Shown piece after piece: positions 1 to 64,000 of a stretch of DNA of 64,000 bases. Within the stretch, counting starts at the first letter, position 1. The number at the start of each line of letters is the position of its first letter. Source of the stretch: Utricularia gibba. Its lineage: Eukaryota; Plantae; Magnoliophyta. A program made the position numbers and the translations under genes. The notes under the pieces were generated by a model. That model did no database searches. It saw only the letters and a list, made by a program, of their open reading frames with translations, and was not told the origin of the DNA. The stretch spans positions 3,906,001-3,970,000 of the forward strand of contig CM007990.1 in NCBI GenBank assembly GCA_002189035.1, given 5' to 3'.

Positions 1-54
1 TGGTTCATTTACCCTTGAGTTCTAGCATGATTTGTTTTCTGTTGTTCGATGCAG

Positions 55-1849
55 ATTGATGAAAACGTTGCTCGCGAGATCATAAATCACCGATCACTTC
101 GACATCCCAATATAATTCGATTTAAGGAGGTGAAGTAATTCATACTGACTCAGAGCCGGTTTAATGCGACGACTAGTTGTGTTGATGTTTGTTGCTTGTT
201 TTATGAGTAGGTGGTGCTTACACCAACTCATTTAGCTATTGTTATGGAGTATGCTGCTGGTGGAGAACTTTTTGAGAGGATCTGCACTGCTGGTAGATTC
301 AGTGAAGATGAGGTAGTTTCTAAGACTTTCGGGCCTAATTTGACCGAATAAGTGATTACCTTTGGCTTTTGGGATTGCATTTTTTCATGTACTTTTTATG
401 ATTTGCACAGGCTAGGTACTTCTTTCAGCAACTTATTTGTGGAGTCAGCTACTGTCACGCCATGGTAAGAGAAGCTGATTACCTGTCCGTGAGATGTCAC
501 AGCCTGCAATATTCTGCCGAAAAATTGGGAGTATCATGCTTGCACACTCTGCGTAGCTAATGACTTTATCATTTGCAGCAAATATGCCATCGCGACTTGA
601 AACTGGAGAATACCCTTCTTGATGGAAGTCCTGCTCCACGCCTCAAAATATGCGATTTTGGATACTCAAAAGTGATGCAAATTTGCAAAATATTTTGTTT
701 TTTTGTTTATAAGTGCTCTGTTTGAACCTTGGTTTTCTTCTCTCAAGTCATCTCTACTCCACTCAAGGCCCAAGTCAACTGTAGGAACCCCTGCTTATAT
801 TGCTCCAGAGGTTCTTTCCAGAAGAGAATACGATGGGAAGGCAAGAAAGCTACTTAATTTTTTTTTTTCCTGAAATTTCACCTAAGTGTGCTACTTTAAG
901 CTTCATCCACCTTTTTGAACGCTTTTGCTGTTGTTGTTTTTTGGGGTTACTTGGATACCTCTTCGATATATTTAGCTAAGTGCTGTATGTCCGGCTTCCC
1001 CTGCTCATCTAATTTTGCTCCCAAGTACATCTCCAACTCATGAAAACTGCACCTCCTCTATGAAAATGTGATGGCTTTTCGACCTTCATCCTTCATTTTA
1101 CACCATACCTGTTTTTTCTATCCAGATGGCTGATGTTTGGTCTTGTGGCGTGACACTCTATGTTATGCTTGTTGGAGCATATCCTTTTGAAGATCAGCAA
1201 GATCCTAAGAACTTCAGGAAGACCATCCAAGCAAGTGTTTTGTTTTTCTTCCTTATCATGGCATTTCGTTCGTTCTTCTGCCTGCTTGTCTGGTCGACTT
1301 AACGTATTCATTATTTGATCTTTTCCAGAGGATAATTGCTGTTCAGTACAAGATTCCTGATTATGTCCATATATCAAAAGAGTGCAGGCACCTTCTTTCT
1401 CGGATATTTGTTGCCAGTCCAGCCAATGTATGAGAGCTGGTTTAAATTCCGGAATCACTTATCCTATTTCATGATGAAGACATGAGTCTTCCCTGTAATT
1501 CAACTCTCATGCAGAGAATCACAATCAAGGAAATCAAATCACACCCATGGTTCCTGAAGAACCTACCGAGGGAGCTAACAGAAGCAGCTCAAGCAGGATA
1601 CTACCGCAAGGAGAACCCAACCTATTCCCTCCAAACTGTAGAGGAGATCATGAAGATCGTAGAAGAGGCTAAATCTTCCTCTCCTGCCCCCGCTCACTCC
1701 GAGGATTCGGATGGGGAGCAGGAGAGGAAGAGGAAGAGTTGAAGGAAGAAGAAGAGGAGCCAGAGGACTTGGAAGAAGAAGATGATGAAGACGAGTATGA
1801 TAAGCAGGTAAAAGCTGCTCATGCCAGCGGAGAAGTGCACCTTGTGTGA
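55..1849 (+). CDS. SnRK2: SNF1-related protein kinase 2, subclass I (SnRK2.4/2.10-like); exon 1 lies outside the window; 1-bp frameshift in the last exon as sequenced
   Basis: Exons 55-129, 211-312, 411-464, 579-671, 748-840, 1126-1230, 1329-1427, 1515-1849. Sizes 75/102/54/93/93/105/99 nt match the conserved SnRK2 pattern. Motifs [62 protein letters not shown]. The acidic tail GFGWG...[20 protein letters not shown] is in a shifted frame; the unshifted frame stops at 1742. Confidence 0.95.
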
Positions 1850-2128
1850 TGGGTGCAGTGAGAACTAGTAAGTTCCTTCCTGGTTTGGTTTGCTGTTTGG
1901 TACAGACAAGTGATGCCTGTATGAGGTGTGCAATAAGTTTGTAGAGCATTTCTGTGTGTTTTGTAGCATAAGAAGCATGCGGGTTTGAAGACATCTCCTT
2001 CTTCTCGGTTTGAGGCTTCAGCAATAAGGGAATGAAATGGATGCTTGTATTGTTATCAGATTGTTTTGTTAGCCTTTTCCTCTTCAGGTGAGGCATATCC
2101 TTGCAAAATTAATAATATTTAGGGTTTA

Positions 2129-2345
2129 GAGTGTGTTTGATATATGAATAAGTTATATTAGGAATAAAAGAAGGTATATGAAGAAAAATTATATGATATT
2201 ATAATTTTATTTCAACCATTTTATTTTTATTATTTTATTTTATATTCATGATATAAATTATTCAAATTATAATTTATCTTATCTATCAAACATCATGTTT
2301 TTTTTATTTAATTATCTCTATTTATACTTTATATCAAACACATTT
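2129..2345. mobile_element. Tourist-like MITE (PIF/Harbinger non-autonomous)
   Basis: Termini GAGTGTGTTTGATAT (2129-2143) and ATATCAAACACATTT (2331-2345) are near-perfect inverted repeats. TTA flanks both sides (2126-2128, 2346-2348). AT-rich interior. Confidence 0.7.
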
Positions 2346-3879
2346 TTAGGATATATATCTCATATTATTATTATGAGACATAATAATATTTAATATCAAT
2401 GAATATGTTTAGAGTATATGTCTCATATTATTATTATAAAAAATCAATAATTTTTATTTAATTCTCTAATTTCGAAAAATAAAATATATGAGTGATTTGA
2501 TTAGAGTGGTTCTCTCATTTAAAAATATATAAATATTGATTTTTGCTAATTTAGGATAGATTATTGAGATCATTGGTGTTTTACATAATGGTTTTGTGTA
2601 AAATATTTCATTCTTTATGTATAGCTGAATATCATGGTTATGATTATTGATTTTGGATGCGAACGACCCTCAACTATGTTGCTCAAACAAATATGCAAAG
2701 AAATAATGTAAGCCCAACGTTTCTAGTGATGATATCCAACATTAATTACATAAGATGGGATGAAATGTGTTTAAATATAGAGATCTTATGATTTTTTTTT
2801 TTGAAAATGAAAAATGTAAAACCGTAATGATTAGGTTTACGAAACAGACAATTTCACATCATTAGAATGTAATTTGTAATATTTGGTATTAAGCCAAACT
2901 AGAATGTTTGCCAATGTCAAGATAGAGACCCATTTAAAATATGATAACATTATCTTATATTGATTATGAATATAAGATGATAAATATTTAAACATAAATT
3001 TCTTTCTAATATTGTATAAAATCTTTTTATCTAAACTGAATAACATGAAATTATAAAAAATGAATATTTAAAACGAATAATATCATACAAATAAAACGTG
3101 ACTTGTTATAATTAAAATGCAAAAATTATATCAAATCTATAAAAATAAAAAAATGAAAATGAAGCCCAAACATGAAAAAATCAAACATCACTTGTTTAAG
3201 AAAACTCAATAACGAAAAATATAGTTGTAAAAGCTTTGCAAAATATGTATATGTTAAAAAAACATATTTATTACACAAACGTTTATAATATATGATTATT
3301 TAAAAGCCTAACTATACATACCCAACACATCATTAATTATTTCCAATTCATGTATAATTGAATATCTCAATAATTGATATTTAAAATATAATATTTGCAT
3401 TGAAAGATATGGTGGATTCAACATTTTGTCCATTTTATATTACACTCACGACTTGGTTTTTTTATTTATTTATTAAAAATAAATAAAATTGAACTTAAAA
3501 TTGAACCGTTCTTGAATCTCGAATCGAATTCCTTTCTAATTAGGGAATCTTCTTGAGAGTCAATGTAGAGATTTAATACGTAGTCTCGTCGTCATAAAAT
3601 TGAAATTACTGAATTTGGTCGCACGAGATTTTAATTTTGCAGTGTAAATTGACAATTGAGGAGATGTCAGCGTCACCTTTGAATGCTGGAATCATCTGCG
3701 CGCGGTTCCAGGATCTATACTATGAGGACGCGTCTACATTCATCCCCTCACGCGACCACCCCCTTATTGCTTTATTTTTTCTTCTATTGCAGAGCAGGAA
3801 ACCATTTTTGTGACTCGCTTCGATTTCCAGCGGAGCTCTGGTTTCTGATCGTTGAGGAGAAGAAGAATTTACATCTCCG

Positions 3880-3987
3880 ATGAACGATTTTGCGCTGCGT
3901 ACTGAAAGTTCTCGTATCTTGGCTCCTCCCTGTAGTTGTTCTTGCGCGTGCTCCTGTTGTCGCGATCTGTCTTCCTGCATTTGTTGA
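3880..3987 (+). CDS. Cys-rich upstream ORF (35 aa) in the probable 5' leader of the SHMT gene
   Basis: ATG 3880 to TGA 3987 encodes MNDFALRTESSRILAPPCSCSCACSCCRDLSSCIC. It ends 68 nt before the SHMT ATG. Cys and Ser use mixed synonymous codons. Translation and inclusion in the transcript are not shown. Confidence 0.55.
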   Translation: MNDFALRTESSRILAPPCSCSCACSCCRDLSSCIC

Positions 3988-4055
3988 TCGTTAATTGGGA
4001 TTTGATTCTACGGAGTGGAAATTAGTGATCTTGCGATTTGGGGGGTTTTGTGGTA

Positions 4056-6302
4056 ATGGATTTGACTCATACTCGGGCGAATAATGGCGTATCATTAGGG
4101 TTTGTGTCGCATGTTTCAACGTTGCCTAGGGATGGAGGTGCGAACACTGAGGGTGGTGTTGGAATTATTTCGTTTCAAATCGAGTCGACATCTCGAGATC
4201 CCCGGCAGCCCCTGCCGTCCACACCTCTTCAGCTGTTGGACCAGCAAACGGAGGATCTGAACAAGCGAGCTGAAAAGAAATTAGATGGGGATGAGGATGT
4301 AAAGGAGGACGACGATAAGGAAGTTGAACAATTTTGCTTTTTTGGGCACTCTATGTCTCTGAAGAGGAAGCGTGCGATGGATCCGTGCCCATCTTCATCG
4401 TCTTTGTTCTCCTTTAAGATTTCTTCGTCAGATATGGATGCACGTAAGCGTGCGGTTAAAGAGTGGGGGAATTTGGGTTTGGAAAGTGCGGACCCTGAAA
4501 TTTTCTCAATCATGGAGAAGGAGAAGCATCGGCAGTTTATGGGGATTGAGTTAATTGCGTCTGAGAACTACGTATGCAAAGCTGTGATGGAAGCACTGGG
4601 TAGTCACTTGACTAATAAGTACTCTGAAGGGATGCCAGGTGCTCGATATTATGGTGGGAATGAATACATTGATGACATAGAAACTCTCTGCTGCGAACGA
4701 GCTTTGGCTGCATTTGGGCTTGATTCTGAAAGTTGGGGTGTGAATGTGCAATCATACTCGTGTACGTCTGCAAATTTCGCTGTCTATACTGGGCTTTTGC
4801 TGCCGGGGGACAGAATAATGGGTTTGGATACACCTTGTGGAGGGAATACAAGCCATGGATGCTACTTGCCTAATGGGAGGAAAGTTTCAGGTGCCTCAAT
4901 ATTTTTTGAGAGCCTGTCATACAAGGTTAATCCACAGACTGGCCTAATAGACTATGATAAACTTGAAGAACGTGCACTAGATTATCGCCCTAAGATATTG
5001 ATATGTGGCGGTAGTTCATATCCACGAGAATGGGATTATGCCAGGTTCCGGAAAATAGCGGATAAGTGTGGTGCAGTTTTGCTATGTGACATGGCTCAGA
5101 TAAGTGGCCTCGTTGTTGCAAAGGTGAAAATTTTATCCCGCAATGGTTATTTAGTTTTAGGGAAGTTACATCATGGAAGCTGTATTTTCTTTCTATCGGT
5201 TTATCTTGTTTCCAACATTTAGGATTTTTTACTTCTTCATAGTGCTCGAGTGTGAAGTCTGTTTGTCAATTAAGCTTTTGGAGGATGCAATCTATGTCTC
5301 TTGCGTAATCTTATGAGTCATCAGAATCCTAACATGAAGCATCAATGCAATACGAAAGCAGATTGCCTTTTTTAATGCTATATGCTTTTCTGAATGCAGG
5401 AGTGCGCAAGTCCTTTCGAATATTGTGATATTGTTACCTCTACCACTCATAAAAGTCTCAGAGGTCCCAGGGGAGGGATCATCTTCTACAGGAAAGGGCC
5501 AAAAGTAAAGAACAGAGGTTCACATATGAATCAAGGAGATGGCATTGAGAAATATGATTTTGAGGAAAAGATCAATTTTGCTGTTTTCCCTGCGCTTCAA
5601 GGTGGACCACACAATAACCACATTGCAGCTTTGGCCATAGCACTAAAGCAAGTTGCAACACCTGCGTTTAAGAGCTATGTAAAACAAGTTAAGAAAAATG
5701 CTGTGGCTTTAGCATCAGCTTTGTCAAGGGGAAACTGCAAGCTGGTAACGGGGGGAACTGACAATCATCTATTGATTTGGGATGTAAGAAACTTTGGGTT
5801 GACTGGTAAGGAATGCTCTAGTCGTAGTTATCCTACTTGCACCATTTCATCTTTGCAAGTGCTGTTATTTAACGATCTCCTGAATGTGCAGGAAAAACCT
5901 TAGAGAGGGTATGCGAGGTGTGCCACATCACAGTCAACAAGACTACAGTGTTTGATGACAACGGAAATATTACTCCTGGAGGCGTGAGGATTGGTACGTG
6001 AATGTTCTCTAGTCAGACACAAGCGTTTATGCTGCCCCTGTTTTGTAACTAAAAACAGATGTTCTTGCACGTGGTTAGGCACTCCTGCAATGACAACAAG
6101 AGGCTGTCTCGAAGCTGACTTTGAGGAGATTGCGAAATTTCTTCTTAGGGCTGTTCGAATTGCCATGTCCGTGCAGAGGGAACAAGGGAAATTGCCAAAA
6201 TCTTCTCCACTGGGGCTTGAGAACAACAGGGAAATCATGGAACTCCGTAGCCGAGTAGAAGCCTTCGCCTCACAGTTCGCCATGCCGGGGTTTGATGAGT
6301 AA
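4056..6302 (+). CDS. SHM7: Serine hydroxymethyltransferase, nuclear SHM6/SHM7 clade
   Basis: Exons 4056-5123, 5400-5805, 5892-5993, 6079-6302, all GT-AG. N-terminal extension [16 protein letters not shown] with a KRKR NLS-like motif. Motifs [26 protein letters not shown]-lysine motif [39 protein letters not shown]; ends [11 protein letters not shown]6 versus SHM7 orthology cannot be resolved by eye. Confidence 0.93.
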
Positions 6303-6869
6303 CTCAGGTACTCCTATCTATGCCGTCCTTGCATCCGATCCGGGATGTGGGTCTCTCGTGATGCCCAAGTCGTCTCTGATCAGATTCTCGTCGGAACGGA
6401 ATGAATCTGCGCATGATCTGCGTGCTGTGTGTCTATTAGTTAAGGTCTGTCTTCATGGCCATCAATGTTTGGTCAGGGGATCCTTTGACGGTGGTATAGA
6501 AGAAGGGAAGTCACCTGCCATTTTTGCAGTGATGGAGGTGGCACCGGAGGCTGTTGGCAGTTCTTTTGCTGTGCGTATTAACAAATTTGCAACAACACAG
6601 TGGTTCCCTGTATCTCCTAGTGGAAGTTTATAGGGCTTTTTCTTTGTCATTCATTCGCATGTGTAGAGTTCTACCATACTTTTGGTTCAATGTCTCCATC
6701 GAGTATGACGATGCTATATTAGAGATCTCATGTTTCTCATCTCTGGCATACTTTTCTTCCCGATGCAAAGCTCATCCTCATCCCTTGATCCAATGAGAAA
6801 ATTTTTTGAGGTTAACAGCGGGATCCGTCAGGCCCCATTATCCGCCTGCTCCATGGCCCTGGGGAGTGA

Positions 6870-8330
6870 AAATTTGAACTAAAAGTCGTGAATCCAGCCT
6901 CATTTTCCGATCGCTACTGCGTCTTCCCACCACCGGAGGTAAGGACATTTGGTCGTGAAACGCCCGGTGAAAACTAATCTTGTTCTGAGAAAGTGTCCAA
7001 GTACGATTATCCCTCGCTTTCTTATATAGAAATCGCAGCGGCGCTAGCAGGGTACCAGTCGCCGCCATATCGGAGGGGCATCTTATTCGCCCTGGCCCAG
7101 TTTTGACTTGCGACTTCTACAGGCATGTTGATCCCCAGAGGACGCACCAATTAGAAAAGCTCTAGAGATTGGGTTTGCAAGTGCTTAATCGCAAATGATT
7201 TCCAGTTTCAAAAAAGAACTTGGCGTGATGTCTGGCTGTCATTACACGTCTTCTTCTTCAATTCGTTTTCTTCATTTATCTTTCCGATGCGTTAATTGTT
7301 TACACTTGTAGGGGGCTCTAGAGGGGAAAAAATGGTACATGTTGAAGTGAAAAATTCTGGAAGGGCTGCTTCATTATCTTACAAGAGCATGTATGTTGAT
7401 ACAAGCGCGTGTGCGCTGTTCATTATCTTGGTTTAAGCACCCGGTGGGTTCTACTGTATGTCTCTGAACCCAGGAATTGATCCCATCGATTTAAATAAGT
7501 TTCCCTACATCAGCTTATTCATTTATTGATCTCTGTTTCTTGTTTTCTGGTTGTTGGTAATCCTCTGATTATGAAATATGATTTGCAAAGAATATCACCT
7601 TTGCAGCTGTATATCGGTTCTCTGAGAAGGTTTTAGTTCGTGACTAACCCCATAGCACCAGCGCACTTCTGTTGATGGTAGATTCTGATTTTGCATTTCC
7701 CTTGCCAACTGAGCAGTTGATAAAGATCTAAACGCCCTGAAAAATAAGTTTAGCGGAGAAGAAGTTTCAATCAAGTCCCTTGAGATTCACTGGAAGTCTG
7801 GAATTACAGTCTACAGGTACCCGTGGTGTAGTTATTTGATTTGAACCTTCCTGGAGATGCTGATCACGACAGCAAAGCCTTCACGCTGCTTTTGCTTCTT
7901 GTTAGCTATTTAAGAACCAGGATAAGCAGACGTGATACTCTCTGCAAATTTTGCTGATCTGTTAACATAGCTACTTATTTCTGGTACAAGTAGGAGACAT
8001 GCATGACTACGCATCTGTAGTTGCTTATTCCAAGCATGCGCAGACTCGATGTTACATGCGTAATGTGTTTCAGGCCGAAGCTATCTCTTCAAAGAAAGAA
8101 GGTGTCAAGCAAGAAGGAGAAGTTAAGATGCAACTATTAGTATCCAAATGTGAAGAAATTACGACAGTGGTACGTACTCTTATTGTGCTTGTTTATCAAG
8201 CGAGGCATGATAAGCTATTAGCTTCTTCATGAAATTGTGACCATGGTAAACTGTTTCCATTCAGTAACTCAGTGAATTGCAGATGCTTTTGCTGATGGGA
8301 ATACGAATGAGTTGACAAATGTATGTGTGT
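6870..8330 (+). other. Putative multi-microexon transcription unit or decayed gene of unknown identity
   Basis: Strong donor GAG|GTAAGG at 6938 and a chain of short AG..GT-bounded segments (e.g. 7312-7334, 7717-7816, and a 96-nt phase-0 segment AEAISSKKEGVKQEGEVKMQLLVSKCEEITTV). No continuous ORF could be assembled. Confidence 0.3.
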
Positions 8331-8647
8331 TGCATTGCATCTTCTGGTTGCTTCCCCTCACTTCAGTCGAGAAAATAGTCTTTTGCATCAGCTGTTCCCA
8401 TCTCTTGGAACAAATGAAACCATTTTGAAATGAAACTTGGAATCTTCAATTTTTTTTTTTTTTTTTGAAGAATGCTTGTTGCATTGGCGACAAAAATACT
8501 GCTATGAGACTCTCAAAAGGAAGGCGTGAGGTTAGTGGAGGGAAAGATGAAAAGGGGTGCTGCCTCAATAATGGCGGAATAAGCTGCTGTTGCTCAACAG
8601 TTGAACTTGGAGGTCACAAGCGTCGCTGTCTCCAGCGCCGCCTGAAA

Positions 8648-9424
8648 ATGAGTCACCGGAATGTTCTCCTCCTGCTACTCCTCTTGGTCTCGCTTCAGCT
8701 CGTCCTCGCCCACTACACCCACTACCCAACGACCGGAGCCGACTGGAAGGACGCACGCGCTACATTCTACGCTGCCGCAGAGCCCAGCGACGCTGTCGGA
8801 GGCGCGTGTGGATACGATGACCTCGTGAAAAATGGATATGGCAAGGCTACCGCCGCGCTCAGCTCAGTTCTGTACCAAAGGGGCCAGATCTGCGGCGCCT
8901 GCTTCGAAATCCGGTGTGTTAACGACCTAAAATGGTGTATCCCTGGCACCTCCATCATCGTAACTGCCACCAATTTCTGCCCACCCAACTACGGCTTCGA
9001 GGCCGACGGCGGTGGCCGGTGCAACCCACCTAACGCCCATTTCGTTCTCCCCATCGAAGCATTCGAGAAGATCGCTATCTGGAAGGCATCGAATATGCCT
9101 GTCCAGTACCGGAGAATCAATTGCAGAAAAGACGGGGGCATCCGATTCACCATCTCCGGCGCCGGAATATTCCTATCGGTGCTAATTAGCAACGTGGGTG
9201 GCCCCGGAGACATCACCGCCGTGAAAATCAAGGGTTCCCGAACCGGGTGGCTGCCGATGGGTAGAAATTGGGGGCAAATCTGGCACGTAAACGCCGACCT
9301 GAAGAATCAGCCCCTATCGTTCGAAGTCACCGCCAGCGACGGCGTTACCCTGCCGTCGTACAACGTCGCACCCAAGAACTGGGAATTTGGGCAATCTTTT
9401 GAAGGTAAACAATTTGAATCCTAA
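8648..9424 (+). CDS. EXPA13: Alpha-expansin, EXPA13 clade, single exon (258 aa)
   Basis: Signal peptide MSHRNVLLLLLLLVSLQLVLA. DPBB domain with ATFY, GGACGY, CGACFEIRC, TATNFCPPN and the HFV variant of the HFD motif typical of this clade. C-terminal CBM63 domain with MGRNWGQIW. The ORF is uninterrupted. Confidence 0.93.
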   Translation: MSHRNVLLLLLLLVSLQLVLAHYTHYPTTGADWKDARATFYAAAEPSDAVGGACGYDDLVKNGYGKATAALSSVLYQRGQICGACFEIRCVNDLKWCIPGTSIIVTATNFCPPNYGFEADGGGRCNPPNAHFVLPIEAFEKIAIWKASNMPVQYRRINCRKDGGIRFTISGAGIFLSVLISNVGGPGDITAVKIKGSRTGWLPMGRNWGQIWHVNADLKNQPLSFEVTASDGVTLPSYNVAPKNWEFGQSFEGKQFES

Positions 9425-9559
9425 CTTGCTGTCCTCCACGGCATGAGAACTGCGATGTATCAACAGTTTTCCAAAACAGTAATGTTCCTACTCCACCACA
9501 GAAATGCCCATTTGTGTAGTCCTCCTTTCAGATTGCATCTTTGAGGTTTTCATTATTTA

Positions 9560-10290
9560 TTAAACAAGAAGAGATTCATCACCAACCATGAAAACCATAA
9601 GTGCCATTTCAATTGCTGCTGTACGCTGATGTTCAATTACTTGGTGAGGTTTGATACATCTAAAACAGAATGCATCATGAGAAATGAAAGAACGATTGCT
9701 TGTGTAGTAGAATCAACTGGGGATAAAAAGGGTAGCTCACAGCAGAGAACTCAATGTGGGTGCTCCCCTGGAATTTTACTTTGATCAAGAGCAGGCCTCC
9801 TGGTGGCTGATCGTCTTCTCTGGAATAAACTTGGGTTTTGGAGGCGCACCGGGTGCTTTGTCCTGGAAGCATCGCATCTCAGATCCTACTGTTTCTGATA
9901 CCCTTCCTCCGTATAATTCGTATGCCGATGATACATAATGTTGCTTCAGATTCCTGCCTTTATGCTGTTTATCATTTCCAAGTAGCTCCAAAGATAGCCA
10001 CAACCCTGGTCTCCCATCTCTGCTCCTTTCTTTTGGCACTTCCCTTCAAGCTTGGTGAACAATCGGTAAGTGCCTGCCACTCAGGAGAACCTTCACGGAT
10101 GCGAGCCAGGGAGGGGTGTTTTGGCCTACTCACTATCCGGAGTGGAGCTACACAAGAAACTTGAAACTTCTACCCAAAAAAGCTACACAGGTCTTGAAGC
10201 TTTCTGATACCAATCTCGTACAGGCGTCGAAGCTTCTTGCACTTTAGAAAAAGGTGAATGAGAATTCCGTATCATCTAATGAAGAAGAGA
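9560..10290 (-). pseudogene. Degenerate PLS/E-class PPR pseudogene (tentative)
   Basis: Minus-strand fragments across shifting frames resemble PPR E-domain consensus in the expected order: DQGCGYL, KQHYVS..ELYG, GGLL..KFQGSTHIE, LSPVDST, SAYSS-IEM, VFMVGDES. Many stops and frameshifts. Confidence 0.4.
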
Positions 10291-13200
10291 ACTGCTTATG
10301 TTTAATAATTCATAAAACCCGAATATGTAATTTCATGTAAAAAAAATTTTTGTTTCTATTAAAATATTGTAAAATTAGTTTTGTTGTTACTAAATGTGAA
10401 TGATTTTCACTTTAAAATATTTACGACCTAAAAAGAGCCTCTATCAAGACGAAGCAAAGGCAAGAGTGGCAAATCATTGTTTTCTAGAACCTTCTACCAT
10501 GCCTTGAAAAGGGAATCGCTATTTTGTACAATTTTAATATTATAATACAAGTCTTCTTGTATATAGTGTGATGAAAAACTTTTCAAAATTTTTTTCAAAC
10601 CCACCAAGCTAGCTTCCATTAAAAATATCATATAATGTTACTTGTTTTTTCTCTCCAATTTTTCAAAAATTGGTAATACAGATTTTTAATCTTGTTGTTT
10701 ACAAATCCTAAACATAAGGTAAAGTAAAATTGTTTCTAGATTTTTCTTGTTTTTATTATGCAAATTCTGACCAAGAATGGAATGCAATGCATTTCTATAT
10801 ATTTTACGTATGTTTTTATGGAAAATCTACCCATGTAGTAATCACATGTCAATTCGTTGATTTACCTCTACCAAAGAAAATTGCTCTTTTTTCGAACAAA
10901 TAATTATTTTTTTCTAAAGTAAAAATGATTTAAAAGATTTTCCAAAACGTTGATTCGTTTTCATAAATCCATTCTTTTCTATTTTAACCTTTTATTTGAT
11001 GGTATAATGTATTCGATGTGAATGGATTATTAATTTATTGAATGTTCTAGAAAACTGTATAAATTAAATCTCATTTTCAATTATATAATTGAACATATCT
11101 AATTATTTTATTTTTAAAAATAATATATATATACTGATAGAAAATATTGATAAAAATCTATTTAAAATCACAAATCTGATGACAATGTACATTAACGTAC
11201 ATTTTAGTGTTTATTATTGGTGAATAAAATAAAATTAGGTTTACAACAGGAGTATGATATGATATCTTTTGGAGCGTGGTGTTTCACTCGGCACCAAATC
11301 AACATTATAATATCTTTTCCTTTTCTGGAGTGTGACGTGGAGGCACGCCGAATCGTCACGTCACCGCATCCCGAAAGAGGAAGCAATGCGGTAATTAAGG
11401 AGTATGTCACGCCCCCCACTCCCTAATCACCATTCAAGTATTTAAGGCCTGATTTAATATTTACTAGAATTTGGATTATTAAATAAAACCCTACTTATGA
11501 TTTTAGGATACAAAAATATTGTCTAGTAAATGAGTTTGGTTTATAAAAATAATACCTTTCATTGGTTAAAAGATTATTTTGGTGTATAAGTTATTATTTC
11601 TAAATCCATCATGAATAAATAAATATACAAAAAAATTTTCATTTTTATTTTTACAAAAAAAAAAAGAATAAAAGTGGAGATCGAATTATTTGATTCGAAA
11701 ACCAAATGCACGTTTTTTTGTTATTAAACACATGATTAATACCAAAGCAGCCAGATAGGTTTGTGAATAATGAATCACATTTGCATGTTGGATAAATGTT
11801 CGAAGACTTAGAAATTTGCATGGAGTTTCAGCAAAATTTAGAACAAGTAAATAAAGTTTTAGAATAAAATTTGTGATATTTGAATGAAATAGTTAATGGA
11901 GGGAGGGGGGTGGTCCAAACATCATTATCTTCAAATGAAGGTTGGATCGGGTATTTATGGTGGGATTAATGAAATAGTTGTAAAAATTGGACCGTTGGAC
12001 GGTCCGAGAAAATCCAAAACTCGGTTTTCCTACTAAAACCCTTTCACTACAATAAATAAACCCATCTAATTAAATTCCCACACTCTCTGCTTCTTCAATA
12101 AAAACTCGTGTAAAATGCAATCTCCCTTCACAATAAAACAAAATAAAATATTATTTGATTAATAAAATATAATTATCAATATATTCATATTTGTAGATAT
12201 ATCCAACCTGACCTATCATCTAATGTTAGATCTCCAGGATTTATAATAATGAGATAGAGAGTATTAAATAATATTTCTGCACCATGAAACACATTTCGTG
12301 TGTATGGAGCCACGTACATTTATGTGAGAAATTTGACAATTCTTAATATATTTTTTTAACATAATGTGTGTAAGAGATCCTTTATAATTCCTACCTATTT
12401 TGTTTTTTAAATTAAAAAAATATCCCCCCAACTAGAACTGTTGTAATGAAGGAACAAGGCTTATTTTGAATTGTATTTGATTTAACTAATATCGTTTATA
12501 TTCATTTAAATAGTATAAATGAATAAACATGAGCAAAATTTATGTTTGATTTTATTCTATTGTGGTTTTAGTGTTTCCGTAATGTTACATCAAAGTTTGA
12601 TATTTTAAGTTGATGGAAAATGAATAATGTAAAATATCCAATTTTAATTAATGTTGCAATACATATTTTAGTTACAATTATGATATTTATGACTTCAAAA
12701 ACTAATTTATTGATTAACTTATAGATAATTTTCCATTATCTTTGATGATCAACACGTGTGTGATGATCTTTTATAATGGTGATTGGATCAAATTATTTCA
12801 TAAAATAAAGAGCAAATAATCTTTAATTTTTTTATAATATTTTATAAATTCTATAATTAATATATGTATATGTAATTATTCAATTTGAAACTAATTATAT
12901 TTTTATTGAAGCTAAGTTGGACTTCAACACGAACAATAGAGCTATACTAATAATACAATAAATATTGGAACGAATGAAAAACGACAATAAAAAGAAAACT
13001 TGTACTTCACTTTCAAAATAGATATGTGACTATTTTTGTTTGGTATTTATTTCATTACAAACATATTTTTTTATGTTTAAGTTTAGTTTATCTATTTTTA
13101 ATTATTTTAAATTTGAAAATATGAGATATTAAACACTTATTTTTTTATTCAATTAATTTAAATAAGTAAATCTCACATTTGATAATTTTAATTTGGTATA

Positions 13201-13464
13201 AACGTAAACAATGTATGGGTTGCGCTGCATTTATAGAGTTTCCTTGTTGGGACTAAACACGACGTTAACGCTTCGTGGGTATTGGGATCCATGTTGCATG
13301 AGTTAGTTTTTTTCTTTCTAAAAACATCGAGACCGGTCACATTATTTTATTACTCTCTTCGTATGATGTTACACTCTGGAAAGGGTATGGACCAGGTGCC
13401 ATGCTTAATGCTTCTGCTTCTTACAATCGCCAGGGACCAACCAGCAACTCCTCCCTATTTCTCT

Positions 13465-13494
13465 CTTCTTCTTCTTCTTCTTCTTCTTCTTCTT
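13465..13494. repeat. (CTT)10 microsatellite
   Basis: Perfect CTT run read directly. Confidence 0.95.
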
Positions 13495-14279
13495 TTTTCA
13501 TTCTTTTTGTTCTGGGAGTTTATGAAGCTGGTGCATTACAACAATGCACGCGTTTATCAGGAGAATGGATCCCAAAATCCAGTGCAGAATCGTGGAGTTG
13601 GGAAAAAAAAGTTGAAGGAAAATATGTTTCTACGTACGTAACAACACATATGTGAGTGGAGTGGGGCAGGAGACCACCCACGTGTGAGTGCCTCGCCATA
13701 TGCAAACGAAACATACTTCACACACTTATTTATTGTCTTTCTGTCATTAGCCCTTGTCACATCCCAAGGATAACTAGATGAGTAAAGTTATGATCATGCG
13801 CGCCAGATTTTACCGCTACTAGAAAGACGTGCTGCGTCTCAGATTAAAGAGTAAATGTTGGTGCTTATGACTTGGAGATTCTCATTTGTGCTACGCCTCA
13901 TAACATTCCCATGAATCTTGCTGTTTAGCAGAAGCATATGCTGCAGGCCAGGCTAGTGCTGGTCTAGGCATCTCCAACCACCAGCTTAACTGATAAGTGA
14001 TAACCAACCATCTGCACTGCACTGCTCTGCCTTCAGTTGTCTTCGCTTCTGGGCTTCAGTTTTACTGTAGAAAACTGCCATCAAGTAATCTTGTGTTTAA
14101 TCTCACCTGGCTTCAGAAGGGGGGATGCGTCATACATCAACCAACTTAGTCAAATTGGTATGCTGTTACTTTTTCCCTAGAAAAAAAAAGAAAGAGGATG
14201 GGGGGGTGAAGAATCTCAGCTGTTGAGAGACGTCTATAAGTATCATCTACCCCACTTGTGTTTTTCAGCATTCATTCTC

Positions 14280-15300
14280 ATGATGAATCACACCTCTTCT
14301 TACTCTCCCGTCAATGGTTTCTACAGTTTTCTCACGCACCAACTTGAAAATCTTCATCATCTTTACCACTCAGAAGGCCTCATCTCCATCAAGTTCCTTC
14401 AGAGAGTTGTCATGTCTCTTCGAGCTTTTCACTCCCAACTGGTACTCTTGGCGAGGAGCCTGCGTTTGCCTGCAGGGGAGAAGTGGCTCGACGCCTACAT
14501 GGACGAAACCGATAGGCTCTGGGAAACTTGTTTGGATCTTAGGAGAGGGATATCTTCATTGGAAAGGTTCTGTCTTTCAGCGGAAAATGTGGTTTCTGTA
14601 GTGAATCATCACACCCATTTGAATGCTCAGATTTCCCGCCAGGTTAGTGATTGTTGAAATGCCGAAGAAGGTGCTCATGGGGTTTCATTTTTCTTACTGT
14701 TGATTGTGTTTGTAGATTGCTCGAGAAATCGATCGTTGCCAAAGGGAGTTGGGCTTGATGGGGGACAACAGAATTAGAGCAGAAGAGAGAGTGCAGACTC
14801 TGTTTCTTGTTCCATTTGATCATGGTTTTGTAGCGGGGATCAATTTCTACAAGTGTGTTGAATTCAGGGCAGCTTTGTATGCAATGAGGACTATTGATAC
14901 CTTGCTTTTGGAGATTCTGCTTTGTGGGTTTGTGTATACTTGGCCTGAAACGAGTTTGCGGAACTGGAGAAAAACAGGGGATGACAATTCATCTCCAATG
15001 GTGGCTGCTGCTTCACTGCATTACAGTGTGTCTTCTGAGATAAGGCAAGGCAGAGATGGGATCCTGGTGCAGGAAGTTCAGAAGGCAATTTCCATCATGG
15101 AGGAACTCAGAGCAGCTGTTGATTCTCGAAGAGACAACGAACGACGGAGCGAAATCGCATCGAAGAAAGGCGAAAGCCTGAAGATCTGTTTAGGGAATCT
15201 GCAAGATGGGGTTACCGATGTATTTGGCCAAATTGACGATTTCTTTGATGAAATAGTGGAAGGTAGGAAGAAGCTCATGGATTTGTGCTCTCAAAGGTAG
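14280..15300 (+). CDS. BPS1-like / DUF793 family protein (about 315 aa)
   Basis: Exons 14280-14642 and 14716-15300 (GT-AG). Motifs SIKFLQRVVMSLRAFHSQL, LPAGEKWLDAYMDETDRLWETC, FRAALYAMR, DFFDEIVEGRKKLMDLCS. TATA-like CTATAAG near 14234. Confidence 0.85.
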
Positions 15301-15729
15301 AAAGATTTGTCTTTTCTGCTCGTACACTTTTTGTGCTCTCAGACAAGCTAAAGAAATGAGAACAAAAACTTCTTTTTGTCAAGATAGAATATGATTCTTG
15401 CTCCACGGTGTTGCTGCTGAAAAGAAGCAAAAGTAAAAGATGGTTTTTTTTTTCCCTTCTTTCTTCTGCACACTCAAAAACAGGGAACTTCATTTCTTCT
15501 CAGTTGTATGATTTCTTCCAAAGTAATTGCGACTAACACACCATATCGATTAACCCGATACACGAGCCTTGTGCATCTTTAGTTCCTTGGTGTTCATTGT
15601 TGAAAAACAACTTCACTTCCTGAGGACAGTAATCAGAAAAGAAAGTGCAAACATGCTTCACTAATTCAGGTAACTTGAAGCCGCAAAAAGATGAGATTCT
15701 AGTCGGTTTTCTCTGGAGTTGATATGACG

Positions 15730-16950
15730 ATTCTCATTCCTCCAGATCAGTTGTTCCAATCAAGAGATTCTAATGCGTTTCCCAAGATCCGTACACCCAG
15801 AGGATACTGTTTTCTGGTACCGTTTGACAGCCATGATAAAATAACTTTCATACGACTGATAGCTCTTAGGCAAAAAAGTTTCTCATCATGTTTAAGGTTA
15901 GCTCTGATGGGTTCGAACGATTGTGCATAAAGTTGTTGTTTTACGAGACGAGCGTTGTAAACAAACAGGGTTTTTCATGGGAAAAGCAAGGAAGAAAGGA
16001 GGGATAGCATGAAATATTTCCAGTAAGATTCTTCAGAAGTAGTGATAGTAAAAGAGCTAATGATTCCATCAATGAAATACTACAGAGGTGGGAAGGGTGG
16101 AAGATGACAAATATTGGAATAACAACAAAGTTTGGAAAGACAGAAAAAAGGAGAAAGAACATTAAACGCAGAGAGCAAGGTGCGTTTGTCCCCCTGGTTG
16201 TAAGCATCTCAAGGACGTGGCTAACAATTCGCATCCTTTCCCTTTTTCTTCTGTGCCAACCTTAATCAAGCAGTAAGGTGCAAAGCATGGATTCCTGTTG
16301 AAATAATTCAAAGGCTAGAGATGAGAGTGTGGCTAAGTTGCAATAAGGAGAGCTTATTGGTCTGGCCTATGTTCATCAATGGTTAAACCAACGCGTGCAG
16401 TAGGAGCTTTAAGGAGAGGATTACCACGATCCCTCTCTATTTAAGCGCTGGTTCCATCAGCCGAGCTCCTCCCCGCCAAACATGGGTAGGCTGGAATGAT
16501 TGTGGGGCTATCTGGTAGGATTGTTCCTACCTACTTTCGAACAGCAATTATGATCACAAGACTTGCGCACGCTTTAGCCATGTTATCTTTGTTTATTATC
16601 ATCACTTTCCAGATTGTCTTTTTCTGTTTTCGAGGATTCACTCTTGTTGGTTTGCTTTGCGATAGACGACTTACTCTGGTTGGTATCACCCTGGGCTGCA
16701 AGGAGCTTCAGACCAGTGCTTCTGAACTTCTTTGGCAACCGGTTAACATGATCACTTCCAAATGCGTTTCCCTTTTTTGCCCATCTCAGCCTATTGGGTA
16801 TTGAGTGGTTTTGGAAGTTCGTGGAGCACCTGCCCACCTCCTCCTCAGCAACAGCTTGCCTTTACTCTACCTTTTCCACTGGTTGCCACTCTGTAATATT
16901 TTCGAAGATTCGAATTCTTGGTTTCAAAGCTTTCTAACAACTGTCGAATT
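15730..16950 (-). pseudogene. Intronless degenerate coding remnant of unidentified family
   Basis: Long protein-like stretches on the minus strand broken by in-frame stops and shifts, e.g. YFIDGIISSFTITTSEESYWKYFMLSLLSSLLFP*KTLFVYNARLVKQQLYAQSFEPIRANLKHDEKLFCLRAISRMKVILSWLSNGTRKQYPLGVRILGNALESLDWNN*. GC content is coding-like. Confidence 0.35.
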
Positions 16951-18364
16951 ATTCACGCCAAAGCTTAACTCATTCCCTCCAACATATGTAACGATTGTTA
17001 TTTTCTTGTATGATATTATATATTTCAAATATTTAATTTTCATGATTTTATGTTTTTATTTTCTAAAAAAAATTTCATATGAAATTAGAAAAGATCCATT
17101 CACCTTATTCATAATCGATATAAAATTCATCTAAAATACTTTTATTCTTTTTTGAGTCAAACCATTTCATTATCTCTTGAAAACTCAATGTACTAGTTGA
17201 GGTTTATCCAACCATTTATTATAGCCTCGGATTTGGTTCTTATACCAAATTTAAGGGTGTGATCCAAAGAAGTATGGAAGAATATTAGATAAACCTCACA
17301 TTGGTTATTGATAAAATAGATGTAGAGTTTATATATAATGCTTGTATCTAATCTTATAAGAGTTATTTTTTAAAAAAATGATAAATGTAAAATCATGATA
17401 ACTAGATAATCTAAATGGAAAATATCATATAATAATAGTATTACAGCTTAAGCTTGAATTTAATGCACAGAGAGTTGGCAGATTTGAAAATGGACTAAAG
17501 GAGAAAGAGAGAGTTGTAAAGACTGATCTACTGGCCCGGCCCAACCACCAATCACGCCCCATGTTTCTTTCTGTTCACGAACTCCGTAGTCCAGCAAATT
17601 TCAGGCCTGATGAATCTTCCATTTAGAACAGTTAGTAGTTACATTCCAGATGTCGAAGCTATGAATCAGCAGACTAAGGAAAAGAGACGAGATTCTTGTT
17701 TACTGTTCTTTGTCATATCAATCCCCAAGCATCTGTTTTTATGCATCACTACCCATGTGCTGGTGTTAATTTGTATGCATCACAAGCAAGTTGATTGTGT
17801 GTTGCGGATCTTGAAAAGAAGCATGTGGTTTAGTTTGAGATGGAATAGCAAGTGAGCAGAGTCGGGCAGAAAAAGGTGAAGAACGCGAGTCAGCCGCAGG
17901 CTAAAAATGTAAAGGCTGCTTTTTTCTTCTTTGTCACTCAGTACTCGGCTCGTGATCCGTGAGCAGAAATTGCATTAAAATAAAGTCACAGAATTCCATG
18001 GAAACACACAGATCTACTTCCATGGTTGATGTGGGAGCTGAAACCCCAGATCTTGACATGCAATGTAAGTGGATCCCCAGAACAGAAGCAGCAACCGGAA
18101 ATGACCATCTCTGGAAACACACTATACCTGCATAGAGGCGTAGTATGGATTCAGGATCTAATAGAACGCCCCCTCAAATGTCAGATCAAACCAATGAACA
18201 CATGGATGAAGAGCTTTTGAGAGGAATGAAGCCTGGTCCGAAGCCCTTCTCGTTCTCTGCATATGCAACAGAGAACAAAGTGCGCGTCGAGCCAGTCAAC
18301 ATCCCCCGCAACCGCTCCTTATCGAATCGACTGCACTTCTTCTTGAACCCGAGGCAAGAAGAAA

Positions 18365-18397
18365 GGAGGAGGAGGAGGAGGAGGAGGAGGAGGAGGA
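18365..18397. repeat. (GGA)11 microsatellite
   Basis: Perfect GGA run read directly. Confidence 0.95.
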
Positions 18398-20039
18398 ATG
18401 GGGAGATGCTCATCCACAAACCCTAACTCGTGGATACCTTTTTTTTAATTTTTTTTTAATGAGAGGGGACACTGAGAAACCAGTCAAATAGGAGGTATAA
18501 ATGCAGAATTCAATAAAATAGTGCATTTGTGTGAGCGACTTTACCCACTCTCTCTTCAAGTGGATAAATTTTTTAGATCTAGATGAGAGCACAAATACAA
18601 AATTATGCACAAGAAACATAAGCAGGATCAGGACTTAACGTTAACAATCGTCATGATTCATACTTTTATTATATGATATTATCTGTTTTGAATATGTTAA
18701 AAAAGATGAAGACTCTCAACTTATTTAATTTACTTTTTTAAAAATATAGATTCCCAACTTATATTTTGTCAAAAATGCATAGACTGACTCATTCTTTTAG
18801 ACTTGGTTAGGGTTTGTATATACAAATTGGTTTAGGGTTTTTTTTTATCACCATTGATTTAATATTACCAATCTATCTTTTTTTATTACATGTTTGAGGG
18901 GGTTTTTTTTTTGGAAGCTTAACCATATAATATATAAATAAAATTGAGATATATTTTTAAAACAATTTTTAATTATAAAAAATGTTACATAAATAGTTTT
19001 GTCATTAAATACAAATTGTTCTTGTTTTAAAAAAAATATTTATTTTATTAGAAATGATTCTTGAAAAATGTTTCCAAAAGAGAAGAACGAAACCCATCCA
19101 AACCTAAATTCAGAGGGAAAAAACTGGGGAAATGGAAGGACCACGGGTGAATTTAATGGCGAGCATCATCGAGCTCAGACGCTGCGGGCTGGCTTGAAAT
19201 TGATCGATTTTGACAGAGGAAAAAGAAGGGCAGCTTGAGTGAGTCATTGTTGCCACCGGCGGGGTGACGGGCCGCCGCCGTCAAATATATTGTTTTCTAG
19301 TGATGACTCCGGTGAACTCAACCTCAGCACACACTGATTTGGATGAATCTTGAGCACACACGCAGTCGGGCAACTGACAACTCCTTTGCCCTCTTCGTGA
19401 TCTAGTAATTACTTTGGAAAACGGTGTAGATCCATTCTGGGTATGCTTATAATTTTTAAATGAATCATTTTTTATTCTCAAGAATCTTCATTTATGTTTT
19501 ATTTCTTGATTTCAGATTCTTCATTAAGATTTGGAATTCATTCCAGTGAAATCAGCAGCAGCAGACGCGCTCCACGCGCGACTGGGGAAGGTGGGGGGTC
19601 GCGGCAGCAATTAAGTTCGCACCAGGGGCGGAAGCGAAATTGGTACACGCGCCGACAGCGGGATGTGGGCCCCCTCTGTCTGAGTCGTCGGTCGACGAGC
19701 CCAGTGGTCCCCACGACTCAAATCATGCGTTAATGATATGGCTCTGCCACACTCCGACAGTTGAAGCGATCGGAATGGGAATACGGACAATTTGTGTTGG
19801 GCCCGTCACTTAGGCCCAGTAATTGAATCCAACAGAGATTTTACGAAGCCGCAACACGAGGCCTACTTACGTTTAGACAACGGCCCACTTGTGAACCCAC
19901 ATCTCCACAATCGCAAAGATTGAAATCTGACCATTCATTCGGTGCACGTATAAGATTGGGTTGGCCTCGGATATTCCCTTTGTGTCTTGACGTCGTTGAC
20001 ACATTCTATCTGCAAGGAAGGGATAGTGATTCAGCGAAC

Positions 20040-22254
20040 ATGTCTGAGGTACTGCTGCGTGTTTATTCTTCTGTTGTTGCTGAATTTATTCGGTACTTTT
20101 AATTGGTTCGTTTGCGTTCCTGGAGTTTTTGGACCAAGTTTGTGCTTGTCGTTTGACGATTCGTTTGTTTTCGGAATTATGATTTGAAGATTTATGGAGT
20201 CTTATGTGAGTTGAAGTTAACAAAATCGGGATTTTTTAGGATGCTGCTTTTATATTGATGTTTTTATTTCTACAGGCACAAAAGAGCCCTCCCGTCACTG
20301 AAGAAGGTGATTTTTCTTACAAAGAGTTCTTTTTTTTTTGAGGGAATTATGAGCAATGTGGGGTTGATTGGATTTATTGTTCTTTGTATGCGTTTGGTGG
20401 GATACAGAGGATTCTTTATATTTTTGTATTTTGACGCAATGTGGCATCTGTGTTGTTATCAATAATTATAGTATGTTTTAATTATGTAAAAAGCCTTATT
20501 TTGGTGCTCAGAAAAGAAGTCTGATGCGGATGGAAGTAAGACTTCTTCCTCTGCACCTGCAGCATCCACGCAGGCAGTGCCTAATAATCCGTTTGCTGGA
20601 ATGCCAAATCCATTTGATTTCTCAGCCATGCAAGGAGTGCTTAACGTGAGTACCTGTCTTCCCTAAGTGTTAGTTATTTATTCAGATATATTCTTACATG
20701 TTTGGGATGACATGGTAAGTAAAAATGTTGATGTTGTTGAACCTTTGATGTTCTGCTGGGTTTCGAAAATTTAGATATTGACTGGCATGCATTAAAATTT
20801 AAAAAGAGTGGAAGAGAACGTGATTTTCTTGTTCCACCCACAGGATCCGAGCATCAAAGAGTTAGCAGAACAGATTGCAAAGGATCCCGCTTTTAATCAG
20901 ATGGCTCAACAGCTACAAAGTACCTTTCAAGGGGCTTCAGTTGATGATGGCATTCCCAGCTTCGACTCACAACAATATTTTTCTACCATGCAACAAGTGA
21001 TGCAAAATCCACAATTCATGACTATGGCTGAGAAGCTTGGAAATGCGTTAATGCAGGTTTTGGTTCTTGAGGTTTATATATCCTTATATGTGTTGGTTAC
21101 ATTGATGGTTTATCATCATTTTGGTAGGATCCAGCCATGTCTGGCATGCTTGAGAGTTTGACAAATCCAGCAAATAGAAGCCAATATGAAGAGCGGATGG
21201 CACGTATCAAGGAAGATCCCTCTCTGAAGCCTATTTTGGAGGAGATTGAAAAAGGTGGCCCTGCTGCAATGATGAAGTAAGTGTAGCTTTCTCGCCCCCA
21301 CTCATTTTTCCGTTCTCTCAACTTTTCACACTTTTTTTGTGCTATTTTATTTATATTTAGGTATTGGAATGACGCAGAGGTTCTCCAGAAGTTGGGTGGC
21401 GCCATGGGGTTTGCTGCAGGAGCAGATGGTGCTACATCTGGTGACATTGCAGAAGACGAAACAGTGGAAGTCTGTGAGGAGGAATCTATAGTGCACCACA
21501 CTGCTAGCATTGGTGATGTGGAGGTAAATTGCCCTCACACTGTTGCGACTGTTTGCTTCATTTCTGCCTGCAACCCGCCCTCTGTAATTTCTGCTGGCAT
21601 GCTTTCCCTCGATGATTAAATTAGGGACTGAAGAAGGCTCTCTCTGATGGGGCTGATAAGGATGAAGAAGATGCTGAAGGGAGGACAGCTTTGCACTTTT
21701 CATGCGGATATGGTGAGGTAATTCCAAAAGTGATCTCAGCTGCATATGGTGTTTTGTTTTGCTTCTTCTTCACGAGCGTTTTCTACTGCATCCAGAGAAA
21801 GCTGCTAGCATTTTGTTCTTTTAAATATTACCCGTGGAATTTTATCGCAAAACCCAAGTTCTCAGAAAAGCTTAGGACGGCCGTCTCTACCTCCATCAAA
21901 AAGTGATTGTTTCATGTATTTCTTTCTATACCAGGTTAAGTGCGCCCAGATCCTGCTGGAGGCTGGAGCTAAGGTCGACGCCGTGGATAAGAACAAGAAC
22001 ACTCCCCTCCACTATGCTGCAGGCTATGGCCAGAAGGACTGCGTCGAACTTCTACTTAAAAACGGTGCTGCAGTGTAAGTAAAGCGCTCATTTCCAGTCA
22101 TCTGATATGGTTGGATACCTTCCCCTCCTGAGACATCGTGTTCCATTGATTCAGCACCCTCCAGAACCTGGATGGTAAGACGCCAATCGAGGTGGCGAAA
22201 CTGAACAGCCAGGATGAGGTGCTGAAGCTACTCGAGAAGGATGCGTTTCTTTAG
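20040..22254 (+). CDS. AKR2: Ankyrin repeat-containing protein 2 (AKR2A/B-like membrane-protein chaperone)
   Basis: Nine exons: 20040-20048, 20276-20306, 20512-20645, 20844-21056, 21128-21276, 21361-21523, 21625-21717, 21935-22074, 22155-22254. Motifs [49 protein letters not shown], ankyrin repeats [13 protein letters not shown] and [12 protein letters not shown]; ends KLLEKDAFL*. Confidence 0.95.
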
Positions 22255-23415
22255 AATCCATCCAAACAGGCTGCTCTGTTGTATCTTGCGGTGGTTGATC
22301 AGCCATGGTGATGTTGTGTGGATCATCTCAGGGTTCCAAGACAACATTTTTTCTTTTTTTTTTTGCACTGCGGGCTTATTTTGTTTGTTTTATTAAATAA
22401 AAATTGTGGCTGCGTTTTAAGTTGTAGACATCTGACTTGTTCAATGTCTTTTTGAAGTGTGTTTGATCTTATTGGTGTTCACCTTGTGAGATACCGGCAA
22501 TGTAAGATGATTAATACAGAGGGTGCGTTTGGTACCTGGTATATGAAAATATTTGATTAGTTGGTAAATTGAATACTATTTTTGTTATATATATTTTTTA
22601 ATAGTAAGATAATATCACATTTGGTAAATGATATGAAAAATAGTATAATATTTTAAATTTATATTTGAAATATTAGTTTTATGATATTTTGGTACACTAA
22701 CTTTCCTCTATAATATGATAGACTCTCGCTTATCTTTTACTATATTGTTTATTTTGAATATTAAATTCATGTTTTTAATTTTTTTCTTTTTTTAATAATT
22801 ATATACAAGATTAAAATAATCTCTCTATTTAAACACATTAATTAATCAATCAATGTGGTATATTCATGGATTTATTTAATACATGATCAGAAAATTTATT
22901 GTGTCTTATGTAATCTATTTTGTTGGGAGACAGAAAAAATTGCAGTTTACAGTAAATGGATCAAAAAACTTGAACTTACAAATCATGTCATAGGGTTTTA
23001 TATTACGATTTTACTCAAATATGCATAAACGTTAATTCAATTTTTTTCTTAAACAAATAAACAGATCCCTATAAAAAATTTTCAATTAAATCATATCTCA
23101 TAACATCTTCCAACTTCAATTAAATGGCATCATATTGTATAGCTTAAACCAAAGACACCCAAAAGGTTTTTTTGTTGACTTTTGCTAATGATTATCAATC
23201 ATAAGGATGATGGTTGGTGATGCATTCAGATGCCATTATTGGGGCGTTGGCACTTGGCATCATCCCTGCGGCTGTTGAATTGAATTTGAAGTTCACGGGA
23301 GCCCGAATTCGAGGGTGTAAATTTCTTCAGTTCAGGGATTGTTTGAGTTTCCGGCGCGAATCTGATCTATCTACCGGAGGTACGATTTGGGATTTGACGG
23401 AATTTTCGATTAGGG

Positions 23416-24741
23416 ATGGCGGCGACGAGGATTCTCCCTATCTTGTTCGGTTTACTACTGCTGTGTGTTGTCCCTGAGAGCGACGGAGTATGGTTGAACT
23501 TGCCTTCCGGTAAGACAAAGTGTGTTTCGGAAGAGATCCAGAGCAACGTCGTCGTTTTGGCCGATTACTATGTTATCTCAGACGACCACCTCCACCCTAC
23601 GCCTTCCATTACCGTCAAGGTTGCTTCTTCCCCTTTGTTTATTTCTCCTTTCCCCATATTTTGTTTTGTAAATTTGTGGGTTTCTATGGGATGGTATCAT
23701 TTGGTACTAAGCCGTTGTCGATTCCTCAAAACTCGTGCTTGGAATTCAGATGGGTTTGTTGGGGTGCTTTTCTCTGAAGGAAATGGAATCATCTTATCAT
23801 ATATTATGGTTATCTGTTGTTCAATCGTTTCTATTGCTAATTTTTCATGAGCTGCTGTATTTTGGTCGAGTTCTCCAACTTAACTGAAGCCTATACTTCT
23901 TCTGGTGTAGGTTACTTCACCTTATGGGAAAACCGTCCATAACCAGCAAAATGTAACATATGGACAATTTGCATTTACGACTACAGAAGGAGGAAGTTAT
24001 ATAGCTTGCTTTGGCGTGGACGGCAACCACCAGGGAGCTGGGGATGTAAGCGTTAACCTTGACTGGAGGACAGGCATTGCAGCTAGGGACTGGGAATCTG
24101 TTGCCAAAAGAGACAATATTGAGGTGAGACTTGTCTATTGGAATAACCATTTTTTTCTGAATGTTCTGAAACCCATGCTGAGGTACTTTTCTGATTGTAT
24201 CGTGCAGCTTCACTTTTTCGTTGGTTATGGGTTTGTGCTAGGACCATGCATCGATTAGAGTAGAAAGCCAATATGAATTTGTAGACGAAACCTGCCTGAA
24301 ACAAAATGCAAATCAATAAGTCACATTACAGCCTTTGCCTTGTAATACTCCCCTGCTATTTTCAATTGAAGGGAAGGAGAAAAAACTTGCTTTTGTAGGT
24401 AGCAAGTACTAAAATGGTTACTTTTCTACTTTCTCTCAGGGTATTGAGCTTGAGTTGGCAAAACTTGAAGGAGTAATTGAATCTATCCGTGAGAATATTT
24501 TGTACCTAAAGACAAGGCAAGACGTCTTTTTTATTTTCTCTTGTCTTTCTCTGTTCATTGTGTTAATTTCCTCGTGTAATCATTTCAACTTTGCAGAGAA
24601 TGGGATATGAGGATGGTGAGTGAATCCACGAATGCCCGGGTGGCCTCTTTCAGCATCGTATCACTTGGGGTTTGCATTCTGGTTTCTATACTCCAGATAC
24701 TGTACTTGAAGCGTTACTTCCAAAGGAAAAAGCTCATCTGA
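23416..24741 (+). CDS. p24-delta (emp24/gp25L/TMED10-like) ER-Golgi cargo receptor
   Basis: Exons 23416-23619, 23911-24123, 24440-24516, 24597-24741; the third intron is GC-AG. Signal peptide, GOLD domain ([35 protein letters not shown]) with NVT sequon, coiled coil, TM helix and dilysine tail YFQRKKLI*. Confidence 0.93.
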
Positions 24742-25345
24742 GAACCCCTGTACTTGTTAGCATGCCAATACATTGCTAGTGTACTCACAAGAGCTGCTTT
24801 CGATTCAGATTCTGTAAGGAATTTTGGTTCTGTTCTTCATTTTCAATGTGATTCTTTTGTTGTTGGGAGATTTCTAACAGGAAGGACGTCAAGAGATAGA
24901 ATTTCAGTCTTAGCAAATCTGTTTTTGGAAAAAGTTTAAAAGGCCTGGCCTGTCTTCGTTTCATAGGAATTCAGGTCGACCGGCAACCCTGTCCCTGCTT
25001 TGCTCCTGAATTATCAACAGCGTCTACCACCCTCACCCGTAAACCCTGTTAAGAGCCACCGACATATTTCAGGCTTCCGCCTCAGTCGTGCCCCAATCTT
25101 TATTGAGTGTGGCCGCCGAGAAAGCCGTCGCATTCTGCATCTTATATTCCGGGGGTGGCGCTTTTAAGGTTTAGGAATTAGGACACTCCGGTTAGATACG
25201 TGTTATTGTTTTTAAAATCGGTAGAATTAGTTTTTATTATTTAATAAAAGAAACTTTTCAAAATTCAAAAAGAAAGATATAACCCTAGTACAGATTATTT
25301 CTTTAGGAAAATAAAGTATCTTGTATAGGTTATCAACAAATTATT

Positions 25346-26250
25346 TGATAACCATATCTTCTGAAAATGGATGATAGGAAGGAGTCTGTAAAATGGGGAT
25401 AATTTATAAGTCTTATCCACGATGACTAATTTATTACAGATTTGGTATAGACTTTGATAATATACATTTTCATAGTTTTATTTTTATGAAATTAATATAA
25501 TTAGACGAAAAAATGTTCTAAATATCATCTTCAAAATATTGGTAATTTTAATATTTATTTCATTTTTCTTTGTAAAACTAGATTAAATCATAATACTCCG
25601 TATTTAATATTTATTTTTGAAGTATTTTTATACCAATGTTTTGGACCATATTAGTGCCATATTACTTGCAAGAATGGAAGAGCACAAAGTTGGAAGTGTG
25701 GAGACAAAGAAGCAAGATAACAAAGTGGTCATGAGGAAAAATAAGCACAACTTTCTCAAAGAAAAATGATTAAAAAGCTAAAAAGAAGAAAGGAAAAAAA
25801 GGCAAAAATATAAGGCACAATCTAAACTCAAATTTTGCACAAAACCCAAGAAGAGATATTTGGGTGATTGAGAGCATCAGCATCCCCAGACACCAGTGAA
25901 TGTGGATGATTTGGAGGGAGAAGAATCAGCAACTAAGCAGAAAAATATAGAAGAAATGTCATTTTTTTAAACGAAAAAGCAGTACTTACGGCTATATTAT
26001 TCCTATCTAGGAACAATATCCGAAATTAAATTAACCTTATGTTTTCTTGAGCATGTGATCAGCAGGACATGAGTGGAAATAGATATGAAGGAGGTGGAGG
26101 CCATGGAGGGGTGAAATCCTCCTCCTTTATAAAGGGTGAAACATCGCCAAATTCTTTTGTCAGTGGGCTCATAAATGTAGAGTAGATTTCTAAATATAGC
26201 TGTTTCTCCTTCGCAGTCACTGCTATTCTAAAGAAAGCTCAGAGCTTAGA
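25346..26250 (+). mobile_element. Probable truncated LTR fragment (Ty3/gypsy-like)
   Basis: Begins TGATAACC, like the sense start of the Athila-type LTRs elsewhere in the window, and has LTR-like composition. No TSD or right end identified. Confidence 0.3.
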
Positions 26251-26738
26251 GATGACTGCACAAAGACCTTGGAAAGGACTACAAGTACCAGAGATGGAAG
26301 ATATTATACATTTGAGCCCAGCACAATCAGGTAAACCTAGTGCTGATTTCGAGGGGGAAAGCTATCATTCAGGCAAGGAGTTGCAATTGAGAAGCAATGG
26401 AGACATCCATAGCATTTTCAATGAGGAAACTGTGACCAAAATTGAATTTTTCTGAGTTTCAGAAACACCATCATCAGTGATTGCATAGAAACAATTTTGG
26501 TGAATTCATAATGAAAATAAAAAGCTCCGACGATTGCGTAAAAGTTACCAATTGGGAATTGGAGGTGATTTGATTCAGTCTGGTGATAATTTTTTTGTTT
26601 TGCTGCACAACCACAAAATCCCAACAAGTCGACCAAAAAATTATCAATGCATCGCCACTAGAGCATAACTGACCTCAAAACTTCGACTATTGCACAGATT
26701 GCACGCCCGTCTTGTATCGCTCTTGGGTTCCATGATGT

Positions 26739-28215
26739 TTACATGGACTCAACATCTGATTCATCAAGAGCGTTTCGATACACTTCAAAATCCTCTGTGC
26801 TCCACCGGCATATTAAGTGAAGCTTGAAAGTAGCCATCCTTACACCTAGGAGACGCTGAGGGGAGAAGACAATTTAGCAGATATACCAAGTAGTTATCCT
26901 TACATGGCATTACATTCATCATAAAAGCGTAAAAACTTTTGGTGTCACACCACAGACAAAGAACCGAAATGGTGTTTGTTACAAGTTGAGGCTATGAGAC
27001 CAGAAGGCAATGGTAAGAGAAACTATGGATGCATCATTATGTAGACGAAAAATGTCTGCCTGCTGCATAAAATTCTTCACTTACAAGTATACGAGATGCC
27101 TCCGGTGACAACGGTTTTCCATCTTCACAAACAACATAGTCTGATACCAACTCTACAACTCCTGCGCACGCCCAGAGCATAAGCTACACCTCGTATCAGG
27201 AAAAAAATATTGACTACAAATAGATGACAATGAAAACCTTTGTTTAGCTTGACAGGCATTCCCTGCTTGCGTAAAAAGGGCTCCATCTCATGGGTGAACT
27301 GATCCAGCGGGCCCTCTTTAAGCTCTACCTGAAGTACATGCAAAGCACTGATTCATGAGTCACTAAAGCTTGACGCATTCACAAACTTCATAATCAACAA
27401 GTACACATGAGTACCGTTTCTGTTGCAGTGCTTCCAGTTCGAGCGTAGTCATAATCCTCATACTCATTAAATAATCTAGAATACAGAAAAACGTTGTGAG
27501 CTTCGAAGTTCCTAGCAGCTATTAGGTCCATAGTCATATGATTCAACGAAATCAAAACGTATTTTGAAGAATAATCACAGATTCCTCAGTTGAACAACGC
27601 ACCTTTCCATTTCTTCTTTTGGCAAAGAAGTGAAACAAAGTCCAGAATTCCCACGGAGTAGCTACAATGATAGATTGGGAATATCAAATAAATATAAGCA
27701 CGCCAGGTGATTACATCAATAAAATTAAACAGCATGCATAACAGGAACCATGAGCTGTGAAACTTATGCTACCTTCGAAACTTTGTGAAGCCCAGGCCTG
27801 AGCTCATCACTGACAGATCTACCCAAGGCCACTTGCATGACTTTGTTTGATCCTAAGAAGAACCTATACAAGTAGGATTTTTGAATTTACAGTTCTGCAG
27901 TACGCTTTCATCGACACAGGAGAGTTAAAACACATTATTTCCCAAACCTGCTAGAAGCCTTGAGACGCTCCTTGAATTCCTTGAATTTGAGATTCCTCAT
28001 ATTCTCGTAAACAAAAACATACACAAATTCGTACTTTTCCAGGGCATCTCGTATCGAATTCACCACACTTTCTTTCTGTGCCTTCCCTTTTTTCTTCGTC
28101 TTCGATAAAGTAACTGCATGCCCAAAGGATGATGGTAAGCGAAATCAACATATTTAGAGGCAAAAAATGGAGCATTCAAATCCAAACCTGGCCTATCACG
28201 CTTTGATTTCGGCAT
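26739..28215 (-). CDS. MRT4: mRNA turnover protein 4 / ribosome assembly factor (Rpl10/P0 family)
   Basis: Eight minus-strand exons: 28215-28188, 28113-27948, 27863-27773, 27661-27603, 27475-27415, 27328-27238, 27161-27085, 26855-26739. Motifs [77 protein letters not shown]. Confidence 0.95.
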
Positions 28216-28280
28216 GTTTTGCTGGAGTTTCGAAGCAGCAAAGGGAAAACGAAAGACTGACTATGCGAAGAGCACCGCTG

Positions 28281-28351
28281 AAACCCTAACTACACCCGGC
28301 GGTGAGGTTGCAATTCCAAAAATAAATGGCCCAATCAGAAAAGGGCCCAAT
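28281..28351 (-). promoter_or_regulatory. MRT4 proximal promoter: telo-box plus Site II elements
   Basis: AAACCCTAA at 28281-28289 and two GGCCCAAT motifs at about 28328-28351, just upstream of the MRT4 ATG. This pairing is established for plant ribosome-biogenesis genes. Confidence 0.7.
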
Positions 28352-28478
28352 GAAAATATTTATATATTTTTTAAACTAAAACAGCAGGCCAAGCACAACA
28401 TGCTTTGGCCCATCCAAATTCAGATACTTTTAAATTTTAATTTAGACATTTCTTTTGAGAAGTTAATTTTAAATAGAG

Positions 28479-29378
28479 AAAATTACTAATAAAACCCTAA
28501 TTTCAAAAGTTTTGAGCAAAAAAAATTGCAATTTTGTAAGACCATGCAATATCAGCATCGATTTTAAAGCCTTGTAATTTAACTTTTCAAGTTTTGAAAA
28601 CTTGCAATTTCATTTATAGACTTTTAAAATTTAGCAATTCAACTTATAAACGTTGAATTGTTTGCAAAAAAAGATACAAAAGAATCTTTAAATAAATTAA
28701 TTAAATAATTACATTAATTAAAGATAAGATCAATGAAAATAACATGAATAAAGCTTACAATCTTATAAGTTAAAACATCCCTAATTTCATAACAAAAATT
28801 ACTATAACAATAAACACATTTAATATATATAGATATATATATTTATTTTCTGATTTTTAAGATTAAAAATGTATTTGGTATATGGGTTTAGATGTATTAT
28901 ATTTTGTAATACAAAATATTTAGATTGTAATTTTAAATTATTGGTTTTATATTTATTTTGAAATGAAATAAGAAGAATGGTAAATTGAAAATAAATATAC
29001 CATTTGATATAAAATGTACTATCTACTCATTTTTTATAAATCCGTACCGGTAGTTTTTATTTATTTTAAACCAATGTTAAATTAAGTTACAGGTTTAATA
29101 TAAACTTCTTACTAAACATGCATCTTAAATAAAATACTTTTCAAAATCAACCATCTACCAAATACCACGTAAAAGTTTTGAAGTTTAATTTGAATGCTTT
29201 CGCGAATAAGGTGTAATTCACTAAAATTTATAACTTCACAAGTTAATTTGTGAGTTTTTCAAAGTTTTAGGGTTTGGTTTTTCAAGTTTTTTAAATTAAT
29301 GAAATATGTTTTGCAAGTTTTTAAAATCAAGATCTAATATGATATAAAATTTTCAAAATTAGAGTTTTTTTTGGATAA
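28479..29378. mobile_element. Possible decayed Mutator-like foldback element
   Basis: Both ends are rich in inverted AAAGTTTT/AAAACTTG-type subrepeats typical of MULE long TIRs. Alignment is weak and no TSD was confirmed. Confidence 0.25.
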
Positions 29379-31696
29379 ATAATCCATTTTAAATATTTAA
29401 TTTATATCATATATGTTTTTTTAATAGTATCATAATGTTAAGTTCTCTTCAATATCTAATCAGATTTTCAATTTTAATTTGAATTTAATTAAAAAATTGC
29501 TAATTGACATATTATTTGTTAACAATATGATGACGTATATGAATACTTATTCTTTCCCTTTAAGGCATTAGGAAGATGTTATTAGTACCATCAGGCTCTG
29601 TTAAACATTAGAATAAGAAACAAATTATTTAAATATGGGTTGTTTTATGCATCACCAATATGCTCTTTATACATGAAAAAACATGTATAAGACAATTCAA
29701 ATATAATATGAAAATCTTTCATATTTATGTTTTATAGCATTACAAGATTCTATGCAATCTTCTTCACAAATGTAATATGGAAATCTTTAATATTTATGAT
29801 AATTTTCATCAGATTAAGTTATCGAAAAATAATAAAAATTTTCTAATAATATGTATTTGGTTGATCTAATACATTTTGATTTTCAGAGAAGCTTTAATTA
29901 GGTTGATTATGGTAATTCTGTAAATATATAGAAATAATTGAAGTAATAAATAAAATTGTATTTACAAAAAATTAATATTTTTGGATTTTTTTTAAAACAA
30001 TAGGAATAATGAATTTCTATCAAGAATTCATCATACAAAAACTTGCTTCAGTGTGTGCATGTAATTCTCAAGGATTGACTCGTTTGCATAAGTTTTAGGG
30101 TGTTATTTTAAAATAGTATTAATTAGTAATTGTTATAGTATCCCTCATTTTGTGATATTATTAGGGTTATTTCGTCTCATATGATAATTCATGTTTTACT
30201 TACATTCAATCCTAACCCTTACAACTTACAATCTCGTAGATAGATTACATCGAATGTATCTTGTCAATGATTAAACCCTTCTATTTAGTTGTTTGAGTTC
30301 AATTTAAAATACTTTTACATTTGATTATGATTTTGTGATACTTAAGAACACATTGTCAAAAAAAAAATATTGTAAAAAATGAAATCAAACCTCACATTAA
30401 ACGTTAGAGAATATAGTAAAATAGTCATATGTATAGGAACTTGTACAAACAATATGTAACCCAAAACTTTATAAAAAAAATATGCATATGTTTGATTCTA
30501 ACATGAAAATAAAAACAAAAATATAAAAAAAGATATAGCATTTCGGCTTTTAACTTATGCTACCTTTTCATTGATTGATATATGTAAAAAAAAAAAAAAA
30601 AGCAAACTAGCAATGCAAAGCAAAATTAGGAACAACATTATTCTACCATTGCTATCATAATAACTACGACTTCAAAAGAAACTTGTTAAGGTAGAAAAAG
30701 TTCAACATTAAACCATACAGAGCATAATCAAGACCATCTGTTACCACAACAAAATGGTGCATGAGCTAGGTACAGACAGCCAAAACAAAACAAGAGACTT
30801 GACTATCATTTGTGTGGCTTGGATACTAACTAAGCCATTGGAGACTTGGTTGATCACAATCTTTACTCCTCACACCCTTCATCTGGAACAGGTAGAATAA
30901 GTGGTCATACTACTATAAAATTTTAAGATAATCCGTGTAAAAAGTATTTTAGATTGTTGCTAAGAAAACAAGCAAAACCAACATCAATGGTACGTAAAAG
31001 AACATGCATGTAGTAAGTGCCATAAATCTAACTTTACTCATCCCTTGGTTGCTCGAACTTGGGCATCATCCTTATTGTAGGGAAATGAGTAAAACTGATT
31101 CTCACTTATAGCAATTCAATCAAAGGAGCCATCCAAAGTCCAAAGCACCATAAGCTTAAGTCTATGCCACTCTTGAGTAACTCCAGTGACTTTGTTGCAG
31201 TCTCATTTTTGTGGCCAACTAAATCTACTGAAATGATGCCTTGAACATGTTTGAAAACCTTAGCATGAATCACTTGGCAACATCAAGTTTTCAGGAGTAC
31301 ATGTCCGCACTACCTCGCCTCTTAGATGTAAACAAATCAGTATATAGAGCAATTCATACATATAGCAAAAACAAATGTATAACTTTCTGGAAACTTGCTC
31401 AAAAATCATGAATCATTATCATTTTAAAGCCAACAGAATAGGATTTCAATCAAAAGTGAAAGCACATAAAGCAGAGCTCTCGGTAAAAAGATATGAATTT
31501 TTGATTGGTACTTCAAAAATAGTTTCGTAAAACAGGTCATAACCTAGAGCAGTTCCACTTATAAAAATCATAATTTTTACACCACTAGGAGTTTTTGAGC
31601 AAACTAAAGAGTTTCCAAAATTACATTCAAGAAGCTAAAACATTCATGTATTTATGTAACCAAATTCGAAGCCATGTGAAATAGAAAAATCAAAAC

Positions 31697-32430
31697 ATTG
31701 TGGGTGTGTTGAATGAAAAGAAATCTTCTCCAAGAATTGTTCTCTCTAGTTTTTGTTTTTTGAATAAAACATAGTGCTATCAGAACAATTTTTCGATCCT
31801 GAAAATGTCTAATGGAGTTCCTCTATCTGTTCCTCTCCTTCCAAAATATAACTTTGAGAAAACTGATGTTTGTGGATGAAGGCATTGATTGGTGCTTATT
31901 AGGTTTCAGATGTAGTTTCTACTGAAAGACAAAACATCCGATACAATCACACAAAAACATAACGAGAAGGCCTTGTTGTTGATATATCAAGTCTTGGATG
32001 AGAAAATGTTTGAAAAAGTTGCAGGGGCAACAAATGCAAAGCAAGCTTGGGATGCTTTGGGATCTCATTCTAGGGCTGATCGAGTCAAAAGAGTGCGCCT
32101 ACAAACACTTTGCAGAGAGTTTGAGAGCATCAGACAATTGGAAATGAGAGAATCACTGATTATTTGATCCAAGTTCAAGTTATTATGAGCCAAATGAACC
32201 ACGTTGGTGAAAAGGTTGATGATACACGCATTGTTGAGAAGGTGCTTTATTCCCTAGACAAGAATTACGATCATGTTGCTATTTTCATTGAAGAAGCAAA
32301 TGATCTTGATGAGTTGTCCCTTGATAAGCTTAGTGGATCACTTCTAGCATATGAGGAATGCCTAAAGTGACATGATGAAGCCACTGCTCAATTACTTCAA
32401 GTTAAAATATCTGAAGGTGGAAATCATAAT
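31697..32430 (+). mobile_element. Ty1/Copia 5' fragment: LTR tail, degenerate PBS, N-terminal gag
   Basis: 31697-31771 matches the reverse complement of the LTR at 34459-34535. PBS-like TAGTGCTATCAGA follows, then a disrupted gag from 31805 (MSNGVPLSVPLL..., [59 protein letters not shown]). Confidence 0.8.
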
Positions 32431-32881
32431 ACTTAACAATATTAAAATATGACACATTTATCTTACATTATTTCTTTAATTCTTTTATTTATACATTAAA
32501 TCAATTGATAATTGATTTTGTATTATTACAAAACATGCTTTTTCATTATTTTTGATGGTTATTTTTATCTACCTTATACTTTACTTTTACAATAATTTCG
32601 ATTAATTATGTATTTATGCTAATTTCATCTTTTTGGAATGAAAATACATGTTTTGGATTTTTAAGCTATTTTTGAGTCAATTTGAAGAAAAATCAAAACC
32701 CAACAATTTATATGTTTGAGAGGATACGAATTTGAGCCCAAAGATAAGTCAAAGGATGAAAATGCGATCCAAAATTTGTGGATGAGATAAAAATTTAAAG
32801 ATAATTTTAGAAGATTTAAATAAAAGTTTGGATAAATATATTATCCATCATCAAGCAAGCCCAATTGTGATGGTTGATATT

Positions 32882-34291
32882 TGATAAACGGAAATTTCTT
32901 AATATCGTTGCAATAAAAATAGAAATTTCGTTATCAATAAATTTATAATCCCCAATCTACACAAAATACAAATTTAGAAAACTTGTATAATGGATGTCGG
33001 GGTCGATCACGAAGAGCTTGTGCTTGCTAAGTGTTTTGGTACATGCATAATTTCGGATAACAGTAAGTCTTAGTCTAAACTCGGACTAACAATGGTAAAC
33101 AAGTTCAGTAAACAAGGTAGTTAAGCAATATCAGGTTTCAATGCTAAGGTAACAGGTATTGGTTCTAACTCAAAATAATACGAAGACGCCTTAAGGATCT
33201 GTAGGTGGTGTTATGCTAAGGTTCCTAACTTAATTTACCATCTTCCTACACTCACAACTTCAAATAACCTAAGTCTACCGAGGTCATTTATCATATTTTC
33301 GGCTAAACTAGTCCCCAATATCATAATCAACATTGCAATTAGGTCTACCCGCATACAAAGCATATAGAATTAGGTCTACCCGGTTCTACTGGTTTTACCC
33401 TAGACTAACATCGACTGCTCTTGTCTTGGTTTGTTGGTCTACCTCTAAACCAAACATCTAAGTTGTGAAACTACTTGTTTCCCTCCAGAGGTCTACCCAT
33501 GGTTTGTTAGAAACAAGAGTTAAGGAATACACATAAATTTCATCATTAAACCTAAGCACACACCACCCCACTTCACCTCAAGGCATCCCTAAGACTCTAG
33601 CCACTCATGCTCGGGAAATGAAACACGATTTCATTCATATAAGCTGGCGAAAATAACAGAAACATTGTAAATAGGTCAAATGCAGAAACTCGAAATGTTC
33701 AGAAAACGGAAAGCAAATAAATATTGTTCTGTCGCCCAGTTGCTACTGTTCACAGCCCAGAACAATAGTGCTGGCCTGGACTCCTGTGCTGCTCTTGACG
33801 ATGAAGGCTTTCTTCCCCTTTCTAGTTGGTATTTTTCGCGTTGGGGAAGAAGCCCCTTGCATCCCCTCGTTGTTACTGTCTCCCCCTTCGGCTATTCCCG
33901 CTCTCTTCTCTTTCGAAATAAATTTTCTCCTCTCCATTACTCCATCGCACTGTTCTTGACTACCAGCACTGTTCCTAGCCGCCAGCATTGTTCCTGGCCT
34001 GAACTTGCAGACTGCAGGTGGCGGCATAACAGTGATCTTTGTACTTCTCTAGATTTGTACCCTTTTTCACTTGTTCCACACGTTTGTAAGTCTGATTTTC
34101 TGTTGAACTTGCTGAAATATTAGTAACAAAAGTTATGGACTAAATTAAAGGATTTAGTTCACTTTTTAACATAATCACATAAGATTAACGTAAACACCAC
34201 TTAAACATGAAAAATCACATTTATCTAACCTAAACCATAATAAAATATAACCATTTTATATTTTGAAATTCATGAAAAATGTGTGTTATCA
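32882..34291 (-). mobile_element. Solo LTR, Athila-type Ty3/gypsy family
   Basis: TGATAA...TTATCA termini and a 5-bp TSD ATATT (32877-32881, 34292-34296). Homologous to the LTRs at 43107-43827, 50375-51541 and ending at 54300. Confidence 0.85.
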
Positions 34292-34458
34292 ATATTTATT
34301 TACTAAGTTTACTTTGGTTACCAATAGTTTAGTATATGTTGGTTTAAATGTTATTTTATTATTAGGCTAAATAAAATGGAATATATAGTAAACCTTTGAG
34401 ATGACAACAGGAAAATAAGTTAATGGGATTATTTTTTATAAGAGAAGAAGATCTCTTT

Positions 34459-37400
34459 TGTAAAAAAAAAAACAAAAAACAAAATCAAAGAAAACAATTC
34501 TTGGAAAAGATTATTTTTTATTCAACACACCGCACAATATACGATTACAATTTTATATATATACCTAGTATAACTTTTTTTCTAATACAATAACTAATTA
34601 AAGGATAAGATTTTCTAAACTTCTCTATTTCATCTACTAGCATCAGTAGTACTTCATTATTACCTTTCTATTTTCAGAAAGGCTAAGCTTTGATCTTCAA
34701 CAGCCTCCCTCAAAGTTAAGTCTTTCTTCACTCCAAGCATTCCCAGCAACACCTGAAAGACTTTACTAGAAAAAGGTTTGTAAAAATATTAACAATCTGA
34801 TCTTGAGAGCAAACATATTCCAATTCAACAACTTTTCTAGCAACAAAGTCTCTAATGAAGTGAAATTGTGTCTCAATGTGCTTGTTTCTGCCATGAAAGA
34901 CATGATTTTTACTAAGCATAATTGCAGACTTATTATCAATCTTGATTCTAATAGCAGTGGCATATCAGCAGCCAATATTCTCCAATAGGTTCCTCAACCA
35001 GACAGCATGACAAACACAAAGCTGCAATAAAGTATGCTTCATGGGAGGATAGAGCAATTATCGAATGTTTCTTGGAACATCAAGAAAAAGTAGTATCTCC
35101 AAAAAAGAAAAGTGAAGCCAAGGGTGCTCTTAGAGTTATCCTAACAATCTCCCCAATCACTATCACTATATCCCAATAGTTTAAAGTTTTCAGTTTTTTG
35201 AAACCATAATGCAAAATCAAGGGTTCCTTTAATATATCTCATGATCCTTTTAACAACAGCAAGATGTGACTGTGTTAGAGCTTCCAATATCTGCTGACTA
35301 CACACCAATGGCATAGAGTATATATGGTCTTGAACTTGTCATATATCACAAAGTCTCGACCATACTCTTAAATAGAGTGGGATCAACTTTGCTCCCTTGA
35401 CTGTCAGTAGACAATTTGGTTCCGACAACATGGGAGTTTCTACATCCTTACTATCTCTCATTCCAAAACTTTTGATAATCTCTTCTACATACCTTCTTTG
35501 AGAAATAAAAATCCCACCTTCCATCTAAGATACATGAATTCTTAAATAGAAATTCATCAATCCTACATATGACATCTCAAACTCGGACTTCATTGCTTGT
35601 TTAAAACTTTCGAACATGCCATCCACGTATAAACAAATTAGAAGGATATCACTATTCTCACTTATCTTTAAGCATAAGGCATGCTCATGAGGACATATCA
35701 CAAAGCCTTTACTAAACAAATGTGAATGTACTCTCATATTCCAATCACTGTTTAAAATCGTAAATTGCCTTATATAGCTTAAGAACTTTATCTCTGTGTT
35801 ACCCATTTACATAGTCTAAAGGCTGCTCGACATACAATTCTTCATCAAGAAAAGAATTAAAAAAAATGACTTCACATCCATTTTGGTGTATTTTCCATAC
35901 AAAATGAGCTGCCATAGACAAAATCAGTCGAATTGTTTCCAAATGTGCTACTAGAGCAAAAACTTCACCAAAATCTATAACTTCCTTTTGCTTGTAACCC
36001 TTGGCTATAAGTCTAGTCTTAAACTTTTCAATGTTTCCATTGCATCCCTTTTAATTCTATACACCCACTTGAGTCCAATGATGGTTTTTCAAGGAGGCCT
36101 ACCAATTAATTCCCATGTGTGATTCCTTTCAATAGAACTGATCTCTTCATCCATGACATGTTTTCATTCATCTTCTTGAACACCATCTTCAAAATATAAA
36201 ATTTCAGCTTTCGAAAATAAGCAATAATATGCGAAATTGTTGACTTTTGGAAAGTTGCAGCACTTGCTGCAGATTGTAGTGACTCAAGGAGATCAACAAC
36301 AAAATCATCAAAATGTTTCGGAAGCTTTTTAACTCTTCTCCTCATTAGTGCCCCTGTATCAGCCTATGGTTGTGTATTTCAGTAACCAATAGCTGCTATG
36401 GCTGAACAATACCATCATTTCCACATGATGATGGCAGCTCATCATCATCATTATCCTCAAAATAAATATATGACTCTAGTTCTTAAGAGAAGTGTTTCAA
36501 TTCCAGCTTGATGCCTCATCAAAAATGATGTCTTTGTTGATTACAATCCTTCTTTTAATGGGATCAAAACATTTGTAAGCTTTGGAATGTTGATCATATC
36601 CAACGAAACCATCTTCATAGCTTTATCATCAAGCTTCTTTCTTAATTCATCAGCAATATGGACATAGCATGTGCAATCGAATACATGAAGATGTGATACT
36701 CTGGGCTTTAGACTAGTACAAGCTTCTTGCGGCATAATACCATTCAGACTTTGTGTGACTTGTCTGTTCATCAAAAAACCACTGTAGTGACTGCATAACC
36801 CCAGAACTCACATGCCATATGCTTCATATTCAATAAATTGCGAGTTACATTCAAAACAATGCGATTCCTATACTCCACAACACCATTTTTCTGAGGTGTT
36901 CTTGCTGCAGTGAGTGATCTATGGAGGCCAATATTTCTACAAAATTCATTAAAGTAAGATGGAAGAAATTCTCTACCTCTATCAATTCTCAAGACCTTAA
37001 TTTTTAAACCACTTTCAAATGAAACATGTGCTAGGAACATGATTTGACCTAGTGACTGAGGATTTTAAGTCCTCTGCTCTATCCATTGAGCTATCTCGAC
37101 CATTCCCGGTGTAGTAACCCATACTCATTTTCTTATTTTAGTCAATGAATGGGGCCAATGTCAATTAAAGGAAAAGGAAAGATTACAAATTGATCTCCAA
37201 GTCCTTTCATTTCTTTCATCTTCAAAACAACCTTGAAGCTCAACCATGGCTTGAAATTCTAGGAATAAATCAAACACTTCAGACTTGTGTTTCATGAGAT
37301 AAATCCAAGTCTTCAAATAATCATCCACAAATACAAAAAAATAATTATTTCCTCCAAGTGTGCTGGGTTTGATAGGTTCACATACATCTTCATGAATTAA

Positions 37401-38218
37401 TTCCAATGGGACATTCGTAGGGTATGTAGAAAAGTTTGGAATGGCAATCCTTGTCTTCTTTTCAATCACACAACCTTCAAATAATAGATTTGGATAAGAA
37501 ATGTGTGACAATCCTCTGACTATTTCCCTCCTACACAACATGGAGAGATCATCAACAGATTCTGATTCTAATTCTGATTCATAACGAAGTTTCAAACCAA
37601 TAGGAGAAACATGATTATGCTTAAACAGAAACATATGGTTTTGCTGTCATCGTCACACTTGCAATCCTGTTTTACTGCTCATCTTTAATCTCCAATCTAT
37701 TATTTGCTAGGATCATTTCAAATCCCTTCTCAATTAACTGCTCAAGACTTAAGATATTGCATTTTAGACATCGAACACATTATATCACCCTTTCCTACCA
37801 CATGAATTTTAGTAGAATCTCTAAGAGAAACCTCTTTTGTAAGAAATGTATCAAACTGATGAAATAATGCTTGATTTTCACACATGTGGCTGCTAGCTAA
37901 AGAGTCCAAATACCACACTTTGAATCAAAAGATGAGGTTGCAACTTCTCTACAGGTCATGAGAAGTATTATTGAGTTAGTCTCAAGATCTATTGGTTTTG
38001 GAGCTTTCTGCATAACATTAGATTTCTCCTCAATACCATTTTGGCATTCCCTGAAATAATGATCCTTCAGATGACAAGAATAACAATCAATATTTGATTT
38101 ATCAACTTGTTTTGATGTGCTAGCCTCATTGCTACTTCCTCCTCTTCCTCCATCGTCCACAACCACTGCCTCTACCATTGCTTCCACCTTTTACCCGACT
38201 GTGAGAATTTGTGACTGG
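34459..38218 (-). mobile_element. Ty1/Copia 3' part: gag zinc knuckle, integrase, RT, RNase H, PPT and 3' LTR (degenerate)
   Basis: Minus strand: CYSCHLKDHYFREC knuckle, LELIHEDVCEPIKPSTLGGNNYFFVFVDDY and IKVLRIDRGREF (integrase), LICLYVD (RT), KHIETQFHFIRD (RNase H). PPT TTGAGGGAGGC is followed by an LTR from 34702 (TGTTG) to 34459. Many stops and frameshifts. Confidence 0.9.
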
Positions 38219-39423
38219 TTTGATATCACAAACATGTACAATGAATAGCATTTAATTTGACAAACACATTCCATTGCTCCTAGGGTGTCCCCTTTTGACT
38301 AGCCATCTTCATTTTCCATGTCACATATTAACATTAAAATTTCATATTGAAAATGATCAATTATCTCTTACATGTGTTATCAGAACATGCTAGTTTTCTA
38401 ATGAATTTGAAATGTCTCAGACCACGTTAATTTAAAAATGCGCGCACACACACACACATGACATGCAAAAAAGAGGTTAAACCATGAAGTATTGCAGTTG
38501 AGGTTAGTTTGATGGACGTACGAGATATAATAAAATAAATATTATTAAGAATTTAGTTTTTTTATAAATAATTTGATTGGTAAATAAAAAATAAAAATAA
38601 ATTGGGATTATATGAATTAAAAAATAATTATTTGAAATTATTTTATCAAATTACGGGTATATTTCCATTAAATATATTACTCTTTTATTTATGTTTTTTT
38701 GCATTAGAAGAATAAAATAAATATATATTACGTTGTGGGTGGTTGGCAAATGGTATTAAATGAGAAATATTAATAATTATATAAAGATCTCAAGTTTATT
38801 GCGTGAAATAAGATCTAGCAGTATTGAAATTTGAAATTCTTAAATTTTAGGATATATAACAAAGTGGGATTTAAATATTCTGTTTTGTATTTCATATTTT
38901 TACTCTCACTCATTTTTTATTTATATTATAAAATGATGATAATATAATTATTTTTTATATAAATAAAATCTCAAAAATAAAATTTTAGTTAATTAACCAA
39001 GCATAACTTATCTCATTCATATATTTCTATCTTATTTACATATCTCTATTAAAATATTTATTTGGACATTTAAATTCCATAATCAAAGACATAGGGCTCG
39101 TTTGGTAGAAGGTGTTAGATGGTATTGTGTTAAATAACACATCATAATCATTAGTTTGGTGCATAGTGTTATATAACACTATGGATTACATATCCTAACA
39201 AATTTCTTATTTAACACACAATTTATAGTGAAACATAAATCCATCTACCACATGGGTTTATTAATCCTATGATAATAAAAGACAAAAACATCCTTTTATT
39301 TTACAAAAAAAAATTTCCCTCCAATAATCATATTTGTTCCCTCCATTTTTGTCAATAAATTAGGGTTAGTTCTTTTTATTGGGCTCACATATTTTCGTGT
39401 GTAGCTAAGCAATTCGAAATCTG

Positions 39424-40418
39424 ATGGCACAGAATGGAGGCAACAAAAAGAAAGAAAACATCGAGATCAGCAAGGGAAAACGACGTTCGTGGTCACTCTC
39501 TGAAGAAAAATTATTGTTTCAAGCTATGAAGGAGATTATTTCTACCGGATGGAAATCTGAAAATGGGTTCAAATCAGGTTATTTGCAAGCCATTGAGATA
39601 ATAATTCTTAGGCATATGTCAAATTCGAACTTGCGTGCAATACCCCATATTCAGTCAAAGATTCATGGCTGGAAATTAAGCTATACGGCTTTGTCCTGTG
39701 TGTTGGCAAAGTCAGGAACGGGTTGGAATGACTCCTCAAAGACCATAGAAGCATCAAATGAATTATGGGAGGAAATGATTAAGGTTAGTAATTTTATTTA
39801 TTTATTTAAAACTTTCTATTATCTAAATTAATTTTCATTGAGTTGAAGGCCATACCTAATGCAGAGAAAGTAAGAGACAAATCATTTCTTTATTATATTG
39901 ATTGGGTTGAGATATTCGGCAAGGATCGGGCTACAGGATACATGGCTATTGACTTGTATTCTGCATCAACTAATATCTCTCAAGATTTGCACCTCGATGA
40001 TAACTTTGATCCATTTGAAAATATGGATGCTGAAGTGAATAAAGGAAAGACAAGGTCATTTGAAAACATGCATGATTTGGATACAAGTCCCGAGTCACAT
40101 GCAGGAGAGAAGAAGAAAAGACGTCGTATTAATCCAGTAGAAGATTTAATAACTATTATTGCAGATGCTGTCAAAAGTCAGGTAGCCCAAATTGAAAAAC
40201 TTTCTTTGAGGATAGGATATGAGCATGATTTGGCTGCAAAGCAGATGCAAATAGTTACGATTTTAGAACAAATGTCTATTCATATGGATGTAATGCAGCG
40301 TGTTGAGGTGGCAAAACATATTTTGACAGATCAACAAACTCTTCGTATATTTTTAGGCCTCAAGGATAATGATAAAGAAGAGATGGTGAAGGGAATGCTG
40401 AAGAAGATTAATGTGTAG
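39424..40418 (+). CDS. PIF/Harbinger ORF1, Myb/SANT-like DNA-binding protein (apparently intact, about 309 aa)
   Basis: Exons 39424-39783 and 39849-40418. Motifs RRSWSLSEEKLL, GWKSENGFKSGYL, GTGWNDSSKTIEAS, EIFGKDRATG. Confidence 0.85.
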
Positions 40419-41026
40419 TTTTCATATTTCTTTGCTAGTTGAATTTTTATGTTGATGCTTCTTTCAGAATATCAGACAAATATGCTTTTGCCCATTTTGT
40501 AGTGTTAAATATAAAACACTATTTATGCTTATTTTGTATCTCTTAATAGTGAGCATGTATCATGTAGCATGTGTTTTGTTTTAAATGATTAATATATTTA
40601 AATGCATTTATACATTGAACGCGAACACCTTAATTGCCCTTAATGATTGAGATAGTGATGTGAAGTCTAACTACCATCGTCATCTCTTATATTAATCATT
40701 CGTTTTGATGACTTAGCATTTGAAGTAGTGGATATAAATGTAACATGTGAAAGCAGTGAAGTCTACGCACCATTATCACAACTCATAGCCACAATTTATT
40801 GGCATTAGAATGACATCCATTTTAAAACAGCTTTAAGTAAATAATAATGAAGTGTAAAAAATTACAATATTCCATTATAACAAAGAAAAATATAGAATCA
40901 AGGCATCATTGTCAATACATAAATTAAGTTTACATAAATCACTTGAATCCATCATTCTTACATCTCAAAATGACCTATTGATTCATCAAAACAAGTTTCA
41001 AAAGATGATAAGACAATGATAAAGCT

Positions 41027-42366
41027 TCATCTCCTTGCTGACCACTCATTGTAGATTGTAGTTGCTAATTGATCACATGAAGCTGTCCAAGTGACCGATG
41101 GATCAAGAGTCTCAATAAAATCATCACCATCCACAAGATTACTAGTATCATCATCCAACAGACTCTCATAAGGATCATTCACGTCCACAGTCCTAATGAA
41201 ATTGTGAATGAGAGCACAAGCCATGATTATAAGATTTAGCTTTTTTACCGAATAGAAACAAGCATTACGAATAATTGCCCATCTCATCTTTATCAATCCC
41301 CAAGCTCGCTCTATGACATTTCTTGCTTTTGCATGTCTCATATTATAATATTCCTTATAATTTTGTGGTGATGCAGAACCAACTCTCCATTCTTTTAAAT
41401 GGTATCGAACAGAGCGAAATGGTGTAAGAAATCCTTCACAATTCATGTAACCATTGTCGCATAAATAATAATAACCTGCAATATCATGAAACAAATGATT
41501 AATTATATATAAGAGTGTATTATTTTAAATATCAACAATCAATATGATTCTTTTAGGTTAATATAAATACCTCTAGGAACTTGAAAACCATGTTCTCTTG
41601 TGAGAGCATCACGCAATACGCTTCCATCAGCAGTTGATCCTTCCCATCCCGATAAGATATATATAAAATTCATGTTTATATCACATACACCTAAAACATT
41701 AACACACACAAAACCTTTACGACAACGATATGGGGCCTGCTCACTTGCATTGACTTTGGCTTGAATATAAGTTCCATCCAAAGCTCTCAAACAACCCTGT
41801 GCAAATTCAAAAGCATGAAGAAATAATAAAACATAGTTGTTATATTATGAATTCTCAGCAACTACCATACCTTAAAATATTTCCATGGCCCATCAGTAGT
41901 ATTTTCATTGATTGGTTGAGGCTTTGCAATAAGTAGCGAATGCAATTTAATAATCGTTTGAAGCACCTCATGAAAATAATAATGGATGGTCTATTTAGAT
42001 CTCTTAAAATCATGCGATTGTATACGCACTTTTTTATGGTGAGCTAAAACTCCCAAAAAAATTGCAACTTTTTTAGATAAGCTAACACGCTTAGAATTAT
42101 TCAATCCACCAACATCATGCAAAAGTGCATAATCTTCCAAAAGCATTTCTTGTCATTCTTAAATTGTCCAAGCAAGCAAGATCACTGATGCAAATCATTT
42201 CTCGAAGATGCATAATTTGTCCACAAACTCTTCCAATCATTGAATATTTTCGTTTTTTAGGTCTTTTCCCATAATACAAATCAATTATAGCCGCAAATAA
42301 CAACAATTGGGTAAGATGAATTTTGTGCAAAACCAACAGTACTGCAAAATCTGATTTTGATATCAT
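41027..42366 (-). pseudogene. PIF/Harbinger DDE transposase, disrupted
   Basis: Motifs LRMTRNAFGRLC, VAIFLGVLAHH, WKYFK|GCLRALDGT, GWEGSTAD, YYLCDNGY, RHAKARNVIERAWG (D, D, E present). Frameshift near 42120 and an in-frame TAG near 41995. Confidence 0.88.
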
Positions 42367-43106
42367 CCTAATTACAAAAAAAAAAATTACTACACAAGAT
42401 GGTCGAAATATGAAATAGAGCAATCAACATACATTAACTTAATCTAAGCATACCTATCAAAATCCTCAGAACGGTAGAAAGTTTGTAAACACTCCATGCC
42501 CTAATTTGTCGCCCCCTCTTTCTCTCTCTCTCGTGAGTTGAAGGTCACAATCTTTTATATTAAATATATATTAAAATATGGGCATTTTAGTAAAATCATA
42601 TATAACTCAAATTATAAAACTTCCAACCAAACACATGTTAAATAATACTATGTTATTTAAAACTTTCTACCAAACTACATTGATGTTTTTAAGTCACTTA
42701 TTTTAGTATAAAATAATCCAATTATATTTAAGACCGTGTAAACTAAAATATGCTACCAAACGAGCCCATAGTACTTACCTCTAAATAGGAATGCTATAAT
42801 ATGCTATATTAATGATTTGAAATTCTTTTTTATTTTTTAAAAATTATGAATACTTGTAAATATATCAAATGAAGCGCCACGCATATTCTAATTGTGAAAT
42901 ATATTGAAATTAATGATTTAATAGGTAAGATTAACATGAAATTCAAATATATAAAAAAATGTAAATAATATTAAAAAAATTAGATACAATCGATTATTAT
43001 TTATTTGTAATTTTTTATATAATTTATTTTTTATTTTTATTTTTTTAAATATGATATAATTTATTCTAATAAATAAATGATCATCAACTTTAATTTAAAT
43101 TTTAGG

Positions 43107-43827
43107 TGTTGGATTCTGTATGTAATTTCTGTTTTCGAAGAATATTACTCCTAACTAAGAATAGTTAGCGACATTTTTAGTCTTTGTCGACATTTCACAC
43201 TACTTGCTTGTTTGCTTTCTAGTATTCAACTGTGAAATGAGCATACTGTGGGTGATGTTTTCTTTTACACTTTCGTTTACCTTAAACATGAGTGGCTAAG
43301 TATTTAGGGGGGTGCCTTGGGGTGAAAATGGGAGAAATATGCTAATACATCCTTAGATTTAATAAACCATGAGTCACGCCACTTTCTTAACAAACCAGTA
43401 TAGATTAAGGAGGGGAAGTAGTGAAACTCAACTTAACAACCCTAATTAGAGGTAAACCAAAGATTAGGGGGAAAAACAAGAATCTGGGTAGACCTAGATC
43501 TTGTGAGTTAATAGTATGATTTATGATTTAGGTGAGCTTGTTTAGTGATAGGCATCACCCATTCCATTCCAGAAACTACCGAATCCAAACTTGTTACTTT
43601 TCTTTACTGTATTTCGTTAGAGTCCTGCCTTAGTCCTAGTTAAGACCAATTTACCAACGTGACACTGATTTCATGTTTTGGCTAATCACTTGACAAGCAC
43701 TTGTTCTTCGTATTCGACCCTAATCACTATGCTCATAATTGTTTTATACTTGAATGTGGTTTAGGTTATAAATTTATTTGATAGGAAAATTTGCATTTAA
43801 CGACATTGCATAATTTTTCGTTTATCA
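43107..43827 (+). mobile_element. 5'-truncated Athila-type LTR
   Basis: Reverse-complement match to 50375-51105; ends TTTCGTTTATCA; no PBS follows. Confidence 0.8.
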
Positions 43828-45103
43828 CATTATTAAGACAAAGTAGTGAAAATATCAAAAACATCGTAAGATAGTTATGCATAAAAGTTAAAAACATTCA
43901 AAAAAATTTAAATAAAGTAAAAATATTTCTAATTCTCATATGCTAATGTTCACGGCCCAAAAGAATAAAACTGAACTTGGCTTTGGTGGTATTGTTCAGT
44001 TTGAAGAGTCTTCTTCCTGAAAATCTCCTTTTTTTTTTTTCTGGTTTTTTCTACTGAAGGAGCTCTACTTCCCTGTTCTTTATTCAAGCTCTATCTCTTT
44101 CTTTCTCTCACTTCCCAAAAAATATATTTTCTTCCTCTATTTCCCTTGGTAATTACAATTCTCTAACATTATTGCTACACCTGACTTGTAGTCTACTATG
44201 GTGGAAGTGCACTCATTATTCCCTTTTTTTATGTTGCTTAGTCTGTTAAATGATTACTCGCACAAAATTCATGTCTTCTCCCCTTATTTTTGGAATTTGT
44301 TGTTGGACTCACAATTTTCGATCAAAATACAAAGAGAGTTTGCCCCAATTGTGTCACTGATTGAAACTACTAGTCTGTATGGATTGATGGGTTTATGGTA
44401 GAGTATAGCACTCAATCTTTGTTGAATATACAGATCGAACGTATTAATTAATGCTATAGAAATTTGTCAAAAAAAGATTGTAGCATTCACTTATGTTGTT
44501 AGGAAATTATTTGGGATTATACAATTAAAAAATAATAATTTGAAATTATTTTAACAAAATTACACATATTTTTCAATCAAATATAATAATATTTTATTTA
44601 TGTCTTTTATAACAGAATAAAAAACATATACTACGCTATAAATGTTTGGTACATGATATCAAATGAAAAATAGCAATAATTATAGTAAGATCTTAATTTT
44701 ATTATGTGAAATAAGATTTATCAATTATAAATGGGATTTATATATCCTATTGTTTAATTGATATTTTTACTCGCATTAATTCTTTAGTTATATTAAAAAA
44801 TGATGATAATATAATTAAAATATCTAAATTCACTTTTATTAATAGTTACAGTTAACCAAATATACCTTATCTCATTCATATATTTATATCTTATTTACAT
44901 ATCTCTATTAAAAAAATCTATCAGTATAATTAAATCTCACCAAAAAAATACTACTTGTAATATGTCATATGAAAGATTTGAAATTGATTTTTTATTTTTT
45001 TCAAATTTTACATCTAAAAATATGGAAACAAGCGACATGCAGATTATAATTATGAAAGAATGATCATCAACTTAGTTTTAAATTTTAAGTTTTGGGTATG
45101 AGG

Positions 45104-45529
45104 TGATGCAGATGAGGGTAGGAAGTTTGTAGCAAAACAACAATTTTCGATACCAGAAAATAGTCTCCACATGGTAACAACCCAAATATTCAGTCTTGTA
45201 CCGAAATTGCCAGAAAACAGACACAAACACGAAACCCAGCACACAGCCCCTGCTCCAACAGCTGCTGTGCCGCGCACGCTGAAGAGCACCGGTAAGATAT
45301 GCCGAGAACGAAGTCAGCGCTCACCCAAGGACTCTTGATTTCTTGACTGCCAAGAGAGCAATGGATTAAAACCCGCTTCTTAACCTCTCTACCAGGAGAT
45401 TCAAGAGAATGGGGAATACCAAGTTTTCAAAAGACCAAAGCCACCGCCCACGTGTGCTTTCTTTAGGTTAAATCCTTTTTTCTATAGGCTTCGGATGTGG
45501 GCTGTGTCACAGCCCCATGACCCACATCA
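45104..45529. mobile_element. Small solo LTR (426 bp) in the CYP94 copy-1 promoter
   Basis: TGATG...CATCA termini and a 5-bp TSD TGAGG (45099-45103, 45530-45534). Absent at the equivalent position of unit C (about 58760). Confidence 0.85.
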
Positions 45530-45730
45530 TGAGGTTATTTGATATATAATATAGAAGATTTATATTCAAAATTACAAATAAATCACTATTTGATTAATTA
45601 ACATATGCATACTAGAGTTGTATGACTATATAATTCACAATGAAATAGTAGGCCCACACCTAGTGGGATCGTTATCTAAATATGTGATGGTAAGCGAGTT
45701 AGCTTGTACCGGGAGCCATCATTGACGGAA

Positions 45731-47254
45731 ATGGAGTTCTCTTCCGTCAGCATCACCTTCCTCGTCATTCTCGTCTCGGGTATCTCTGCATACCTTTTAC
45801 TTTTCCAGCGGAAAGGTTCCGGCCATGGGTTCAAAACAGTTCCTTTATTGGGGTCCCTTCCGGACTTCCTTCGCAACCGCCACCGCTTCCTCGACTGGGT
45901 CACCGAAACTGTTGCTCATACACCGGGGAATACCGCCGTCTTCACCATTCCCGGGAACACCCAAGGCATCTTGACTGCAAATCCACAAGTTGTGGAGTAC
46001 ATATTGAAAACCAATTTCGAGGATTACCCAAAGGGGTCTTATTTAATTTCCGCTTTGCATGATTTGCTGGGGAGTGGGATCTTCAACGTGGATGGAGATT
46101 CATGGAAGGCTCAGAGGAAGACTGCGAGTTATGAGTTCAACACGAAATCTCTCAGGAATTTTGTGATGGAATGTGTGGCCTCTGAATCGGAATCGCAGCT
46201 GATTCCACTGATGGAATCCGCCGCTAAAAGCGGCAACGTTTTGGATCTTCAGGACATTCTCGAACGATTTTCTTTCGACAATATTTGCAGACTTTCTTTC
46301 AACGTCGACCCTGGTTGCCTTGAAGGTGACAGCTCTGTTGGGGCGGAGTTTATGCGGGCATTTGATGAAGCTGCCCTGCTCAGTTCGGGTAGATTTTATT
46401 CTGCTATCCCGATTCTAGTGACGATCAAGAAGTTTCTCGATGTGGGATCGGAGAAGAAGCTGCGCAAATCCGTTGCTACTGTCCATGATTTCGCTGACAA
46501 GATCATCAGAAAAAGAATGGAAGAAAAGAGGGAAACTGTTATTAAAGAGGATGAGGACTTACTGTCAAGATTCATAACCCAAAAGGAAGCCTCACCTCAG
46601 TATCTCAGAGATATCGTCATCAGCTTCATTCTAGCAGGGAGAGACACTTCCTCCGCTGCTCTTACGTGGTTCTTCTGGATGCTATCTACCCACCCACATG
46701 TCGAACAAAAGATCCTGCAAGAACTAGCCGAAATCCGAAGCCGAAACCGCAAACCAATCGGCGAGGTCTACACCTTCGATGAGCTTCGCGATATGCATTA
46801 TCTCCATGCGTCAATCACGGAATCAATGAGACTTTATCCTCCAGTCCCAGCAGACTCAAAGACGTGCGCGAGAGACGACATTCTCCCTGATGGGACTGTG
46901 GTACGCAAGGGCTGGTTCGTTTCATACCTTGCATACTCAATGGGAAGGATGGAGAACATTTGGGGCAAAGATTGCTGCGAGTACAAGCCGGAGAGATGGA
47001 TCGAGAACGGCGTTTTCCGGCAGGAGAGCTCGTTCAAGTATCCGGTTTTCCACGCCGGACCAAGGATCTGTCTGGGGAAGGACATGGCCTATATTCAGAT
47101 GAAGTCCATCGCAGCTTCTGTGTTGGAAAGGTTTGCTTTGAATGTATTGGTGGAGAAAGGCAAGTCACCTGAACCCCTCTTATCTTTGACTATGAAAGTG
47201 AAAGGTGGACTGCAGGTCATCGTGAAGGAAAGAGAAGCTCCCAGTAGTTTCTAA
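45731..47254 (+). CDS. CYP94: Cytochrome P450 CYP94 family (CYP94D-like), copy 1, 507 aa, intronless
   Basis: N-terminal TM helix, LLGSGIFNVDG, I-helix AGRDTS, ESMRLYPPVP, PERW and heme motif FHAGPRICLG. Start at 45731 by alignment with copy 2. Confidence 0.93.
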   Translation: MEFSSVSITFLVILVSGISAYLLLFQRKGSGHGFKTVPLLGSLPDFLRNRHRFLDWVTETVAHTPGNTAVFTIPGNTQGILTANPQVVEYILKTNFEDYPKGSYLISALHDLLGSGIFNVDGDSWKAQRKTASYEFNTKSLRNFVMECVASESESQLIPLMESAAKSGNVLDLQDILERFSFDNICRLSFNVDPGCLEGDSSVGAEFMRAFDEAALLSSGRFYSAIPILVTIKKFLDVGSEKKLRKSVATVHDFADKIIRKRMEEKRETVIKEDEDLLSRFITQKEASPQYLRDIVISFILAGRDTSSAALTWFFWMLSTHPHVEQKILQELAEIRSRNRKPIGEVYTFDELRDMHYLHASITESMRLYPPVPADSKTCARDDILPDGTVVRKGWFVSYLAYSMGRMENIWGKDCCEYKPERWIENGVFRQESSFKYPVFHAGPRICLGKDMAYIQMKSIAASVLERFALNVLVEKGKSPEPLLSLTMKVKGGLQVIVKEREAPSSF

Positions 47255-48429
47255 GGCATTTTGTCGCCATGAACAAAATTTGTGTGGTCGTTAAAAATTC
47301 TCTATCTTGTTTGTGATATGGTGTAACTCGTGTTGTGATACCCTATCAAGTAATGTATTTGATTCATGATATACTTTTATTTCAGATAATAAAATTTAAA
47401 TTAGTTATTAATGAAAACAATATATAAATAATATTAACGATATATTAATTTCATATAGCTAATTTTCAAAAAAAATTAATGTTGATATAATTCGATAATA
47501 AGACACTATTTCCACTATTTAAATACTCCATAATAGATTCTTACCATTTTAAAGATTGATGTTTTTGGTTTACCATTATACAAATGATATAAATTATTCA
47601 TTTTGTTTCTTATAACTGATATAGATAGTTATCAACTGTTTTTCATTATAATAAAATTAGTTTATAATATAAAATTCTAATTTCTATTCATAATAGCTTA
47701 CTAACTCATTTCAACTCTTTCCACCATACCCCTACCACGATTAGGAAATAAAGAAACAAAGATTATGTTTTGAATTGAACTAGTTCTTACATATAACACA
47801 TTGTAAACGAATATATTGTCAAAATAGTCAGATTGATTTTGGAGAAAAATATTATAATTAAAGTGAAAGTTATCTAGATATTCACCAAGAGGGATATAAA
47901 ATTTATAGTATTGTATTATCGAATATAGTATAATTTAATTTATGAAAACCTTTCAAATTTGTCTATGATACATTTGAGATTTTGATAACATTGCTACCCA
48001 CCTTAATATAATAACTTTATATGCAAATCCTGAAATTTTTATTACAAACACATAGAAACTAATTTTTTCAACATTAAGATACCAAAATATGTATTTTGAG
48101 CATTTGAATTATATATTCATGCTCATTTGCAATATTCAACATGTGATCATAATAGATGTCACATATTTTTCTTTTATCCTGAATCACAAGTTATTAATTA
48201 TTGTAATTGTAAATGTTTGTGACCTTCTTCACATAAACATATTTTCACTGACTAAATACATAAAAAGAAACTATTAAACGTGTAAACTAGTAGAAATATA
48301 AGGATGATGTGGTTTTAGGGTTTGCTACATAGCTTATAATTTTGTATATTAGCTTTCGTTTTTAATATTCCTTGGATAGAGATAAGGGAGGAAGCGAATA
48401 GTGTTACAATTCAGATCCTTGATTCAGAG

Positions 48430-51400
48430 TTAGGAGACTAGGATTCGGATTTGGGTATCCAATGATTCGTGGATTCGGATACGGGGATTCATCAAATCTA
48501 AAAGAATCTGTATAGGATTCTGAAAAATTAAAAATAATATATTATTTACTAGTTACAAATAATATTTTTAAATATAAATCTTTCATTTATCTATTACAAA
48601 AACCATATATCCCACCCTAGTGAAAATTAGATTTAACATAGAAGAAAATATTAAGATGAATCAAGTATCAATATCAAAATAACAAGTATCAGAATGCTCT
48701 ATAATATAATATTTAACAAAATAAAGCATTGCGATTTTCATCAATCATCAAACTCTTGTAGAACTTTACTTTCATCATCATCTTCATTACTAAATATGAT
48801 ACTCTCAAATTTTGGATCATTGATAGATAGTTTGGCGAATTCCAAGATAGTTGTATCTGTCAAAGATACTAAATGGCTAACATCCCACATCTTTGAAACA
48901 CCCTCTTGATACTTTGATGTCTTCCTTGAAAGAAATCGAAGATTGCTATGCACAAAAACTATATCCTCTATCGTTTTTGGGGTTAACTTGTTTCTTCGTT
49001 GTGAATGGATGAATGAGTAAGTACTCCAATTCCTTTTACTTGAAGAAGAAGAAGGCTGACCAAAAATTTTTTTTGCTAGATGTAATGTGGTGCTTGAGCA
49101 CTATAAGAATAACTCCATGATATTGGCTTCATATGTAGTCTACCTGTCAAAGATTAATGTTCTCCAAACTGATGTGAACACCTCAAAAAATTTGTCAATT
49201 CTTCTTTCAATTCTCTTTTTTGGAGAGGATTAGAAAAATATCAGTTGAGGAACTCATCTTTCAACTTTGAAATGACCAAATCACATTCTATAGGAGGCAA
49301 GTTTGGATGCTAATCTCTCCATTCTTTAGTAACACACCTATAAAATATTTATTATAAAAATTATATGCAACATTATTTGATTCATGAATGAAAGTAGTAG
49401 TCCAATGAAATTAAAATGAAAGCTAACCTTGGATTCAAACAATAGGTGATAGCATGCAAAGGAGTACTCATCAGCATTATCAAAAGAATATATAGCATGC
49501 TTCACCTTCATCAACATAGTATCACATTGTTCATAAATCAAATGAAGAGTGAGTTGATCTGTATCACATAATCTGATATATTCCACAATAGACTCTAAAA
49601 CTTTAAGAATATAATCAATAGAAGTCCATAAACGATGAGCTAATATTCTTTGTTTAACTAAATTAGCCTTCTTCCTTTCTCCATCATCACATGAATTCCA
49701 TTCATCGCTAAGAACCATCTTTTGTAATGAATTGGCAAGAAGTTTAAATTGAGATAATACAATCACATGAGATGCAAATCTAGTTTCAGCAACCTTAAAA
49801 AATGATATAGTTGAGTATTTCCTAAAAATAACTAATCTTCTTGTACGGTTAATAATAAAGTTCCTAAAGGTGGATACTTCATCAACAATGTCTTTGAACC
49901 ACATAGCTGATGAGGAAGCAAATATATCTTTCATAACAAGATTTAGTGTATGAACAATACGTAGAGTCCAAAAAATCTGCAATGTGAAATATACAATGGT
50001 ATATTAGAAATATAAATGCAATACAAGTATTAAAAAAATTGAACAAGTTAAGTTAAAAGAAAACTACTTTTGGAAATTCTCTCAATCATATGATCTGAAG
50101 CTTTACAATTTGCAACATTATCTTTTATTATTTGAATAACATTTGATGCTCCAACATCAGTTACTACTTGCCTAATTAATGAAGCAATAAAGGGCCCACT
50201 TTCACATGGTCTTGACAATTAGATGCTCGCCAAAAAATGCTTCTAGATTCATTTCAAATAATAAATTTAATCAAAGGCTTCCTTCCAACATCTGTCCAAC
50301 CATCAGTTATAATGGTTATACCTTTCAAATCTCATGTGCTTGCTGTAGGATTCAGTAACTTTTCAATATGCTTCTGATAAACGAAAAATTATGCAATGTC
50401 GTTAAATGCAAATTTTCTTATCAAATAAATTTATAACCTAACCCACATTCAAGCATAAACAATTATGAGCATAGTGATTAGGGTCGAACACGAAGAGCAG
50501 ATGCTTGTCAAGTGATTAGTCAAAGCATGAAATCAATGTCCCGTTGGTAAATTGGTCTTAGCTAGGACTAAGGCAGAACTAAAACGAAATACAGTAAAGA
50601 AAATTCATAAATTCTGGAGCTTGGTTGTTTCTGGAATGGAATGGGTGATGCCTTGGGATTCCTATGGGATGTATGCTTATCACTAAACAAGCTCACACAA
50701 ACCATAAATCATACAACTAACTCACAAGATCTAGGTCTACCCGGATTCTTGTTTTTCCCCCTAATATTTGGTTTACCTCTAATTAGGGTTGTTAAGTTGG
50801 GTTTCATTACTTCCCTCTCTTGGATCTATTCTGGTTTGTTAAGGAAGTGGCGTGACTCATGGTTTATTAAGTCTAAGGATGGATTAGTATATTTCTCCTC
50901 TTTTCACCCCAAGGCACCCCCATAAGTGCTTAGCCACTCATGCTTAAGGTAAACGAAAGTGGAAAAGAAAACATCACCCACAGTATGCTCATTTCACAGT
51001 CGAATACCAGAAAGCAAACAAGCAAGTAATGTGAAATGTCGACAAAAACTAAAAACTTCGCTAGCTATTCTTAGCTAGGAGTAATATTCTTCGAAAACAG
51101 AAATTAGTCTTGAACTTCAGCTTCGTTCCTGTTTGTATTCCTTCTTCTTCCCCAGAAAAACCTTCTTCAGATAGTTGTTCGTGAGTCTCCAAGGGGAGAT
51201 CTACCTTCTCTCCCCACCTTTCCTCTCTTTTTGTCCAAAATCTCCCTTTTTCACCTCCTTGGACTTTGTGTGTACTCTTTTTCAGACTTCTGTCACCTTC
51301 TCTGCCACCACACTGTTCATACTCGGCTCCTTGGGACTTGTGTTGCGACCTATGGTGCATTGCTTGAAGGGATCTGTTAGAAGGTTGGGACTGAATCGTA

Positions 51401-52752
51401 GATTTAGTTCCAACTAAGATTAAAAGTGCACTCCTACAGTACTTATGTGCAAAAATATAGAAACAGACAATTAAGCTTAATTTTTGTAGCACAAAATGAG
51501 TAAATTCTATGCATTGAGCCACTCAAAAATATGTGTTATCAGCTTCCTTTCATTATCCAAGTGTTTTTCTCTCAAACTTATCAAATTTGGGTAGTAAAAA
51601 AGTAGTAGAAATTAGTTACTTGGTAGTTTTTTGAAATCAATTAAAGACATTGCTTCAATAAAATAAGCACAACGTGCAAATTTGAATGGAATACCACTAA
51701 CATAAAAAGCTCTTGCAATCGCATTATTTACCTCTTCCTTATCTTACATATTCCATAACTCTTCTAATGTCTTTTTGTTTGTAAGTTTTTGATTCTTTCC
51801 TTGACGTTGATAATCTTCATCAACTGAGGTGGATGAGTGAAATACTTGAGATGAAGATCCATAATTTGAACTTGGAGCATAAGATCCTTCTCATGATCTA
51901 TTGCTTATAGTAGGCAATGAAACCAATTTTGATTTATTATTCTCCATTCTTTGAGAAGATTGTTCTTCTAATGCTTTCACTTCAGCAAGTTGTGTTGGAG
52001 TAATAGCTGGACATGTCTTCACACCTTGCCCAATGGTTTTCATTAAATGAGCTCGAACTCTGAAATAAGAGCCTATAAATTCCACATTGCAATAGTCGCA
52101 ACGAACCACTTTATTTCCACCTTTTGAAATTGTCTTCCTTACAATAGTGAAAAATTTCCAAAGTGTTCGATTATTTTGTGATGATCTATCATCACACTCT
52201 GGGTCAATCTCTCTTGTTTCCATCTAGTAAGAAAAGTATCAGTTCCAATCACACAAATTAACAGCTTTTGCAAAAAATGAAGAGTCCTGGCACTGTAACA
52301 ACTAATTAACAAGGAACAGTTCTCACTTTCGATTACCCGAAGCGTAGACGATGGCGTCTGCCCCTTGCTGATCGATTTCGGTTGCAATGTGTCGCTGCCT
52401 ACTCCACACCCAGCCAACCAATTTTTTTCAGACTGGTTCATAGGCCCACATGAATTGGTCGGTGCTCAATTTGTAGAAGAGTGAATTTTTGCTCGTGTAC
52501 TTGTCAAGCGTTGGATTGGAAACTCCCGCACAAGGTTGAGTGTTCACAATCGTCACTATGAGCGGGATTGTAGTTCTAGGGTTTTATGACATGTGGATTT
52601 GTGATAATGATGATATTAAATATGCAAATATTCATAATATTTTATAAATATAAATTATGGGATACGTGGAGTACACGAATATGCACTATAACCCCGTATC
52701 CCTAAATCAGATTTGGCCTAAACATGTAGTTGGACGAATCCTATTACCCTAG
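48430..52752 (-). mobile_element. hAT DNA transposon (defective) with nested solo LTR
   Basis: 8-bp TSD ATTCAGAG (48422-48429, 52753-52760). Imperfect TIR TTAGGAGACTAGGATTCG versus CTAGGGTAATAGGATTCG (14/18). BED finger WKFF...CDYC...RVRAHL (51891-52223), DUF659 (ITDGWTD; FWTLRIVHTLNL), dimerization-domain end MHSNLRFLSRK (48953). In-frame stops present. Confidence 0.9.
50375..51541 (-). mobile_element. Solo LTR, Athila-type, inserted in the hAT transposase
   Basis: TGATAA...TTATCA termini and a 5-bp TSD GCTTC (50370-50374, 51542-51546). Removing it rejoins the transposase reading LDNERK|HIEKLL. Confidence 0.92.
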
Positions 52753-52999
52753 ATTCAGAGGTTGATCAAAGAATAAAGACATTGGTAGTAGGTAATAGTC
52801 ATAAGTAGAACCAATAGAATTAGAAAGACCTAATTCTACATATTTTACATGCAAATAAACCTAATTGTGAAATGGGTGAAGACTCTGCGTCGAAAATATG
52901 ACAAATAACCTATGCAAATTTTGGTTGTTTAGAGTATGCATATAGATAAATTATAGATTAGATTAGAAACTTGGAAAGTATAATATTAGAGGCATTGTA

Positions 53000-55900
53000 G
53001 AGAAAACAATCACAGAAATGAAATATTCAGCAAACTAAAGATGAAGTAAAATGTTTTACTTTATTTCTACTACTATTCACTGCTCGTAATAGTCACACTA
53101 AATTGGGTTTCAACCCTTGTTCTTCATGTTGGACGTTTTTTTTTCTAAAATCATCTTCTTACCTTTATCCCTTATTGTTCAAGCCTATCAAAGAAGCTCC
53201 CCAATGAATCCTCCATTTTTTCATTATCTCTCTCCTACAAAATATGTCATTCTCTCATTTTCAAATTGTTCTAATCGTTCTAATTGTCTTCTTGAGAAAT
53301 GTTGTTAGCAATGCAAATCCCAATAATTCGAAAAGGGTACAATGAAGTCACCATGAAAAGGGGGCAAAAGAGATAAAGAGAAATGCCAAATCGAAAGATG
53401 GAAGAAAAAGTGCATTTTTGGAATGATGAGAGGGAGAAAATATCTCCACCACATCTAACAACAAGCGACTCTTATGGGGGAGAGATTTGGAGCATAAAAA
53501 AATCACAAGAACCAAGAAGAACAAGGGAGACGACCTAGGAACAAACCTTACTTTTGAAGACTTCATTTGACTATGAAGAATATTAATCCTAGTTGGGAGT
53601 AGTTTTAGCTTTTTTGCGCAAAATATATACAATCATAGTTACTGTTTATGTTTATGTTTCTTTTCTTGTTGTTAAGTGGTGAAACAAAGATGATATTCAT
53701 GTTATGTTATGAAAATATTTTATTTTCCCTTAGTATGAATAACTAAGCACTTAGTGGTACATTGGAACAAAAGAAGAATAATGTGCTAATTGTTCTTTTG
53801 ACCTTGCTAGTCATAAATTACACCATTTCCGTAATAAACCAGAATACATTTAAGAGTAGGAAGTAGTGACACTCATCTTAAACAACCATAGTCAGAGATA
53901 AAACAAAAATTAGGAGAAAACAAGGGTTTGGATAGATCTAAATTTTTTCTTGTTAGATGAATAATTTGTGGTTTAGATGAAACTATTTTAGTGATAATTA
54001 TGCAATCCCTAGAATTCCCAAGGCATCACTTTGATTAATTTTCGATAAAAACTGTTTTTACCCATGTACTACCTTTCTGCATATTAATGTCAAACTGTTA
54101 GTCCTAGGTTAGACTAAATCTTTCAATTGTGATATTCACTAAATACATTGACCATCATATAACAAGCACCAGCTCCTTGTATTCAACCCTAATCACTATG
54201 CTTGTAATTGTTTCATTATTAAGTATGCATTAGGTTTATAAATTTTATTTGATAGGAGAATTTTCAATTTATAATGACTTGCTATATTTTTAGTTTATCA
54301 AATTGATGTCATTGCCCAGAAGTGGTGTTTAATTGTTGTGTTTTAGTTAATGCATTTGCTTTCCTCTTGTGTATGATTTTGATTTTAACCTAGAAATCGA
54401 AAGGGCTACTGGGAGGAACTGCAAGAGAGTAAGAGAAGTAGCCAAGTTGAGAAAACTCTTTGCTATAACTCAAGTTAATTTTATGATGACCGAATAGGAT
54501 AAGACTTTGAATGAGTTGGATGCTGCTGACAACACCTATAAGGAGTCTATGCATCAAATTTCTAGATGATGTAGCCAATGAGCTCAAACTGGCAATGATC
54601 AATTTCCTACCGAAATTCCATGGAAAGATAGGAGAGAACCCCCATGAGCATTTGAACAATATGATAACAGTGTGTACATCATTAAAGGGAGTTAGAATGA
54701 CCAAGGATTCAATATGCTTCAGAGCCTTCCAATTTACTTTGGAAGGAGACAATAAAACATGGTTTAATTCTCTAAAGCCTAGAAGTATTATTGATTGAAT
54801 TGGAATGAAGAAGGTATTTTTTTAGCAAGTATTTTCCAGCTTTAAAGGTTGAGGGAATCAAAAAAGAAATAATTGATGTTGAGCGAATGAGTGGTGAGTC
54901 ATTACATGAATATTGGGAAAGATTTAATCAGATAAGTTTATGAGATGGAATGCAAGTCAAAGACATCATAAAGCGACTTAATGAAAAATGTTGTTGCTAT
55001 GTCTCAAATGATGAAGGTATTATTTTTATTCCAAGTTAAGAATATGTCTTGCAGCAAGTGCCACAAAATGAAACATATTGTTGATAAATATCCCGACTTG
55101 CTGAAGGAAAAACATGTGAACACAATGAGATATATGGAGTCATCCAAAAAGAAATATGATCTCTACTCAAATACTTACAACCCAAGATGGAGGGATAGAC
55201 CCAATTTTAGGTGTAGCAACAATGATAATTTTTACACAAGTGAGAGCTTCCATTCTGGACAGTAAGGGTTTCAGCAAAATTTTCAGGATCAGCAGCAACA
55301 TTCATATGAGGCTCCACCATTTCACAAGCAAAACCAACACATTCAGTAGCAATATCAATCTCCAAACCAGAATAATTCTAGAGGAAATTTTTGAAGTTCA
55401 TTGGAGGAAATTTTAAAGATTTTCATAACCCAATCTATCAAGAACAAAGGTGAGAGCCAACAAGCTATCAAGAACTTGGAAATTCCAACAACTCAGTTGT
55501 ATTTTATCTAATATTTTTTTCCAATTTTGTTTAAGTTTTTCTAGAGGTAAACACGTGGCAGGAAGTGTGAGAAAGGAAGTAGCAGATGGCAACAAATGGA
55601 TCTTCTCAAACTGACATCTCGATTTTCAGAAAATTGTAGACGCCTGCGGTACATGGGAGTCTCTGACAGATAAAATCATTAGCGTACCGGTGTCAGAGCA
55701 GAAGCTTTCTTGCAAGTCACTTCAATTCACAACAAGAATAAGGGGATACGAAAACTCATACTTTCATTAGAGTTTAGTTCAGTTCAGACATTGAGCATTC
55801 AATTTCCATTTTAGTTTTGTCTATCTTTGCAAAGGATTTTTCTCTAACTTCTCTCTAAAATCTTGTTTTAGTTTTCCTTGCTTTGCATGGTTGTTCGTGG

Positions 55901-57370
55901 CCAGAAACTTTCGTTTCTGGATTGGGAGACTCCTAGTTCTATGTTTCATTAACTAATTTTGAATTTCTTCTTTGAATCTGATTGGGTTCTGTATGCCTCT
56001 GTGATTATGTTACAGTCTTTTTGTAATAATCTCATTATTCAAGATTCATAGTCAATTGATTACTACTTATGAGTTTTGAAGAGGAGTAAGGTGGAAAACA
56101 CCAACTCATGTCTTTTTGACATGAGGTAGACAAAGAGTGACCTCATATCTGGACTTATTGAGTCATTGGTAACACTTGGACACACACGCGCAATTTGACT
56201 ATGAGGGTACGACTACAGAACCTTTTGTCTTCACATTCGTCTAAGGAGAAGCAACATCAGACTATTCACATGCCTTCTTGTAAGAGAATATAAAGGAGGA
56301 TAGACAATTCATTACTCATATAATTGAGTACTCGAGAAGATCAGAGAAGAGTGAAAACACGACGAACATAGTTGAGCATGATTCTAATCTCAATAACATA
56401 CTCTTTATTTAAGGTTTATCATTTAAATTTATTTCCGTTGTTTGTATACAACCCCTTTACTTCCTTACTCATGCTTCATCACTTACGTTTCTCGCACATT
56501 TTACTTTACAAAATCGTTTGCAAATCGTGACAGTTGTATTCAGTGTAACTTAACCTTTCATTGAAAAATAACTTCTTGTTTCGACCCCGTACAACATAGT
56601 TTGTGTTTTACGAGTTTTAGAAATATTTAAAATTTGTTGTGAAAACGACACACATCATAGGCTTCGATTAAATATTTATTTGTAACACAGTATATCACCG
56701 ACGTAGTCCTGTAGAGTCAGGATCAACTAAAGCACACCATCATGATTCAACCATATCCAATGCTGGATCAACCGCAGACATATTGTACGTACAACACAAC
56801 AGCGCACTACATTCTATGTAGTGTTTCTATGGACTAGTGTTGGTCAATTGGCACTAAAGGGGACAAGCATACTCATTGTTTATTAAACCACATTAACCAT
56901 ATAATAACACTAGTTTCTTAGTAAAATAGGATAAATCTAGGAGGGGAAAATAGTAGTATGGTCATCATAAACAAAATCTAATTAGAGGTAGATCAAAAAT
57001 TAAGAAAATATAAAGATTTAGATAGACTTGAACTCTTGTTTGCTAGATGAATAATTAGTGATGAGCATATCGTGCTTGGAAGTTTCAAGACATTAAATTA
57101 TTTTCTTTTAAATATAAATCTGATTTACTCATTTATTGCTTTATTGTATTTTATTTAGAACTAAATTAGGTCTAATTTAGACTTAATCTATCATCATGAC
57201 AAAAAAACAGAATTTATGAATATCTACACAATAAGCACAATGATCCTTGTATTCAATTCTAGTTTCACTATATTCATATTTCTGTTATACTTAATTGTGA
57301 ATTAGGTTTATTAATTTATTTGATACGTAAAATTACATTTATAGGAAATGTGCAAATTTTCTATTTATCA
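53000..57370 (+). mobile_element. Degenerate Athila-type Ty3/gypsy element (5' LTR, gag remnant, partial 3' LTR)
   Basis: LTR ends GTTTATCA at 54300, followed by PBS-like AATTGATGTCATTGCCCAGA. Gag motifs LPKFHGKIGENPHEHL, FRAFQFTLEG..KTWFNSLKPRSI and YSNTYNPRWRDRPNF. A second LTR 3' end closes at 57370. Left boundary approximate. Confidence 0.75.
55650..56657 (+). mobile_element. LTR-like fragment of a second family nested in the Athila remnant
   Basis: LTR-like composition ending GTTTCGACCCCGTAC...CACACATCA. Left end and TSD not resolved. Confidence 0.35.
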
Positions 57371-58124
57371 TGCATCATATTTAATTACTTTCTATTTGAA
57401 CGATGATACTAATATTATAACATGCTTTCAGCAGATCTTATACATTTCCATTTTGAGACAAGTGGATTAGGATGATTTAAAACACCTGGGATCACTGTTA
57501 TAAATAAAAGCGTTGAAAATAATTTTAAATTATTAACTTTTTTGGTTTTATTTCTGGTTTATTATAATTGCAACTATAAAATGAATATAATAAATGGAAA
57601 AAAATCTACTTTGTGAGTGATTTGATATCACAACTTGTGTAATAAATAGTATTTAATTTTGACAAACACATTCCATCCATAATTCCATGGTTTCCTTTCC
57701 TTTCTGTGTGTTTCTAGAAATCAGTAGTCTCTTTTGCTTAGCCATCTTCATTTTCCATGTCACATATTATATTAACATTAAAATTTAATATTGAAAAGGA
57801 TCAATTATCTCGTACATGTAATATCAGAACATGACAGTTTTCTCATGAATTTGTTTTCTATGCACTCCCTTATCAGGGCAGCAAAATTAAAAAAAATAAT
57901 GTTTCTTTCATTCGAGAGTTGTAATGTGCTGGGTTTTGAGACCTCCAAGACTGAACAAATTCCGTATCTTGTGGAAGAACACACACGCATACAAAAAAGA
58001 GGTTAACCTGTACGAGGTTTCAACTAGTTAACTACCGTTGATAAATCAAAATAGAGTTGGAAAGTTTGTGTATGAGCCAGCGAAAACGACTCCACCTTTC
58101 ACATAAGATATAATAAAATTACTA

Positions 58125-61100
58125 TTGTTAGGAAATTATTTGGGATTATATGAATAAAAAAATAATTATTTGAAATTATTTTAACAAAATTACATATATT
58201 TTTCAATCAAATATAATAATATTTTATTTATGTCTTTTATAACAGAATAATAAAATAAACATATAATACGCAATGAATGCTTGGTACATGATATTAAATG
58301 AAAAATAGTAAGTTATATTAAGATCTCAATTTTATTACGCCAAATAAGATTTATCAATGATAAATGGGTTTATATACCCATTGTTTAATTGATATTTTTA
58401 CTCCCATTCATTTTCTAGTTATATTAAAAAATGAAGATAATATAATTATTTTTATATGATTAAAATTTCTAAATACAATTTTATTAATAGTTTCACTTAA
58501 TTAACCAAACATATCTAATCTTATTCATATATTTATATTTTATTTACATATCTCTATTAAAAGATCTATCAGTATATTTTAATCTCACTAAATACATACT
58601 ACTTAACTCTAAATAAGAAAGTTATAATACATTACATGAATGATCTGAAATTCTTCTTTTTTTACAAATTTTAAATACTTGTAATTATATCGAACCATGC
58701 CCCATACAGATTATAATTGCGAAAGAATGATCATCAACTTTGTTTTAAATTTTAGGTCATGGGTTTTTAGTTTATGAAAGTGTTTAATAGTATATTATAA
58801 AAAAAATTATATTCAAATTTACATATAAATCACTATTTAATTAAGTAATCTATGTACAGTAAACTTGTATTATTATACAACTCACATAATCATTTTTTGA
58901 ATATAAGGATGATATATACAAATGCAAGAAGAAAGAATGTATATTGCTCACATACGTAGATTGCTAATATTGAATATTAAAATATTATATATATATATAT
59001 ATTCAATTATACTATATTTGAATATACTAATATAAATAACCTATGTGAATCTAATGAATCTCATGGCTTCCTTGGCGATGTCAGTTTGAGCACCAGGATA
59101 ATATCATTTATTGCACCTTCGTCGAAGTAAATGAATTGGAATAAAATAAAATAAAATATGAAAATTTGGAAGCGAAAACCAAATCGTCTTCCAGTTTCTT
59201 GCACCTTTTCCCAAGAAAAGAGTAGGTCCCCATTTAGTTGGATCGTTCTTTAAATATGTGATGGTAAGCGAGTGAGCTTCCACCAGAAGTCATCATTGCT
59301 AAACAGAAATGGAGTTCTCTTCCGTCAGCATCACCATCCTCGTCATTCTCGTCTCTAGTTTGTCGGCATACCTTCTACTTTTCCGGCGGAAAGGTTCCGG
59401 CCATGGGTTCAAAACAGTTCCTTTATTGGGGGCCCTCCCGGACTTCCTTCGCAACCGCCACCGCTTCCTCGACTGGGTCACCGAAACTGTTGCCGATACG
59501 CCGGGGAATACCGCCGCCTTCACCATTCCCGGGAACACCCAAGGCATCGTGACAGCGAATCCGCAAGTTGTGGAGTACATACTGAAAGCCAACTTCGAGG
59601 ATTACCCAAAGGGCTCTTATTTCATTTCCGCTTTGCATGATTTGCTGGGGAGTGGGATCTTCAACGTGGATGGAAACTCATGGAAGGTTCAGAGGAAGAC
59701 TGCGAGTTATGAGTTTAACACGAAATCTCTCAGGAATTTTGTGATGGAATGTGTGGCCTCTGAATTGGAATCCCGGCTGATTCCACTGATCGAATCCGCC
59801 GCTAAAAGCGGCAACGTTTTGGATCTTCAGGACATTCTCGAACGATTTGCTTTCGACAATATATGCAGACTTTCTTTCAACGTCGACCCTGGTTGCCTTG
59901 AAGGTGACAGCTCTGTTGGGGCGGAGTTTATGCGGGCATTTGATGAAGCTGCCCTGCTCAGTTCGGGTAGATTTTTGTCTGCTTTCTCGTTTCTAGTGAC
60001 GACCAAGAAGTTTCTCGATGTGGGATCGGAGAAGAAGCTGCGCAAATCCGTTGCTACTGTCCATGATTTCGCTGACAAGATCATCAGAAAAAGAATGGAA
60101 GAAAAGAGGGAAACTGTTATTAAAGAGGATGAGGACTTACTGTCAAGATTCATAACGCAAAAGGAAGCCTCACCTCAGTATCTCAGAGATATCGTCATCA
60201 GCTTCATTCTAGCAGGGAGAGACACTACCTCCGCTGCTCTTACGTGGTTCTTCTGGCTGCTATCTACCCACCCACATGTCGAACAAAAGATCCTGCAAGA
60301 ACTAGCCGAAATCCGAAGCCGAAACGGCAAACCAGTCGGCGAGGTCTACACCTTCGATGAGCTTCGCGATATGCATTATCTCCATGCGTCAATCACGGAA
60401 TCAATGAGACTGTATCCTCCAGTTCCAGCAGACTCAAAGACGTGCGCGAAAGACGACATTCTCCCTGATGGGACTGTGATACGCAAGGGCTGGTTCGTTA
60501 CATACTTTGCATACTCAATGGGAAGGATGGAGAACATTTGGGGTAAAGATTGCCGCGAGTACAAGCCGGAGAGATGGATCGAGAACGGCGTTTTCAAGCA
60601 GGAAAGCTCGTTCAAGTTTCCGGTTTTCCACGCCGGACCAAGGATCTGTCTGGGGAAGGACATGGCCTACATTCAGATGAAGTCTATCGCAGCTTCTGTG
60701 TTGGAGAGGTTTGCTTTGAATGTTTTGGTGGAGAAAGGCAAGTCCCCTGAAGGCCTCTTATCCTTGACTCTCAGAGTGAAAGGTGGGCTGCAGGTCACAG
60801 TGAAGGAAAGGGAAGCTCCCAGCAGTTTCTAAGGCATTTTGGCGCGATGAATAAAATTTGTGTGGTTGTTAAGAATTCTATGACTTGTTTGTAACTCGTG
60901 TTGTGGTACCCTATCAAGTAATGTCTTTGATGCGTGGTATATTTTTATTTTAGATAATTATTTAAGTTAATTATTAATAAAAAAAATATAAATAATATTA
61001 ACTCCATATTACTTTCGTATAATTAATTGTTAAAAAACTAATGTTTGACATTATTTGATAACAAGACACTATTTCCACTATTCCAATACTCCATGATAGA

Positions 61101-61760
61101 TTCTTACCATTTTAAATGTTGATAGTTTACCATTATACAAGTGATATAAATAATTCGTATTGTTTCTTATAACTGATTTAGATAGCTATCAATTTTTTTT
61201 CATTATAGTAAAATTAGTTTATACTATGAAATTCTAATTTCTATTCATAATATTTTTCTAACTCATTTCAACTCTTTCCACCATGCCCCTACCAGGATTA
61301 TGAAATGAAGAAACAAAGATTGTGTTTTGAATTAAACTTCTACTTATGTAGAAATATTGCAAATGAATACATAATCGAAATAGTTAGATTGCTTTTGGAG
61401 AAAAATATTACAATTAAAGTGAAAGTCATCTAGATATTCATTAGTAAGGATATTGGATTTATAATATCATATATATGAAAATCATTAGAATTTATGTACA
61501 ATACATTTGAGATTTTAGTAACATTGCTACCCATCTTACTACAATAAGCTTATATACAAAATCCTAAAATTATTATCATATGAAAATACATAAAACTAAT
61601 TTTTCCAACAGTAAAACACTCAAGTATGTATTTTGGATTTTTGAATCATGTATTCAAGGTTATTACATAATTCTAAATGTGATCACAATATATGTTGTAC
61701 CTTTTTATTTTAAGTTGAACCACACATTATTGATTGTTATAACTATACATATTTGTAACC
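58125..61760 (+). repeat. Tandem duplication unit C (CYP94 copy 2 with flanks); upstream similarity to unit A extends to about 57620
   Basis: Aligns with unit B across promoter, CDS and 3' flank, with a private insertion of about 335 bp at about 58890-59220. Confidence 0.85.
59309..60832 (+). CDS. CYP94: Cytochrome P450 CYP94 family (CYP94D-like), copy 2, 507 aa, intronless
   Basis: Same motifs as copy 1 (AGRDTT, ESMRLYPPVP, PERW, FHAGPRICLG). About 93% amino-acid identity to copy 1 by manual alignment. Confidence 0.93.
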   Translation: MEFSSVSITILVILVSSLSAYLLLFRRKGSGHGFKTVPLLGALPDFLRNRHRFLDWVTETVADTPGNTAAFTIPGNTQGIVTANPQVVEYILKANFEDYPKGSYFISALHDLLGSGIFNVDGNSWKVQRKTASYEFNTKSLRNFVMECVASELESRLIPLIESAAKSGNVLDLQDILERFAFDNICRLSFNVDPGCLEGDSSVGAEFMRAFDEAALLSSGRFLSAFSFLVTTKKFLDVGSEKKLRKSVATVHDFADKIIRKRMEEKRETVIKEDEDLLSRFITQKEASPQYLRDIVISFILAGRDTTSAALTWFFWLLSTHPHVEQKILQELAEIRSRNGKPVGEVYTFDELRDMHYLHASITESMRLYPPVPADSKTCAKDDILPDGTVIRKGWFVTYFAYSMGRMENIWGKDCREYKPERWIENGVFKQESSFKFPVFHAGPRICLGKDMAYIQMKSIAASVLERFALNVLVEKGKSPEGLLSLTLRVKGGLQVTVKEREAPSSF

Positions 61761-62659
61761 TTATTCTACTTCTTGTACTTGAAGTATTTGATAGCGAAAA
61801 TAATAAATTTTGCGTATGATTTATTCAATTGTTTGATTACTATGTTGTTATTGAATAAGGAGCATATGTTTATTTTAATAGGATTAATTTGATTCATAAT
61901 ATATTATCTCAAATAGTACCTTTTAGATCAGAATATGTTGAATGTCATCATATTTACACTCCAATCTTCTTATATATTTTCTCATTAAACAACTTTAGGA
62001 GAAATTAAATCAATTGGTATGTCACATTCATTGAAAAATTCGAAAAGTATTTGATTGGAATTCATATGTTTACTTATATAACTTTGAGTACTTGGACAGT
62101 TATCTCGAAAAATATGAATACTTAATTATGAAATAATTGTTAGATATACATTTAATTTTTTTATAGTATATCTCTTTAATAAAACTTAAATAGTAATTAT
62201 TACAAAATTAAAAATAGCGAAACATCTCACTAAATACTTTTAATATAATAATTATTACAAAATTAAGAAATACATAAATTATGTATACCTAATGATTTTA
62301 TTATTTAATATTTGTAAACAACAATTATTTTTTTGAAAGAAGATAAGAGTATCAACCTACAATCGAATATGCACATCAACTAGGAAAAGTGATTTAATCA
62401 CTTTTCTAAATCACCCTTATAGATAAGTTCATCCTATATCCAATGATTCAAGTTATTAATGGTGTCCAAGCAAATGTTCCGACACTTTCCAATTCATTTC
62501 CATTTTTGGCGTATATTAAATACTTTTTTATATTACTTTTTTTAAAAAATAAGAAATTCGTGAATTTATATACACATAGAGACCATTTTTTCATACATTA
62601 AGATGGTTGATTTTTTAATAAACTTTGATTCATGCGGTTTGGGATCAGTCAAACCCTAC

Positions 62660-62998
62660 GGCCCCGTTTGGTTGAGAGTTCGGTGATATAAATTATTTAG
62701 GTATCTTTAAACCCATATTCATGGGTTTTATGTAGAAACATGTTTGATTCGTGTGTTAAAATTATTTGGATTTATCATTACATGTGTTTAGTATATTAAT
62801 TTAAGAAATAGGTGTTTATAATTAATATGGGTATACTTAAACCCACCCCCTAGATGAGTTTATATAAACCCATATCTATGGGTTATTGATTGATTTATCT
62901 AAATCTGTGAGGTAAATTTAAACTCAATAATAACCTACATACCATCAAATATTAAACATATGTATAAATCTAGTTAAACCCACAAACCAAACGAGGTC
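62660..62998. mobile_element. Tourist-like MITE
   Basis: Imperfect TIR GGCCCCGTTTGGTT / AACCAAACGAGGTC with 3-bp direct repeat TAC (62657-62659, 62999-63001). Confidence 0.7.
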
Positions 62999-63448
62999 TA
63001 CATGTGTTCACATGTATTAAATACATTTTAAAAGCTAAAATAAATATTTAATTTATCGAAATCTTATTTTAATAACCTCGAATTTAGCTCTATGAAAATT
63101 ATCATAGAATCACATACGTAAATCTGATGAACAAAGGATGATGAAAGGGAATGCTTTTTCCACATTAAATCTCATCAAATTGTGAAAACTGGAAATCCCT
63201 CCTGCCTGCCTTTTCCTGTGTTTGTTTCTCTGCTTTGTAGTCTGGTGAATTTGGATTTCTGTATTGTTGCATATGGCTGGCTTGGTTTTTATCACGTAAT
63301 GTTAAAAGTTGAAAATTGATGGCCTTTATGCTATGGCGGCCATTTCTGATTTCCCGATTCAGTCCAGTCCTTCGCACTACTCATTGATCGTGTTAGATTA
63401 GCGCCTTGTAACCAGTTGGAGATAATGGTGTTAGGTACGGATTTAGTG

Positions 63449-64000
63449 ATGAAGACAAGTACCTGGAAGCAAAAAGAGCTTGTATTTCTTGTGCTATATG
63501 CTGCCGTCTTCTACTGGATTGTAATCCGACGCTCACTCCAGCTCTCACATGGTATGGCTCTGAATTGGAGATCTGTTTTTAGTATCCCATTGTTTTGAAT
63601 GATTTTTTAAATCTCTTTATGGGATGTGAATGCTGGCAGATCATTTCTTCAAGCTTCATGGACTGCGTCCTGGCTGGATTTCGGGTCGACTGAATGTATT
63701 GCAACTTCTTTGCTGTTAACGTTCAAAAACTGTTTTCTGTTTGTGCTCAATCTGATATTTGTTCATGAAATTTATTTTTTAAGGGACAAATGCTAGTTGA
63801 TGGCATTTTTTTGTTTGTTATGTTGGTTTGAAGGGGATTTGTCGAAGTAATTGATGAGATATTTTCTATGATTGCCGTCAACGTACTTTCTTAATTCTAT
63901 CCTCTTTTCTTTTGCCTGTGCTTTCATTTCTCTGACAGTGTAGCTGAATTTTATTATACATTAGTCGATCAAAAATTATATGTACAGGATGTTTCTGATG
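63449..64000 (+). CDS. MBOAT family O-acyltransferase (GUP1/HHAT-like), first three exons; continues beyond the window
   Basis: Exons 63449-63551, 63640-63695 and 63988 onward give MKTSTWKQKELVFLVLYAAVFYWIVIRRSLQLSHDHFFKLHGLRPGWISGRLNDVSD, matching the recalled N-terminus of plant GUP1-like MBOATs. Confidence 0.8.

Follow-up and report, generated by a model that had tools for sequence, protein, structure and literature searches.

A cysteine-rich first-AUG uORF in the SHM6/7 leader of Utricularia gibba: a diverged lamiid member of HG65 and probable translational attenuator

The 64 kb stretch of Utricularia gibba DNA analyzed here (the window) harbors a gene for a serine hydroxymethyltransferase (SHMT) of the SHM6/7 type, the main ORF of which finds its best matches in Lamiales proteins named SHM7/SHM6 (PF00464, up to 74% identity), while no Arabidopsis protein is present among the 120 matches listed for it. 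The main ATG stands in a strong context, with G at both -3 and +4. The original prediction placed this gene in the setting of sulfur deficiency and the OAS cluster, and the literature agrees, describing SHM7/MSA1 as a SLIM1-dependent OAS-cluster gene that is induced by sulfur deficiency (PMC10243980, PMC9573389). It is one of the six core genes of the cluster and exerts feedback on sulfur uptake by way of SAM and methylation. Downstream, the SHMT gene is followed next by a long ORF on the plus strand (8465-9424), whose C-terminal two thirds look, by eye, like an alpha-expansin with the motifs GGACGY and CGACFE. Elsewhere in the window, two copies of ~2 kb (45725-47796 and 59303-61353), which are 88-93% alike and lie 13.6 kb apart, may be the LTRs of a large retrotransposon or the outcome of a segmental duplication.

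The transcript of the SHMT gene is documented by contigs assembled from four public RNA runs over the region. Contig X1 begins at 3771 and contigs X2 and X3 at 3797; all three span the uORF without differences and without a joint, leave the genome at 5124, and continue with sequence near 5401. Since these contigs are spliced at 5124, they represent mRNA with an unspliced leader, and since they run unbroken through 3880-3987, the uORF is part of the mature leader. The original prediction, which depended on a transcription start upstream of 3880 and on the region not being spliced out, is borne out on both points. Within 350 nt before the main ATG, only two ATGs occur, one at -334, which is upstream of the contig starts, and the other at -176, which opens the uORF. 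Contig X5, which derives from another accession and displays four single-base differences and one inserted G relative to the window over this stretch, begins at 4004, i.e., 17 nt past the uORF stop, and is silent on the uORF; either the assembly stops short of the true 5' end, or transcription may also begin at a second site and so leave the uORF out. Additionally, the run of six G at 4040-4045 carries one extra G in all four RNA runs, which lengthens the spacer from 68 to 69 nt and is either a homopolymer error of the assembly or a polymorphism.

The translation of the uORF agrees exactly with the originally predicted ORF, which has 35 codons, carries 8 Cys among its 18 C-terminal residues, and ends 68 nt ahead of the SHMT ATG (Table 1). 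The 8 Cys, none of which lies outside these 18 residues, are encoded by five TGT and three TGC codons, and the Ser residues by AGT, TCT, and TCC; these counts match the mixed codon usage that was claimed at the outset. When the TGY codons of the uORF are counted by frame, 8 are found in the frame of the uORF and 2 and 1 in the other two. The start context of the uORF is weak, with C at -3 and A at +4.

Table 1. Features of the SHM6/7 leader in the Utricularia gibba window and uORFs at the corresponding place in the compared leaders, each numbered within its own sequence.
Feature	Position	Strand	Description
Candidate promoter motif GTCTACATTCATCCCC	3732-3747	+	degenerate counterpart of GTCCAG[GA]TNCAT[CT]CC
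5' leader upstream of uORF	3771-3879	+	from contig 5' ends; without other ATG
uORF	3880-3987	+	ATG, 35 codons, TGA stop; sole (and first) AUG in the mRNA leader
Cys-rich C-terminal half of uORF	3931-3984	+	8 Cys among 18 codons; reaches the stop codon
Spacer, uORF stop to main ATG	3988-4055	+	68 nt in the window assembly
Exon 1, SHM6/7-type SHMT main ORF	4056-5124	+	splice donor ~5124
L001 Sesamum, uORF	2801-2917		7 Cys
L002 Paulownia, uORF	2785-2889		8 Cys
L003 transcript contig, uORF	193-285		7 Cys
L004 Olea, uORF	2801-2908		9 Cys
L005 Coffea, uORF	2783-2893		10 Cys
L006 Solanum, uORF	2839-2922		11 Cys
L007 Prosopis (legume), uORF	2806-2895		5 Cys
L008 Paulownia paralogue, uORF	2797-2868		5 Cys
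L009 Camellia, uORF	2850-2957		7 Cys
L010 Lithospermum, uORF	1858-1920		4 Cys
L011 Lonicera, uORF	2815-2925		10 Cys

A short Cys-rich frame might arise by chance in a leader whose base composition is rich in T and G. Of the dinucleotide-preserving shuffles of the leader (3771-4055, n = 5000), 0.16% yielded an ATG-initiated ORF carrying 8 Cys or more, and shuffling of the uORF body alone gave at least 8 Cys in the ATG frame in 0.46%. The two strands of the window together hold 502 ORFs of 20-60 aa that begin with ATG; the uORF is the sole one with 8 Cys, followed by one ORF with 7 and one with 6. The shuffles and this census rule out a chance ORF from the T/G-rich leader. Tandem Repeats Finder reported no tandem repeat in 3700-4100, and microsatellite slippage is ruled out in the absence of such a repeat. 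Likewise, the leader folds less stably than its own shuffles (z = +1.73), which rules out a conserved RNA structure.

Eleven leaders around SHM6/7 orthologues and paralogues, retrieved through protein matches of the main ORF, were compared with that of the window. An ATG uORF with 4-11 Cys is present at the corresponding place in all 11, and in most of them its ATG is the sole upstream ATG. The densest TGY stretch is in the frame of the uORF ATG at each of the 10 loci tested, the window included, and the last Cys lies no more than 5 residues from the stop in every compared uORF as well as in three published peptides of the same type, which are discussed below. In seven relatives, the uORF has 27-38 codons and the spacer 57-111 nt; over all relatives, the uORF length is 20-38 codons. 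Most relatives share an ME(A/V/T)S start, from which the N-terminus of the window uORF differs. In protein-guided codon alignments, pN is lower than pS in every pair printed, a relation that can be stated although a dN/dS value cannot, since comparisons between orders have reached saturation at synonymous positions. TGT in one sequence faces TGC in the other at roughly half of the Cys-Cys columns of these pairwise alignments. Such interchange with retention of Cys fits a constraint on the peptide or on its codons and not slippage, as had been argued from the window sequence. The expectation that the peptide is conserved in orthologous leaders holds in part: in-frame Cys-richness is shared by lamiids, other asterids, and a legume, while no significant similarity in residue order was obtained for the window peptide (profile score -2.7 bits).

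Two of the relatives deserve separate mention. In the Paulownia paralogue, the uORF is stopped at 23 codons by an in-frame TGA, and the codons past it read I-C-C-R-V-C-stop, as does, approximately, the C-terminus of the uORF in the second Paulownia copy, so that one of the two paralogues seems to have been truncated recently. In Lithospermum, the uORF has only 20 codons and 4 Cys and is an exception in its spacing to the main ATG, from which it is separated by a tandem array of ~60 nt units extending over several hundred nt (uORF and array together within 1858-2539); either an intron in the leader or an inserted minisatellite may explain the array.

The original prediction left it to published CPuORF lists to settle whether this uORF was already catalogued, and the family proves to be on record as HG65, a homology group of the ESUCA catalogue (Takahashi et al. 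2020, BMC Genomics 21:260; PMC7106846); the novelty of the uORF family itself is therefore settled against. The HG65 entries in Table S1 of that study comprise one poplar and two grape uORFs ahead of serine hydroxymethyltransferase genes, the tails of which follow the pattern C-x-C-[FL]-[KR]-R-x-C-[RH]-C-F-C-C; their uORF-mORF fusion ratios are 0.12-0.18, and their median Ka/Ks values 0.047-0.20. The string CFCC is limited to these three entries among all peptides of Table S1. The orders recorded for HG65 in Table S2 include one non-lamiid asterid, one malvid, and one or two fabid orders, but no lamiids, and neither Arabidopsis nor tomato has an HG65 entry (PMC7106846). The words "cysteine" and "Cys" are absent from the main text of the study, which does not bring up sulfur either (PMC7106846).

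HG65 is found in the leader of SHM6/7-type genes across core eudicots. The window uORF resembles the catalogued members in its SHM6/7-type SHMT host, its place in the leader, its AUG start, its Cys-rich C-terminal half near the stop, and its length (35 aa versus 33-39 aa); however, it has neither the residue order of the rosid/grape consensus nor the ME start. For the comparison of order, R-Y-C-x-C-x-[FL]-[KR]-R-x-C-[RH]-C-F-C-C was used as the consensus. The uORFs of Camellia and Lonicera match the grape HG65 peptides closely, whereas the lamiid uORFs keep the Cys density and little of the residue order. Against a profile of 12 other peptides, the window peptide reaches -2.7 bits, a score that 15.8% of composition-matched shuffles equal or exceed and that some unrelated ORFs of the window also attain or surpass, in a test that has low power on a Cys-rich peptide because HMMER penalizes biased composition. 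Given this non-significant score, membership of the window uORF in HG65 follows from position and composition and not from residue order, and on that basis it is filed as a new, diverged lamiid member. HG65-type uORFs are seen in Lamiales, Gentianales, and Solanales and are reduced in Boraginales, which extends the group to the lamiids, for which ESUCA recorded none. The lamiid uORFs thereby bring in tractable test species, namely potato/tomato relatives, coffee, olive, and sesame.

The functional record of HG65 comes from the ESUCA study, in which the poplar leader was assayed in a luciferase construct against a compensated frameshift that replaces every Cys (PMC7106846). Sequence-dependent repression was observed for five of the 11 poplar CPuORFs in this protoplast assay; for three of the five, conservation reaches outside the eudicots, and a fourth is HG107 (PMC7106846). 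With those four accounted for, at most one of HG65, HG80, HG81, HG87, and HG88 was positive, and HG65 may thus show no effect under standard conditions.

We propose that the uORF of the window is probably a Lamiales member of HG65 that acts in cis as a translational attenuator of SHM6/7. Its Cys-rich C-terminal half appears to be kept by selection in the reading frame of the uORF. In a plant cytosolic mRNA, any effect of a uORF must be exerted via scanning, stalling, or reinitiation. Under the scanning model, some ribosomes would initiate at the uAUG despite its weak context, pass through the Cys codons, and be released 68 nt ahead of the main AUG, so that synthesis of SHM6/7 would rely on reinitiation and on leaky scanning. 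As known for other CPuORFs with a regulatory role, the time that ribosomes spend on the uORF is probably tuned by its conserved Cys-rich tail. The weakness of the uAUG context implies that many ribosomes may bypass the uORF.

Upstream of the uORF, the motif GTCCAG[GA]TNCAT[CT]CC occurs in nine of the compared loci (L002-L009 and L011) and is degenerate in Sesamum; it is often followed by TCGTCAA..CCACGC and a TATA-like stretch. The distance to the uATG is 148 nt in the window and 143-216 nt in the orthologues, and the window copy, with two mismatches, is by itself not above chance. The motif core GTCCAGGTTCA is shared with the reverse complement of the SLIM1 UPE-box (UPE-box sequence from PMC9573389), while the exact UPE-box half TGTCCAGGTTCA is absent from a set of nine loci examined for it, where the best matches reach 11/12. 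The conservation of the motif and its likeness to the UPE-box suggest that control of SHM6/7 transcription by sulfur deficiency may be conserved across eudicots.

Several other readings of the uORF have to be weighed against attenuation in cis. It might be a decaying relic in Utricularia gibba, a family feature that is kept elsewhere and has drifted here with little effect; the weak start context, the N-terminus unlike ME(A/V/T)S, and the non-significant profile score would agree with this, as would the decay in relatives, i.e., the in-frame TGA of the Paulownia paralogue and the 4 Cys and long repeat before the main ATG in Lithospermum. Nevertheless, the uORF still carries 8 Cys within 18 codons, its ATG and stop are intact, and its spacing is typical, and drift would not be expected to hold such features at a shuffle probability of ~0.002, which makes a relic improbable. 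It is more improbable still that the uORF encodes a free-standing Cys-rich micropeptide with a metal-binding or redox function, the conservation of which would reflect its own role and not regulation of the main ORF. Motifs such as CxC and CC are indeed reminiscent of ligands of the metallothionein type, and the ESUCA authors note that CPuORFs without an effect in cis may encode otherwise functional peptides (PMC7106846); however, the peptides vary in length (20-39 residues) and in Cys spacing, the uORF never occurs apart from this one type of host gene, and no sign of a small protein turned up. A T- and G-rich leader would suit a conserved element at the level of nucleic acid, whether a DNA element close to the promoter or an RNA motif rich in U and G, to which the ORF is incidental. 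Such an element would leave unexplained why ATG and TGY run share one frame at 10 of 10 loci and why the third positions of the Cys codons vary freely, and the leader contains neither a stable fold nor a repeat. We consider this reading extremely improbable.

A narrower version of attenuation in cis, in which SHM6/7 translation follows cysteine supply, is coherent but on balance unlikely to be correct. Transit across the uORF would be set by charged tRNA-Cys, or a thiol-rich nascent chain would respond to redox state or metals; at low cysteine, slow transit would block scanning and cut reinitiation, with the consequence that the transcripts that accumulate under sulfur deficiency would, for the most part, be translated after cysteine returns. 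A sensor based on a codon run or on composition predicts that Cys density is kept with free exchange of TGT and TGC, and this is the pattern in lamiids, which keep density over residue order. The host family includes the SLIM1-driven OAS-cluster gene SHM7/MSA1, a UPE-box-like promoter motif is kept beside the uORF in the orthologues, CFCC is restricted to HG65 among the Table S1 peptides of ESUCA, and a prokaryotic precedent is provided by mycobacterial poly-Cys leaders (10.1101/834739). Conversely, the specific order R-Y-C-x-C ... C-R-C-F-C-C-C is kept in rosids, grape, Camellia, and Lonicera, and the Cys run is always near the stop, which a sensor of tRNA supply would not need; a defined order together with a fixed closeness of Cys to the stop points more to an effect of the nascent peptide at termination. 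The activity of the Arabidopsis MSA1 promoter-GUS fusion rises under sulfur deficiency (PMC5021336). Furthermore, the predicted direction of control is opposite to that of transcriptional induction.

The broader form of the same idea, that across core eudicots the HG65 uORF serves as a gauge of cysteine or thiol supply that gates synthesis of a nuclear regulator of sulfur homeostasis of the SHM7/MSA1 type, is likewise unlikely in our view. The steps that lead from sulfur sensing to SLIM1 activation are described as unknown in reviews (PMC4206189, PMC9062327). If the idea were true, the uORF would be to eukaryotes what amino-acid leader peptides are to bacteria, and it could be the sensor of sulfur status that is still missing in plants. 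No mention of uORFs together with plant SHM7/MSA1/AT1G36370 was found in the literature searched, and Arabidopsis SHM7/SHM6 has no entry in the supplements of two Arabidopsis uORF papers. A uORF that consists largely of Cys codons and is kept ahead of this gene family from grape to Lamiales is an obvious candidate for linking translation to the supply of cysteine, and one that seems not to have been discussed; this link is put forward as a coherent, apparently unpublished hypothesis and not as a result.

The proposed attenuator invites comparison with two kinds of known systems. In mycobacteria, attenuation in response to cysteine is exerted by poly-Cys leader ORFs, in agreement with the original prediction (10.1101/834739). 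As described there, they are likewise short, packed with Cys codons, and located upstream of sulfur-related genes; however, they are leaderless ORFs in an operon with polycistronic coupling, whereas the uORF of the window lies in a spliced nuclear plant mRNA. Measured against amino-acid leader attenuators of this mycobacterial type, the codon run is present here (8 Cys in 18 codons) and the operon setting is not; the uORF is not classed with them, and at most a similar way of working would be shared. The metabolite-responsive CPuORFs of plants, which include those responding to sucrose (S1-bZIP), polyamines (AdoMetDC), and phosphocholine (PMC3426882, PMC7106846), are alike in being conserved peptide uORFs whose C-terminal part adjoins the stop and in standing ahead of a metabolic or regulatory gene. 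These CPuORFs keep a defined order of residues, whereas the HG65-type uORFs of lamiids keep mainly their composition.
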